The notes beneath the pieces are model-generated. The model did no database searches, was not told where the DNA came from, and saw only the letters and a program-made list of their open reading frames with translations. Below, in pieces: positions 1-64,000 of a stretch of DNA of 64,000 nt. This DNA comes from a bacterium (GTDB lineage Bacteria > UBA8248). Made by a program: the position numbers and the translations under genes. The stretch spans positions 96,001-160,000 of the forward strand of contig CBDBZY010000036.1 in NCBI GenBank assembly GCA_965213685.1, in the 5' to 3' direction. The first letter of the stretch is position 1; each line of letters begins with the position of its first letter.

Positions 1-2391
1 CCGCGTTCTCGAAACGGATGGCCTCCCAGATGTGCTGCACCACCCGGCGCATGCCGAGGGTGATGACGAGGCGGCGCCGGAAGCCGTCGCCGGCGAACAG
101 CGCAGGCGTGACGCGAATCTTCTCCGAGCGGATGAAGCGCTCGACGATGCGCACCACCTGCGCCAGAAGGAGCTCCCTGCAGCCCGGCCAGTCCTTCTTC
201 ATTTCGTCGAACACGTCGCGCGCGGTCTCGAATATGATGCGCTGTGTGCGCAGCTCCGGGTCGAGGTCCTCTATGCGGATGGTCTTTCCTTTCGTGAGGT
301 CGGGCTTGCCGTCGATGACCGGGGCCAACTCCGCGCTTTCGCACGTCTCGCCCGCGTCCAGCTCCAGCGGCTCCACCCGCTCCCAGTCCAGGCGGAGGCG
401 CGGACGATAGACGTGCTCCACGCGGACGACGTTCGGCCAGGAGATGGCGAATTTCGCGCGCTCCGGCAACGCCTCGACGGCGATCTTCGGCGGGGGCGGA
501 GGCGCTGGGCCATTCTCCCCGCCCTCGTGGGGCAGAAAGGAGAAGGGCACGCCGAAGATGTTGACGTATTCCGGATCGAGCAGGCCGGTCTCGCCCACGT
601 CGTAGGAGGTGCGGCGCAGGCCGCGCCCGACCACCTGCTCGCAGAGGAGCTGGCTGCTGAACGCGCGCAGCCCCATGATGTGGGTCACCGTCTTGGCGTC
701 CCAGCCCTCCGAGAGCATCCCGACGGAGATCACCTTCCGTATCCGCCCGCCCGGCTTGTCCGGCTGGCCCACGGTGTCCACCTGCCGGCGCAGCGTCTCG
801 GCCCGCTCCTTTTTGGTCAGGTTGCGCGCGTCGTCGCCGCCCCCGCCGCCGGCCTCCCCGCTGGCGAGCGGCTCCTCGGCGGCTTCGGCCTCCTTGAGCA
901 CGCGGGAGTCGATGTGCAGGGTGTGCTCCGGGCCGCGAAGCTCGTCAATGCGCACCTTGCCGTTGTCGAACGCATGCTTGACGCGCGCCGCCGTCTCGGT
1001 GCGGTTGGCGACGGTGATCATCACCGGCGGCGCACCTCCCTCCGGCTGCTGCTCCTCCCACTTTCGGAAGGTCTCGCGCCAGTCCAGGCCGAGCAGGAAG
1101 TAGGCGTTCGTCACCAGCGGCGGCAGCTGCTTCTCGGGCTTCGCCTTGAGGTTCAGATCGTCCTTCACCTGGTCGTAGATGTGGTACAGGCTGGACTTGT
1201 CGGTTTTGGCGTCGGTGCCGACGTCGTCCTGGACGACCACGCGCGGGGTCTTGACCAGGCCGGATTCGATGGCGTCGTTCAGGCCGAAATCGCTCACGAT
1301 CCACTCGAAGAGCGCCTCCTCCGAACTCTGCTTGCCCGAGGGGGCGAAGGGCGTGGCCGAGAAGTCATAGCAGGCGAGGAGACCCCGCGCCCGGTGTATC
1401 CTGTCCAGCCCGCCGACCCACTTCGTCGCCTCCTCCTTCTCCGCCTTGCTGACGCCCCGGACCTTCGATTCGGCGGGAACGCGCCAGGCGTGGTGGGCCT
1501 CGTCGTTGATGACCAGAATGTTCCGCGCCCGCGCCATGTCGCCGCCGAGTACGTCGCGGACGTAGGCCGCATCGCTCCGCGGCCCGCGCTTGTCCACGCT
1601 CTTCTTTTTGGCGAGCTGCTCCGCGCTCTCCCAGGCGAGCGCGTGCCAGTTGCGGATGAGCACCCTCCCCTGCCGCAGCCTGTCGCGCAGGGCGGAGGGC
1701 ACGACGCGAAAGGCCTCGTAGTAGTTCGTCGGGTTCTGCGGATCCAGCACGGCGAGGCGGTTTTTCACCGTGAGGCCGGGGGCGACGACGAGCACGTTCC
1801 GCGAGAAGCGGGCGTCCTGCGGGCGGGCGGCCTTGTTCAGGACGTGCCAGGCGATGACCATCGCCATGACGACGGTCTTGCCCGATCCGGTCGCCATCTT
1901 CGCGCACAGGCGGCGGAACGCTCCGCCGTCGGAGGGTATCTCGACCCCGACCCTCTCCGCCGGCGGCGCCTCCGTCAGCCAGATGAGCGTCTCGGCGGCC
2001 TCCAGCTGGCAGAAGAAAAGTCGCCGGGAATCAGACTCCTCCGGATCATTCCAGTGCTCCAGCAGCCGCTTCGTGGTTCCCGTGACGCCCGGATAGCCGG
2101 CCTTGCGCCACGCCTGAACGCGGGGGCGAATCCTGTTCGCCAGGGGGATTTCGACGAAGCGGCCCGGATCGTCATGCGAACGGGAAGCGCGGGAGGCGAC
2201 GACGTATCCGGCCGGGCGGCGTCCCTCCTCGAGCGAGAAGGCCCGCCGCGCGCCGTCATAGTGCCAGTACCTCTTCGGCTCCTCGTAGGGGGAGTTGATT
2301 ATCAGCTGGTCGATGGCCGCGCGGGGCCTCCCCGCCTCCTCCCGCCGGGAGGGCGATCCCCTCCTCCGCCGGCGCGCGTCGCCCCGCGTGC

Positions 2392-2395
<4 letters not shown>
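1..2395 (-). CDS. res: Type III restriction endonuclease subunit (Res, DEAD/SF2 helicase); 3' end runs off the window
   Basis: Manually translated minus frame (absent from the ORF track because it has no stop in the window): IINSPYEEP N-terminus, Walker A MATGSGKT, DEAHH, SAT, GWD, QVVGRGLR. ATG at 2395 overlaps the canonical mod stop (ATGA). Confidence 0.9.
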
Positions 2396-5230
<2,835 letters not shown>

Positions 5231-5270
5231 GCGTCCTCCTCCTTCCCCCCTTCTCCCGCTCGGCGCGCCA

Positions 5271-6461
5271 TCAGTCCGCGCACGCCTCCACGACCACCGA
5301 AAGCCCCATGCCGCCGCCGATGCAGGCGCCCGCGAGGCCGTATCTCCCGCCCCGGCGCCTGAGCTCGTGCAGTATCGTGAGGGTGAGGCGCGCCCCGCTC
5401 GCCCCCACCGGGTGGCCGATGGCGATGGCCCCGCCGTTCACGTTCGTCTTCTCGCGGTCCAGGCCCAGTTCCTTCTCCACCGCCAGATACTGGGCGGAGA
5501 ACGCCTCGTTGATCTCGACGAGGTCCATGTCGTCCAGCGCCAGCCCCGCCTTGCGGAGCGCGATGCGGCTGCTCTCGGCGGGCCCGATGCCCATGATCTT
5601 CGGGTCGCAGCCCGACACCCCCCAGGAGACGAGCCGGCCTATCGGCTTTCGCCCGAGCCGCTCCGCCGCCGCCCGCGAGGAGACGACCAGCGCCGCCGCC
5701 CCGTCGTTGATGCCGCTGGCGTTGCCCGCCGTCACCACGCCGTCCTCCTTGAAGGCGGGCCGCAGCCTGGCGAGCGCCTCCGCGTCCGAATCCGGGCGGG
5801 GGTGCTCGTCGCGCTCGAAGCGGATCGTCCTCCTCCGCTCGCGCACCTCCACCGGAAAACACTCCTCCGCCAGCCGTCCGCTCTCCCAGGCGTCGCGCGC
5901 CCGCGCCTGGCTCAGGGCGGCGAACTCGTCCACCCCCTCGCGGTGGAGGTCGTATTTCTCGGCGAGGTTCTCCGCCGTGATGCCCATCGGCACGTTGGCG
6001 CGGGTGTCGGTGAGCGCCGCGTGGAGGCCGTCCTCCATCGGCGCCTGAAAGAGTTTGATGCCCGTTCGCGAGTTGCGTATCACGTGCGGGGTCAGGCTCA
6101 TGTTCTCGGCGCCCACGGCGAGCACCACCTCGGCGTCCCCCGTCATGATCTCCTTCGCCCCGCTCACGACCGCCTGAAAGCCCGAGGCGCACATCCGGTT
6201 CACGCAATAGCCGGGCCGCTCCTGCGGGACGCCCGCGGCCAGCGCGACGTGCCGGCCGATGTAGACGCCGTCGGAGTTCGACTGGATGACGTTGCCCACC
6301 ACCGTGTGGTCCACCTCCTCCGGCGGCACGCCCGCGCGCGCCATCGCCTCCTTCGCCGCCAGGGCGCCCAGCTCCGTGGCCGACATGTCCTTCAAAGTCC
6401 CCAGAAACCCGCCGAACGGCGTCCGCGCACCGCCCAGAAAAACGATGTCCGTATCCGACAT
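5271..6461 (-). CDS. Acetyl-CoA C-acyltransferase (thiolase)
   Basis: ARTPFG, VNRMCASG (catalytic Cys), NEAF, GGAIAIGHPVGASG, CIGGG motifs; start MSDTDIVF. Confidence 0.95.
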   Translation of the reverse strand: MSDTDIVFLGGARTPFGGFLGTLKDMSATELGALAAKEAMARAGVPPEEVDHTVVGNVIQSNSDGVYIGRHVALAAGVPQERPGYCVNRMCASGFQAVVSGAKEIMTGDAEVVLAVGAENMSLTPHVIRNSRTGIKLFQAPMEDGLHAALTDTRANVPMGITAENLAEKYDLHREGVDEFAALSQARARDAWESGRLAEECFPVEVRERRRTIRFERDEHPRPDSDAEALARLRPAFKEDGVVTAGNASGINDGAAALVVSSRAAAERLGRKPIGRLVSWGVSGCDPKIMGIGPAESSRIALRKAGLALDDMDLVEINEAFSAQYLAVEKELGLDREKTNVNGGAIAIGHPVGASGARLTLTILHELRRRGGRYGLAGACIGGGMGLSVVVEACAD

Positions 6462-6634
6462 TGCTCCGATTCCTCCGACTCGCTGACAAAGAAGTCCCCT
6501 GATTCCCCGCGTTGGCTGTGTGTCGTGGTGTCCCCCCCAACATACAGGCAGGGAGAAGCGAAGCGCAAGGGTGCGCGGGGGTGTGCGGGGGGTGCGGCGC
6601 GGTGCGCGGGAAGATCGCTCCCTCCTCCCCTCCC

Positions 6635-7672
6635 TTACATCCAGGAGAGGGGGGCGGCGGCGTCTCCCCGGAGCCTGCGCGCGGCGTCCCTGGCGAGGTA
6701 GGTGAGGATGATGTCCGCCCCCGCCCGCCGGATGGAGGTCAGCATCTCCAGGAACGCGCGCTCGGGGTCGAGCCACCCGCTGCGGCTCGCCGCCGCCAGC
6801 ATGGCGAACTCGCCGGAGACGTTGTAGGCGGCGACGGGCAGGTCGGTCATCGCCCGCGCCCGCGCGATGACGTCGAGAAACAGAAGCGCCGGCTTCACCA
6901 TGATGATGTCCGCCCCCTCCTCGACGTCGAACCTGATCTCGCGGGCTGCCTCGCGGGCGTTGGCCGGGTCCATCTGGTAGGAACTCCTGTCGCCGAAGGC
7001 GGGCGCACTCTCCGCCGCCTCGCGAAAGGGGCCGTAATAGGCGCTCGCAAACTTCGCCGCGTAGGCCATGACGGGGGTCTGCGCGAACCCCGCCGCGTCG
7101 AGTGCCGCGCGAATCGAGCCGACGCGGCCGTCCATCATGTCCGACGGGGCGACGATGTCGGCCCCCGCCTCGGCGTGGCTCACCGCCGTCTTCTCCAGAA
7201 GCGCGAGGGTCGGGTCGTTGAGGATTCTGTCGCCGGCGATGACGCCGCAATGCCCGTGGTCCATGTATTCGCAAAGGCAGACGTCCGTGATGACGCACAG
7301 CTCGGGATGCGCCTCCTTCAGGGTGCGCACCGCGCGCTGGACGATCCCCTCCTCCGCGTACGCCCCGCTGGCGCGGGCGTCCTTGCGGTCGGGGATTCCG
7401 AAGAGGATGACGCCCGGTATGCCGAGGGCGGCGACCTCCCCGCAGTCCGCCACCAGCTGATCGACGGAGAGCTGATATTGCCCGGGCATCGAGGATATTT
7501 CCCGCCGAACGTCTTCCCCCTCGACGACGAACATCGGGTAGACGAGGTTGTCCACCGAAAGGCGCGTCTCGCGCACCAGGCGCCGCATGGCGGGCGTCTC
7601 CCGCGTGCGCCGCGTCCGGTGTCGCACGTCCTCCCGGAGTCCTGCGAGAGCGGAGCGGTCTCCTTCCGTCAT
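6635..7672 (-). CDS. hemB: Porphobilinogen synthase (ALA dehydratase)
   Basis: DVCLCEYMDHGHCG Zn site, APSDMMDGR, YQMDPAN, MVKP; ATGA overlap with hemD. Confidence 0.97.
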   Translation of the reverse strand: MTEGDRSALAGLREDVRHRTRRTRETPAMRRLVRETRLSVDNLVYPMFVVEGEDVRREISSMPGQYQLSVDQLVADCGEVAALGIPGVILFGIPDRKDARASGAYAEEGIVQRAVRTLKEAHPELCVITDVCLCEYMDHGHCGVIAGDRILNDPTLALLEKTAVSHAEAGADIVAPSDMMDGRVGSIRAALDAAGFAQTPVMAYAAKFASAYYGPFREAAESAPAFGDRSSYQMDPANAREAAREIRFDVEEGADIIMVKPALLFLDVIARARAMTDLPVAAYNVSGEFAMLAAASRSGWLDPERAFLEMLTSIRRAGADIILTYLARDAARRLRGDAAAPLSWM

Positions 7673-8595
7673 GCCGTTTTTCTCCCCCTCCGCCGGGCGT
7701 CGTCCGCGCCGCGGGATTTTTCGTAAAAAGAGGCGACGGCCCGCGCCATGCCCGGAATCGTCGACTCGGCGGCCTCGACGTCCGGGGCGATGCCGAACGC
7801 GCGCGCCGTCTGCGTGGTCATCGGGCCAATGGAGGCCACCTTCGCGCGCCGCGCCCATCCGCGCGCCGCATCCGCGCCCGCCGCTCCCACGAAACTTTTG
7901 AGGGCGGAGGAGCTGGTGAAGGTCAGCATGTCAATTTTCCCGGCCTCCAGCTCCTCGCGGACGCCGCGCAGCGCCTCGCGTCCCGCAGGCACCGTTTGAT
8001 AGACGGCCACGTCATCCACCACAGCCCCCATTTTCCGCAACGCCTCGGGGATGGCGTCCCGCCCCTGTTTCGCCCTCGGCAACAAAACGCGCTTGCCCGC
8101 CATCTCCTCGCCCTCCAGCAACGCGATGACGCCTTCGGCCACATATTTTTCGGCTATCCTGTCGGGCGCTCTCCGCAGGCATCTGCGCACGGCGGCCCCC
8201 GTGGCGGGTCCGACCGCCAGGAGCGACGCTCCGGCCAGCGCCGGCGCCCCCCCCTCCGCCGGGTCGGCGCCCAGCGCCCGGAGCCTTCGCGCCAGGTATT
8301 TGGGGCCGTTCGCGCTCGTGAAGATGAGCCAGTCATACCCCTGAGGCGAGCGGACGGCGGCGTCCAGCGACGCCCAGTCATCGGGTTCGCGTATCGCGAT
8401 GAGCGGGGCGAGCAGCACGCGCGCCCCCAAATCCGCGAGCATCCTCCCCATGCGCGACGTCCCCTCCTCCGGTCGCGTGACGAGGATGCTCCTGCCCGCA
8501 AGCGGGCGCGCGTCCGCCCCCTCCGCGCTCCGTTCGGCGGCCGCGCGTTCGGGTTCGGAGGCATCGTTCGTCCCCCGATCTCCGGCGTCCCTCAT
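7669..8595 (-). CDS. hemD: Uroporphyrinogen-III synthase
   Basis: ILVTRP, IFTSANG, AVGPAT, FTSSS, SIGPMT; lies between hemC and hemB. Confidence 0.93.
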   Translation of the reverse strand: MRDAGDRGTNDASEPERAAAERSAEGADARPLAGRSILVTRPEEGTSRMGRMLADLGARVLLAPLIAIREPDDWASLDAAVRSPQGYDWLIFTSANGPKYLARRLRALGADPAEGGAPALAGASLLAVGPATGAAVRRCLRRAPDRIAEKYVAEGVIALLEGEEMAGKRVLLPRAKQGRDAIPEALRKMGAVVDDVAVYQTVPAGREALRGVREELEAGKIDMLTFTSSSALKSFVGAAGADAARGWARRAKVASIGPMTTQTARAFGIAPDVEAAESTIPGMARAVASFYEKSRGADDARRRGRKTA

Positions 8596-9515
8596 CGCAT
8601 CCCTCTCAAAATCTCCGCACCGCCCCGCGAGAGAACCTCCTCGGCCAGCTCCTCGGCCAGCCGCACGGCGTCGCCGGGGGCGCCCCTCCTCTCCGCTTCC
8701 ACCATCCGCCTCCCGTCGAGGCTCGCGAGGCGGCCCCGGATGCGGAATTCGCCCGCGCGCGTCTCCTCCGCGAAAACGGCCAGCGGCAGCTGGCACCCGC
8801 CCTCGAGACGCGCCATGACGACGCGTTCGGCCAAAACCGCCCGCCGCGTCCCCGCATCGTCCAACCCCAGAACGCGCGCGCGCACCGCCGCATCCCCGTC
8901 GCGTATCTCCACGGCGAGCGCACCCTGTCCGGCGGCGGGCAGCATGAGTTCGGGGGCGAGGATTTCCGTCGCCCGCTCCCCGAGTCCCAGGCGGTTCAGG
9001 CCGGCGGCCGCCAGGAGGAGGCCATCGGCCGCGCCCGCCGCCATCTTCCGCAGGCGCGTGTCCACGTTTCCGCGCATCTCCACGATTCTCAGATCGGGGC
9101 GAAAGCGCCTGAGCTGCGTGATTCTCCGCAGGCTGCCCGTGCCGATTCCCGCGCCTGGTGCCATGCTGCGGATGGACTCCCCCCCGCGCGAGACCAGCGC
9201 GTCCCAGGGCTCCTCCCGCTCGGGTATCGCGCCCAGGACGAGACCCTCGGGCAACTCGCCCGGCAAGTCCTTCAGGCTGTGGACGGCGGCGTCGACCTCG
9301 CCGCGCAACAGGGCGTCCTCGATCTCCTTGACGAAAACTCCCTTGCCGCCCAGCTCCCGAACCGGGGAGGCGCGCATCGCGTCTCCGCGCGTCTGCATGG
9401 GGATTTCCTCCACCGCGAGGCCCGGGTGCAGGCGCCGCAACCGCGCGGCCACCTGCGCCGTCTGCGCGCGCGCGAGCGCGCTGCCCCGCGTGCCGAGGCG
9501 CAGCGCCTCCCTCAT
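8592..9515 (-). CDS. hemC: Hydroxymethylbilane synthase
   Basis: LGTRGSALA, GKGVFVKEIE, VHSLKDLP, RGNVDTRL, GGCQLP. Confidence 0.97.
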   Translation of the reverse strand: MREALRLGTRGSALARAQTAQVAARLRRLHPGLAVEEIPMQTRGDAMRASPVRELGGKGVFVKEIEDALLRGEVDAAVHSLKDLPGELPEGLVLGAIPEREEPWDALVSRGGESIRSMAPGAGIGTGSLRRITQLRRFRPDLRIVEMRGNVDTRLRKMAAGAADGLLLAAAGLNRLGLGERATEILAPELMLPAAGQGALAVEIRDGDAAVRARVLGLDDAGTRRAVLAERVVMARLEGGCQLPLAVFAEETRAGEFRIRGRLASLDGRRMVEAERRGAPGDAVRLAEELAEEVLSRGGAEILRGMR

Positions 9516-10834
9516 CTGTCGGGCGCGTCATCCGCCGCGCGCGCGGCGGGCGGATTCTCCTGAAGAAACTCCGCGTCCACGCCAAAAAGCCTTTGCACGG
9601 ACTCCAGGGAGATGCCGTCCGCATCCTCCGCGCGCATCCGGCGGAGAGCGGCGAAGGGATGGTGGAGTATCTTGTTGACCAACGCCCTCGTCATGGCGTC
9701 GAGTGCCTCGCGCCCGCCGTCTCCCACGTCGGGCAGGCGCGCGAGGGTTTTTTCCATTTCGTCCCGGCGGGCGGATTCCGCCGAGGAGCGTATGGCCGCG
9801 AGGGTGCGCCGGAGGTCTTCGGCCCGCTTGCGGGCGAGGTAGGTCTGCACCTCGCTCTCCACGATCATGCGCGCGTCGCGCGCCACCTCCTCGCGGCCCC
9901 GCAGGTTGTCCGCCACGACGGACTGCAGGTCGTCCAGATCGTAGAGGTAGGCGTCTTCCAGGTCGTTCACGTCGGGCGCGATGTTCCTCGGCACGGAGAT
10001 GTCGATGAGAAAGATGGGCGCACCCCGGCGACGCTCCAGGGCGGCGGCCACGGTCGGCTTCTCGAGAACGAACGCGGGCGACGCCGTGGATGCGATGACG
10101 ACGTCGGCATGGATGAGCGCCTCCTCGAGGTTCTCGAAGCCCATGGCGCGGCCCTGGAGCCTGGAGGCCAGCTCCCGCGCGCGCGCGAGCGTCCTGTTCG
10201 CCACATCCAGGACGTCCGCCCCGCCCGCCTTCAGATGCCGCGCCGCCGCCTCGCCCATCTCGCCCGCCCCCAGCAGGAGCACCCTCTTGCCCGCCAGCGA
10301 ACCGAAAATTCTCCTGGCCAAATCCACGGCGACGGAGCTCACCGACACCGGCGTCTCGCCGATGGCGGTTTGCCGGCGAATCTTCCTCGCCACCCGGAAC
10401 GCGCGGGAGAAAAGATCGGTGAGTGCCTTGCCGGTATGGCCGGAGGCCTGCGCGACCCTGTAGGCTTCCTTGACCTGCCCCAGAATCTGCGGCTCGCCCA
10501 CCACCATGGAGTCCAGGCTCGACGCCACGGTGAAGAGGTGCCGCGTCGCCTCCGCCTCGCGGCGCACATAGAGGTGGGCGTTCAGCTCCTCGTCCCCGAT
10601 GTCGCGCGAGTCGAGGAGAAACCGGTGGATGGCGTCGAGGCCCCGCTCGAAATTCCCGACCGCGCTGTAGACCTCCACCCGGTTGCAGGTCGATAGAATG
10701 AGGCGCTCCTCCAGCCCGCGATAGGCCGCCAGACGGTCGAGCCACTCGCCCATGCGCCCCTCCGGGAAATACAGGCGCTCCCGAACGCTGAGCGGCGTGT
10801 TGTGATGGCTGACGCCGGCGAGAATGATGGGCAT
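9512..10834 (-). CDS. hemA: Glutamyl-tRNA reductase
   Basis: LSTCNRVEVY, SLDSMVVGEPQILGQVK, GAGEMG; start MPIILAGVSHH. Confidence 0.97.
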   Translation of the reverse strand: MPIILAGVSHHNTPLSVRERLYFPEGRMGEWLDRLAAYRGLEERLILSTCNRVEVYSAVGNFERGLDAIHRFLLDSRDIGDEELNAHLYVRREAEATRHLFTVASSLDSMVVGEPQILGQVKEAYRVAQASGHTGKALTDLFSRAFRVARKIRRQTAIGETPVSVSSVAVDLARRIFGSLAGKRVLLLGAGEMGEAAARHLKAGGADVLDVANRTLARARELASRLQGRAMGFENLEEALIHADVVIASTASPAFVLEKPTVAAALERRRGAPIFLIDISVPRNIAPDVNDLEDAYLYDLDDLQSVVADNLRGREEVARDARMIVESEVQTYLARKRAEDLRRTLAAIRSSAESARRDEMEKTLARLPDVGDGGREALDAMTRALVNKILHHPFAALRRMRAEDADGISLESVQRLFGVDAEFLQENPPAARAADDAPDR

Positions 10835-10848
10835 ATATCCACCGCTCC

Positions 10849-11616
10849 CTAGAAGTGGATGACCAGGGCGAAGAGCGCGGCGACGAAGGTCACCATCGAG
10901 AAAACCGCGGAGCGCTTCCCCTTCCAGCTGCGCGTGAGCCGGCAGACGAGCAGGAGTCCGTAGGCGCCCCAGATCAGTATCAGGGGCCAGGTGCGCACCG
11001 GGTCGAGGCTCCAGTAGGCGCCGTGGCGCGACTTCGCCCACATCGATCCGAGCAGCAGGCTCGCCGTCAGGAAGGCGAAGCCGAAATACAGTATCTTGTG
11101 GTTCAGGTCGTCGAGAATATCCAGGGAGGGGAAGCGATGCAGCCAGGCGCTCGGCCTTCTGGATTTCAGCTGACGCGACTGCACAAGATACATCAGGGCG
11201 GAGGCGAAGAGCAGAAAAAACGAGGCCGAACTCAGCAGCGCCAGCACCGCGTGGCCCTGCAGCAGATAGCCCTGCACGGCCTGGGAGCCGGCGCCCCATA
11301 CGCCGGGGAAGGCGGCCGCGTATCCCTCCAGGACGAACGCCGCCGGCACGGCGAAGCCGCCCAGGGCGATGTCCCGATACCGCGCATAGACGATGAGATA
11401 CATCAGCAGAATCACCCACGCCATGCCGCTCAGCCACGGCCCCCAGCCATGGGGGGTGCCCGAGGCGAAACCCACCCCCAGCATCAAGGTGTGGAGGACG
11501 AACCCCAGGAGCAGCGCGCCCATTCCGTAGAGAACGCCCGCGGACCTGCCCGTGAACAGCAGGTACAGGTGGGCGAACGCCGCGACGAGATAGCAGGCAA
11601 TCAAGATGGCGAGCAA
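10849..11616 (-). CDS. ccsA: CcsA/HemX-like cytochrome c assembly family membrane protein
   Basis: Multi-TM; PSLDILD and GSMWA...YWSLDP (WWD-like) motifs; immediately upstream of hemA. Confidence 0.8.
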   Translation of the reverse strand: MLAILIACYLVAAFAHLYLLFTGRSAGVLYGMGALLLGFVLHTLMLGVGFASGTPHGWGPWLSGMAWVILLMYLIVYARYRDIALGGFAVPAAFVLEGYAAAFPGVWGAGSQAVQGYLLQGHAVLALLSSASFFLLFASALMYLVQSRQLKSRRPSAWLHRFPSLDILDDLNHKILYFGFAFLTASLLLGSMWAKSRHGAYWSLDPVRTWPLILIWGAYGLLLVCRLTRSWKGKRSAVFSMVTFVAALFALVIHF

Positions 11617-11797
11617 GGAAACTCTCCCCCCTCCCCCCCGGGGCGAGGAAATCTCTGGCGGCCCGGAAAACGAGGCCAGCCCTTATTGTAGACCACTCTT
11701 GGGGAGATTTTGCAATAATCTCCCGCCTCAACGGTGTCCGGGACGGCGGCATCCCGCGCCCGCTACGCGATTCTCCGGCTATCCGCGCACCCAGCCA

Positions 11798-11826
11798 TTG
11801 GCGAAACCGGCCATCCCCACTATACT
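11798..11826 (+). promoter_or_regulatory. Putative sigma70 promoter for pyrD-pyrK
   Basis: TTGGCG-N17-TATACT. Confidence 0.5.
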
Positions 11827-11878
11827 CGCTCCAGGCCCGTTCGCCCATGCGCTTTCCCGCCGGGAGGGGCAGCATCCC

Positions 11879-12814
11879 GTGATACCGCTTCCCGACATCG
11901 ACCCGCCCCTGATCAACGCCAGCGGCATCCTGAGTTATCCGGAAGTGTTCGCGGCTTTTGAGAGGGCGGGCGCGAGCCTGGGCGGCTACGTCACGAAGTC
12001 CGTCGGCCCACAGGAGAAGCGGGGCAACGAGAATCCGGTGCTCGTCCACCCTTCCGGGGGCGTCGTTCTCAACTCCCTCGCCCTGCCGACGCAGAGCGCG
12101 GAGGACTGGGAGCGGGACCTGGAGGAAATTTCCCTCCAAAGCGCCAGGCTCATCGTCTCCGTCTATGGCGGAACGCCCGCGGAGTTCGCCCGCGTCTCCT
12201 CGCGCGTATCGAGATTCGCCGACGCCGTCGAGGTGAACCTGGGGTGCCCCAACAAGGAGCCGGGCGAGCGGACGATCATGGAGAGCGTCGGCCAGAGCCC
12301 CGCCCTCTCGGGCGAGGTCATCCGGTGTGTGCGCGACGCTACGGATGCGCCCCTTATCGCCAAGCTCTCCCCCAACAGCGATTACCTCGCCGTGGCGGAC
12401 GCGTGCCTCGGGGCGGGGGCGGACGCCCTCGGCTGCGGCAACACCCTGGGGCCGGGCCTGGCGGTGGACATCGCGAGCCGGGCGCCCATTCTCGCAGGCT
12501 TGACGGGCGGCATCAGCGGCCCCGCGCTCAAGCCCGTCAACCTGCGCATGACGTATGAGGCGTACGCGCGCTTCGGGTGCCCCATCGTCGCATACGGCGG
12601 CATCCAAACCTGGGAGGACGGGGTGGAGTACATCCTGGCGGGCGCCCGCGTCCTGGGAATCGGCACAGCCTTCATGGGAAAAACCACGGAGGCCGCCGCC
12701 GCCCTCACCCGGGACATCTGGGCGGGAATTCAGGAATACCTGGGCGCGGAGCCCATGTCCGCGCTCATTGGCGGTGCGCACCGCTCCGCCAGCCGGGAGC
12801 GCGCCCGTGCGTAG
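11879..12814 (+). CDS. pyrD: Dihydroorotate dehydrogenase family 1B catalytic subunit
   Basis: INASG, TKS, NLGCPN, AKLSPN, NTL, GGISGPALKP; GTG start after GGGAGG; paired with pyrK. Confidence 0.82.
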   Translation: MIPLPDIDPPLINASGILSYPEVFAAFERAGASLGGYVTKSVGPQEKRGNENPVLVHPSGGVVLNSLALPTQSAEDWERDLEEISLQSARLIVSVYGGTPAEFARVSSRVSRFADAVEVNLGCPNKEPGERTIMESVGQSPALSGEVIRCVRDATDAPLIAKLSPNSDYLAVADACLGAGADALGCGNTLGPGLAVDIASRAPILAGLTGGISGPALKPVNLRMTYEAYARFGCPIVAYGGIQTWEDGVEYILAGARVLGIGTAFMGKTTEAAAALTRDIWAGIQEYLGAEPMSALIGGAHRSASRERARA

Positions 12815-13532
12815 CGTCTGTCGGGTCGTGGAAAACCGCCGGGAAAGCGAGTGGACGCGGACGATTTTCTTTGATCGGGAGGTCGCGTCGCGCCCCGGAC
12901 AATTCATGATGGTCTGGCTGCCGCGCCTGGGGGAGAAGCCCTTCACGCTCTCCTATCCCAACGCCGTCACCGTGAAGCGGGCGGGCGCGTTCACCGAGGC
13001 GCTCGCCGCACTCCGGCCGGGGGAGCAAATAGGGCTTCGGGGGCCTTTGGGACGGGGCTATCCCCCCCTCCGGAGGCCCGCGCTGATCGGCGGCGGCGTC
13101 GGCATCGCGGAGCTGCGACTGCTCGCGCTCGCCTCCGAGTCCCCCTCGTTCGTCCTGGGCGGACGCACGTCGGAGGAAATCCTGTTCCACGAGGAATTCC
13201 GGGCGCTCGGCCCCGTCCGCGTCGCCACCGAAGACGGCAGCCTGGGGGAAAGGGGTCTGGTCACGAAACTGCTGCCGGTGGAGGCGGAATGCTACGCCCT
13301 GTGCGGGCCGGAGAGGATGATGGCCGCGTGCCTTCCGAAGCTTCCGCCGGAGCGCACATACCTCGCCCTCGAGAGATACATGAAATGCGCCGTGGGCCTG
13401 TGCGGCCAGTGCACCTGCTCCGGCTGGCGCGTGTGCACGGACGGCCCGGTCTTCCCCGCCACCCTGGTCGCGCAAATGGGGGATTTCGGAACGCGCAGGC
13501 GATCGAAGAGCGGCAGATGGGAGCCGGTGTAG
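12807..13532 (+). CDS. pyrK: Dihydroorotate dehydrogenase electron transfer subunit
   Basis: PGQFMMVW, RGPLGRG, GGGVGIA, CGP, CAVGLCGQC...VCTDGPVF [2Fe-2S] motif. Confidence 0.88.
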   Translation: MRSVCRVVENRRESEWTRTIFFDREVASRPGQFMMVWLPRLGEKPFTLSYPNAVTVKRAGAFTEALAALRPGEQIGLRGPLGRGYPPLRRPALIGGGVGIAELRLLALASESPSFVLGGRTSEEILFHEEFRALGPVRVATEDGSLGERGLVTKLLPVEAECYALCGPERMMAACLPKLPPERTYLALERYMKCAVGLCGQCTCSGWRVCTDGPVFPATLVAQMGDFGTRRRSKSGRWEPV

Positions 13533-13607
13533 GCCGCTCCATCTTCCCAGGACGATCCGGGTGCGCGTATAATCGGGGCGCGAGAGGCGAAACCATTCGT
13601 CTCGTCC

Positions 13608-14396
13608 GTGAGATTTCCGGCGGAGGGGCAGGACATCCAATTCCGTGTGCTGGGCTGTTCCGGGGCAAAGACGCCCGGACGCAACCTGACGTCTTTTCTG
13701 ATCAACGAGTCCCTGCTGGTGGAGGGCGGCGCGGCCGCCTCCGGCCTCGACATCGGGGAGCAGGCCCGGCTCGCCGGCGTCGTGGTGTCCCATGCCCATC
13801 TGGACCACATCGGGGAACTCCCCTATGTCGCCGACAACATTTTCGGGCTGCGGGAAGATTCCCTGAAAATCATCGGCGCACCGGACGTGCTGTGCCAGAT
13901 GCGCGAATCCATCTTCAACAACGCCATCTGGCCGGATTTCTGCGCCATCCGCCACCGGGAGAAGCCGATACTCGATTTCGTCCCCATCCAGGAGAACGAA
14001 ACCCTCTCTTGCGGCGAAATCCGGATGACCGCGCACCGGGTCGCGCACCAGGAAACGACTTTCGGCTTCATTTTTCAGGACGCCGAGTGCGCGCTGCTCT
14101 ACACCAGCGACACCGGACCCACGGAGGCCATATGGAGGCGCGGCTTCAAGGCGGAGGGCCTGCGCGCGATTATCACCGAGGTCTCGTTCCCCGACAGGAT
14201 GGAAGAACTCGCGCGCCTCACCGGGCACATGACGCCTGCCATGCTCCAGGCGGAAATGATGAAAATGCCGTCCGGGATTCCCGTCTACATCTATCACGTC
14301 AAGGCGCAGCACTACGAGGAGACGACGAGGGAGCTCGAAGCACTCCGCGAGCCGAGGGTGTGCCTGCTGGAGCAGGGCGAGACATATTTTCTGTGA
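13608..14396 (+). CDS. 3',5'-cyclic-nucleotide phosphodiesterase class II (MBL fold)
   Basis: VLGCSG, SHAHLDHI, IFNNAIWPDF, SDTGPT, EVSFP, GHMTP, YHVK. Confidence 0.85.
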   Translation: MRFPAEGQDIQFRVLGCSGAKTPGRNLTSFLINESLLVEGGAAASGLDIGEQARLAGVVVSHAHLDHIGELPYVADNIFGLREDSLKIIGAPDVLCQMRESIFNNAIWPDFCAIRHREKPILDFVPIQENETLSCGEIRMTAHRVAHQETTFGFIFQDAECALLYTSDTGPTEAIWRRGFKAEGLRAIITEVSFPDRMEELARLTGHMTPAMLQAEMMKMPSGIPVYIYHVKAQHYEETTRELEALREPRVCLLEQGETYFL

Positions 14397-14685
14397 TGCG
14401 AGGGCGCCCTCCAGGCCGTGCCGTCCACCAGACGTGCGGGGAAGTCTGACCGCGCCGGGAGCAAGTCGCTCACCTCCGCAGGACGGGAGGGGGGTTGCGG
14501 GATGGTGCGCTTTTCCGTATGGAATTATCTGGCGTGTGGCGGAACGCTGGGGAATGGTCGCGGGACGACGGGGCGCCTACCAGGATGGGGAGGCTCCCGC
14601 GGGGGACGCGCCTCAGGGGGAGCGCCCCCCTCTCAGAGGCCGTCTTTCTGAAAAATTGTCCGGAAAAAGAACGGGGAGGCCTTTC

Positions 14686-14931
14686 GTGAGAGACATCGAG
14701 GCGCACAGAAAAAACAGCCGATTGATGGCCGAGAGAATCAGCCGCGTTCTGGCCGGAACCATTTCGGGCGTCGAGGAGGACATCCGATACAGCTACCAGG
14801 ACAGGAGCTTCCGGCTCTGGTGGGGTGACCGGGGAGACCCGAACACCTCGGCGCTCATCACCTTCGAGCAAATCTCCACGCTGAACGACGAGGAGTTGCG
14901 CCAGGTCATCCGCTCATCGGTCATCGGCTAG
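14686..14931 (+). CDS. Hypothetical protein, 81 aa
   Basis: GTG start after GGGGAGG; protein-like composition, unlike GC shadow ORFs. Confidence 0.6.
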   Translation: MRDIEAHRKNSRLMAERISRVLAGTISGVEEDIRYSYQDRSFRLWWGDRGDPNTSALITFEQISTLNDEELRQVIRSSVIG

Positions 14932-15105
14932 GGGCCGGGCGCGATTTTTTCCGAAATGCGAACGGCTACTGCTTGATACCACCGCTTCATGGCGCCTGCG
15001 AAATGGCGTCGCGGACATCTCTCCGTTTGCGCCGCCGAAAAACTGCTCTCGCACCGGGGGAGGGGCGGACCGGAAATCAGCAACCGCAGCACCCCCGATG
15101 CGGGA

Positions 15106-15990
15106 TCAGGCCAGGTTGGCGAGCTCCTTGTAAATCCGGAATATCGAGCTTCCGTCCTCATGCTGCCTCCCCTTGCTCCTCTGGGCCATGTAGAGATGCT
15201 CCAGCAGTCCCCCGAGGGGGACGGGCACGTCCAGGTCCTTGGCGGATTCGATGGCGCATTCGAGGTCTTTCAGGACGATCCATATCGGTCCGGACTCCGG
15301 AAAGTGATCGGCCAGCATGTCCTTCCCGCGCACGTCGAGCACGTTGGACCCCGCCGCACCCGAACAAAGCGTCTCCAGCATGACGTCGGCGGGTATCCCC
15401 GCCTTCAGCCCCAGGGTGAGACCCTCGCACGCCCCCGCCATGTTGATGAACAACACCAGGTTCACCACCAGCTTCAACTGGGCGGCCAGCCCGTTTTCCT
15501 CGCTCACGAAAATCGTTTTTTTTCCGATGGCGTCAAAGGCGGGCCGTGCCTTCTCGAAAGCGGCCCTTGGCCCGGCGGACATCACCACCAGGTCCTTCAC
15601 CGCCGCCTGCTTGCCCACGCCGCTCACCGGGCAATCGAGCCAGCTCACCCCCCGCTCGGCCACCCGCTCCGCCATGGCTCTCGAGAATTTGGGAGGGACG
15701 GTGCTCATGTCGGCGATGACGCCGCCGACAGGAATCCCCGCCAAAACGCCCTCCTCGCCCGACACCGCCTCCTCCACGACCGCGTAGTTCGGCAACGAGG
15801 TCATCACGAGGTCGGCTCCCCGGGCGGCGTCCGCCGGCGAGGAGGCACGCCGCAGTCCCCTCCCCCCGAACTTCCCGAACATCGCGTCCACCGGGTCATA
15901 GCCCGCCACCTCCATGCCGGCGTCCAGCATATGGCCCGCAAACGCACCGCCCATGACGCCCAGACCGACCACTCCCACTCTCATGCCCAC
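15106..15990 (-). CDS. NAD(P)-dependent beta-hydroxyacid dehydrogenase (3-hydroxyisobutyrate dehydrogenase family)
   Basis: VGLGVMG, DMSTV, DCPVSG, KLVVN, KDL. Confidence 0.9.
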   Translation of the reverse strand: MGMRVGVVGLGVMGGAFAGHMLDAGMEVAGYDPVDAMFGKFGGRGLRRASSPADAARGADLVMTSLPNYAVVEEAVSGEEGVLAGIPVGGVIADMSTVPPKFSRAMAERVAERGVSWLDCPVSGVGKQAAVKDLVVMSAGPRAAFEKARPAFDAIGKKTIFVSEENGLAAQLKLVVNLVLFINMAGACEGLTLGLKAGIPADVMLETLCSGAAGSNVLDVRGKDMLADHFPESGPIWIVLKDLECAIESAKDLDVPVPLGGLLEHLYMAQRSKGRQHEDGSSIFRIYKELANLA

Positions 15991-16132
15991 TGCGAGAACT
16001 CCTTCTGGAAATGAAAATCCCCGAAATGAAACCCCAAAACCTTATTAGTAAAACCTTTTGCATTGCCGGAAGCCGGCGAAGGGGGGGGGGGCAGGCCCCC
16101 TGCGCGGTCCACGCGCGAGAGGTCTGCCATTC

Positions 16133-16888
16133 TCAGTGAATCACGTATCCGCCATCCACCACCAGGTTGTGTCCCTGCACGAAAGAAGCCTCCCCGGAGG
16201 CGAGAAACAGCGCCGCATTCGCTATGTCCATCGGCTCGCCAAAGCGTCCCATGGGCACGTTGCCCAGGCGTTCGGCGCGCTCCTCGGGCGTCCTGTAGGC
16301 GTGTTTTTTGAAGTACTCCGTCGCCGTGGGTCCCGGGCTGAGGGCGTTCACGAAAATGTTCTCGCGCGCCAGTTCGAACGCCATGGAGCGCGCGAGCTGA
16401 ATCAGCGCAGCCTTGGTCGCGCTGTAGAGTGCGGTCTCCCACGCCGCCACGGAGCCCAGCTGGCTCGCCATGTGGACGATCCGCCCCCCGCCCGCCGCCC
16501 GCATGTGCGGCAAGGCGGCCTGGCTCGCGAAAAAGGGGCCGCGCAGGTTCACGGCGACCACGCGCTCGAAATCCGCGTAGGAGAACGCGCCGAACGAGTG
16601 ATGCGAGCGAACGCCCGCGTTGTTCACCAGGATGTCGACGCCACCCAGGAAAGCGGCGGCCTCCTCCACCATGCGCTCGGCGGCGCCCTCCTCAGTCAGA
16701 TCGTAGGAGCCGAAATCCGCCTCCGCCCCGCCCCCGCACTCCCGCGCGACGGCCGCGAGTTCCGCTTCCGTTCCGTCGGCGGCCAGGAAAAGGCGCGCAC
16801 CCTCGGCCGAGAAGCGACGCGCCACGCACTCCCCGATGCCGCGCGAGGCGCCCGTCACGAGCGCTCTTTTTCCATCCAGACGACCCAT
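16133..16888 (-). CDS. SDR family oxidoreductase
   Basis: TGASRGIG, NNAG, YSATK, PG, VDGG. Confidence 0.93.
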   Translation of the reverse strand: MGRLDGKRALVTGASRGIGECVARRFSAEGARLFLAADGTEAELAAVARECGGGAEADFGSYDLTEEGAAERMVEEAAAFLGGVDILVNNAGVRSHHSFGAFSYADFERVVAVNLRGPFFASQAALPHMRAAGGGRIVHMASQLGSVAAWETALYSATKAALIQLARSMAFELARENIFVNALSPGPTATEYFKKHAYRTPEERAERLGNVPMGRFGEPMDIANAALFLASGEASFVQGHNLVVDGGYVIH

Positions 16889-16983
16889 CGCGCGTTTCTC
16901 CTTCCGCAAAATTGCGCTACCATTTCTCCTTCGCAGCGACGCCCGCGACGACGCCGCGCGCCAAGACCAAGGAGAATGCGCCC

Positions 16984-17586
16984 ATGCCCAGACCGGAAAC
17001 CCCCTTTGAGGGACTCCAGCACGTCGCCATCAAGGTGTCGGACCTCGAGGAGTCCCTCCGATTCTACACCGGGATACTCGGCTTCACCCTCACCGAACGC
17101 CACGACCCCGGCGAGCACCCCACCCTCGCCGTGGGCCTCTGCTTCCTGCGGTGCACCGCCTTTCACCACGATTTGAACCTAGTATATCATACCGGCGAGG
17201 ACACAGCTCTCCGCGCGCTCCGAACCGACGACCAGGGGCCGATACGGGATTTGGGGTTGCATCATTTCGCGTTTCGGGTAAAAACCCCGGCGGAGTTCGC
17301 CGCCTGGCGGGAGTGGCTCGAGGAATGCGGCATCCCCATCGTGCGGGGGCCCTTGGTGCACAGCCCCACCCATCCGGAGGGCGACGGCACGTGGGGAGAG
17401 AACAGGGCGATGTATTTTTGCGACCCCGACGGGCACCGCATTGAAATCTTTTGCGACCTCGCCGAGATGGACGAGGCCAACGGCATCGAGAAGCGGTGGT
17501 ATGCGAACCGCCTCCGCCGGGAAGGAATCGACCCCGCCGCGCATCCCCCCGTCGGTCCGCATCCGACGGGTGCCCTCGCGCGCTGA
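16984..17586 (+). CDS. VOC/glyoxalase family protein
   Basis: LQHVAIKVSDLEESLRFYTGILG, HHDL, LHHFAFRV, YFCDPDGHRIEIF; AAGGAG RBS. Confidence 0.9.
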   Translation: MPRPETPFEGLQHVAIKVSDLEESLRFYTGILGFTLTERHDPGEHPTLAVGLCFLRCTAFHHDLNLVYHTGEDTALRALRTDDQGPIRDLGLHHFAFRVKTPAEFAAWREWLEECGIPIVRGPLVHSPTHPEGDGTWGENRAMYFCDPDGHRIEIFCDLAEMDEANGIEKRWYANRLRREGIDPAAHPPVGPHPTGALAR

Positions 17587-17683
17587 GCCGCCCCCCGCGA
17601 CTGACGGGCCTCTTCGTGGGGGCGCTTTCGATGGCAAGGCCGGACCGCTCCGGCGGCCGATGTGTTTCGACGGGTGAGACGCG

Positions 17684-19450
17684 GTGAGTTGGAAAAAATT
17701 TCGCATACGGCTTCTCGGCTGGCTGCTCCACTTCGACTTCTCCTCCGATGGCATCTTTTATTTCACCACCATCTTTGTGGGGGCACTCGCCGGCTTCGTC
17801 GCCGTCTTTTTTCACCTTGCCCTGGGGTGGGCGCACCTCCTGCTCTTCGGCTCCCATGATCTTTCCGACATTCACCGGCCCTGGTACGGGGTGGCGCTGA
17901 TACCCGCCGGGGGCGCCCTCCTCTCCGCCGTCCTTCTCCATTGCTTCGCGCCCGAGGCCCGGGGCAGCGGCATCCCCCAGACGAAAATCGCATACGTCGC
18001 CCGCAACGGCCACATCGAAAAGCGCGTGTGGATAAGCAAATTCCTCATCGGGATTCTCAACATCGGCTCCGGCTCGAGCCTGGGGCGCGAAGGCCCCACC
18101 GTGCACATTTGCGCAGGCCTCGCCAGCTGGATAGGCCAGACGTTCTCGCTGGAGAGGCGGCGCGTGCAGGCCCTCGTTCCCGTGGGGTGCGCCGCCGCCC
18201 TGGCCGCCGCGTTCAACACGCCGATCGCTGCGGTCACCTTCACGCTGGAGGAGATGGTGGGCGACCTGAACGCGCGGGTGCTCGGCGCCGTCGTATTCGC
18301 GGCGGTTTCGGCCTCCGTCGTCTCCCGCGCCATCCTCGGCAACGAGCCCGTGTTCTCCGTACCGGCCTATTCGCTGGACAGCCCGGCGGAGCTGCTCCTC
18401 TACGCCCTCGTGGGCGTGACGTGCGCACTCATCGGCGTGGCGTTCATCCGGGGGGTGCTGTTCATGCGCTCCCGATGGAAGCGCCTGCAGGGCGTCACGG
18501 CGATTCTCGCCACCGGGCTGGGGGGGCTGTTCGTCGGCGTCATCGGCATCGCGTTTCCCGAGGTATTCGCCGTGGGCTATCCCGCCGTGAGCAAGGCGCT
18601 CACGCACAGCTACACGCTGCCCTTCCTGCTGGCGCTGCTCTTCCTGAAGCTCGTCGCCACCGTGGTCTCCTACGGAACGGGGTCGCTCGGCGGCATCTTC
18701 GCCCCCACCCTGTTCCTGGGCGCGATGGCGGGGGGAGCGGTGGCCTCCGTCGCCGAGTTCGCCTTCCCCGGCTTCGCGGCCCACCCGGGCGGATACGCGC
18801 TCGTCGGCATGGGCGCGGCTTTCGCCGCCATCATCCGCGCCCCCATGACGTCGGTGCTCATCATCTTCGAGCTCACGCAGGACTACAACATCATCCTTGC
18901 GCTCATGGCGGCGAACGCCATATCTCTCGGCCTGGCCAAATACTGGCACCCCGAACCGATATACAGCGCACTCTCCGCCCAGGACGGGATCGCGCTGCCC
19001 GACCATGAAACCGAACACCTCCTCCATGAAATTCACGTGTCCGACGCCATGACGCGGGACGTCATCACCCTGCCCGCTAACATCTCGATAGGCGAGGCGA
19101 TAGGGAGAACAAGGGAGGAGTCCCTCATCTCCGGCTTTCCCGTCCTGGACGCGGGCGGGAAGCTCTGCGGCATGGTGAGCCACTACGATTTCAGCCAGGC
19201 GGAGGCTGCCGGCATGTTGCGGGAGAATCTCCTGGCGATTGCGGCGAAGAAGTACATCATGCACGCGCATCCGGACCAGTCGCTCGATTCGGTGATGGCC
19301 AAGCTCGGCGACAGGCGCATCTCGCGGCTGCCCGTCGTGAGCCGCGAGGACCCGACCGCGCTTCTGGGAATCATCACCGCCGAGGACGTGATTCACGCTT
19401 TTGGCGAGGTGTGGCACGCGCAGCAGCACCATCAGCACGATTCCGCCTAG
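17684..19450 (+). CDS. ClC H+/Cl- antiporter with C-terminal CBS pair
   Basis: GSGIP, GREGP (gating Glu), FTLEE (proton Glu), GIFAP, EPIY; CBS domains VSDAMTRDV...RLPVV. Confidence 0.92.
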   Translation: MSWKKFRIRLLGWLLHFDFSSDGIFYFTTIFVGALAGFVAVFFHLALGWAHLLLFGSHDLSDIHRPWYGVALIPAGGALLSAVLLHCFAPEARGSGIPQTKIAYVARNGHIEKRVWISKFLIGILNIGSGSSLGREGPTVHICAGLASWIGQTFSLERRRVQALVPVGCAAALAAAFNTPIAAVTFTLEEMVGDLNARVLGAVVFAAVSASVVSRAILGNEPVFSVPAYSLDSPAELLLYALVGVTCALIGVAFIRGVLFMRSRWKRLQGVTAILATGLGGLFVGVIGIAFPEVFAVGYPAVSKALTHSYTLPFLLALLFLKLVATVVSYGTGSLGGIFAPTLFLGAMAGGAVASVAEFAFPGFAAHPGGYALVGMGAAFAAIIRAPMTSVLIIFELTQDYNIILALMAANAISLGLAKYWHPEPIYSALSAQDGIALPDHETEHLLHEIHVSDAMTRDVITLPANISIGEAIGRTREESLISGFPVLDAGGKLCGMVSHYDFSQAEAAGMLRENLLAIAAKKYIMHAHPDQSLDSVMAKLGDRRISRLPVVSREDPTALLGIITAEDVIHAFGEVWHAQQHHQHDSA

Positions 19451-19647
19451 ACTCCGCACCCCGCCGGGGCTTTTATGGAGGAAAGGGGAATCTCATGCGC
19501 GCCACCTCCCCGCGCTCCAGCCTAGCGGGAGGGCGCGTTCCTGGCGGTGCGGCGCAAAACGCCGGGGCCGAACGCAGACGCTGCTCGCCTCCGTTGACGC
19601 TTCGACCGCAGGGGAACGAAAAATACCATGTCCGGACGTTGTCATTC

Positions 19648-20316
19648 ATGAGCGCGCACACACCAGACGCACCGCCGTCTATCGGCCAACCTTTCTGGCT
19701 CAAAAAGATTTTTCAGGCGGGCTTTCGGCTCGCTTTCGGCGGCGTCGACGTTCATGGCATGGACGGCGTGCCCGCCGACGGCCCCCTGATCGTCGCCTCG
19801 AATCACCGCAGCTATCTGGACCCGCTGATCATCGCCTCCTTCCTGCCGCGGCCGGTACATCACATGGCCAAGCAGGAGCTGTTCCGCAATCCCCTACTCG
19901 CCGGGCTCATCACTTTTTTTGGCGCCTTCCCGGTGGACAGGGAATCCACGCGCCCCAGCACCTTCCGGATGGCGCTCCGGCTTCTGAGACGCAACGCCGC
20001 CGTGGTCATTTTCCCGGAGGGCGGCATCGTGGACTCCTCTCCGGGCGAGGCGGGCGTGAAAGAGGGCATCGGCACCCTGGCCGTCATGAGCCGCGCCCCC
20101 GTTCTGCCGGTCTGCATCGCGGGCTCGAACTCCCTGATCAGCCCCCGGGGAATCCTCAACCCGTGGCTCTCCATTCGAGTGGGGGGACTCATCACGCCAT
20201 CATCGGATCGTCCCGGAAAACCGCACCGGCGGGAGGTGGCCCAAAGCGTCGCCGACGCGATCAGGAGACTGGAGGCGGACGCCCTCGCCGCACAAAAAAG
20301 GCAGCGTGACAAGTAG
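19648..20316 (+). CDS. plsC: Lysophospholipid (1-acyl-sn-glycerol-3-phosphate) acyltransferase
   Basis: NHRSYLD (NHX4D), MAKQELF, FPVDR, IFPEG; start uncertain. Confidence 0.85.
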   Translation: MSAHTPDAPPSIGQPFWLKKIFQAGFRLAFGGVDVHGMDGVPADGPLIVASNHRSYLDPLIIASFLPRPVHHMAKQELFRNPLLAGLITFFGAFPVDRESTRPSTFRMALRLLRRNAAVVIFPEGGIVDSSPGEAGVKEGIGTLAVMSRAPVLPVCIAGSNSLISPRGILNPWLSIRVGGLITPSSDRPGKPHRREVAQSVADAIRRLEADALAAQKRQRDK

Positions 20317-20459
20317 CAGGGGGGGATGCGGAGGGATGGACGAGCACAACGACAATGATTTGCGGCGCCCCATCGCAGGCCGCCGCGTGGCCGGAGGGAG
20401 GGCCACGCCTGGCCGGCACGTCCGCGCCCCCTCCGGCCGCAGCCTGCGGATGAACGCGC

Positions 20460-21764
20460 CTAGAAGTTGTACTGGAGGCCGAGCTGAATGCGCGAGGCCT
20501 CGCCCTTCTCCCCGCCATGGGTCTCGCGCCAGCCCTGCATGAACTCCAGCCCGGCGCGCATCTTGGGCTCCGGGTCCCACCAGAAGTTGATGTGGAGCGT
20601 TTGGAGTTGTTCGCTGTTTTTGGCCATGAACGTCGCCTTGGCCACCTCCTCGAAGTCGTTCTGCGCCCAGCCGTAATAGATGCCCGAACTCGTGGCGTTG
20701 GTCCAGCGATGCGTGAGGCCGAGAAGCCCGCCCATGGAATCCACGGCGTCCAGCTTGCCGTCTGCGCCCAGCGTGGCCGCCGCCGACCCGCCGAACATGT
20801 AGTTCGCCAGGGCACCCTTGCCGAAGTTGAAGGTCGCCATGAGGCTGGTGCTGTCGAACAGGCTGAGCTTCGCGCCGACGTGGAGGGCGGAAACGAAGAT
20901 GGAGTCTTCCGTCCCGCCCTCGTTGTAGTGAACCTCTCCGAGGAGGCTGCTCACGTTGACGGCCCCCCAGTGTGGTCGCCAGCGGACGGCCGCAAGAAAG
21001 TTCGGCGCCCGATCCTGGGAGGACACCGTCCCGTCCGCCGTCCCGATGGCCGGGGCGTCGGGGTCTTCCACCGCGATTTGGCCGACGATCCCCCCCGCTC
21101 CGGTCCAGGTGTAGCGCAACTGAGGAAGGCGCGCGGAGGCCACGCCCGCCGGCCCCGCGAAGTCCACCGTGTCGGCGGCCACGTCCTCGTCCTGGAAGAT
21201 GGACCAGGTCTGGCCCGCGAGCACCGGTCCCAACCCGGCGTAGGCGTGGCGCAGGCGAAGCGCGTTGCCGCTGCCGAAGAAATCGGTCTCGACCCGGGTT
21301 TTCAGCTCGCCCAGCTTCGTCGGCGTTATGCTGTCGAGACGAATGCGCGTTTGCCGGGCGTGCATGGAGGCTTTCTGTCGCGCGCCCCCCTCGCCATCGA
21401 GCGGGATGGCGCTCGGGACGCCCCCGAAGTCAAATACGAAAAACTCATCGCCCAGGTCCGCATCGAAATCGTAGATCATGTCGAGCTTGACGTAGCCGCT
21501 CAAAGAAAGCGAGGTGTTGCTCTTCGCCGCCTTCCAGAAGCCCGGGACCGGGACAAGGCTGGCCGCCTCTGTTTTCTCTTTTCTCTCCGCAGCCTTCGCC
21601 CGCTCCTGTCGGGATTCCAGTTGTTCAATCCGCTTCTTCAGCTTCTCGAGCTGTGCCTTGAGTTCGTCGATTTCCCCGCCAGCCGCCGGCAGGGCGCACA
21701 GGGCAAACGCCATCCCTGCTCCCAGAAGCGCAAAAGCGATGCGATTCCTGCGGTTTGCGTTCAT
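20460..21764 (-). CDS. DcaP-like trimeric outer-membrane porin
   Basis: Signal peptide, coiled coil, SGYVKLD, HARQTR, RLRHAY, LAGQTWS, C-terminal Phe. Confidence 0.85.
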   Translation of the reverse strand: MNANRRNRIAFALLGAGMAFALCALPAAGGEIDELKAQLEKLKKRIEQLESRQERAKAAERKEKTEAASLVPVPGFWKAAKSNTSLSLSGYVKLDMIYDFDADLGDEFFVFDFGGVPSAIPLDGEGGARQKASMHARQTRIRLDSITPTKLGELKTRVETDFFGSGNALRLRHAYAGLGPVLAGQTWSIFQDEDVAADTVDFAGPAGVASARLPQLRYTWTGAGGIVGQIAVEDPDAPAIGTADGTVSSQDRAPNFLAAVRWRPHWGAVNVSSLLGEVHYNEGGTEDSIFVSALHVGAKLSLFDSTSLMATFNFGKGALANYMFGGSAAATLGADGKLDAVDSMGGLLGLTHRWTNATSSGIYYGWAQNDFEEVAKATFMAKNSEQLQTLHINFWWDPEPKMRAGLEFMQGWRETHGGEKGEASRIQLGLQYNF

Positions 21765-21845
21765 CTCCTTCTCTCCTCTCGATGTTCCGGTTTCCGCTCT
21801 TCTCTTTATGGCGGCGCGGAAAAATCCGGTCGATTAGGCTCAAGG

Positions 21846-22715
21846 TCAGGGCGCGCCCGAGAGCGCCTTCTGAATGGTTCGGCGGATGAAAACGGGCGTC
21901 ACCTGCCTTCTGTAGTCATCGCTCGCGCGAATGTCGGTCAACGGCTCCAGGTCATCCAGCGCACCGGTGAGCACGGCGTCGATGTTCTCGCCGGTGAGCT
22001 CCTTCCCCCGAAGCCCCTCCTCCACCGCCGTGAGGCGCCTGAATACAGCCTCCACCCCGCCGAGGCCGATTCTCACTTCCCTGGCCGTCTTGCCGTCCTC
22101 CTCCGTGGACACCGCGGCGGAGATGGATATGCAGGGCTTGTCTTCCTTCGAGCGCGTGGTGAAGCGCGTGTAGGCCGTGCGGAAGCCGTCGGGCAGCGGA
22201 TCGACCTCGATCGCGCACAGCAGCTCGTCCTCCTCGAGTGCGCATTCGTAATATCCCGTCCAGAATTCCGTCGCCGGAATCACCCGCTCCGCCCCGTCCG
22301 CCTTCCTGGTCTTCATGCGCGCCTCATATACCAGAAACGCGGCGGGAGGGTCGGACGCCGGCTCCGCGAAACAGAGGTTGCCGCCCACCGTCCCCTGGTT
22401 GCGGATGCGAATCGTCGCCACGTTGTGGAATATCTCCGCGAGCAGCGGGAAGCGCTCCTGCACGAGGGGGGAGGTCTCTATCTTGCGATGCACCGTCTTC
22501 GCCCCGATGCGGATCCCGCCGCTTTCGGTCTCCTCGATGAAGTCCAGATCGTCCGCCCCCGCGATGTCTATCAGCACCTCGGGCGCATACACGCGGGATT
22601 TCATGAGAATCGAGAGGGCGACGCCGCCAGCATACACTTTCCCCTCATCGCCGTGCTCTCGCATGGCGGCAAGCGCCTCGTCCACACTGTTCGCGGGCAG
22701 ATGCTGAAAAGCCAT
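21846..22715 (-). CDS. Xanthine dehydrogenase/CoxM family FAD-binding subunit
   Basis: YAGG, IRNQGTVGGNL, PASD, DIRASDDYRR. Confidence 0.92.
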   Translation of the reverse strand: MAFQHLPANSVDEALAAMREHGDEGKVYAGGVALSILMKSRVYAPEVLIDIAGADDLDFIEETESGGIRIGAKTVHRKIETSPLVQERFPLLAEIFHNVATIRIRNQGTVGGNLCFAEPASDPPAAFLVYEARMKTRKADGAERVIPATEFWTGYYECALEEDELLCAIEVDPLPDGFRTAYTRFTTRSKEDKPCISISAAVSTEEDGKTAREVRIGLGGVEAVFRRLTAVEEGLRGKELTGENIDAVLTGALDDLEPLTDIRASDDYRRQVTPVFIRRTIQKALSGAP

Positions 22716-22734
22716 TTTTTATCCTCTCTGTTCG

Positions 22735-25029
22735 CTACGCGCCATTTTTCTCCCGTCGTTCATTCATGGCGGCCAGTATCTTCTCCGGCGTTATCGGCAA
22801 CGTCGTGATCCGCACGCCGACGGCGTCATACACCGCGTTCGCGATCGCGGCCGAGGTGCCCAGCTGCGCCATCTCTCCCAGCCCTTTGGCGCCATACGGC
22901 CCGGTGGGGTTTTCCGTCTCGATGAGCACGACCTCGAGTTCCGGCAAATCCTGGGTCGTGGGCAGCTTGTAATCGAGCCAGTTCGCGTTCACCGGCTGGC
23001 CGTCCTCGACCTGAAAATCCTCCGTCATGGCGTAGCCCACGCCCATCAGCGCGCCGCCGTCCAGCTGGCCCAGCGCACCCGCGGGGTTCACGATGGTTCC
23101 CACGTCGTTCGTGCTGACGATGCGCAGCACCTCGAGCGCGCCGGTTTCGACGTCCACCTCCACCTCGGCCACCTTGGCGCCGTAGGCGTAGGCGGCGGAC
23201 CAGTTGCCATACCCCGTCACGGGGTCGGGCGTCTCGCTCGGGGAATCATAGGAGGACGCCGTATAGACGGCCTCGCTGCCCTCCTTGTCATATATCTTCA
23301 TGTAGGCTTCGGCGTGCGTCACCTGCTTCTCGGGAGAGCTGGTGACGAAAATCCGGCCCTCGCGCGCGTCCAGATCGTTCGGGTCGCATTCGAGCAACTC
23401 CGCAGCGCCCTGGAAGAGCATGTTTCTCGCCTCCAGCGACGCCAGGCGCGTGGCCTGGCCGTCGATGGTCGTCGTTCGGCTGCCCCGCACCCCCCATCCG
23501 TAGGGATTCACCGAGGTGTCGCCGTTGATGATCCGCACGTCCTCCACGCGCACGCCCAGCGTCTCCGCGCAAATCTGCGCCAGCGTGGTGTCCGAGCCGT
23601 TGCCCATCTCGATGGTGCCCGAGAGCAGCTGCACGGTGCCGTCCTTGTTCATCTTGATGAACGCGCCGGCGGTCTCCGGACCCATCGCGCGCGCCCCTGT
23701 GAAATGCACCGCCGCACTCAGCCCGTAGCCGCGCCTCTTGCCGTTGCGGCCCTCCTGCCTCTCGCGCCACGGCACGCGCTTGACCGCTTCCTGCACGCAT
23801 TCCGAAACGCCGCAACTCGTGATCTTGGCGCCGATGATGGTAGTGTCGCCCCTGCGCACGAAGTTCTTCACCCGAAACTCCGCCGGGTCCATGCCGATCT
23901 CCTCGGCGTGTTTCTCCATGGCGACCTCCGAGCCGAACGAATAGCCGCCATTGCCCACGCCGCGCATCGCACCGCCAGGCGGCACGTTGGTGTAGACGAC
24001 GTCGGCGTGATGGCGATAGGCCTTGTAGTGGTAGAGGCTCCCCCCCATGTGCGCCGTGATGCCGCCGACCACCGGTCCGTAATCGGAGTACCCGCCGTTT
24101 TCCACCACCATTTTGACGTCGCGCGCCAGGAGCATCCCCTCCTTGTCGGTGGCGATGCGGAAGGTGTGGAACTGCTTCGTCCGATGGGTGCCGAGGAGAA
24201 ACTCCTCCTCGCGCGTGTAGTAGAACTTCACGGGGAGGCCCAGCCTCTTCGCCGCGATGATGGAGAGGAAATCGATGTTGAACTTGCTCGTCGCCTTGCC
24301 GCCGAAGCCCCCGCCCACGTAGTTCGTTACCACGCGAATGTTGGCCTCGGGAATCTTGAGGAGCTTGGAGAAATACTGGCTCGAAAGGCTCGGGCACTGC
24401 GAGGAGTTGTAGACCGTCACGTCGCCTCGCGGAGACCACTCGGCGATGGACACGTGCGCCTCGAAGGAGGCGTGCATCTGGCGCGAGGAGGCGGAGGTGA
24501 GCTCGCTCACGTGGTGGGCCTCCTCGAACATCCTGTCCACCTCGCCGAACTCCATGTGCTTGGTGAACGCGACGTTGTTCGGCTTCGCCTCGTGGAGGAC
24601 GGGGGCGCCCTCCCGCATCGCCTCGAAGGGGTCGAAGACAGCGGGGAGCTCCTCGTAGTCAACCTCGATGAGGTCGAGCGCCTCCTGCGCGACGTCCTCG
24701 GAGGTCGCCACGACGGCCGCCACCGAGTCGCCCACGTAGCGCACCTTGTCCGTGGCGAGGGGGCGCTGATCGTAGCAGACCGGCACGACGCCCCAGACCA
24801 CCTCGTCCGGCACGTCTCTGGACGTCATCACGAGCTTGACGCCGGGGAGCCTCTCCGCGCGGCTGGCGTCGATGTTCCGGATGCGGGCGTGGGGGAGCGG
24901 ACTCCCCAGCAGCTTGCCGTGGAGCATCTTGGGCAGGAGGAGGTCCAGGGTGTACATGGCCTGGCCCGTCACCTTCTCCGGCGCATCGACGCGCGGCACG
25001 CTCTTTCCGACGTATGCGAGATCAGTCAT
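22735..25029 (-). CDS. Xanthine dehydrogenase-family molybdopterin-binding subunit
   Basis: EKVTG, GGGFGGK, AMRGVG, GSRT, GAKGLGE (catalytic Glu); lacks the CoxL AYXCSFR motif, so not a CO dehydrogenase. Confidence 0.93.
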   Translation of the reverse strand: MTDLAYVGKSVPRVDAPEKVTGQAMYTLDLLLPKMLHGKLLGSPLPHARIRNIDASRAERLPGVKLVMTSRDVPDEVVWGVVPVCYDQRPLATDKVRYVGDSVAAVVATSEDVAQEALDLIEVDYEELPAVFDPFEAMREGAPVLHEAKPNNVAFTKHMEFGEVDRMFEEAHHVSELTSASSRQMHASFEAHVSIAEWSPRGDVTVYNSSQCPSLSSQYFSKLLKIPEANIRVVTNYVGGGFGGKATSKFNIDFLSIIAAKRLGLPVKFYYTREEEFLLGTHRTKQFHTFRIATDKEGMLLARDVKMVVENGGYSDYGPVVGGITAHMGGSLYHYKAYRHHADVVYTNVPPGGAMRGVGNGGYSFGSEVAMEKHAEEIGMDPAEFRVKNFVRRGDTTIIGAKITSCGVSECVQEAVKRVPWRERQEGRNGKRRGYGLSAAVHFTGARAMGPETAGAFIKMNKDGTVQLLSGTIEMGNGSDTTLAQICAETLGVRVEDVRIINGDTSVNPYGWGVRGSRTTTIDGQATRLASLEARNMLFQGAAELLECDPNDLDAREGRIFVTSSPEKQVTHAEAYMKIYDKEGSEAVYTASSYDSPSETPDPVTGYGNWSAAYAYGAKVAEVEVDVETGALEVLRIVSTNDVGTIVNPAGALGQLDGGALMGVGYAMTEDFQVEDGQPVNANWLDYKLPTTQDLPELEVVLIETENPTGPYGAKGLGEMAQLGTSAAIANAVYDAVGVRITTLPITPEKILAAMNERREKNGA

Positions 25030-25123
25030 GGAACCCTCCACTCGTGTGCGGCGTCGAAGCGGGCGCGCCGCAGGGTGCAATCCGCCGCGATTCGTTTATT
25101 TCTCCATATCGTACGGTTCCATT

Positions 25124-25153
25124 ATTATAGCCATCCGAGAGAGGAGATGGCAA
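25124..25153 (-). promoter_or_regulatory. Putative sigma70 promoter for the molybdoenzyme-porin operon
   Basis: Minus strand TTGCCA-N18-TATAAT. Confidence 0.5.
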
Positions 25154-25308
25154 CTTGAAAAATGAAAAAACGCCGAGCCAACCACGAGCGCGCGCGCCCC
25201 GCTCCGCCTCCGCCCCGGTTTGTGATTCGCCGCCCGCCATGCTAGAAGGAGGAGGATCATACACATTCTCCCACCATTCCCGAAACGACTGAACGGGAGG
25301 GACGCGCG

Positions 25309-26056
25309 ATGCCCATTCGTTTTGATTTCCAGGGCCGGAAGGTCATCCTCACGGGTGCGGCCGGTGCCATGGGAAGCCGCATCCTCCAGGGATACCTCGA
25401 GGCCGGCGCCCGGGTGTTCGCCACCGACAGGGCGGGCGCCGCCTTTGACGCGATGGCCGGCCCATCCGACCAGCTCTTCAAGCGCCCCTGCGACCTGGGC
25501 CGACGTAGCCGCCATTCGCGCGACCATGCGCGAGGCGCTCCGGTGGCTCGGCGGCTGCGACGTACTCGCCAACGTGGCGGGCTACATGCCGATTCGACCG
25601 CCCCTCGAACTCCGGGAGGAGGACTGGGAACCGGTGCTGGGCGTGAACCTGCTGGCGCCGTATTTCTGCATACAGGAAACCATCGAGGCGCTGAAGGCCT
25701 CCGGGACGGGGCGAATCATCAGCTTCGCGTCCATCGCGGGCAAAATGGGGGGCATCGGCCCGAACCTCACCTACGCCGCCGCCAAGGCGGGCCTGCTCGC
25801 CATGACGTTCAACCTCGCGCGCGAGCTCGCGAAGACGGGGGTGACGATCAACACGGTGCAGCCCGGCCCGGCCGACACGGGCCTCCACTTTGAATCCCCG
25901 CCCGAGATGCTGGCGAACGCAGCGAACGCCCACCCGATGGGCAGGCTCACGACGCCCGACGACGTATGGCAGACCGTCCTGTTTCTGTCGAGCGAGGAGG
26001 CCGCGCACATCAACGGAGAGGCGGTGGATGTGAACGGCGGCTTCTGGACGGACTAG
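25309..26056 (+). CDS. SDR family oxidoreductase, frameshifted (+1 G at 25497-25499; sequencing error or pseudogene)
   Basis: TGAAGAMG...PCDL in one frame continues as ADVAAI...NVAG...YAAAK...VNGG in another; removing one G restores one ORF. Confidence 0.8.
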
Positions 26057-26073
26057 CCGCGGAGGAGAACGCC

Positions 26074-26919
26074 ATGTCGACCGGAAACCGGAAAGGATAC
26101 GCGAACCCCGACCTGCTCTGGTCGCCCGCGCAGCTCAACGAGCGCATGGACGACCCGAACCTGCGAATCATCGACGCGCGCACGGGCGAGCGCTACGCGA
26201 TGGGGCATATCCCCGGCGCCCGGCACTTCGATCTGTATGGCGTGAACAGCGATGACTCCAGCGAGGCGTCGCTGCGGAACTTCTTCGCCATGTGGGCGTT
26301 CCTGCTGGGAAACCGGGGGGTGTCGTTCGAGAACGCCATCGTTTTCTATGACGACATCGTCGGCAACACGAGCGTGCGCGGGTTCTGGATGCTCGAGCTT
26401 TTCGGCCACAAGGACGTCCACGTGCTCGACGGCGGCTACAGCGCCTGGGAGCGGGCGGGATTCGAGACCACGCGGGACGCCGAGCCGCCCCGGCCCGCCG
26501 CTTTCGAGATGGCGTTCGAGCCGCATCGCCTCGCCACGCGGGAGGACGTGATGCGCGCCATCGGCGAGGAGGGCCACGTGCTGCTCGACACCCGCTCGAT
26601 AGAGGAATGGGAAGCGCGGCAGGTGCGGGCGCGGAGGGGCGGCATCATCCCGGGCGCCGTCTGGCAGGAGTGGCTCCAGCACCTGACGCCCGAGGGGGAG
26701 ATGAAGCCCGCCGCCGCGCTGCGGGCGCAGTTCGAGGCGCTGGGGATCACGCCCGAAAAAGAGGTGACCGCCTACTGACAGACGGGCTACCGTGCGGCGC
26801 ACGGCTATTTCGCCCTGAGGCTGCTGGGCTACCCGAACGTGAGAAACTACATGAGCTCCTGGAAGGAGTGGGGCAATCGCGAGGATACGCCCATCGCGCA
26901 GGCGCAGGGCGCCGACTGA
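26074..26919 (+). CDS. Tandem-domain sulfurtransferase (rhodanese/SseA family), predicted selenoprotein with Sec at TGA 26776-26778
   Basis: GGAGGAG RBS; GHIPGA, VLDGG, LDTR, IPGA; reading through TGA gives the active-site loop Y-U-QTGYRA and the C-terminal signature [11 protein letters not shown]; 281 aa. Confidence 0.88.
26784..26815 (+). promoter_or_regulatory. Putative bacterial SECIS element
   Basis: Apical stem CCGTGC-GGC-GCACGG (26790-26804) begins after an 11-nt spacer following UGA, with G in the loop; extendable by GGGC/GCCC pairing. Confidence 0.7.
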
Positions 26920-26981
26920 GGCGAGGGGCGGCGGGGGCCGAACCGGTCAAAGGACCTGCGCCATCATGAGGGGGGCGGGGT

Positions 26982-27010
26982 TTGTATCCCGGAAAATCTT
27001 CCCCTACAAT
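26982..27010 (+). promoter_or_regulatory. Putative sigma70 promoter for the ABC transporter operon
   Basis: TTGTAT-N17-TACAAT. Confidence 0.6.
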
Positions 27011-27123
27011 AAGAAGATAATGATGCTTCTGGAGGTCAGGGCGCTTTCACGGCGGCCCGGGAACGGTTCTTCGGGTTGGGCCGTTTCATTTTCATTCATC
27101 TATGGATTTCCTGGAGGTTCGCA

Positions 27124-28140
27124 ATGAAGAGGAATTTCGCTCGAATCATCCTGGCCGCGGGGATCGCTTGCGGCCTCTCGGCGGCGGGTCTCGCTGCGGC
27201 GGCGCCCACGCTTCGTCTCGGCGCGGCCAGCAACACCGGCGGCATGATAGTCTTCGTTGGAGTAGACAAGGGCTTTTTCGCCAAGAACGGACTCGACGCG
27301 AAAGTCGTCGTGCGCAACACGGGCGCCCAGCTCACCAAATCCCTCAAGGCCGGCCAGATTGACTTCGCCCCCGCCGCCTTCACCAACCTGCCTGCGGCAC
27401 TCGAGCGCGGCATCAAGGTTCGCGGCGTCGTGGGCTACGTCGGCGGCTCCTACAAGAAATCCACCACCGACGAGATGGTGGGCATCGCCGTGCGCCCCGG
27501 CGCCGGCATCCAGACCATCAAGGACCTCGAGGGCAAGAAAATCGGCTCCACCTTCGGCTCCACCGGCGACCTCTACCTCCGCACCCTGCTGGAGAAAAAC
27601 GGCATCGGCGTAGGCGGCGTCCGCCGGATCAACGTGCGTCCGCCGAGCATCGTCTCCCTGTTCGATTCCGGCGGCGTCGACGCCATGGTCGCGTGGGAGC
27701 CCTACCTCACCCGGATGACCGACAAGGTGAAGGGCGCCTCGCTCGTGTCGCGCGGCGGCGACTACGTCTGCTTCTGCGCCGGCATGCACGGCGTGCCGGA
27801 GCGCGTGTACAAAGACAAGAAAGCAACCCAGGCGTTCGTCAACGGCATGTCCGAGGCGGCCGCCTACGTGCGGGACGCCAAAAACAGCGACGAGATCGCC
27901 AAAATCGGGGCCCGCTACGTTCGCGGCATGGACGCCGCCCTCATCAAGCGCACCATCAAATGGTGGACCTACGACCCGCGCCTGGGCGAGAACACGCTCA
28001 AGGCCTTCAACTTCTCGGTCAAGCAGCTCATCGCCCAGAAGAAGATGAAGCGGCCCTACGACCCCAGAAAATACTTCGATTTCCAGTTCATCAACCGGAC
28101 GATGAAAGAACATCCGGAGTGGTTCCAGGATCTGAAATAA
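27124..28140 (+). CDS. ABC transporter substrate-binding protein (NitT/TauT/SsuA family)
   Basis: Signal peptide, KGFFAKNGL, DLEGKKIG, WEPY; GGAGG RBS. Confidence 0.9.
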   Translation: MKRNFARIILAAGIACGLSAAGLAAAAPTLRLGAASNTGGMIVFVGVDKGFFAKNGLDAKVVVRNTGAQLTKSLKAGQIDFAPAAFTNLPAALERGIKVRGVVGYVGGSYKKSTTDEMVGIAVRPGAGIQTIKDLEGKKIGSTFGSTGDLYLRTLLEKNGIGVGGVRRINVRPPSIVSLFDSGGVDAMVAWEPYLTRMTDKVKGASLVSRGGDYVCFCAGMHGVPERVYKDKKATQAFVNGMSEAAAYVRDAKNSDEIAKIGARYVRGMDAALIKRTIKWWTYDPRLGENTLKAFNFSVKQLIAQKKMKRPYDPRKYFDFQFINRTMKEHPEWFQDLK

Positions 28141-28161
28141 CCCGAATCCTCACGCGCCCGC

Positions 28162-28194
28162 ATCCGCGCCCCGCTCTTTTGCCGGGGCGCGGAT
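28162..28194 (+). terminator. Intercistronic stem-loop after the SBP gene (stabiliser or partial terminator)
   Basis: atccgcgccccg-N9-cggggcgcggat, 12-bp stem, no U tract. Confidence 0.5.
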
Positions 28195-28222
28195 TGCGCT
28201 TGAATAGGAACCGAGAAGCCAT

Positions 28223-29017
28223 ATGCCCCCCAAACTGGTTGTCAACGGGCTGTCGCACCACTACCCGGACGAATACACGGGAGAGGACGTCCACGCGCTC
28301 GACAAGGTGAGCCTCGCCGTGGAGGACGGCGAATTCTCCGCCGTCGTCGGTCCGAGCGGATGCGGGAAGACCACCCTGCTCAACATTCTCGCGGGGCTTC
28401 TCCCCCACACCGAGGGCAGCGTTCAGGTGGACGGCAAGGAGGTGCGGGGGCCGGGACCGGATCGGGGGGTGGTGTTTCAGGAACACGCGATCCTCCCCTG
28501 GCGCACCGTCGGGAGAAACATCGGCCACGGCCTTGAGATTCAGGGGCTTCCCCGGGAGGAGAGGGAGAGAAAGGTGCAGGAATTCGTCGACCTCGTCGGC
28601 TTGTCCGGCTTCGAGGATCGCTATCCGCATGAGCTTTCCGGCGGCATGAAGCAGCGCTGCGCACTCGCGCGCACGCTGTGCGCCAACCCCGTCGTGATGC
28701 TGATGGACGAGCCCTTCGCCGCCGTGGACGCGCAGACGAGAATCACCCTCCAGGAAGAGTTGAACCGCATCGCGATTGCGACGAAGAAGACGATCCTCTT
28801 CATCACGCACAATGTGGATGAGGCCGCGTTTCTCGGAGATCGCTGCTTCATCTTCTCGCGCCGACCGGGAAGGCTGAAGGCCACCGTGAAAATCGACATC
28901 CCGCGCGGGAAGCGCATATGGAAGGACGTGCTGTCGGAGCGCGCCTACAGCGAGCCGCGCGACGAAATCCTCCGCCTCGTGCGCGAGGAGGTGTTTGACG
29001 ATGACGAGGGAGAGTAG
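28223..29017 (+). CDS. ABC transporter ATP-binding protein (NitT/TauT)
   Basis: GPSGCGKT, LSGGMKQR, LMDEPF, ITH. Confidence 0.95.
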   Translation: MPPKLVVNGLSHHYPDEYTGEDVHALDKVSLAVEDGEFSAVVGPSGCGKTTLLNILAGLLPHTEGSVQVDGKEVRGPGPDRGVVFQEHAILPWRTVGRNIGHGLEIQGLPREERERKVQEFVDLVGLSGFEDRYPHELSGGMKQRCALARTLCANPVVMLMDEPFAAVDAQTRITLQEELNRIAIATKKTILFITHNVDEAAFLGDRCFIFSRRPGRLKATVKIDIPRGKRIWKDVLSERAYSEPRDEILRLVREEVFDDDEGE

Positions 29018-29828
29018 CGGGGCGGGGGGAGTGCGAAAGCCGCACTCCAGGCGCTGGAGAACGTTCATCCGGGGAGGCGGGGTCGAGCTGCTGGCCCTCA
29101 TCGTGGGCATCCTGGCGTTATGGTCCGTCATCTCGCAGATCATCCCGAATCCGGACCGCTACCTGCCCTCGCCGCTTTCCGTCGTCGCCTCCTCCTACGA
29201 CGTCATCTGGAAGGGTCTGCTGCCCAACTACATCGGGCAAACGCTGTGGCGTCTCGTCATCGGCAGCGCCATCGGCCTGCTCCTGGGCATCCCCTTCGGC
29301 ATCGCCCTGGGACTGAACCGCACGGTCTCGGACATGTTCTACCCCATCATGAACTTTTTTCAGTCCATATCCGGCATCGCCATACTCCCCATCATCGTCG
29401 TCTGGTGGGGCAACAGCGAAAAGACCGTATTCATCGTCATCCTCTACACCTGCTTCTTCCCGATCGCCTTCAACGTCCTGACCGGCGTGCGCAGCACCCC
29501 GATGATACTGGTGAACGCCCTGCGCACCCTCGGCGCCTCGCGCCTCCGCATCGTGAAAGACGTGTTCATACCAAGCGCCATGCCCCACATCGCCACCGGA
29601 GCGAGGCTGGGCATCGGCTACGCCTGGCGCGCGGTCATCGCGGGCGAGATGCTCGCCGGCAGGCGCGGCCTGGGGTGGATGATCTTCACCTCGCAGGACG
29701 CCGACCTCACCGCCCAGGTGATACTCGGGATGGTGATGATCGGCGCCATATGGATCATGATCGATCGCTTCGCCCTGCGTCCCATCGAGGCGGACACCAT
29801 CCAGCGATGGGGGCTCGTGCAGCGATGA
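29001..29828 (+). CDS. ABC transporter permease (NitT/TauT)
   Basis: LPSP, ALRTLGASR, AWRAVIAGEM, GLG. Confidence 0.92.
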   Translation: MTRESSGAGGVRKPHSRRWRTFIRGGGVELLALIVGILALWSVISQIIPNPDRYLPSPLSVVASSYDVIWKGLLPNYIGQTLWRLVIGSAIGLLLGIPFGIALGLNRTVSDMFYPIMNFFQSISGIAILPIIVVWWGNSEKTVFIVILYTCFFPIAFNVLTGVRSTPMILVNALRTLGASRLRIVKDVFIPSAMPHIATGARLGIGYAWRAVIAGEMLAGRRGLGWMIFTSQDADLTAQVILGMVMIGAIWIMIDRFALRPIEADTIQRWGLVQR

Positions 29829-30685
29829 GCGCACTCCAGACGGCGGCCATTGGTCTGCAAAAGCGCTTCGGCCGCCAAAGGCTGCGGAAAGTCGCGCTGG
29901 GCGCCATCCCCTTCATCGTCCTGATCGCCCTCTGGCAGATGAACACCTCGTTCGGATGGCTTCCTCCGGTCTTCATCCCGCCCATCGCGTCCATCTGGGA
30001 GGCGATACACACCCTCTCGGATGGATGCGCGGGCGTCGGCGCGGCGCTCACCATGCAATACGAATGCATGTTCACCAACCACATCTTCTCGAGCCTGGGC
30101 CGCGTGGGACTCAGCCTCCTCATCGGCATCCCCTTCGGCATCGCCTGCGGCGTCCTGGCGGGCATGAGCCGCCGCTTCGCCCACGCCCTGGAGCCCATCG
30201 GGGTGTTCGCCAACGCCATATCGGGCATCGCCTGGGTTCCCCTGGCCATCGTCTGGTTCGGCACCGGCTGGCTGACGACGCTCTTCATCCTGCTGAACAC
30301 CGTCTTCTGGCTCGTGTTCTTCAACACCCTGCTGGGGGTTCGCGGCGTGCCGCGCGTGTACGAAAACTCCGTCCTGACGCTCGGCGGAAGGCGGCGGGAG
30401 ATCATCTCGCAGGTCTACATACCGGGCGCGCTGCCCAGCATCGTCACCGGCGTCCGCATGAGCATGGGGTTCGGGTGGCGCGCGCTCATCGCAGCGGAGA
30501 TGATAGGCGGCGACAGCGGGCTGGGCTTCATGATCTTCGTCTCGGCCGCGGAATACAAGATTGAGGAGGTGTTCCTGGGCGTTCTCGTCATCGCCATCAT
30601 GTGGATGCTCACCGACAGGTTCATGCTCATTCCCCTGGAGAGGTGGACCATCCAGAGGTGGGGCATGGTATGGAGGCCTTCCTAG
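29825..30685 (+). CDS. ABC transporter permease (NitT/TauT)
   Basis: TM helices, PGALPSIVTG, WRALIAAEM, GLG; ATGA overlap with the upstream permease. Confidence 0.92.
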   Translation: MSALQTAAIGLQKRFGRQRLRKVALGAIPFIVLIALWQMNTSFGWLPPVFIPPIASIWEAIHTLSDGCAGVGAALTMQYECMFTNHIFSSLGRVGLSLLIGIPFGIACGVLAGMSRRFAHALEPIGVFANAISGIAWVPLAIVWFGTGWLTTLFILLNTVFWLVFFNTLLGVRGVPRVYENSVLTLGGRRREIISQVYIPGALPSIVTGVRMSMGFGWRALIAAEMIGGDSGLGFMIFVSAAEYKIEEVFLGVLVIAIMWMLTDRFMLIPLERWTIQRWGMVWRPS

Positions 30686-30686
30686 C

Positions 30687-31073
30687 ATGGCCGATGATTC
30701 GGGGAGGGCGCCCAAAACCCAAAAACCTTCCGGCGAGCGGCGCTGGAGCCAGCACCCCACCGTGCGCTTCCTGGCCGCCACGGCCATCCTGTTCGGCCTG
30801 TATTACGGATACGGCTACGCGACGGGGCCCTCCCGCCTCACCCCCGCACTCCAGGCGCGCCTGGAGGGGGCGGCGGGCAAGGTCGATCTGCTGATCACCT
30901 CGAAATTCCCGCCAGAGGAATTTCATATCCGCATCTACCAGGAGCTCGGCAGCATGCGCGGCGTGAAGGACGCCACGGCGGAGCTGGTTTCCGTCGCGCC
31001 CTCCGACGTCAGGACGCTCTCCAGGTATTACTGGGTGGAGAAGATAGACCTGAAGCCGGAGAGGAAAAGATAG
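30687..31073 (+). CDS. Hypothetical single-TM membrane-anchored protein, 128 aa
   Basis: Starts 1 nt after the permease stop; one hydrophobic segment followed by a soluble domain (FPPEEFH...YYWVEKI). Confidence 0.7.
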   Translation: MADDSGRAPKTQKPSGERRWSQHPTVRFLAATAILFGLYYGYGYATGPSRLTPALQARLEGAAGKVDLLITSKFPPEEFHIRIYQELGSMRGVKDATAELVSVAPSDVRTLSRYYWVEKIDLKPERKR

Positions 31074-31213
31074 GCCGCGCGTCGGAAAGAACGCCCCGGC
31101 GCATCGCCCCGCGCGCCAAGCCGCGCCGTCATTCCGGGGGAGGATGGGACAGGCTCGCCGCCGCATGAGCGGGCGTGTCCCGGAATTCTCCGCCGGGGGG
31201 GGGGGGGGGCTTC

Positions 31214-31639
31214 TCATTCTCGGTGCGGGTGCAGTTTTTCAAATTCTCCGTGGTCTTTGCTCGACTCCGCCATCTTCCGGAAAACATCCTCGTATCCGGG
31301 CGGCGAAAACACCCAGAACAGCTGGAGGGGGACATCGCCCGTGTTCCGCAGCCCGTGCGGGACGCCGGCGGGCAGAAAGACGCTCATCCCCGACCGGATG
31401 GAAAACGTCTCCCCATCCACATCCATCTCCCCTTCTCCCGCATGAAAGAAAAGGATTTCCTCCTCCTTCTCATGGAGATGCTCCGGGATTCCGCCGCCGA
31501 CCGGAATATCCTGGTTCCCCATGCTGAGCCATCGGGAATCCGTGTTGGCGGGGTCCGCCAGGATTCGCCAGCCGCGCGGGAGTGCGACGTTCCGCATCTC
31601 CAGCCTCTCGCCATCATCCCACCCGAACACGTATGCCAT
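31214..31639 (-). CDS. Cupin domain protein
   Basis: HLHEKEEEILFFHAGEG and PAGVPHGLRNTG cupin motifs. Confidence 0.9.
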   Translation of the reverse strand: MAYVFGWDDGERLEMRNVALPRGWRILADPANTDSRWLSMGNQDIPVGGGIPEHLHEKEEEILFFHAGEGEMDVDGETFSIRSGMSVFLPAGVPHGLRNTGDVPLQLFWVFSPPGYEDVFRKMAESSKDHGEFEKLHPHRE

Positions 31640-31754
31640 GCGACAAACACCCTCCCGGGGATTTTCGCGGGGCGCGCGCAGAGGTCCCCACGCCTCGCGC
31701 CGCCCGAGCCGAAACCTGTGCGGTGCGTCCAGGCGGGGGCCGGCCCCGGGCGCA

Positions 31755-32792
31755 TCAGGCCACCGCCGGTGCGACCTCCCGCGCGAACCTCTCCAGAAAC
31801 CTGAGAGACGCCCCATGCTTCATCCCGTCGCCGTAGACGCCCAGGATCACGTGATTCAGGCCAAACTCGTCCCGCAAGCGCCGGAGCTCCCGAACGTTCT
31901 CCTCCACGGAGCCGATGACGCCGCCGCCGCTCAGGAATTCGCGCACGTCGAGCTTGTAGCTCCAGTTGCGCTGGAGGTGCCTCCCCTCCTCATCCGGAAA
32001 ATCAACCGCGTTCACTCGCGCACGGTATTCCAGGTAGGAGGAAAAACCCTCTGCGAAGCTGCCCATGTAGTCGGCCCGCTCCTCATCCTCGCAGACGTAG
32101 AACCGATGCACCATGGCGTAATCGATGCCGGACAAATCCCCCCCGGCCGCCGCCACGGCCTCTTCGTAGCGCCGCATCTTCTCCCGATACACTTCCGGTC
32201 CCTTGAAGCCGGCGGAGGCCATGATCTTGAACCCGTTGGCCCCCGCGTACGCGTAGGTTTCCGGGCTGGTGCCCGCCAGCCAGATGGGAGGCCTCGGCTT
32301 TTGCAGGGGTTGGGGGAATATGCGCGCGTCCCTGCACCGGTAATGCGCCCCCTCGAACGTCACCTCCTCTCCCGCCAGAAGCCGGGAGACGATCTCCAGC
32401 CCCTCCTGGAGGCGTTTTCTGCTCTCCGAGGGTTTTGCGCCGAACGTCTTGAATTCCTTGGGCTGGGAGCCGCGGCCTACGCCCAGGTCCAGCCGCCCGC
32501 CGCTCAGCAAATCGACCATCGCCGCCTGCTCGGCCAGACGCACCGGATTGTGAAACGGGAGGATGGATATCGCCGTCCCCAGGCGTATGCGCCTCGTCTT
32601 CTGCGCCACCGCCGCGCACCAGAGCAGCGGGTCCGGGCACATCCCCACTTTGGAGAAGTGATGCTCCGCGAACCAGGCGCAGTGATAGCCCAGCTCATCG
32701 GCCGCCTGGCACTGCTCCATCACCTTCTGGTAGGCGTCCGCCTCGGATTCCTCCCCCCGCGGGCATATCACGTAGAAAATCGAAAATTTCAT
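31755..32792 (-). CDS. LLM class flavin-dependent oxidoreductase
   Basis: WFAEHH, RIRLGT, HNPVRLAEQAAMVDLLSGGRLDLGVGRG, FAREVAP. Confidence 0.93.
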   Translation of the reverse strand: MKFSIFYVICPRGEESEADAYQKVMEQCQAADELGYHCAWFAEHHFSKVGMCPDPLLWCAAVAQKTRRIRLGTAISILPFHNPVRLAEQAAMVDLLSGGRLDLGVGRGSQPKEFKTFGAKPSESRKRLQEGLEIVSRLLAGEEVTFEGAHYRCRDARIFPQPLQKPRPPIWLAGTSPETYAYAGANGFKIMASAGFKGPEVYREKMRRYEEAVAAAGGDLSGIDYAMVHRFYVCEDEERADYMGSFAEGFSSYLEYRARVNAVDFPDEEGRHLQRNWSYKLDVREFLSGGGVIGSVEENVRELRRLRDEFGLNHVILGVYGDGMKHGASLRFLERFAREVAPAVA

Positions 32793-33040
32793 CTCGGCCC
32801 ATCCCTTCGTATCGTCTCGTGCGCGCGTCGATTTCCCCTGCCCGCGCCGGCGGCCTGGACTCGCGGCGCTTATCCACCAGGAACGAACGCGGCCATCAGG
32901 AACGCGGCGGGCGATTCTCCATGGGGCGGTGGCCTGCAACATACCACTTTCCCCGCACCCTGCGAAGCGCCTCGGGATGGGCGAGACAATTCTCCCGCCC
33001 TAGGCTAGGATGAAGGGCGTCCCGGGAGGAGGATACCGAT

Positions 33041-33790
33041 ATGCGTTTTGAGGGCAGAACCATCATCGTCACCGGCGCGGGCGCAGGCATCGGCCGTGCG
33101 AGCGCACGCAGGCTCGCCCGCGAGGGTGCCTGCGTCGTCTGCATGGACATCGCGGAATCGCGCGAGGAGACGGCCGGACTCATCAAGGAGCGTGGCGTGG
33201 GCGATGGGATCGCGGCGGCACTCGACGCCTTTGACCCAGAGGGGGTGAAGGAGGTTTTTCAGGAGACCATTCGCGCCCGCGGGCCGATTGACGGCCTCGT
33301 CAACTGCGTGGGCGGCGGCCTGCCCGCATCGGCACTGGAGGTGGACGAGCGGGCGTTTGACAGAATGTTCGAGGCGAACGTGAAAAGCGTCTATCGCACC
33401 TGCTGGGCGGTGCTGCCCCACATGCGGGCACAGGGAGCGGGCAAAATCGTCAATTTCTCCTCCGTCGCGGGCCGTTCGGCCAGCGTGCTCCAGGGCCCGC
33501 ACTATTCGAGTTCCAAGGCGGCCGTCATCGGCTTGACGCGCCACCTCGCGCGCGAGTTCGGCCCGCATCACATCAACGTGAACGCGATCGCCCCCGGCGT
33601 CATCGGCACCAGGCGCATCCTCGAGCAGATGAGCGACGCGCAGAGGAAAAAGACCGAGGCCGCCACGCCGCTGGGGCGCATCGGCACGCCCGAGGACGTC
33701 GCGGGCGTCGTCGCCTTTCTCGCCTCTGAGGACGCGCGCCACGTCACGGGCGTCACCATCGACGTGAACGGGGGCTTCTTCCTGGCCTAG
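33041..33790 (+). CDS. SDR family oxidoreductase
   Basis: TGAGAGIG, YSSSK, APG, VNGG. Confidence 0.93.
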   Translation: MRFEGRTIIVTGAGAGIGRASARRLAREGACVVCMDIAESREETAGLIKERGVGDGIAAALDAFDPEGVKEVFQETIRARGPIDGLVNCVGGGLPASALEVDERAFDRMFEANVKSVYRTCWAVLPHMRAQGAGKIVNFSSVAGRSASVLQGPHYSSSKAAVIGLTRHLAREFGPHHINVNAIAPGVIGTRRILEQMSDAQRKKTEAATPLGRIGTPEDVAGVVAFLASEDARHVTGVTIDVNGGFFLA

Positions 33791-33804
33791 ACGGGGGAGT
33801 GCGG

Positions 33805-35931
33805 CTACGGCCTGCGAGGTTCCGCCTCCACGGCGCCCGTCCCGGGCGCGAAGTCCCTGGGCCGCATCAGCTGCATGGAGACAGACACGAGCATCAGCAC
33901 AAGCCCGGCCGTCTTGAGCCAGATTCCGTTCCAGAACAGCGCGACGCCCGCCACGCCCATGAGAACGCGATCCAACACCGTGAGGATGCGCAGGAAGAAG
34001 CCCTCCAGGGCTGCCGAAGTGCATATGAAGCCCAGGGCTGCGCTCACCCAGACCAGAATGACCTGATCCCAGGGGCCGTTGATCAGAATCGGCGTGTAGG
34101 CCATCAGCAGGGGCACGACATAGAGGGGCTTCGCCAGCTTCAGGGAGATGAAGCCGGTTCGCATCGGGTCGCACTGCGCGACGCCTGCGGCCACGAACGC
34201 GCCGAGGGCGAACGGCGGCGTGAGCGCGGCGTCCTGGCTCAGCCAGAGGATGATCATGTGCGCGGTGAACATCGAGAGGCCAAAGTCCATGAGCGCGGGC
34301 CCGGCCAGGATGGCGATGAGGATGTAGCTCGCCGTGATCGTCATCCCCATCCCCAGGATGTAGCTGGCCAGTGCCACGAGGGCCACCGCCAGAAAGAGCA
34401 TGTTGTTCGAGTAGGAGAGGATGATGGCCGTCATCTTTTGGGCCAGGTCCGGATGCGTGACGCCGGTGAGCACGAGGCCCATCACGCCCGCCGTCGCGCC
34501 GATGACGAGGGAGTTGACCGACCCGGTGACGAACGCATCCCCGATTTCCGACATGATGCGCCGCGCTTCCCTGTGCCGCCACGCCAGGAAGCACGCGACG
34601 CCCACGTAGAGATACACCGCATCGCCGCCATAGACGATGCTGGCCACGAAGACGGCGGCCTCCAGTCCCAGCAGATACCAGCACCGCTGCTTGAACGTGC
34701 TCACCACAACGGAGGCGACGATGGCCCAGAAGCCCGCGAAAAACGGCGAGAACTGCACGATGAGCAGCACGATGAGCAGCGCGATGGGGATGAGCAGCAC
34801 CCCGTCTTTTTTCAGGACGCCCCAGAAGTCGGGCAACTCCTCCCTGGAGAGGCCCTGCAGATTGTTTCTGCTCGCGTAGTAGTGCACCGACATGAAGACG
34901 GACAGATAATAGAGGAGCGCGGGCACCAGGCTCACGAGCGCGACCTTGTAGTATGGCGTCTCGGTCATCGCCGCCAGGATGAAGGCGGCGGACGCCATGA
35001 TGGGAGGCATCAGATGGCCGCCGATGCTGGCGACCGCCTCCGTCGCCGCCGCGTAGGTGGCCCGAAAGCCGCCGCGCTTCATGAGGGGTATCGTGAAAGT
35101 CCCCGTGATGACGATGTTCGCCGCCCCGCTGCCCACGATGGAGCCCACGAGGCCGCTCGACACCACCGCCGCCTTCGCGGCGCCTCCCTTGTAGCGTCCC
35201 ACCAGCGCAAAGGCGAGATCGACGAACACGTCGCCCACGCGGGTGGCCTGCAGCAGCGCGCCGAAGATCAGGAAGATGAACACGACCTGCGCATAGACGC
35301 GGGTGATCACGCCGTAGATGCCGGACTGGCTGTAGAGATAGCCCATCACATAGCCGAACTCGGCGCCCTTGTGCGCCAGAAGGCCGGGGAACATCGGCCC
35401 CGCCCAGTCGTAGAACAGGAATACGATGGCGACTATCGGCAGCACCAGGCCCAGCACGCGGCGGCACGTCTCCCACACGAGACAGGCGGCCGTGAAGCCG
35501 AACACCACGTCGTTCCACTCCACGATGCCCGCCCTGTCGCCCCGATCGTCGTAGAAGTATATGAACTCGATCATCACGACGAGGCTAAGCACGCACCACA
35601 GAATGTCCCAGGACGAGGGCCTGTTCCGGGGCGAGCTCGCTTTGCAGGGATACAGCAGGAAGGTGAGAACGGACGTAAAGCAGATGAACGCGGGCAGGGA
35701 GAATTGCTCCCCGTAATACGGGATGTAGGGAAACTCGAGTTGTGCCAGAGCGAGGTTTCGCGGACCGAAGAGGGTGTAGCTTCCGTTCACCGCGCCGAAG
35801 AGAAAATACGCGGCGAAGATAAAGCCCACCACGCGCAGCGTCCAGAGCGAAGGGCCGCTCAGCGTTCGCGTCTGGGCGAGGCCCGCCCCGAGGACGTTTC
35901 CGATTCTCTCTATGATTCGGCGAACACTCAA
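33805..35931 (-). CDS. TRAP transporter fused (4TM/12TM) permease
   Basis: GGAAKAAVVSS, TGTFTIPLMK, MPPIM, LGMGM, LTPP; downstream of TAXI. Confidence 0.92.
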   Translation of the reverse strand: MSVRRIIERIGNVLGAGLAQTRTLSGPSLWTLRVVGFIFAAYFLFGAVNGSYTLFGPRNLALAQLEFPYIPYYGEQFSLPAFICFTSVLTFLLYPCKASSPRNRPSSWDILWCVLSLVVMIEFIYFYDDRGDRAGIVEWNDVVFGFTAACLVWETCRRVLGLVLPIVAIVFLFYDWAGPMFPGLLAHKGAEFGYVMGYLYSQSGIYGVITRVYAQVVFIFLIFGALLQATRVGDVFVDLAFALVGRYKGGAAKAAVVSSGLVGSIVGSGAANIVITGTFTIPLMKRGGFRATYAAATEAVASIGGHLMPPIMASAAFILAAMTETPYYKVALVSLVPALLYYLSVFMSVHYYASRNNLQGLSREELPDFWGVLKKDGVLLIPIALLIVLLIVQFSPFFAGFWAIVASVVVSTFKQRCWYLLGLEAAVFVASIVYGGDAVYLYVGVACFLAWRHREARRIMSEIGDAFVTGSVNSLVIGATAGVMGLVLTGVTHPDLAQKMTAIILSYSNNMLFLAVALVALASYILGMGMTITASYILIAILAGPALMDFGLSMFTAHMIILWLSQDAALTPPFALGAFVAAGVAQCDPMRTGFISLKLAKPLYVVPLLMAYTPILINGPWDQVILVWVSAALGFICTSAALEGFFLRILTVLDRVLMGVAGVALFWNGIWLKTAGLVLMLVSVSMQLMRPRDFAPGTGAVEAEPRRP

Positions 35932-36008
35932 ATCATCATCCCCCAGGGGCGCGGCGAAAAAATTCCGGCAAGGGCGCGCAGAACGGTCGCACTGGCAAAC
36001 AAAACATA

Positions 36009-36037
36009 CCGGCCGGGAGCGCGCGGCCCCCGGCCGG
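36009..36037 (-). terminator. Intercistronic GC-rich stem-loop after the TAXI gene
   Basis: ccggccggg...cccggccgg inverted repeat just after the TAXI stop. Confidence 0.45.
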
Positions 36038-36060
36038 CAGAAACTACCAGTCCTGCGTCA

Positions 36061-37038
36061 TCAGTTCGGCAGCTTGTAGCCAACTTCCTTCCAATACCGC
36101 GCAGCCCCCGGGTGCACTTTCATGCCGATGGCGGCCATCTGGTCCAGACCCGGAGCCATGGCGAAGCCGGAGGCCCAGCCCCTGTGGACTTTCAGCAGGA
36201 ATTCGCGGCCTTTTTTCGAGAAGTTGAGCCGGGCCACTTCATAGACGACGTCGGCGGGCACGTTGCAGCCCACGATGGTCCACGCGGCGTAGCCGATGGT
36301 GGGCACGGGCTTGTCCACGCCGTTATACGCCCCCTTGACGATGTCGGTCTTGAAGTAGGCCTTGTTCGACTTCAAGAGGCCCTCGCCCACCTTCCCGTCC
36401 ACCGGCAGAAGGTTGATGGGACTCGAGGTCGCGAGCTTCAGGACGGCCGGTGAGGGGACGGGATTCGGGATGGTGAAGGCGTCGAGCCGGTTGTCCTTCA
36501 CGGCGTCCGCCGCCACGTTCCAGTTCAGGTTCTCCTCGCGCACCTTGATGCCGGCGAGATTGACGACGGTGTCCGTCATGAAGTGCGTGCTGCTGCCCCG
36601 GCGCGCGAAGCTCACGCGCTTGCCGTTGAGCTGCGCGATGGTTTTGATGCCGGAGTCCTTGCGCACGGCGATGTGGAACTGGGAGACCGTGCCGGGGCCC
36701 ATGCCGCACTGGTTCTTGTAGGGCTTCTTGAACATTTTCTTGCCCTGAATCGCCAGCTGCACGAGCGTGGCCACGCCCAGGGCGAACTCCGCCTTGCCGT
36801 TTTCGATGAGGCGGATGTCCTCGACCGCCCCGCGCGTGGTGAGGTTGTTCATCTCCACGGTTTTGGATTCTTTCGACACCAACGCGGCGAGACCGCCCCA
36901 GATCACATAGGCGGCGGCACCCGGCCCCGCACCGGCGACCGAGGTTTTGATGCGCGCGGCTTCCGCCCTCGAGAAGGACAGGCCGATCGCTAGGGTGAAC
37001 ACGATTGCCGCAAGAGCGGCGTTTCTCAGGCACTTCAT
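36061..37038 (-). CDS. TAXI family TRAP solute-binding subunit
   Basis: Signal peptide, TRGAVED, GKRVS...GSST, VHPGAARYWKE; AGGAGGAG RBS. Confidence 0.92.
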   Translation of the reverse strand: MKCLRNAALAAIVFTLAIGLSFSRAEAARIKTSVAGAGPGAAAYVIWGGLAALVSKESKTVEMNNLTTRGAVEDIRLIENGKAEFALGVATLVQLAIQGKKMFKKPYKNQCGMGPGTVSQFHIAVRKDSGIKTIAQLNGKRVSFARRGSSTHFMTDTVVNLAGIKVREENLNWNVAADAVKDNRLDAFTIPNPVPSPAVLKLATSSPINLLPVDGKVGEGLLKSNKAYFKTDIVKGAYNGVDKPVPTIGYAAWTIVGCNVPADVVYEVARLNFSKKGREFLLKVHRGWASGFAMAPGLDQMAAIGMKVHPGAARYWKEVGYKLPN

Positions 37039-37340
37039 CTGTTCTCCTCCTTGGTCAATAAGTGGTGCAACGAAATTGCAAAACGCCCGGCACAACAATG
37101 ATGAAAATGAAAGCACAAGACATTTCATCTTCATGAAACATCGCAACATCCGAAGGTGGCTCCGCGCGCCCCCATGCGAAAAACGCAAAAGAATGCGATG
37201 CGCCTCTCTCCCCCGGCTCGCAGCATCATTTGTTGCTGCACAAAATACCCGTATGGGAAAATCCTAAACCATCCACGAGGGAAAAAGCAAGAAACATCGG
37301 GACGCGGCGGCAAAAACCGGGTTCCGGCGAAACGGACGGG

Positions 37341-38729
37341 TCAACGACGGCTTCCACACCCTTCGCCCATATCCGGCATTTCCTCCGGAAATTCCGACCT
37401 CCAGCCCAACTCCGCCTCGCACCACCGGGCGGCGGCAAGAAGCGCGGCCTCCCCAAAGCGTCGTCCGCCCAGCTGAATCCCGATGGGCAGGTGATTCTCG
37501 CCCCTGCCCACGGGCAGGGTGAGCGCCGGAAACCCGATCTGCGTGAAGGGCTCGTTGAACAAGGCGCTTCCGGTCGATTCCTCGGCGGGCGGGGCGCACG
37601 AGACGTGGGCGGGCAGGACGAGGAGGTCGAACCTCCGGCAAACGTCCGCCATCTTCCGGGTGAATCTCGCGCGGAACCGCAAGGCGTTCACGTAATGAAC
37701 CGCCGGCGTCATGAGGCCGCCAGAGATGTTCTCGTGAATTTCGGGAGCGTACGCCTCCTGGTTCTCCAAAAACATCTCCCCGTGCCAGGAAGCCGCCTCC
37801 ACCCGCATGATGATGCGATGCGCCGCGTGCATCTCCTCCATATCCACCGGCAGCCTCGCCTCCTCGACCTCCACCCCCCGGGCCTTCAGGCTCGCCACGC
37901 GCTCCTCGATTCTATCGGCCACCTCCCGACTCGCGCGGGGGAGGAAATCCTCCTTCCAGAAGCATACCCGCTCGGGCCTTCTCGGGGCGGAGGCGCGCGC
38001 GTAGTCCGGCACCGCGACCTCGGGTGCCCCGGCGTCCCGCCCGTCCGCCCCGGCGATGGCGGTGAGCAGGCGCGCCGCGTCCTCCGCGCATCTGGTGATG
38101 ATCCCGACGTGGTCCAGTCGCCAGGACACCGGCACGAGTCCGCTCCTCGGTATCCGCCCATAGGTGGGCTTCAGTCCCACCACCCCGCAAAACGCCGAGG
38201 GCCTCAGCGTCGAGCCGCCCGTCTGGCTGCCCAGGGCGGCCGGTGCCATTCCGGCGGCCACGGCCGCGGCGGAACCGCTGCTGGAGCCGCCGGGGCTTCG
38301 CTTCAGGTTCCAGGGATTCCGCGTAACCGAAGGGTCCGAGGTGGCGAACTGCGTGGTGATCGTCTTCCCCAGAAAAACAGCGCCCGCCTCCCGGAGACGG
38401 CGCGCGAGGGTGGCGTCCTCGTCCGGCAAATGGCCCGCAAACAGGGGCGAGCCCGCCTCGCGCGGCATTCCGGCGACATCCACAATATCCTTGAACCCGA
38501 TGGCGGCGCCCGCGAGCGGCCCTTCCCCGGCCCCGCTTGCGAGCCGCTCATCCATCCGCCCGGCGCTGCGGAGGGCGCCCTCCCCGTCCAGGTGCGCCCA
38601 CGCCCGCACTCCCGGCTCCACCGCCTCTATCCTGGCCAGCAGGGAGCGCGTCCACTCCAAGGCGGACAGGCCGCCCTCCCGGATGCTCCGCAACCCGTCA
38701 GAGAGGCTCAAGCGCCAGGGCTCCCGCAT
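37341..38729 (-). CDS. Amidase (amidase signature family)
   Basis: GFKD, PGGSSSGSAAAVA, GSQTGGSTLRPSAFCGVVGLKPTYG (Lys-cisSer-Ser triad). Confidence 0.95.
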   Translation of the reverse strand: MREPWRLSLSDGLRSIREGGLSALEWTRSLLARIEAVEPGVRAWAHLDGEGALRSAGRMDERLASGAGEGPLAGAAIGFKDIVDVAGMPREAGSPLFAGHLPDEDATLARRLREAGAVFLGKTITTQFATSDPSVTRNPWNLKRSPGGSSSGSAAAVAAGMAPAALGSQTGGSTLRPSAFCGVVGLKPTYGRIPRSGLVPVSWRLDHVGIITRCAEDAARLLTAIAGADGRDAGAPEVAVPDYARASAPRRPERVCFWKEDFLPRASREVADRIEERVASLKARGVEVEEARLPVDMEEMHAAHRIIMRVEAASWHGEMFLENQEAYAPEIHENISGGLMTPAVHYVNALRFRARFTRKMADVCRRFDLLVLPAHVSCAPPAEESTGSALFNEPFTQIGFPALTLPVGRGENHLPIGIQLGGRRFGEAALLAAARWCEAELGWRSEFPEEMPDMGEGCGSRR

Positions 38730-38773
38730 TTTTCATCCCTCCCCGCCAAGCGGCCGGTTCTTCTCGCCGCGCC

Positions 38774-38947
38774 TTACCTGTCCAGCGCTTCCAGTTTTTC
38801 GAGTATTCCGGCCAAATGCGGCTTCCCTCCGGCCGGCGGGCGCCAGTTCACGTGCGTCACGGGCACATTCTGGCGCCGCAGTTCATCCGCGAATATCTCC
38901 AGACCCAGATTCACCACTTCGAGCGGCCTGTCGCGCAAATCTTTCAT
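38774..38947 (-). CDS. Stand-alone FdrA C-terminal domain protein (57 aa)
   Basis: VVNLGLEIFADEL...VNWRPPAGG...L resembles the C-terminal tail of E. coli FdrA (recalled as VINIGLRSF...WSPVAGG); start could be 38965. Confidence 0.7.
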   Translation of the reverse strand: MKDLRDRPLEVVNLGLEIFADELRRQNVPVTHVNWRPPAGGKPHLAGILEKLEALDR

Positions 38948-39041
38948 GTCATGCGCCTCACCCATCTCCGGGCGACTCCCGAGCGTCCAGAGCCGGCGAC
39001 GCACACCGCGCGGCCCCTCCCCTCCCCGAAACGAAAACCGC

Positions 39042-40577
39042 TCATCCGGCGTCGAGCAGCTCCGGGCGGATCAGCGCCGCCGCAAAGCGGGCCGCCTGCG
39101 CACTAGAGGGCAAGACCACCGCGCCGGCTTCCTCCAGAACTCCTATTTGCCCGCCCATGTCCTGCGGATCATTCGCCGTCCCCACCACCGAGGCGACAAA
39201 AAGCAGGCTCCGCGCCCGCGACCCCGCCTCCCGTATCGCCCGCGCCAGAGCACCCGCCGGGTCCGCAGCACTCCCCCTGCCCAGAATGAGGTCGAACAGC
39301 ACCACGCCCGTGTTTTCATCCGTCGCCGCTTCCCGCACCATCTCCGCCCGGGGCTGCGGGTCGATCATCGGGTGGGGCTTCCCCGCCGTGTAGCGGTCAT
39401 CCCCCAGGTCCAGGATGCGGTGGCGGCCCGCCTCCCCGTTCCAGGCTATCTCCTCGCCGAGCAGCGAGCCGATGATGAGGCGGCTTTCATGGGCGAGCGT
39501 CCCTCCGGAGAACAGGCCCAGAATCCCCCCTCCCCCGGGACTGCGCTCCCGGCCCAGCGAGGCGATTCTCTCCTTCCAGCCCATCCGCGCGAAGGAGTCT
39601 TCCGGCAGGCGGCGTTCCCCCTGCAGAATCTCCGCCACGGCACGGCCCGCATCCTCCAGACTCTTCGCCCACCTCGGGTTCTCCGCGCCCAGAAAGCATA
39701 CGACATGCGGCTTCTGCAGGGATTCCAACGCCTCCTCGATTTTGGGCAAGACCTCCGCTGCCGGCGGCTTGGACACAAGCGCCACGATCTGCGTTTCGGG
39801 ATCGGCGGACAAGAAGTCCAGGGCGCCGAGCGTCATCAGGCCGCCCACCTCGGCGGACAGGTCGCGCCCGCCCACGCCCACCCCGTGGGAGATGCCCTCG
39901 CCCAGGGCGTCCAGCTGCGATGCGAGGGACTGAAGCCCGGTGCCGGAGGCCGCGACGCAGCCCACGCGCCCCGGCCTCACCACGTTGGCGAACCCAAGCC
40001 CCGCGCCGCCGATGTAGGCCGTTCCGCAGTCGGGACCCATGAGGAGCAAGCCGCGCCGTATGGCCTCCCGCTTGAGAGCGACCTCATCATCCACCGACAC
40101 GTTGTCGCTGAACAAAAAAACGTGGAGCCCGCGGCGCAGCGCGTTCATGGCCTCCCGGGGGGCATACGCGCCGGGGAGGGATATCATCGCCAGGCTGGAG
40201 TCCGGGGCCGCGGCGAGCGCCCCCTCCAGACTCGAGGGCGAAAAATCGCGCCCCCCGCCGACAACGGACCGCTCTCGCGTCAGCAGAGCGGCTTTCGCCT
40301 CTTCGATCGCCTCGAGGGCGATCCCCCGGGAATCCGCCTCCACGGCCAGCATCAAATCATTCGGGCCGGCGTCCATGCCGTTTTCCCCGACGAGTCCGGC
40401 CTGCAGCATGATGTCGTGGTTCATGGGCGTGCCCATGAGCGCGGCCGCCTCGGAAACCCCCGCCCGGCTCCGAATCGTCCGCGCCAGGAGCATGAGCTGG
40501 ACGGAATCCTGGTAAAAGGAAGGCCATACGAAGCTGGCGAGTGCCAATGGATTATCGTTCTGCTTCGGCGGGCGCAT
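39042..40577 (-). CDS. fdrA: FdrA-family acyl-CoA synthetase-like protein
   Basis: YQDSVQLM, MGTPMN, FLFSDNV, MGPDCGT, ASGTG, GVGGRDL, FSGGTL, DLGDD, PHPMID; start may be TTG 40547. Confidence 0.88.
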   Translation of the reverse strand: MRPPKQNDNPLALASFVWPSFYQDSVQLMLLARTIRSRAGVSEAAALMGTPMNHDIMLQAGLVGENGMDAGPNDLMLAVEADSRGIALEAIEEAKAALLTRERSVVGGGRDFSPSSLEGALAAAPDSSLAMISLPGAYAPREAMNALRRGLHVFLFSDNVSVDDEVALKREAIRRGLLLMGPDCGTAYIGGAGLGFANVVRPGRVGCVAASGTGLQSLASQLDALGEGISHGVGVGGRDLSAEVGGLMTLGALDFLSADPETQIVALVSKPPAAEVLPKIEEALESLQKPHVVCFLGAENPRWAKSLEDAGRAVAEILQGERRLPEDSFARMGWKERIASLGRERSPGGGGILGLFSGGTLAHESRLIIGSLLGEEIAWNGEAGRHRILDLGDDRYTAGKPHPMIDPQPRAEMVREAATDENTGVVLFDLILGRGSAADPAGALARAIREAGSRARSLLFVASVVGTANDPQDMGGQIGVLEEAGAVVLPSSAQAARFAAALIRPELLDAG

Positions 40578-40752
40578 CGTCCGCCGGCGGGGAAAAAGGC
40601 TCCTGCGCTCTCTCGAACGAGTCGGACGACACCCTCTGGAGCATGTCCGCCACCTCGTCGGCGTATGCGGCGACGCGCTCCCCGCCCCGGAGGCCAAAAA
40701 CGCGCCGCGCCATTTGCTCGACGCTCGCGGCAACCCCGGCCCGACCGCTCAT
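40552..40752 (-). CDS. Small hypothetical protein (66 aa), possibly a GatC/AtzG-like amidase partner
   Basis: ATGA overlap with the ubiX stop; fills the ubiX-fdrA gap; helical core ending in EPF. Confidence 0.5.
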   Translation of the reverse strand: MSGRAGVAASVEQMARRVFGLRGGERVAAYADEVADMLQRVSSDSFERAQEPFSPPADDAPAEAER

Positions 40753-41513
40753 TCGACCGCCCCCGCGTCATGGCGCGCCGACAGGGTTTTCCGCGTGCGC
40801 TGCTGATTCGCGGGCGCTGCTGCGGGGCTGCCGGCCCCCGCGTCATGGCGCGCCGACAGGGTCTTCCGCGTGCGCTGCTGATTCGCGGGCGCTGCTGCGG
40901 GGCTGCCGGCTCCCGCGCCATGGCCCGCCGACAGGGTTTTCCGCTCCGGATGCTGTCCCCGCCAACGCTCGAACAGGTTCTGCTCCAGCCCCAGGGACGT
41001 AAGCGTCTTGCCCACCACGTGATCGACCAAATCCGCCATCGTCCGCGGCCGGAAGTAAAACCCGGGCGACGCCGGAAGGATGAAAACCCCCATCAGCGCG
41101 AGCTTGTGCATGTTCTCCAGGTGAATCGCGGAGAGCGGCATTTCGCGCGGCACGAGAACCAGCTTTTTTTGCTCCTTGAGCATCACGTCCGCCGCCCGGC
41201 AGATGAGGTTCTCGCCGGTGCCGGTGGCTATTTGCCCGAGCGTCTTGAGAGAGCAGGGCGCTATCGCCATCGCGTCGAAACCGGCGCTTCCGCTCGCGGG
41301 CCGCGCTCCGATATCTCCCTCTGGATGCACGACGCTCGCCCAGGAGGAGAGTCTGGCGACGTCCGCGTCCGTCTCGTAGGTCAGGACGCGAACCCCCGCT
41401 TTGGAGAGGACGAGGTGGGTCTCCACCTCGGGGTACGCGTCATGCAAAACCTGCATGAGGCGCACGCCGTATATCGCGCCCGAAGCGCCTGTGACGCCTA
41501 CCACCAGCTTCAT
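40749..41513 (-). CDS. ubiX: Flavin prenyltransferase UbiX with a repeat-derived C-terminal extension
   Basis: GVTGASGAIYG, ASGS, APCSLKTL, RAADVMLKE, PREMPL, PGFY. Confidence 0.93.
   Translation of the reverse strand: MKLVVGVTGASGAIYGVRLMQVLHDAYPEVETHLVLSKAGVRVLTYETDADVARLSSWASVVHPEGDIGARPASGSAGFDAMAIAPCSLKTLGQIATGTGENLICRAADVMLKEQKKLVLVPREMPLSAIHLENMHKLALMGVFILPASPGFYFRPRTMADLVDHVVGKTLTSLGLEQNLFERWRGQHPERKTLSAGHGAGAGSPAAAPANQQRTRKTLSARHDAGAGSPAAAPANQQRTRKTLSARHDAGAVE
40761..40944. repeat. 75-bp tandem repeat, ~2.45 copies, in the ubiX 3' end
   Basis: Copies at 40761-40835, 40836-40910 (1 mismatch) and partial 40911-40944; encodes RKTLSARHDAGAGSPAAAPANQQRT. Confidence 0.95.
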
Positions 41514-41538
41514 CGGCCAACTCCGGCTTCGGTGAAAT

Positions 41539-42429
41539 TCACAAGCGGGTCCGGGAAATCTTGTCGTAATCACGATACAATAACGCGAAATCTTTTTCGA
41601 GCATCCCGCAGTGGACGGCTTTGTCGAGAAACGCGAGCGTGGCTGCGCCGTGCGCAGTCTCCACCTTGTGCCGCTTGCCCATCTCGACGGCCATGCCTAC
41701 GTCTTTTCGCAAATTATAGACCCGCGACTTCGCGTCCCACGTCCCGGACAAGATGTGGTTCGGGAAGCGGAACTCGCTCGCGTAGCTCCGCGCGTTGGAC
41801 ACGTTGAACGCGCGGATCATGTCCTCGAGCCTGATTCCCGCCTTCTCCGCGAGCCTTCCCCCCTCGCAGGTGGCCATGAAGATGGAGTGGCAAACCATGT
41901 TGTGAATCAGCTTCAGGGTGTGGCCCGCCCCGCTCTCCCCCAAGTGGAAGAGGTTGTCCGCTATCGGCCGCAAAAATCGCTCCGTCCTGCGAAACGCCCG
42001 CTCATCTCCGCCTATCATCAGCGTCAGCGTCCCCGCCGCCGCCCCCGCCGCACCGCCGCTCATGCCGGCGTCGAGATACGCCACCCCCTTCGCCTTCGCG
42101 CGCCTCGCGATCTTCCGGGTCGCCTCGGGGTCGGAACTCGTCAAATCGTAAATCACGAGATCCTTCCGCGCGTTCGCCAAGACGCCCGCGCCTCCCCCCA
42201 GGGATTCTTCGATTTCCGGCGAGCCTGGAACCACGAAAAAGATGACGCTCGCCCGCCCCGCCATCTCGCCCGGCTCAAGCACCTCCACCCCTCCCTTTCC
42301 CTCCCAGGGCCGCCTCTGCCCCGGTGCGACGTCCCAGACCATCAAGGGCGTCTTCGCTTCATGGAAATTGGCGGCGACGCCGCACCCCATGTTCCCCAGG
42401 CCCACCACGCCGACACTCTCTTGCGTCAT
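41539..42429 (-). CDS. NAD(P)-dependent beta-hydroxyacid dehydrogenase family protein
   Basis: VGLGNMG, DLTSS, DAGMSGG, KLIHN, KDV. Confidence 0.9.
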   Translation of the reverse strand: MTQESVGVVGLGNMGCGVAANFHEAKTPLMVWDVAPGQRRPWEGKGGVEVLEPGEMAGRASVIFFVVPGSPEIEESLGGGAGVLANARKDLVIYDLTSSDPEATRKIARRAKAKGVAYLDAGMSGGAAGAAAGTLTLMIGGDERAFRRTERFLRPIADNLFHLGESGAGHTLKLIHNMVCHSIFMATCEGGRLAEKAGIRLEDMIRAFNVSNARSYASEFRFPNHILSGTWDAKSRVYNLRKDVGMAVEMGKRHKVETAHGAATLAFLDKAVHCGMLEKDFALLYRDYDKISRTRL

Positions 42430-42475
42430 CGCGCATCCCTCTCCTTCCCGCACCCATTCGCCGTCCGCTCCCCCT

Positions 42476-44203
42476 TCAACGCGCGAACGGGGAGGCCTTC
42501 AGCGGGTCTTTCCCGAACAATATCTCGCCCCTCTCCCCGCGCGCGAGGCGGGTTACGAAATTGCAATCCTTCTCGTTCGTCTCGGGATAGTCCAGTCGGA
42601 AATGCGCACCCCGGCTCTCCCGCCTGTTGAGGGCGGCGGTGGCGAGCAGTTTTCCCAGCAGCGCCAGGTTCCTGACGGACAGCGCGCTCTCCAGCTCCTG
42701 GCCCCGCGCTTTCGCAGACGCGCGCGCCCCCCCGTCGAGGCGCATGCGGGGAATCTCCTCCCTTTCCATGCGCCCGAATTCATCCAGTGCGCGCCGGCAA
42801 CCGCCGGCGTCGCGTATGGGACCCAGCTTCTCGTGGGCGAGCATCCGGCAGCGCATCCGCACGTCCTTTTGCAGCGGCCCGTCCTCCCGGGACATGAGCC
42901 CCTCCAGCCAGGCGCGCTCTGGCGCCGGAATGCCGAGTGCGGGAACGTCCGCGCCCCGTTCACCCTCTTTCACCCGCGCGGAGGCCGCCCGCCCCGCCCG
43001 CCTTCCATAGACCAGGGAGGCGGAAAGCGCGGAGCCGCCGATTCGATTTCCGCCGTGAATCCCGCCCCCCGTCTCGCCTGCCGCCCAAAGGCCCGCCACG
43101 CCCGTTCGGCCGTCGGCGTCGATCTCCAGACCCCCGAGCCAGGTGTGGCTGCCCGGAGCCACCTCCAGGGGGGTTTGGGTGATGTCGATGCCGCGCGCGA
43201 GGCACGTCTTGTACACATGGGGAATCTGCTTCTGGATCGTCTCCACGGGAACCCGCGTGGCGTCCATGTAGATGCCGCCGGTGAGGCCCGCGCGGCCCGC
43301 GTGAATCTCCTTCGCCATGGCGAGGATGACCTCGCTGCGCGTGCTCTTCTCCGCCGTGTCGGGAAAATAGCGTTTCAGGAACGCCTCTCCCTCCCGGTTC
43401 AGGAATACGGCGCCCGCGTTGATGAACCCTGTCGGATGGGGGGCAAAGCCGAAGAGCGCCTCCGGGGCGCAGCACATCGCCTGAAAGTCTATCATCTCGA
43501 TGCCCACGAGAGGGGCGCCCGCCCGAAAGCCCAGAACGTAGCCATCGCCCGTCACCTGGGGCGGATTGTCATTCACGTAGAACAGGCCGCTTCCGCCCCC
43601 CGTGGCCAGAATGACTTCGCGCGCGCCGTAGACCACGAGGCAGCCGCGCGAGTAATTCACCCCCCAGGCGCCGACGACGCGGCCGGCGCGCGTGATGAGG
43701 TCCACGATGGCCGTATGGGGATGCTGTCCGATGCGCGCATCGGCCCGGAGCCTCCTGGAGAGCGCCTTGGTGACCATGTTGCCCGTGGTGTCGTGATGGT
43801 GCAGGGCGCGGGGATAGGTATGGCTCGGGAAGGTTTTCAGGTCCAGCTCGCCCTTCGCGTCCGTGATGAACTCCGCCCCCCACGCGCGCAGGTCGCGCAC
43901 GACCTCGATGATGTCGTGCACCCAGACCCCGGCCAGCGCCGGGTCGATGAGTTCGCCGCCATACCGGAGGACTTCCCGCAGGTGCAGCTCCGGGCTGTCG
44001 CCCGGGGCCATCGCGGCGGCAAAACCGCCGCGCGCCACCGTCGTCGTCCCGCTCGTGGCGCGCCCCTTCGTCGCCTGGATGACGCGCACGCCCGCCTGCG
44101 CGCACTCGAAGGCGGCCATCGTGCCCGCCGCACCCCCGCCCACGATCAGCACATCCGCCTCGTGCCGCTCCTCCGGAACCGAAATGTTTCCCGCCATCCG
44201 CAT
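42476..44203 (-). CDS. FAD-dependent oxidoreductase, SdhA/FrdA/NadB superfamily
   Basis: GGGAAG, LATGG, TGDG, HGGNRIGGSAL, RRESRGAHFRLDYP; start 44203 or 44197. Confidence 0.9.
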   Translation of the reverse strand: MRMAGNISVPEERHEADVLIVGGGAAGTMAAFECAQAGVRVIQATKGRATSGTTTVARGGFAAAMAPGDSPELHLREVLRYGGELIDPALAGVWVHDIIEVVRDLRAWGAEFITDAKGELDLKTFPSHTYPRALHHHDTTGNMVTKALSRRLRADARIGQHPHTAIVDLITRAGRVVGAWGVNYSRGCLVVYGAREVILATGGGSGLFYVNDNPPQVTGDGYVLGFRAGAPLVGIEMIDFQAMCCAPEALFGFAPHPTGFINAGAVFLNREGEAFLKRYFPDTAEKSTRSEVILAMAKEIHAGRAGLTGGIYMDATRVPVETIQKQIPHVYKTCLARGIDITQTPLEVAPGSHTWLGGLEIDADGRTGVAGLWAAGETGGGIHGGNRIGGSALSASLVYGRRAGRAASARVKEGERGADVPALGIPAPERAWLEGLMSREDGPLQKDVRMRCRMLAHEKLGPIRDAGGCRRALDEFGRMEREEIPRMRLDGGARASAKARGQELESALSVRNLALLGKLLATAALNRRESRGAHFRLDYPETNEKDCNFVTRLARGERGEILFGKDPLKASPFAR

Positions 44204-44469
44204 CGTCCTTCCGCACGACCCATGAGCTGAAGAGAACGTCCAAAGCGTTCGGCCCATCTTAGAACATTCTGGCGGAAAAAACCGCTCGAGCGAAGAAGAG
44301 GTGGGAGAGCACGCGCCGGCACCCTCTCCATTTGCCGCCATTATGTCCCCGCCGCGCACTCGCGGAGAGCGGCGGAGGCCGAGCCGAAAGGGGGTTTTTC
44401 AGGCTTTCGGGGATTGCGGGGGAGGGGGTTCGGACGCATCCGGGCATGACGGCCGCGCACACGCCGCGC

Positions 44470-45729
44470 TCACCCTTCCGCCCGCCCCCGCCCGTCGAGC
44501 ATCTCGATCATCTTCTCCGCGCAGGCGTCGGCGAAGGCGTCGTCGTTGATGTGGAGGTCGAGGGCGATGACCTCGCCCGTTCTCAGGTTCTCGCGCAGGG
44601 AGTGCGCAAAAACGGCGTCCGCCTCCGGCTGGTGCCAGTCGCCCGCCTCGTGGCCATCCAGATCGTGGGTTTTCCGCTTCGTGTGCTCGCTATAGCCCCT
44701 GGTGGGGATAAACACGGAAAGGGGGCCTTTCGCGCGGTTGAGCTTCTTCGCCATGAGCGCGCCCAGGGCCTCGAACTCCTCCCCGCTCGTGCGCATCAGG
44801 AGGTTCTGGGCGTTGTACTGAAAAAACGCTCTCCCCCGGTATTTCCCGGGCACCTGCCCCACCCAGAAATTGGCGTGGTCGAGCGCGCCCGGCGCCAACA
44901 CCTGGGGGATGCCCGCAGCCCCCGCGGCCTCCAGCCTGCGCGCGCCCGCGCTGTATACGCCGTCCACGAGCAAATCCATGAGCTCATGCGTGGTCACGTC
45001 CACCACGCCGGCCAGCTCGCCCAGGCCGGCCAGGGACTCCAGGGCGCGGCCGCCGGGGCCGGAGGCGTGAAAGAAGATGACCTCATAGCCCGCCTCCCGC
45101 AGCCTTTTCTCCACGCGGTCGACGCACCCCGCCGTCCCGCCGAAAGAAGAGACTCCGACGAGGGGCGGGGCGGGACGGTCGCCGCCTCGCCTCACCCCCT
45201 CGCGCTTCGCCATTCCCGCGAGGGCGAGGGCCGCGTTTCGCAGAACCCCCCGGGTGATGCGGTTGAGGGAGAAATCGCCGATGGCGGGGAACATCGCGAT
45301 GTCGCTTTCCGCCACATACCACTGCACGGCCGCCGTGGCGGCGACGACGCTCACCATCACCTTGGGCGCGAGGGGCGGCAGCGCGCGCATGATTCCGCAG
45401 GCCATCGAGGTGCCGTTCGCACCGCCCAGGCCAACCGCGCCGCAGATCTCCCCGGCCTGAAATTTTCGGGAGAGAATCCGCCTCCCGCCCTCCACCATCA
45501 CGTCCGAGGCGGCGCCCCTCTCCATGCCCGCCAGGTCACTCCAAGCCGCGCCCGCTTCCGCCGCGACATCCCCGCCCCTGACCTCCGCCCCCGGAACCTC
45601 GTGCGGCCTGCAAGACAAATCGACGACAAGGGGCTGGACGCCGCAGCCCGCGAGCGTCTCCGCCAAAAAGCGCGCCTCCGCGCCCTTGCTGTCCATCGTC
45701 GCCAATACCGCCACCGCCGGAAGCGTCAT
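44470..45729 (-). CDS. Tm-1-like ATP-binding domain protein (UPF0261)
   Basis: ATMDSKGAE, GLGGANGT, LAPKVMVS, FHASGPGG, DVTTHE, PGALD, HINDDAFA. Confidence 0.88.
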   Translation of the reverse strand: MTLPAVAVLATMDSKGAEARFLAETLAGCGVQPLVVDLSCRPHEVPGAEVRGGDVAAEAGAAWSDLAGMERGAASDVMVEGGRRILSRKFQAGEICGAVGLGGANGTSMACGIMRALPPLAPKVMVSVVAATAAVQWYVAESDIAMFPAIGDFSLNRITRGVLRNAALALAGMAKREGVRRGGDRPAPPLVGVSSFGGTAGCVDRVEKRLREAGYEVIFFHASGPGGRALESLAGLGELAGVVDVTTHELMDLLVDGVYSAGARRLEAAGAAGIPQVLAPGALDHANFWVGQVPGKYRGRAFFQYNAQNLLMRTSGEEFEALGALMAKKLNRAKGPLSVFIPTRGYSEHTKRKTHDLDGHEAGDWHQPEADAVFAHSLRENLRTGEVIALDLHINDDAFADACAEKMIEMLDGRGRAEG

Positions 45730-45796
45730 GCGCCACCTTCATCGAAAGGTCATTTGTCGTCCATATGTTGAAAGCGGGCGCCTGAGCTTCCGCATC

Positions 45797-46633
45797 TTAT
45801 TTTCTCAACCGCACCGCCTTGAACCCTCTCGCCGCCTTCGGCACCGCATCCTCCACGGGAAAGCGCTCGGCGGATGAACCGCCCACATACCCATCGAAGC
45901 GGCCCTCCATGTCGAGCAGGCGTTCAAAATCGCCCGGCGTTTCGATGGCACCCCCGTGGCAGGTGAAGATTCTGTCGGCGTATTTCGGCAGGAGAGCGTC
46001 AAAAATGGCCGTCGCCCTCCGGGCGGCCTCATCGAGCGGCATGACCGTCTGCGAGCCGATGGAGCCGCCGGAGCTGTTCCCGAAATGAATGATGATGTTC
46101 CCGACGCCCCCCTCCGCCATGGCGAAGGCCTCCTCCGGCGAGGTGACAAAGGCTTTCGTGAACATGCCCTCGCGGCTCGCGTATGCCAGAACGTCGACCT
46201 CCCTCGAGAATCCCATGCCCGTTTCTTCCAGGTCCTTGCGGAAATTTCCGTCGATCAAGGCGACTGTGGGGCAGTTCATCACGCCATCGAAACCGGCGCT
46301 CCGGATTTTGTCCACGAAGGCGAACATGTTTCGCGTCGGGTCGGTCGCCAACACGCCCGCGATGACGGGACACCCCTCCACCACCTGCAGGATGGCGCGC
46401 TCCCCCAACTCCAGCGTGATGGCGTTGGCGTCTCCAATCGGAAGATACCCCGCCATCGAGCTCAGCCCCTGCATCCTGTAGTAGGCCAGATTGAAGGTGG
46501 TGATGAGGTCCGCCCCGCCGCGCGCGGCGAATTTCGCCGTAATCCCGCTTCCGCAAAGAGCGTCATATATGCTGCGCCCCGCGTCCCTTTCCGCCCGCAG
46601 ACGGGCGAGGATCTCACTTCCGGAAAGGTTCAT
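45797..46633 (-). CDS. Phosphoenolpyruvate hydrolase-family TIM-barrel protein
   Basis: GSGITAK, GGADLI, SMAGYLPIGDAN, PTVALIDGNFRKDLEETGMG, CHGG, GGSSAERFP; usual partner of Tm-1-like proteins. Confidence 0.88.
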   Translation of the reverse strand: MNLSGSEILARLRAERDAGRSIYDALCGSGITAKFAARGGADLITTFNLAYYRMQGLSSMAGYLPIGDANAITLELGERAILQVVEGCPVIAGVLATDPTRNMFAFVDKIRSAGFDGVMNCPTVALIDGNFRKDLEETGMGFSREVDVLAYASREGMFTKAFVTSPEEAFAMAEGGVGNIIIHFGNSSGGSIGSQTVMPLDEAARRATAIFDALLPKYADRIFTCHGGAIETPGDFERLLDMEGRFDGYVGGSSAERFPVEDAVPKAARGFKAVRLRK

Positions 46634-46855
46634 AAATCAATTATCCTCATATATATCAACATGTTATTCCCCGTGATCAAGAAATAACTCTTCATGTGTT
46701 GTCGCAACATGTCCCGGCGAAAACCCCTCCTCGGCCCGCGCCATTTTACGACTTGATGCCGCACCCGCCTTTGTGTGAAAATGGAGGGGCAGTTGCGCGG
46801 CAGACGTGGCAGACGTATAGCCTTCAAAATCATATCGTTTCAGCGATAAGCTCCA

Positions 46856-46913
46856 GTGGTCCCGCCCGCCCGAGCCGCTCCGCTTCTTCGGGAGTGGAGC
46901 GGCGCGGGGCCAC
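46856..46913 (+). other. Long stem-loop with cUUCGg tetraloop (candidate structured RNA)
   Basis: 13-bp inner stem (46874-46903) plus 10-bp outer stem; G-U pairs favour the + strand. Confidence 0.45.
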
Positions 46914-46966
46914 GCGCTGCATGATGCGCGGCGGCAGGGAAATTCATTCTCCGGCGAGTCTGCGCA

Positions 46967-49096
46967 TTACGTCCTGTCCGCCAGAAACGCTTCGACGGCG
47001 AATATCCCGCCGAGCAGGATGAACAGGAGCGCTCCTAAGTCCATTCGTCCGAGAATCGAGCGCAGGGGGTCCGCATCGCTGGCCGGCAGATCGCGAACGT
47101 CGACCCTCTGATTCAGTTTCGCGCTCAGGTCGTCCATCTCCATCGGGGAGAGGTTCGCCTCCGAGGCGGGCGTGTTAACGCCCACCAGATGCCTTTCGTC
47201 GGGCGTCAGGACACGATAAAAACCGGCGCGATGCGTATCCCGATAATAGGCGACGGCGCCCCCGGCCTTGCCCAGGCGCAGCCCCTCCAGGGGCGCGGCT
47301 TCCGGGCTCCTCTCCACGAACTGAAGCGCCCGCTCCGCATCGTCCGGCCCGCGTATCTGCATCGCCTCCCCGACCCGTCTGAGGGGGGCGCGAATTTCAA
47401 ACGGCTCGCCCGCATTCGCGGATGCGGCCGCACCCTTTCTCGTTCTCACGCCGCCCAGGAAATCGGAAACTCCCCTCACGAAAGGAACAAAAACAGGCCG
47501 CACGGCCAGGTCGTTCCAGTCGCGGTCGCAGGTGGATCCCCACATCACCACCCGGCCCGCACCCACGGCGCCGGCCACCAGAACCGGGGTTCCGTCGGGA
47601 AGCTCCAGGAGGACGCGCCCGCCCCGCGCCGGCTCGAGCGGCGTGATGCGCGCCAGGCGCAGGGTGGAGAAGAATCGCCCGCCGTTCGCCCCCAGGAGTG
47701 AAAAAGCCGGGTGCGCCTCCGCCCCCTGGGCGACCTTCAGGCTTCGAGCGGGGCGAAGCGTCGCGGGACTCCCCGGCGTGGCCGGAAGCCAGTCGAGAGC
47801 GGACGTCCCCTCCCCCGACAACTCGCCCGCCGCCCAGAGGAGGCCGCCTCCTTTTTCGACGAAATCCCGCAGCCCGCGCCTCCCTTTCTCGGGCCATCGG
47901 CCCACGTTGCACGCGACGACGTAGTCATACGCATCCCAGCGCACGTTGTTCAGCTCATAGGACGCCACGACGCGCACCAGCACCGGGGATTCTCCCCCCA
48001 GGGGCACGGCGCCCAGGGCGTTGACGATGAAGAAGGTCTCGCTGTCCTGGAGGCCGCGCTTCGGGTCCCCGTCAATGATCAGGGCGCGCAGCCGCTTGCC
48101 GATGCTGGCCGCAAAATAGAACCGGTTGGTTTTTTGGAGATTATCCGGCGGCAGTTCGACGCGGCCGTAAAGCGCGCCTTTTTGAGGCGCGTTCACCCGA
48201 AAGCTCACGGGGTTCGACCGGTTCGCCTCGACGTCGACTTCCACCGTTTCCCGGAGTCGCCCCCCCACATACAAGCGCACCGGAACGTTCCGCTTCTTCT
48301 CGTCTCCGCGATGGAACACGCGCGCGCCGATGGTGAAGGAAGAGCCCGCCTTGGGCGGCCAGGGCTTCATCTTCACGTCCTGGAAACTCAAATCCGCCAC
48401 CCCGACTTCCGGTGCCACGCGCACGAATTGCAGATGAACGTGCGGGTTGCGCCGCTTGAGATTGCGAACCTGAAACGACTCCCAGTCGCCGCGGGCGAAG
48501 TCGCTGAAAACGATGATATTCTTTCCCCCCGCGCTGGACGACGCACTCTCGAGTGCGCGCCGCATGACGCGGGTCGGCGTCCCTCCTCCGTCGGTTTGCC
48601 GGATCCCCTCCAGTGCCGCGCGCGCCTCCTCGCGGCCCAGCTCCCGGAGCGGGCCAGAGGCCGATTCCCCGGCGGTCGCCAGGATGCTCATCCGGTCGGA
48701 ATGCGACATGTCCGCGATCATCCGCCTCACGGCGCGCTTCGCCACCTCGAAACGGCTGCCCCGGGGCGTGGAAAACGCCATGCTCGCCGAATTGTCCACC
48801 ACGGCGACGACGCGGGCGGGGAGCCATCCGTTGCCCGAGACGCCGCCCTCCGTCGCGAGCAGGGGGCGCGAGGCCAGGAAGATGGCGACCCCGACGGCGC
48901 ACACGCGAAGCAACAGGAGTATCCAGTTTCTCAGCCTGCTTCGGTTCGTGATGCGGCGCTGCGTTCTGAGCAGGAAATCGAAGGTGGGGAGCCGATGCCT
49001 GCGGACGAGGCGCCTCCGAAGCAGGTGGATCAGGATGGGGAGAAAGACGAGTCCCATCCCCCAAAGAAGTGCGCCGTGCAAGAACTGAAAAGCCAA
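46967..49096 (-). CDS. BatA-domain / vWA / GATase-like membrane protein
   Basis: N-terminal LPILIHLLRR...LLLLR (BatA), DNSASM...T...SD MIDAS, C-terminal TM. Confidence 0.85.
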   Translation of the reverse strand: MAFQFLHGALLWGMGLVFLPILIHLLRRRLVRRHRLPTFDFLLRTQRRITNRSRLRNWILLLLRVCAVGVAIFLASRPLLATEGGVSGNGWLPARVVAVVDNSASMAFSTPRGSRFEVAKRAVRRMIADMSHSDRMSILATAGESASGPLRELGREEARAALEGIRQTDGGGTPTRVMRRALESASSSAGGKNIIVFSDFARGDWESFQVRNLKRRNPHVHLQFVRVAPEVGVADLSFQDVKMKPWPPKAGSSFTIGARVFHRGDEKKRNVPVRLYVGGRLRETVEVDVEANRSNPVSFRVNAPQKGALYGRVELPPDNLQKTNRFYFAASIGKRLRALIIDGDPKRGLQDSETFFIVNALGAVPLGGESPVLVRVVASYELNNVRWDAYDYVVACNVGRWPEKGRRGLRDFVEKGGGLLWAAGELSGEGTSALDWLPATPGSPATLRPARSLKVAQGAEAHPAFSLLGANGGRFFSTLRLARITPLEPARGGRVLLELPDGTPVLVAGAVGAGRVVMWGSTCDRDWNDLAVRPVFVPFVRGVSDFLGGVRTRKGAAASANAGEPFEIRAPLRRVGEAMQIRGPDDAERALQFVERSPEAAPLEGLRLGKAGGAVAYYRDTHRAGFYRVLTPDERHLVGVNTPASEANLSPMEMDDLSAKLNQRVDVRDLPASDADPLRSILGRMDLGALLFILLGGIFAVEAFLADRT

Positions 49097-49123
49097 TTCG
49101 CCCTCTCCTACAACGCTGCGTCG

Positions 49124-50017
49124 CTACACCCGCGCCCTGCTGCGCCACGCCAGGAAGCGGACCAGACCCCTGTCCAGCGGCTCGGTCGTCGAGAGCAGAT
49201 GATAATCCACCCCCAAATCCGCGCACCGCTCGCGCGTTTGCTCCAGAAATTCTCCCAGGAGGCGGAGGTACGGATTTTTGACCACCTCGCACTCCACCGT
49301 GATATTCCGCTCCGTCTCGACGTCCTCCATTCGGGCAAGCCCCTCAAAGGGGAAATCCAGCTCCGCGCTGTCGAGAACGTGAAAGACGATGACGTCGCTC
49401 CCCTTCAGGCACAGCAGCTTGAGCGCCTTTTCCACCCCTTCCGGATCGTCGAGCAAATCGGAGACGATGATGACAAGTCCCCGCCGCTTGAGGCGCTCCG
49501 CCAGGGACAGCAGCGAACGGGCGATTCCCGTTCCCCCCGCGGGTTTGGCCGCCTGCAGGCCGGCGAGCAGGGCGAGCAGATGCCTCCGCACGGACCTGGG
49601 CGGAACCTGCGCGTCCTCTCCCTCCCGGGAGATCACCAGACCCACCGAATCCGACTGGCCCAGCAGCAGGTGCGCGATCGCCGAGGCGAGGGTGGCCGCG
49701 TAGCCCCACTTGGTCAGGGGTCCATCCCCGAAATCCATCGAGGCGCTGGCGTCGATGACGAGATGGGCGCGCAGGTTCGTCTCGTCTTCATATTGCTTCA
49801 CGAGGTAGCGGTCGAACTTCCCGTACGCTTTCCAGTCGACGTGGCGGAGCTCATCGCCCGGGGAATACGCCCTGTGCTCCTCGAAATCGACGCTGAAGCC
49901 GCGCGAACGGCTCCTGTGGACGCCGCTCATCAGACCCTCGACCACATGGCGGGCGCGCAGCTGGAGGTTGGCCAACCGCGAGATGAGAACAGGGTCGAAA
50001 TACTGATCCGAACTCAA
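49124..50017 (-). CDS. DUF58 domain protein
   Basis: GVHRS...GFSVDFEEHRAYSPGDELRHVDWK, DASASM, VSDL. Confidence 0.93.
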   Translation of the reverse strand: MSSDQYFDPVLISRLANLQLRARHVVEGLMSGVHRSRSRGFSVDFEEHRAYSPGDELRHVDWKAYGKFDRYLVKQYEDETNLRAHLVIDASASMDFGDGPLTKWGYAATLASAIAHLLLGQSDSVGLVISREGEDAQVPPRSVRRHLLALLAGLQAAKPAGGTGIARSLLSLAERLKRRGLVIIVSDLLDDPEGVEKALKLLCLKGSDVIVFHVLDSAELDFPFEGLARMEDVETERNITVECEVVKNPYLRLLGEFLEQTRERCADLGVDYHLLSTTEPLDRGLVRFLAWRSRARV

Positions 50018-50042
50018 GCCAACCTCCTCTGGCGACCGGCGT

Positions 50043-51095
50043 CTACGCGGCCTCGGTGGCCTCCGCCGGGGGCGGGACGGCCTCGAGCAGCCGCTGTATC
50101 AAGGACACGGAATCATGCCCTTCGGCCTGTCCCCGGAAGTTCACCAGAATCCGGTGCCGCAGCACGGGCTCGGCGAGCGCCTTCACGTCCTCGATGGTTG
50201 CGGCGTAGCGGCCCCGCAGCAGCGCCCGCGCCCGCGCTCCCAGAATCAGATACTGGCTGGCCCTCGGCCCGGCGCCCCATTCCACGTAATGGCGAACGAA
50301 ATCCGGCGCGCTCTCATCACTCGGCCGCGACGCGCGCGCGAGGGAAACCGCGTATTCCACCACATAGGGGGCCGCCGGCACGCGGCGCACCAGCTCCTGG
50401 AAGGATAGAATCTGCTCGTTGTCCATGATCTTTTCCAGCCGGGGGTCATAGTTCGACGTCGTCTGCGCGACTATCTCCTTCTCCTCCGCCAGGCTGGGGT
50501 AGGACACCCCTATCTCGAACATGAACCTGTCCAGCTGCGCTTCCGGCAGCGGATACGTTCCCTCTTGCTCCACGGGATTTTGGGTCGCGAGAACAAAGAA
50601 CGGCGGATTCAGGAAGTGGGCCTGCCCGCCGGCCGTCACGTGCAGCTCCTGCATGGCCTGGAGAAGCGCCGCCTGCGTTTTCGGGGAGGTGCGGTTAATC
50701 TCGTCGGCCAGAAGTATCTGGGTGAAGATGGGGCCCCGAATGAAGCGGAAAGATCGCCTCCCCTCCGTGGTATCGTCCAGAATGTCCGTGCCCGTAATGT
50801 CCGACGGCATCAGGTCGGGCGTGAACTGGATGCGGTTGAAATCCAGCTGTAGCACCTGGGCCAGGGTGCGTATCAGCAAGGTCTTGGCCAAGCCCGGCAC
50901 GCCGACCAGGAGGCAGTGGCCCTTCGAGAGCAAGGCTATCAAAACCAAATCGATGACCGACGACTGGCCGACGATGATCTTCCGGACCTGCTCGAGGATG
51001 GCGTCGCGCTTGACGCCAATCTCGCGCGCCTCCTCCACGTCCATCTCGCTCATCCGCGCCTGTTGACCGCCTGCGTCCGGTATGGCCTCGTTCAT
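50043..51095 (-). CDS. moxR: MoxR family AAA+ ATPase
   Basis: GVPGLAKT, RIQFTPDLMPSDITG, LADEINR, ATQNPVEQEGTYPLPEAQLDRF. Confidence 0.96.
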   Translation of the reverse strand: MNEAIPDAGGQQARMSEMDVEEAREIGVKRDAILEQVRKIIVGQSSVIDLVLIALLSKGHCLLVGVPGLAKTLLIRTLAQVLQLDFNRIQFTPDLMPSDITGTDILDDTTEGRRSFRFIRGPIFTQILLADEINRTSPKTQAALLQAMQELHVTAGGQAHFLNPPFFVLATQNPVEQEGTYPLPEAQLDRFMFEIGVSYPSLAEEKEIVAQTTSNYDPRLEKIMDNEQILSFQELVRRVPAAPYVVEYAVSLARASRPSDESAPDFVRHYVEWGAGPRASQYLILGARARALLRGRYAATIEDVKALAEPVLRHRILVNFRGQAEGHDSVSLIQRLLEAVPPPAEATEAA

Positions 51096-51119
51096 TCCGT
51101 ATCGCCCCTCGATGGAATA

Positions 51120-52839
51120 TCAGCGGGCGGGGAGGGCGCGAAGCACCTCCCGCTCTCGCCTCGCCTTTTCGGTATCTCCCGTTTTTTCATAGTGCGCCAG
51201 CAGGCGTTGATGCACCACCCGAATGAATGGATTGATCTCCAACACCTCCTCCCACGCCCTCAGCGCGCGCTTCGGGTGCTGGCCCATCTCGCTCGCCAGC
51301 GCCTGGTGGACGTAGGTCATCGCGTAATCCGGGTCCACCTCCAGCGCCTTGCGGATATGGCGCTCGGCCTGCGGAATCATGCCGAGGCGAATCTCCGCCT
51401 GGGCCGCGCGATTGAGCAGGGGCTGGGAGTAGGGCTCATCCCGCAACGCGCGACGATACTCCAACAAGGCCGCCCGCATTCTCCCGCGAAACGAGAGCCT
51501 GTCTCCCAGCCGCATCCGCCTTCTCGCGACGGCACTTTTGAGGGCCGCCAGGTCCATCGCCCGCTCGTCCATCGGCCCCTTGGGCTTCAGCTTCGGCTGG
51601 GAAACCCGGGCGCCCGGACGGGCGCGCAGGGGAAGTTTCTTCAGGTACGCTATCCAGAGTTTCTCAAACCCGCCCAAATCCACTCCGGCGAGCACCCGAA
51701 GCCCGGGCTCGGCGCTCTGGGGCGGGCCGGTGGCCTCCAGCTCCACGAGGCTCGCCCGCCCGCGGGAACGCGCCCTCGCGCCATCCTCCCCGGACGCTCC
51801 CCCCTGCGGTTGGGCGGGCGCGGCGTTCCGGATGCCCGCGAGCAGGCGAACGAGTGCGCGCGCACCCATTGTGCGGCGGATGAAATCCACGGCGGAAGCC
51901 GCCTCCGCGTAAGCCAGATGAATGTCGCGCGGCGTATCGAGATAGATGAGGCTCGGCTCCATCTTCCGGAACGCGATATAGCGGTTCGTCTCCCGCGCGT
52001 CATGGAGCAGGGCCTCCTCCCCCGGATGGAGATAGCCGCGCCCCCCCGCCCCGCCATTTTTTCTCCAGATACTTGGCGATTCCCTCATGGAGCCAGATGG
52101 GCGCGCGATTGTTCGTGGCGCGAACGACGAGATAGTGGACGTATTCATGCGCCGCGGTGTCGAGCCAGCGGTAGCCCCGCAGAAGCGAGCCGGGGGAGAG
52201 GAGCATCAGCTTGTTGAACTTGCACACCCCCACCGCCCCTTTCTCCTCGATGTCGCGCCTCGAGAGGGTGGATGACTTGTGAAAGCGCCCCGGATCCGAG
52301 AAAACCTCCACCCGAACGCGCTCCCGGGGCCTCTCGTTCAACTCCTCTCCATACCGCACATAGGCACTCTCCAGGGCGTCGCCCAGATAGGGCAGCAAAG
52401 CGGCGTCCGCGCGCGGGTCGTACCATATGTCGAAATGCGCCGTCTTGCGCACCTCGTAGCCCTGAAGCGCCGCTTGCGTCTGGCGCACGTGGAGCCTGAG
52501 TTCGAGCCACTCGCCATCGCCCGGCTTTTTCTTGAGCGCCGCGTTGAGGTGGGAGATCGCCTCCGGAAACCGGCCGGCCAGGTAATCGGCGGCACCGGAA
52601 AGCGCCCGCCATTCCGCCAGCCCGGGAGACTTGCGCCGAAGGGCGGCGATCTTTTTTCGGGCGGCCGCCAGATTCCACGCCCGAAGCGCATCCACCACCG
52701 CCCCATATCCGTCCGGTCGCTTCACCTCCTGCGACAAGGGCGCCGCGCGGTTGACGGTATGCGCTCGGGCGGGCGGGACGAGCGCCAGAACCTGGAAAAC
52801 GCAGAGGATCGCCAGAAACGCCGTTTTTCGCGCCATCAT
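51120..52839 (-). CDS. Secreted TPR + gluzincin (peptidase MA-like) protein, frameshifted (+1 G at 52041-52047)
   Basis: Signal peptide, TPR, AHEYVH...WLHEGIAKY; continues in another frame as GYLHP...LAYAEA plus C-terminal TPRs. Confidence 0.8.
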
Positions 52840-55800
52840 TTGGTCAGCCTGTCAAAATAATTTTCAATCTCGCCCCGCATCGCGCCCGGCAGACCGTCTT
52901 TCATCGCCTCCATGATCTCCTCGCGGAACTTGGCGGGCACCTTGTACTGCTCCCTGTCGGGTATCAGCACCTCGCTGAACTGCGTGCCGAGGCTCCCGTC
53001 CTCCTGCTGGTCGCGCTGATTTCCGCCCTCGCGGGGAAAGTTCGGGTTTCGGGACCACCAGGGCCTCCCCCTGCCCATGCCCGGGCGCAGGATGCCGAAC
53101 CCCCGGGGCGTGCCCAGGCCGACGCTGCCCCGCTGGGCCATCTGCCGCATGGCTTGCTGCATGGAGTTCTGGCCCTGGGCGAGCTTGCGTATCGCCTGCT
53201 CCTCGGCGGGCACCGCGCGGGAGGAGCTGCGTTTTTTCAAGAACGCGGCCGCCTGCTCCATCAACTCTCCCGCCTCCGCGATTCTCCGCAGGATGCCCGG
53301 GTTGATGAACGGATACACCTGCATCATCTGGCGCAGCCGCCGCTCAAAACCCCCCAGCCGCCTGCGCAGAGACTCCTGCCGGAAGCGCAATCCCTCCAGC
53401 TTGGCGATTTCCGTCCCTCCCGAGCGGTTTTCGGATTTCTCCAAAAGCAGCCGCAGGGTTTCGGCCACCCGCATCCAGGGTGCGGTCCCGGCGCCCTCCG
53501 CGTTCTTCAACGCCTCCCCGCGCGCGTCCGCCCTCCCCTCCCCTCCCGGTGCGGAGCGGGCACAGGGCGACGCACGGAGGGCCGCCGTCCACTCCGGCAG
53601 CCTCTGGAAGACGATGCCCCACTCCCCTTTCTTCAGCATCGCGTCCATCTCGGACAGCGCCCGCATCCTCTCGCGCTGCGTCTTCTCGGCGCGCATCCGG
53701 GGAGATGATTCTTCCTCCCTCCCAGCCTGCGGCGCCGGCGGCGCGTCTCCGGCGGATTCAGCCGTCCCTCCGGCGGGCGGGCAACCGGGCGCCAGCGGCC
53801 TTCTGGCCGCCTCATCCTCTCGCCTCCAGGCGGCCCTGGCGTTTCTGGACACCTGGGCGACCTCCTCCGGCCATTCCTGCCTGAGGCGATCCACCACATT
53901 CTCCAGGATTCCCACCGTCTCGCCCAGGATGGCCTGCTGCTCCTCCACGATGGAGGCCAGCTCGCTCTGCCGGCGCTGGATGGGCCTGCCCCCGCGCTGG
54001 CTCATCATCTGCTGGCGCTGCACCCCCCGCAGGGCCATGCGCATTCTCTGCAGCTGGCTCATCAGGCGCCTGAGTTCCTCCAGCGCGCCCTTGAAGTTGT
54101 TCTGGCGCATCATCTGGCGAATCCGCTGGAAGGCCTCCATCATATTCCGCATGGGCATCTCGCGCATGCTGCGCTGGTTCATGAACTCGGCGGGCATGCG
54201 CTGGGCCAGGGAAGCCATCTGCCGCATCAGCTTGCCCAGCTCTTCCCGGAGCCTCTCCAGCTCCCTCTCAACGCGGGCGACCGCCTCCTTGTCCGCGCCC
54301 TGTCTGCGCATTTTCTCCAGGGCGCGCTCGATGGCCCTTTGTCTCTGGATCATCGATTCCGTCGTGCGGCCCGCCCTGTCCACGCGGACGTTGCGCTGTA
54401 TCTCCTCTCCCATCGTGGCGAGACGCTCGAGGGTTTCGGTCGCCTCCTCTTGCCGGGCGGCCATTTCTCGCTGCAGCCGCTCCCGCTCTCGCCGCGCTTT
54501 CGCCCCCGCGCCCATCTTCGATAGTTTCGCGAGCGGCTGGAGGTATCGGGAAATCGCGTCCTCCAGTTGCCGCGCCAGCGTGGACAAATCCATGTCGGCG
54601 AGCGTCTCGCGCGGATTCTTGGGCCGCAGGTTCGCCCGCGCCCGCTTGATTCGCCCCAGAATTTCTTTCGCCTTTCTCTCGAGCGTCCCTCCCCTGCCGG
54701 CGGTTTTCCGGGGCGCTCCCGTCCCTCTCTCCCCGGTTTCGGGCGGAAGGTCCTTCTCCAGATAATCGCCCAGCAAGTCGAGGAGCGCATTGGAAATTTC
54801 GCCCAGATTTCTGTCCAGGCCGGCCATCACGGCCTCCCTGTCGCGGACGCGAATCCGATAGGTTTTGCTCGTCCCGATTTTCGGGCCGCTCACCGTGTCC
54901 CCGTCCCGGGCGATGAAACGATAGGAGATGACGCCGCCCGGACGAACCCCCATCGCCCGGAGCCCGAACTCATAGCGGCCGTTCGCGCTTTTTCGGGGGG
55001 TCTCCCCGCTCCACATCTTGACCCGCCTCGCGCGACGGCCGTCGAGCCGGGCCTCGAGATGGACGCTTTTCAGGCCAAAATCGTCGGAGGCCCGATAGGT
55101 CACGGGCACGCGCTCATCCGCCTCGACCGTGAGGTCCCCGGACGGGCGCGTCACCGCCACCTTGGGATAGGCGTCGGGGATGATGTCGATTTGATAGCGT
55201 CGGGGCGCCAGGTTGGAAAATCCGTGCGCGTCTTTCAGGCGAACCTGGTAGGAGCCCGCACCGCCCAGTATCATCTTTCCGTGCAGCAAAAAATGGTTTC
55301 CCGCATGGGGGATCTGGCGTGATGGCTGCTGTTGCGCGAAAGGCATCCTCTTTCCGCGCAACAAAAATTGGTTTCCGGCGGGCTTCAAGGGCAATCGCCA
55401 GCCATCGGCCAGGGAGATGAGCGCCTCCTGAACCGGCTTGTTCGTCTTGACCGCCAGGCGGACCTCGGAGCCCATATAGGCGCGGATATGGCCGCCGTTC
55501 CGCCCCCGGACGGATTTCAGCTTCGTGTACTCGGGGGGATACTGCACCACCTCGATGGACTCCACCCTCGGCGGAGCGACCACGCGAATTTGAAGCGTCC
55601 GGGAATGAAACCTGCCCGCGCGCGCCGTGATGCGCGCGTCCGCTCCGGCGCCCGGCCAACGCCCCCGAAAATGGCGGGAGGCCACCTTCTTCAGCGCGAT
55701 GGCGGATGGGGCCGAGGCGCCTTCCCGAACGTCCAGTTCCACGGAATCCACCTCCCGTCCCGTGGTCCGCACGTCGAACGCGACGGGCATCCCGGGCAGG

Positions 55801-56420
55801 ACCGTCGTGCGGCTCGCCTGAATCGCGAGATGCGTGATTCTCGAGGGCATGAGGTCCACCGCGTTCGCCAGGAGATAGCCCGCGCGCGGATAGAGGCCCG
55901 GCCAGACGAACGCCAGGAGAATCACGCCGACCGCCAGAACGCTGGCGAGTCGCCCGAGCCGCTGGAAAGCGGCGGGAGAGACGTAGGCGTCCGAGTCCAG
56001 CGATTCCACCTCGCGGCCGGTGTCATGCACCAGCGCATCGATGAGGGCGGGCGAGGTGGGGTCGTCATCGCCCAGCTCGCCCCTGCGCGGGAAAAGCTGG
56101 AGGGAGCTGATGAGGTTGCTGCCCAGGTCCGGATGGTGCTTTTCGATGTCGAGCGCGATGCTTTCCCGCCTCGGGCGCCGGGTCATCAGCCACCAGGAGC
56201 GGGCGGCCGTCAGGCCGAGCAGGAGAATCGCCAGCACGACGTAGATGATGGCCGAATAGCCGAAACGCGCTTGAGAAACGACCGCCGCCGGAGCGAGCAG
56301 CAACACGGAAAGCAGGCCCAAGGCGAGAACCATCCCCGCCTCGGATCGCCTGACCCGGAGGCGGGCGCGAATCACGGAATCGAGGAACCCGGTTATCTTC
56401 TCAAAAGACCGCTCCGCCAT
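52836..56420 (-). CDS. DUF4175-like large membrane-anchored coiled-coil protein
   Basis: N-terminal TMs, YPPEYT, ASDDFGL, ARDGDTVSGPKIG, Q/M/R-rich coiled coil, C-terminal IENYFDRL. Confidence 0.78.
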   Translation of the reverse strand: MAERSFEKITGFLDSVIRARLRVRRSEAGMVLALGLLSVLLLAPAAVVSQARFGYSAIIYVVLAILLLGLTAARSWWLMTRRPRRESIALDIEKHHPDLGSNLISSLQLFPRRGELGDDDPTSPALIDALVHDTGREVESLDSDAYVSPAAFQRLGRLASVLAVGVILLAFVWPGLYPRAGYLLANAVDLMPSRITHLAIQASRTTVLPGMPVAFDVRTTGREVDSVELDVREGASAPSAIALKKVASRHFRGRWPGAGADARITARAGRFHSRTLQIRVVAPPRVESIEVVQYPPEYTKLKSVRGRNGGHIRAYMGSEVRLAVKTNKPVQEALISLADGWRLPLKPAGNQFLLRGKRMPFAQQQPSRQIPHAGNHFLLHGKMILGGAGSYQVRLKDAHGFSNLAPRRYQIDIIPDAYPKVAVTRPSGDLTVEADERVPVTYRASDDFGLKSVHLEARLDGRRARRVKMWSGETPRKSANGRYEFGLRAMGVRPGGVISYRFIARDGDTVSGPKIGTSKTYRIRVRDREAVMAGLDRNLGEISNALLDLLGDYLEKDLPPETGERGTGAPRKTAGRGGTLERKAKEILGRIKRARANLRPKNPRETLADMDLSTLARQLEDAISRYLQPLAKLSKMGAGAKARRERERLQREMAARQEEATETLERLATMGEEIQRNVRVDRAGRTTESMIQRQRAIERALEKMRRQGADKEAVARVERELERLREELGKLMRQMASLAQRMPAEFMNQRSMREMPMRNMMEAFQRIRQMMRQNNFKGALEELRRLMSQLQRMRMALRGVQRQQMMSQRGGRPIQRRQSELASIVEEQQAILGETVGILENVVDRLRQEWPEEVAQVSRNARAAWRREDEAARRPLAPGCPPAGGTAESAGDAPPAPQAGREEESSPRMRAEKTQRERMRALSEMDAMLKKGEWGIVFQRLPEWTAALRASPCARSAPGGEGRADARGEALKNAEGAGTAPWMRVAETLRLLLEKSENRSGGTEIAKLEGLRFRQESLRRRLGGFERRLRQMMQVYPFINPGILRRIAEAGELMEQAAAFLKKRSSSRAVPAEEQAIRKLAQGQNSMQQAMRQMAQRGSVGLGTPRGFGILRPGMGRGRPWWSRNPNFPREGGNQRDQQEDGSLGTQFSEVLIPDREQYKVPAKFREEIMEAMKDGLPGAMRGEIENYFDRLTK

Positions 56421-56534
56421 CTCTCGCTCCTCCTCCGACGGGCGCGCGCGCAGGCACGAGGCGCACATGTTACCACTTTCGGTTCGCGCGCGGCATCCCC
56501 GGGAAAATCGGGCCCGCCGCCCCCCCGGGGGGCG

Positions 56535-58904
56535 CTACGCCAATCCCCAAAGACGTCTGAGCGTCCATTCCACGCCCGGCAGCAAGATGAGAATCATGCC
56601 GACCCAGGGAACGCTCCAGAGCCTGACGTCCCGCACTTCCATGACCTTGTGCGGCACCTTGCCTTTTAACGCCTCCAGGACGCGGGCGCTCACATCCTCG
56701 CCCCCCAGCGCGCTTGCCCGAAAAAACAGCCCCCCCGTGCCCTTCGCCAGGGCGCGAAGATTCTCCCAGCGCGGGCTGACGTCGGCCCACTCCGCCTTGC
56801 CCGCCTCCCGGCCGACGGCGATCGTCCGCACCGCCTCGCCGATGACCCGACCCCCATGGGCGGCTTTCATCCTCGCCTGATAACTGCCATTCCCCCGAGG
56901 CCGGAAGCGAATCTCGAACTCCCGGGAATCCGGGCGATACGCCGCGCGATATTGATGGGCGACGCCATAGGGGTCGCGCAGCGACACCTGCACTTGTGCC
57001 GCCTGGGCCGGCTGATACGACGCGTCGCGCACCTGCATCCGGAGGACATACATCCCGTCCCTGGCCTGTTCCGCCTCCGGGAAAATCTGGACCTGCGAGC
57101 TGCCCGGATCGCCCGAAAGCCACCGGACCATCTGCGCGACCATGCGGATGTAGAGACGATTCGTCCGCTCCGCCGCCACCATCCCGAAATTCCATCTCCA
57201 GGTATCGTCCGAGAATATGGACAGCACCCTGCCCTCGCCCACCCGCTTTGCGGCGATGAGAGGAACGCCTCCGCCTTTCGTGGCAAGGAGCACCTGCCCC
57301 CTCCCGAACGGCGTTGTGACGTTGACGCGCCGCAGGGGGGGAAACAAGGTCCAGAGTTTCCTGTTCTCGTCCAGGTCGGAAGACAATCGGGTGACGGGAT
57401 GCCTGCCGCCCGTCGGGGTGAGCGCAAAGCGAAGGCTCCGCTGGTCCTCGTAATCATTCGCCTGCCGCAAGCGCACGGGGAGGACGTCCTCGATGGGAGT
57501 GCGATAGTAGCCGCCCGCGCTGAAGGAGCGCCTGCCGCCGAACATGAGCAGCGCGCCCCCCTTGCGGACATAATCCCTCACGCGCTCCAGGTAATAGTTG
57601 CTGAAATACTCCTGGGTGGAGAAGTTGTCGAAAACCACGATCTCGAAATTCTTGAGTTCCTCCAGAAACAACTTGTCCACCGGAAACGGCACGAGGCTGA
57701 GGTTTTGGGTCGGAACCCCGGGATCGTCCTCGGAGGTGCGCAGGAAGACGAACGACACGAGGTCGATGGCGGGGTCGCGCTTGAGCGCCATCCGCAAAAA
57801 GCGATAGTTCCACGTGGGCGCGCCCGAGATCGTCAAAATCCGGATCTTGTCGCGCCGGATCTCCAGGGGAATCTCCACCCGGTTGTTCGACTCGACGATT
57901 TCGCCGCGCTGCACGGGAGTCACCACGCGCAACACCTGGCTTCCCACTTCATTCGGCGTGAACCGGAATTCGACGAGACGGCGCAGCGGGCCGCGCCTCA
58001 CGTCTATCGACTGGGTCCGGACGATGCGGCCCTCGCGGGTCAGGGCGACGGGCAGCTTCCGACCCGAGAATCCCTTGACGGACAGCGAGACCTCCAGGCG
58101 CACCTCCTTGCCCTGAAAGGCGATGCGCGGGGCCTGCACGTCCTGGATGGCGATATCCCGAAAAGACTCCGGCGCCCCGAATCCCACGCCGATGAGGGGG
58201 GGGAAAGACTTCACGTCCTCGGGCGGCAAAACCGCCCCGGTGGTGTCTCCCCCGTCCGAAAGCATCAGGATGCCGAGGGGACCTTCCCGCGTTCTCCGCT
58301 CCCCGCCGCCCGCGGCGGCCGATGGCGCGCCCTCGACGCTGCGCAGGACGCCTCGTATCGCGCCGAGCGGGTCGCTGCCCGATCCTACGGCCTGGAGATT
58401 TTTCAGCTCCCCGAGGCCGATGGGCGCCCTGTCCGCGTCATAGCGGACCAGATGCACGTCGTAGAGCGCCCGCAGACGCGAGAGCAGCCCCGGGGGGGAC
58501 TCGTCGCCGCCCCTCTCCCCTTTTTCTTCTTTGTCCTCCGCTCCCCCCGCCCGCGAGCGCTCCCCGTCCCCGGGGGCCAACAAGAAATCCCTGGCCAGGC
58601 GGATGCGCGTCCTCTTTTCGTTCGCATCCCGAACGCTCATGCTCGCCGAGCTGTCGATGAGAACGAGCAGCTTGGGCGGCAGGGAGCGCTCGCGCCTGTC
58701 GATCAGCGTGGGGACGGAGAGGAAAAAAACGATCGCCGCATAGAGCAAGCCCCTGAGCGCCTGCAGCAGCCATACGCGCCCCGGCGGGAGTTTTTCGGTC
58801 AAATCCCGATGCCGGCGAACCAGCGCCCATCCCAGCGCGGCGGCGGCGAGGAGAAGCGCCCACCAGGGAGCGCCGCCGGGCCAATGGAGGGTGGACCAGT
58901 CCAT
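56535..58904 (-). CDS. vWA + glutamine-amidotransferase-like membrane protein
   Basis: N-terminal TMs, DSSASM, LSDG, GGALLMFGG..SF..GGY..TPI..VLPV, WRW, C-terminal EWTLRR..GL. Confidence 0.82.
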   Translation of the reverse strand: MDWSTLHWPGGAPWWALLLAAAALGWALVRRHRDLTEKLPPGRVWLLQALRGLLYAAIVFFLSVPTLIDRRERSLPPKLLVLIDSSASMSVRDANEKRTRIRLARDFLLAPGDGERSRAGGAEDKEEKGERGGDESPPGLLSRLRALYDVHLVRYDADRAPIGLGELKNLQAVGSGSDPLGAIRGVLRSVEGAPSAAAGGGERRTREGPLGILMLSDGGDTTGAVLPPEDVKSFPPLIGVGFGAPESFRDIAIQDVQAPRIAFQGKEVRLEVSLSVKGFSGRKLPVALTREGRIVRTQSIDVRRGPLRRLVEFRFTPNEVGSQVLRVVTPVQRGEIVESNNRVEIPLEIRRDKIRILTISGAPTWNYRFLRMALKRDPAIDLVSFVFLRTSEDDPGVPTQNLSLVPFPVDKLFLEELKNFEIVVFDNFSTQEYFSNYYLERVRDYVRKGGALLMFGGRRSFSAGGYYRTPIEDVLPVRLRQANDYEDQRSLRFALTPTGGRHPVTRLSSDLDENRKLWTLFPPLRRVNVTTPFGRGQVLLATKGGGVPLIAAKRVGEGRVLSIFSDDTWRWNFGMVAAERTNRLYIRMVAQMVRWLSGDPGSSQVQIFPEAEQARDGMYVLRMQVRDASYQPAQAAQVQVSLRDPYGVAHQYRAAYRPDSREFEIRFRPRGNGSYQARMKAAHGGRVIGEAVRTIAVGREAGKAEWADVSPRWENLRALAKGTGGLFFRASALGGEDVSARVLEALKGKVPHKVMEVRDVRLWSVPWVGMILILLPGVEWTLRRLWGLA

Positions 58905-58910
58905 GACAAT

Positions 58911-59738
58911 CTACCCCTGGTTCAATCTGCGCTGGATGAAGGGATGATGGATGAGGTCCTGCTTGTAGTTTCCGGTCATCGAGTAGAGGGCGACGTTCAC
59001 CGCCAGATGGAAGGCCGCGCTGCGCTGGGCCTCACCGCCCGGGACGCATTCCTCGAGCCATCCGCCGCCAGGCCCCCTCGCCCAGGCACCACCCAGGTCG
59101 TTCCGGCAAAAAATCACGGGCGTGAACATGCCGACGCGGATGCCCAGCAAATCCTGGCTGACGGACTGCCGCCCGCCCACGGTGCGAAGCAGGTAATAGC
59201 TCTTGAAAACGGCGTGCTCCCGCGGAAGGGCCTCAAAGGCGTTTTTCGGGAAAACCAGGCGCATGAGTCTTTCGACGGCCCCGCCGAACGCCTCGTCCTC
59301 CAGCCCCAGGCCATCGTCGATGAGCAAGAAGCCCCCATAGGTCAGGTGGCGCCTGAGATTGCCAATCGCTCCGGAGCCGGGCATCTCGAACTCGTAGCGT
59401 CCCGACATGTACAGAAAAGGATGCTCGAATATCTCGGGCGAGGAGATTTCCACCGGCTTCGCGTCCCGGGCGGTTTCGATGCTCGTGCGCTTTTGCACCT
59501 CATCCAGAAAAGAAGCCATGGCCGTGGGATATTCCTGCCAGCGTCCGCCCGGATAGCGCAGGTGCGCCGGCGTGAAATCCGGGCGGAGTCGCTTCTCCTC
59601 GCCGGGCTCGGAAAAAAGCCGGCCGCCGCGGAATTGCCCCCTCGCCCGTCCGGGAGAGGCCAGCAACGCGGCTGCGGCCATCGCGGCGCGCGCGATGAAC
59701 TCGCGCCGTCGGAAAGATGATTTAGGGAACATCGACAT
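58911..59738 (-). CDS. DUF4159 domain protein with Tat-like signal
   Basis: RRREFI twin-arginine leader; PFLYMSG, GGFLLIDD, NDLGGAW, NVALYSMTGNYKQD. Confidence 0.82.
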   Translation of the reverse strand: MSMFPKSSFRRREFIARAAMAAAALLASPGRARGQFRGGRLFSEPGEEKRLRPDFTPAHLRYPGGRWQEYPTAMASFLDEVQKRTSIETARDAKPVEISSPEIFEHPFLYMSGRYEFEMPGSGAIGNLRRHLTYGGFLLIDDGLGLEDEAFGGAVERLMRLVFPKNAFEALPREHAVFKSYYLLRTVGGRQSVSQDLLGIRVGMFTPVIFCRNDLGGAWARGPGGGWLEECVPGGEAQRSAAFHLAVNVALYSMTGNYKQDLIHHPFIQRRLNQG

Positions 59739-60615
59739 CCGGCAGCACCACATAGGTCGTCGGGGGCGGCAGCCTGCGGCGCGTCAGAATCAGTTCCGTT
59801 TTTTTCGGGCGAACGACCCTGCGTATCCCCTCCGCCCGCAGTGCGCGCGCGAACTGACCGGGCAGTTCGGGACCAAAGTAGTGCATCGGTATGACAATGT
59901 TGGGGCCGATGCGCTTGACGATTTTGGCCGCCACCTCATGGGGCACCGTAAACGAGCCGTCAATCGGGAGCAGGAGCACGTGAATCTTCCCCAGCACCCG
60001 AATCTGGCCGGTCGAGGGGCCGAAGCGCGCGTTTCCGAAGTGGGCGACGCAAAGGCCGCCCGCCTGAAAAACATAAATGGTATTGATGACGATGGAGAAT
60101 TGCTCGTCTCCGCTCCGCTGCGGAAAAGAGGCGATTCGCAGGTTTCCGAACGTCTTGTCGATCGGGTTTGCGTTCCCCTCGGCCGTTACGCCGAAAAAAA
60201 TTTCCGACTTCCCCTCGTAGGGTCCGGTGCGGGCGTGCGTCTCGTGAAAATTGCTGACGGTGACCGCCTCGGGCGGCGGATTCAAGACGGGATCGACGTA
60301 GGGGTCCATCACGGCCCGTCCGCCCCCGGGGGCGCTGATCCAAAAACTCGAATGCCCCAAGTATCGCAATCGCACCTCCTGTTTCCGCTGGGCACTCGCC
60401 CATCCGCCCCGCATCGACACGGGGATGAAGCGCCCGTCGCGGCGGACGATTCCGGGCTTGCATATGCCGCCGGCCGCCCACAGGAGGCTCGATGGGAGAA
60501 AAACGAAAACACAGACGAAGACGACCGGCAGAATGGTTCTTCTTGACGGAAAGCGGCCTCCCCCGCGCGGGGCAGGCATGCGCTCACGAGTCGGGGTCAA
60601 GATGAGATTCTCCAT
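59722..60615 (-). CDS. MBL-fold metallo-hydrolase (Lactamase_B_3-like), probably exported; start uncertain
   Basis: YLGHSSF, MDPY, HFG, LPIDG, IPMHY; metal motif is atypical (SNFHETH). Confidence 0.75.
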   Translation of the reverse strand: MENLILTPTRERMPAPRGGGRFPSRRTILPVVFVCVFVFLPSSLLWAAGGICKPGIVRRDGRFIPVSMRGGWASAQRKQEVRLRYLGHSSFWISAPGGGRAVMDPYVDPVLNPPPEAVTVSNFHETHARTGPYEGKSEIFFGVTAEGNANPIDKTFGNLRIASFPQRSGDEQFSIVINTIYVFQAGGLCVAHFGNARFGPSTGQIRVLGKIHVLLLPIDGSFTVPHEVAAKIVKRIGPNIVIPMHYFGPELPGQFARALRAEGIRRVVRPKKTELILTRRRLPPPTTYVVLPDVDVP

Positions 60616-60717
60616 GGCGGCACCATGAATGAACAGGCGCACTATACCTCTTTTTTGCCGCCATGAATAGTCCCCTCCCCATCAGGGCAGAGGGCGTCGG
60701 TGGATTGCGCTTCCGCA

Positions 60718-61287
60718 TCATCCGCCGCGCACGTTCCCCTCCGGCAAAGCCCGCCGCCACGGGAAACGCCATATCGACCCGAGCAGCAGACACGCCTTCA
60801 GCACGTCCGTGACGAGGTAGGCGCCGTGGTAGCGCCCGAATTCCCTTTTGATGGAAGAGGCGATGGAGGAGGCGGCCCCCGCCGAAGAGGAAGAATACAC
60901 CTCGGCGTCCGCCAGCGCCCTCCCCAACGCCTCTATCCGGGGCGAAAACCAGAACACGTGCACGCCCACGATGAGGAGCAGGCAGATGGCGAGGGCGAGC
61001 GGCAGGCCGTCCGTGCGCCCCGTCCGCCAGACGAGAAGGAGCAGGGAGACGCCGAAAACGAGTTGCAGCCGGTTCCAGGCGCGGAACACGCGGCTGTTGA
61101 TCTCCCGGGCGGCCAGGCGGCCTTTCCATTCCGCAGCAGATGCGGGCTGGAACAGCTTCGACGCCGCCGGATTCTTCTCCGGGTGGAATGTGCTGAATGA
61201 ATTTGTCGCCACCCACCAGACGCCCAGCGTGAGGGCGAGCCACGATACGAGAAGGGCAAAGCGAAAAGAGCGAATCCCGGCAGCCAA
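60718..61287 (-). CDS. DUF4149/TMEM205-like membrane protein
   Basis: TTG start after GGAGG; 4 TM segments; EFGRYHGAY motif. Confidence 0.65.
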   Translation of the reverse strand: MAAGIRSFRFALLVSWLALTLGVWWVATNSFSTFHPEKNPAASKLFQPASAAEWKGRLAAREINSRVFRAWNRLQLVFGVSLLLLVWRTGRTDGLPLALAICLLLIVGVHVFWFSPRIEALGRALADAEVYSSSSAGAASSIASSIKREFGRYHGAYLVTDVLKACLLLGSIWRFPWRRALPEGNVRGG

Positions 61288-61427
61288 ACCGGCCTCCGAA
61301 CGCGGCGAGGGGAGCGGCTCATCGGACAGGTGCGCAATATACGCGACAAGCCGCGCAGTCCACAACCTGCCGCGCCCATCCCGTCGCAGCTGGGCGCCGC
61401 GCGGGACGCGGGCGGCGGAGGCGTTTT

Positions 61428-62336
61428 TCAGCGGAAGCTGGTGATCAGGAACCCGCCCAACACGACCAGGCTGGCCGCGCCGAACAGCCGCGCATTGATG
61501 CGCTCGATGTCCCCCAGGAAGATGAAACTCAGCGCGACCACCCATATCGGAGCGGTCCGGCTCAGGGGCAGGACGACGGTAACGCTGGAGAACGTGAGGG
61601 CGTACCAGAGAAGCGCCGTGGCGGTGGCGGAGAAAACGGCGCCGAGCAGCAGCCAGAAAAAGCCGCGCCTGTCCGCCCATATCCGGCCGCCTTCGCCCAA
61701 AAACGGACGCACTCCCAGGAGGAAGAAACAAGCCGCCATATATGCGCAGCCCACCCCCAGGATGGGCGTGTTCTGCCGGGCAAAGCCTATTTTCGCCACC
61801 ACGGGCATCGCGGCGTACATGAACGAGGCCGTGATGGGAAACACCAGGTTGCGCCGGAACGCGCGCCCCGCGTCGCCCCGGGCGCCGTCCTTGCTCTCCC
61901 CCATCGAGAGCAGCACCACGCCGCCGACAATCGACAAGGTGCCGAGAAGAACCGCGGCGCCCGGCCTCTCCCCCAGAACCAAGGCGGCGAAAAAGACCGC
62001 CCATATGGGGGCCGACGCCTGTACGGGGCTCGTCCTGCTCACGCCGATGCGCTGAATCGACGTGTAGGAGGCGAGATGGCCCATCCCCTGGCCGAGACAG
62101 CCCGCCAGCATGAACCAGAGCACCGGCCGCAGCTTCGAGGTTTGCAGCGTTCCCAGCCAGGAGGCGAGCCCGAGGAGCAAAGCGGCCGCCACGGCGTTCG
62201 TGACCAACACCCCGCTGAGCGGAGACGCGCTCCGCAGCCCCCGCCGAAAGGAGATGAGGGCCGCCGAATAGATGAACGACGAGGTCAGGGCGATGAATTC
62301 GCCCGAAGCGAAGAATGATGATGGCTGCCCGTTCAT
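61428..62336 (-). CDS. EamA/DMT family transporter
   Basis: ~10 TM, two repeats, LGER, PLSRTAP. Confidence 0.9.
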   Translation of the reverse strand: MNGQPSSFFASGEFIALTSSFIYSAALISFRRGLRSASPLSGVLVTNAVAAALLLGLASWLGTLQTSKLRPVLWFMLAGCLGQGMGHLASYTSIQRIGVSRTSPVQASAPIWAVFFAALVLGERPGAAVLLGTLSIVGGVVLLSMGESKDGARGDAGRAFRRNLVFPITASFMYAAMPVVAKIGFARQNTPILGVGCAYMAACFFLLGVRPFLGEGGRIWADRRGFFWLLLGAVFSATATALLWYALTFSSVTVVLPLSRTAPIWVVALSFIFLGDIERINARLFGAASLVVLGGFLITSFR

Positions 62337-62387
62337 GCGGGGACTATACACGCCCAGAAGGCGCCGCGCGAGAAGGGGCGGGGCCGC

Positions 62388-63287
62388 TTATTTGAAGGCG
62401 GTGATCAGCACCCCGCCCGCCACCACCATCAGCGCCGCCATGAGGATGCGGAAGGTGATGCGCTCCAGCCCTCCCAGGAACAGGTAGGTCCACAAAACCA
62501 CCCACAGCGGCACCAGCCTGCTCAAGGGCAGCACCGTGGAGACGGGCGCGACGCTCATGGCCGTCCAGAACATGATGGCCGCTGCCGTCGTGGTCAGCGC
62601 GGCGCCCAGGAACCACCGAATCGCCCTGCCGTCCGCCCGGAGCGCGCCCCCGCCCGGCAGCAGGGGGCGCGTGATGAGCAGCAGCAGGGTTCCGGCCGAG
62701 AAAGCGCAGGCGAACCCCATGATCGGGGTTCTCTGATAGGAAAAAGCGTAGTTGGCCAGGACGGGCAATATGCCGTAGGACAAAGCCGACGCGAGCGGGT
62801 AGATGAGCGCTCCCCGGAAAAAACTCCTGAACCTTTCCCTCTCCTTCCCCTCCGGTATGGACAAGAGACAAACGCCGGCCACGATGAGGAGCGTCCCCAT
62901 TCCCACGGCGACCCCGGGCCGCTCCCCCAGGAAGATCATGGCGAAAGTGACGGAGATGATGGGGGTGGACGATTGTATCGGGACGGATCGGCTCACCCCC
63001 ATCTTCACGATGCCGATGGCGTTCATGATTTGTCCGACGCCCTGGCCGAGACACCCGCCGAGCGCAAACAGCAGGACGGGGATGAGCGTGGATTTCTGGA
63101 GCGTCCCGAGCGAGGCCGCGATGATGAGCCCCGCCACGGAGACGACCGAGCTGAGAATCAAAACCCCGGCTATGGGAGTGGCGCTCCGCACCCCCTGGCG
63201 GATCGCGATGAGGGATACCGAATAGGAGAGCGAGGCGCCAATCGCCAACATCTCCCCCAGGCCGGCATGTGAGAAAAGGCCGGACAT
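62388..63287 (-). CDS. EamA/DMT family transporter
   Basis: ~10 TM, FLGERPG, PLSRLVP; clear paralog of its neighbours. Confidence 0.9.
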   Translation of the reverse strand: MSGLFSHAGLGEMLAIGASLSYSVSLIAIRQGVRSATPIAGVLILSSVVSVAGLIIAASLGTLQKSTLIPVLLFALGGCLGQGVGQIMNAIGIVKMGVSRSVPIQSSTPIISVTFAMIFLGERPGVAVGMGTLLIVAGVCLLSIPEGKERERFRSFFRGALIYPLASALSYGILPVLANYAFSYQRTPIMGFACAFSAGTLLLLITRPLLPGGGALRADGRAIRWFLGAALTTTAAAIMFWTAMSVAPVSTVLPLSRLVPLWVVLWTYLFLGGLERITFRILMAALMVVAGGVLITAFK

Positions 63288-63335
63288 CGGAAATTCACGC
63301 TCCTCAGGAAACGCCCGCCGCCGCAACGGCGGGGG

Positions 63336-64000
63336 CTAGCGAAACAAGGCGATCATCGCCCCGCCCGCCACGACGAGGCACGCGGCAAGCGCTGTTCTGG
63401 TGCCCACGCGCTCCATGTTTCCCAAAAACAGAAAACTGAACGAAACCACCCACAGGGGAGTCATCCGGCTCAGCGGCAAGACACTCGAAACCATGCCCGT
63501 CGCAAAAGCCGTCCACATGAGGAACGCGGCGGCGACGTTGAACGCCGCCCCCATGAGCAGGCATTTGAGCGTTGCGGCGTCCGCCCTGAGCGCCCCGCCG
63601 CCGGGCACCAGGCGTCTCGCCGCCAGCATGAGCAAAAGGCCTGTGCCGAACGCGACGCCAAAACCCAGATACGGCGCCTTCTGCTGGGCGAGACCCAGCT
63701 TGGCGAATACCGGCACCAGCGCAAAACAGACGGATGAGGAGAGGGGCAAGAGGTAATCTCTTGGAATCCGATTTTTCCGCCCCCTCCCCTTCCCCTTCGG
63801 CCAGGAAAGCAGAAAGACGCCCCCGACAATTCCCAAGGTGCCCAGGACGACATGCCCGCCCGGCGTTTCGCCCAGAAAGGCGACCGCGAAAACAACGCCC
63901 CAAAGAGGGGTCGCCGAATGGATGGCCGTGGCCTGGCTCACGCCGAGGCGCTGGATGGCCGAGAAAAAAATCAGGCTCCCGGTGCCGTGGCCCACAACGC
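63336..64000 (-). CDS. EamA/DMT family transporter (5' end outside the window)
   Basis: FLGETPG, PLSRMTP; paralog of its neighbours. Confidence 0.88.
   Translation of the reverse strand, partial: VVGHGTGSLIFFSAIQRLGVSQATAIHSATPLWGVVFAVAFLGETPGGHVVLGTLGIVGGVFLLSWPKGKGRGRKNRIPRDYLLPLSSSVCFALVPVFAKLGLAQQKAPYLGFGVAFGTGLLLMLAARRLVPGGGALRADAATLKCLLMGAAFNVAAAFLMWTAFATGMVSSVLPLSRMTPLWVVSFSFLFLGNMERVGTRTALAACLVVAGGAMIALFR

Follow-up and report, generated by a model that had tools for sequence, protein, structure and literature searches.

A two-domain rhodanese gene of a UBA8248 genome with a predicted selenocysteine at the catalytic cysteine position

An open reading frame that starts at ATG 26074 of the window (the whole stretch of 64,000 nucleotides analysed here) stops, under translation table 11, at an in-frame TGA at codon 235. 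Does this codon end the protein, or is it recoded as selenocysteine (Sec) within a longer one? Translated with TGA as Sec (U), the product consists of 234 residues, U235 and 46 further residues, up to a second TGA at 26917–26919. An earlier note on this DNA had proposed that the same frame runs on for 46 codons and completes a rhodanese fold. The translation, the alignment with the solved structure 1e0c and an AlphaFold model all agree with that proposal. We conclude, with a probability of about 0.93, that 26074–26919 on the forward strand is a genuine gene and that it encodes a two-domain rhodanese in which Sec, through a recoded UGA, replaces the catalytic Cys. Its features and neighbours are collected in Table 1.

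Table 1. Positions of the rhodanese gene, its elements and its neighbours in the window
Feature	Position	Strand	Remarks
Xanthine-dehydrogenase-family molybdenum hydroxylase, large and FAD subunits	21846–25080	-	Divergent from the dehydrogenase–rhodanese pair; kept in most orthologous loci
Short-chain dehydrogenase gene	25309–26056	+	17 nt 5' of the rhodanese ATG; split over two frames by extra base 25497
Shine-Dalgarno-like GGAGGAG	26061–26067	+	6 nt 5' of ATG 26074; read from the sequence
Predicted selenoprotein gene	26074–26919	+	281 codons including Sec235, then terminal TGA stop 26917–26919
N-terminal rhodanese domain, residues 17–127	26122–26454	+	Best Pfam stretch; 1e0c alignment
C-terminal catalytic rhodanese domain, H156 to E259	26539–26850	+	Secondary structure of the AlphaFold model
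UGA, predicted to be read as selenocysteine, residue 235	26776–26778	+	Opens the active-site loop U-Q-T-G-Y-R
Spacer between UGA and hairpin, 11 nt	26779–26789	+	Invariant in 32 orthologues except one synonymous column, ACG/ACC/ACT
SECIS-like hairpin CCGUGC / loop GGC / GCACGG	26790–26804	+	Stem arms 26790–26795 and 26799–26804; loop 26796–26798
NMT1-type ABC transporter: binding protein, ATPase, permease	27076–29828	+	Downstream of the rhodanese gene

A Pfam search of the read-through product matched PF00581 in two stretches (9e-35), corresponding to two tandem rhodanese domains. The closest match of known structure is RhdA of Azotobacter vinelandii (PDB 1e0c, E = 5.4e-46, residues 9–274 aligned), and the second is a rhodanese of Thermus thermophilus (PDB 1uar, E = 1.8e-43). 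Like both, the window protein has two rhodanese domains, its active-site loop starts where theirs does in the alignment, and loop position 6 is an Arg. Identity is about 32%, and the loop reads UQTGYR in the window protein but CQTHHR in the solved relatives, with predicted Sec here in place of Cys there. In the alignments, residue 235 falls on the Cys at the head of the CQTHHRS loop in 1e0c and on the loop Cys of 1uar, and its column holds Cys in all 12 full-length database homologues. Judged from these alignments, Sec would stand at the catalytic Cys position, where the earlier note had placed it. In the N-terminal domain, the loop expected to hold the catalytic residue is YDD, without Cys, in a stretch that aligns with VVYDDEGGGWAGR of 1e0c. 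Without the catalytic Cys this domain would be inactive, as is established for such rhodaneses.

The earlier note had compared the protein with SseA/TST sulfurtransferases, and this calls for a minor correction. The best solved relatives are of the RhdA/thiosulfate-sulfurtransferase type and not SseA: the 3-mercaptopyruvate sulfurtransferase SseA equivalog of NCBIfam (NF008557) gave 135.1 bits, below its cut-off of 250. The loop UQTGYR likewise resembles the RhdA/thiosulfate-sulfurtransferase type more closely than the loop of SseA.

The AlphaFold model of the read-through product has a pLDDT of 87 and a pTM of 0.89, and at full length it superposes on 1uar and 1e0c with TM scores of 0.82–0.85. 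A strand (230–234), a loop (235–238), a helix (239–250) and a further strand (256–259) form the classical rhodanese active-site arrangement in the model. The last three of these elements of the C-terminal domain are encoded after the TGA, so the 46 codons beyond it are predicted to be structurally needed.

These codons bear directly on one alternative, in which the TGA is a true stop and the locus encodes a 234-residue fragment without the catalytic loop or is a decaying pseudogene. Public annotation follows this reading. An annotated length of 234 residues, with ...TAY as the C terminus, was found for 25 of the best 120 database relatives listed; this is the truncation that had been anticipated from standard annotation. 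The named NCBI records in five orthologue clusters are 234-residue entries called 'sulfurtransferase' or 'rhodanese-like domain-containing protein'. A fragment of that length would, however, lack the active-site loop, one helix and one strand of the domain core. Moreover, the frame stays open for 43–52 codons past the TGA in all 32 orthologues compared, the window's own included, and neither a frameshift nor a second internal stop was seen in any of them. The sequence after the TGA is conserved and aligns with the end of the solved rhodaneses, and it accumulates synonymous changes while the protein is kept: Leu248 uses six codons and Arg249 four. We consider termination at this codon extremely improbable.

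The TGA form is widespread among relatives. When the 22 other genomes of the genus were searched in six frames, 21 yielded a TGA-bearing orthologue; in the remaining one the match runs into a contig end at residue 198. Among the 51 genomes of the class searched, ten genomes from three further genera also carry a TGA orthologue, at 69–75% identity. At the codon level, TGA was present in 32 of 32 orthologues of the Sec clade, window included, and TGC or TGT in 10 of 10 genomic Cys orthologues. The pairing of Cys with TGA at this column, which had been put forward as a check, is thus complete in these orthologues and in the 12 of 12 database homologues with Cys.

In a quick maximum-likelihood tree (LG+G4, 56 rows), the 32 Sec rows group as a single clade (SH-aLRT 100) that is embedded in a set of 24 Cys rows. 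Long branches lead to several of the Cys outgroups, without effect on the Sec clade. Because the Sec clade is nested among Cys rows, a single change of state suffices. On this phylogeny, the Sec form appears to have arisen once, from a Cys ancestor, within the bacterial family of the window organism. One Cys-bearing relative (G024) has both tRNA-Sec and selB, and therefore the Cys forms are not simply a product of the loss of the Sec trait.

We also considered whether the true codon is TGC or TGT and the TGA a mistake of sequencing or assembly. The assembly does contain errors. The base at 25497, in the dehydrogenase gene upstream, is absent from the contigs of three of four public runs, and the fourth run has no cover there. 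Since three runs omit this base and a relative (L019) has an intact dehydrogenase of 248 aa, we regard it as a one-base insertion error. The selD gene of the same genome is likewise spread over several frames. The errors seen are indels, however, not substitutions, and the rhodanese gene is without a frame break in the assembly. The same TGA codon stands in the assemblies of 31 other genomes. A check of the raw data had been proposed for this site, and the TGA at 26776–26778 is kept in the contigs of all four public runs. Three of these runs match the gene without differences, and the fourth is a variant with seven differences in the gene, none of them within 26776–26804. All four come from one study, which may include the source sample, and their agreement is therefore not independent support. 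An error at this codon is, in our view, vanishingly unlikely.

The assembly is unusual in its size, at 7.97 Mb compared with 2.9–4.6 Mb for the genus. Fifteen contigs with a total of 3.34 Mb have a GC content of 33–50%, including C64 (1.6 Mb), C18 (0.8 Mb) and C41 (0.6 Mb), and the other 56 contigs (4.63 Mb) have one of 50–69%. The fifteen low-GC contigs may represent foreign DNA that ended up in the same bin.

Downstream of the TGA, the hairpin CCGTGC-GGC-GCACGG that the earlier note had reported after an 11-nt spacer was found at its place (Table 1). According to the legend of Fig. 2 in PMC13188914, the bacterial SECIS model has an apical loop of 3–9 nt, an upper stem of 4–16 bp, a G in the first two loop positions, a distance of 16–37 nt from UGA to loop and a minimum free energy (MFE) of at most −7.5 kcal/mol. 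Compared with this model by hand, not via bSECISearch, the hairpin agrees on every count: its loop is 3 nt long and opens with GG, its stem has 6 bp, the loop lies 17 nt from the UGA, and the isolated hairpin folds at −9.1 kcal/mol.

The nucleotide sequence of the site is conserved. Across the 32 Sec orthologues, the 29 bases from the TGA through the end of the stem contain two variable columns only, both at synonymous third positions, whereas third positions 3' of the hairpin vary freely. Synonymous diversity was 0.04–0.056 in the nine-codon segments starting at residues 233–236, against a gene mean of 0.32 (30 orthologues, with two later-fetched ones absent and one duplicate locus dropped). 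These four segments are the lowest of 269, each of the ten lowest begins within residues 230–239, and the hairpin lies in this stretch.

Comparison with the Cys forms points to a hairpin specific to the Sec clade. Stem positions are paired in 96.9% of 161 cells in the Sec forms, compared with 31.4% of 70 cells in 10 Cys orthologues, a value within the range of slid controls (18.6–40%). Relative to the two nearest Cys forms, the Sec consensus carries two amino-acid changes within the hairpin, TCG to GCG (Ser to Ala) and GCC to GGT (Ala to Gly). A synonymous change, CGC to CGT, separates it from one of these two forms, the other being already CGT. Each of the three changes turns a hairpin mismatch into a Watson-Crick pair.

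No covariation was found in the stem: none of seven pairs had changed on both sides among the 32 Sec orthologues. Within the 6-bp stem, the sole changes break a pair, with U changed to C and a resulting C.A mismatch in 2 of the 32 orthologues. The optional seventh closing pair, A-U, is absent in three distinct rows, the window included. As the stem is essentially invariant and without covariation, the RNA evidence is one of conservation and not of compensatory change.

Generic folding energy did not single out the site. The MFE fold of 71 nt around it gave a z of −0.09, with 78 of 200 shuffles folding as well. For the 48 nt starting from the TGA, a competing structure took the place of the hairpin in the MFE folds of 12 of 30 orthologues, the window's own included. 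Mean MFE was −16.1 kcal/mol in Sec forms versus −14.8 kcal/mol in Cys forms, which is not discriminating. At gathering thresholds, no Rfam family was matched in the whole window; Rfam offers no bacterial SECIS family that would be informative for this site.

How often such a hairpin follows a TGA was examined with a pattern defined post hoc, with the site already seen. A 6-bp Watson-Crick stem 11 nt after TGA, with a 3-nt loop starting with G, occurs at 20 of the 245,653 TGA trinucleotides of the genome on both strands, several of the 20 lying on low-GC contigs. When G-U pairs were allowed, 214 sites were retrieved, and with spacers of 10–12 nt, 646. The strict pattern is no general SECIS detector in this genome, because it misses selD, whose stem contains a G-U pair. 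The in-frame TGA of selD is nevertheless followed by a hairpin of the same geometry as that of the rhodanese gene, with an 11-nt spacer, a 6-bp stem and the loop GGA.

The SECIS of Escherichia coli fdhF has its minimal upper stem-loop 11 nt after the UGA. The hairpin in the window shares this spacer length, and in both elements the stem is short and GC-rich and the small loop opens with G. The window hairpin differs in its 3-nt loop GGC and its unrelated sequence, and no bulged U was seen in it.

Recoding would need the Sec machinery, and the four genes that the earlier note had named for checking (selC, selA, selB and selD) are all in the genome. A tRNA-Sec with the anticodon tca was detected at 78.6 bits, and selA and selB gave matches without internal stops. 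The selD gene (contig C31, about 101300–102100 on the reverse strand) is fragmented and its frame broken in the assembly, split over at least three frames; it encodes a Sec-type SelD with an in-frame TGA of its own (...VKAGG-U-GSK...). These breaks are probably due to indel errors, since one assembly indel has been demonstrated at 25497. In all five relatives searched for it, selD is intact and has one TGA. The pair of tRNA-Sec and selB was found in all five relatives searched for that pair, three of these genomes overlapping with the selD set. The contigs with the machinery have a GC content of 65–66%, compared with 63% for the contig of the window.

Other signs of selenium use were observed in the genome. 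We detected YqeB (286 bits, cut-off 220) and two YqeC-family genes, at C24:19578–20234 and 23114–23785 and at C31:146014–146658. YqeB and YqeC are markers of the selenium-dependent molybdenum hydroxylase trait, and their presence therefore suggests that the organism uses selenium in a cofactor besides Sec. A second two-domain rhodanese, a paralogue 34% identical to the first, is encoded on contig C12 (69384–70199, forward strand). An in-frame TGA occupies the catalytic position of this paralogue too (Y-U-R-L-S-H-R). After a 10-nt spacer comes a 9-bp hairpin whose loop reads GUC, and counterparts bearing TGA occur across the genus. A database paper of 2026 places genomes labelled Nitrospinota/UBA8248 among the selenoprotein-richest bacteria, with 48–54 selenoproteins.

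A last reading of the codon is that UGA is decoded as a standard amino acid (Cys, Trp or Gly), by a near-cognate tRNA or under a reassigned code. In its favour, the openness of a frame under a selected code leaves the identity of the inserted residue unproven. TGA is, however, also the terminal stop of the window gene and of some orthologues, others using TAG or TAA. The selA and selB matches run without internal stops, and there is thus no sign of a genome-wide code reassignment. Against a standard amino acid stand also the full Sec machinery, a hairpin that stands where a SECIS would and is absent from the Cys forms, and an aligned residue in homologues that is always Cys, the usual partner of Sec. 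We hold decoding as a standard amino acid to be highly unlikely and infer that Sec is inserted at residue 235.

Sec-containing rhodaneses are not new, as the earlier note had recognised. A 2005 table for the Sargasso Sea lists a predicted Sec-containing 'rhodanese-related sulfurtransferase' of COG2897 with three sequences, and a SECIS figure is listed as well (PMC1088965). Three selenoproteins appear as 'Sulfurtransferase COG2897' in a 2007 table for Olavius symbionts (PMC1976440), and one as Sulfurtransferase COG2897 in a 2008 table for GOS (PMC2398784). A 2026 review distinguishes five rhodanese selenoprotein forms, of which forms 2 and 4 are entered as 'rhodanese-like domain-containing protein' with PF00581 and the motif UxxG (PMC13188914). 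The window protein agrees with the COG2897 Sec family in PF00581, in predicted Sec at the catalytic Cys, in the two-domain architecture and in U-Q-T-G (residues 235–238), which corresponds to UxxG. In both, the UGA is followed by a small hairpin whose apical loop contains G. The protein fits this catalogued Sec-rhodanese family, in which we place it by description (motif, Pfam and architecture), as form 2 or form 4.

Two NCBIfam models cover other Sec-containing rhodanese domains, and the read-through product scored below the cut-off of each: 36 bits against 115 for rhodanese_LYCAU (NF041203) and 17.4 against 805 for TsoB (NF045694). Their architectures differ from that of the window protein. 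Their motifs, given as CxU and UxxxxU, are also unlike UxxG (PMC13188914).

The rhodanese gene has a conserved neighbourhood. The short-chain dehydrogenase gene upstream is probably co-transcribed with it. A dehydrogenase precedes the rhodanese gene in 28 of the 31 Sec orthologues examined in other genomes, compared with one of the seven Cys loci examined. The NMT1-type transporter follows the gene in 18 of the Sec orthologues examined in other genomes. These conserved neighbours (dehydrogenase, hydroxylase and transporter) point to no specific sulfur donor or acceptor.

The product would be a cytoplasmic two-domain sulfurtransferase of the RhdA/thiosulfate-sulfurtransferase kind, in which Sec replaces the Cys that opens the loop. 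During translation, the hairpin 11 nt after the UGA would recruit SelB carrying Sec-tRNA(Sec). Sec would be inserted, and the ribosome would continue for 46 codons to the stop at 26917–26919. By analogy with the Cys rhodaneses, the selenolate of Sec235 may accept sulfane sulfur from thiosulfate, a persulfide or a similar donor, and the enzyme-bound Se-S intermediate may then pass the sulfur to a thiol or another acceptor.

The Sec-rhodanese might instead be a selenium carrier, with Sec235 holding a Se-Se adduct for SelD or for the maturation of the selenium-dependent molybdenum hydroxylase. The hydroxylase variant would fit the YqeB and YqeC genes of the genome and the divergent arrangement in which the rhodanese operon adjoins a xanthine-dehydrogenase-family hydroxylase. 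The support for a selenium carrier extends as far as this adjacency, and we think such a role very unlikely.

Read as a two-domain Sec-containing sulfurtransferase, the locus opens no new class, the family having been catalogued since 2005. Its first consequence is for annotation: the public 234-residue entries are without the catalytic residue, and the full product would be 281 residues long and carry Sec in its active site. Beyond this, the locus offers a well-sampled case of what appears to be a single Cys-to-Sec conversion, in which the hairpin took shape within the coding sequence, in part through two substitutions, Ser to Ala and Ala to Gly, that alter the protein beside the active site. 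The case could serve as a model for the origin of a SECIS element.
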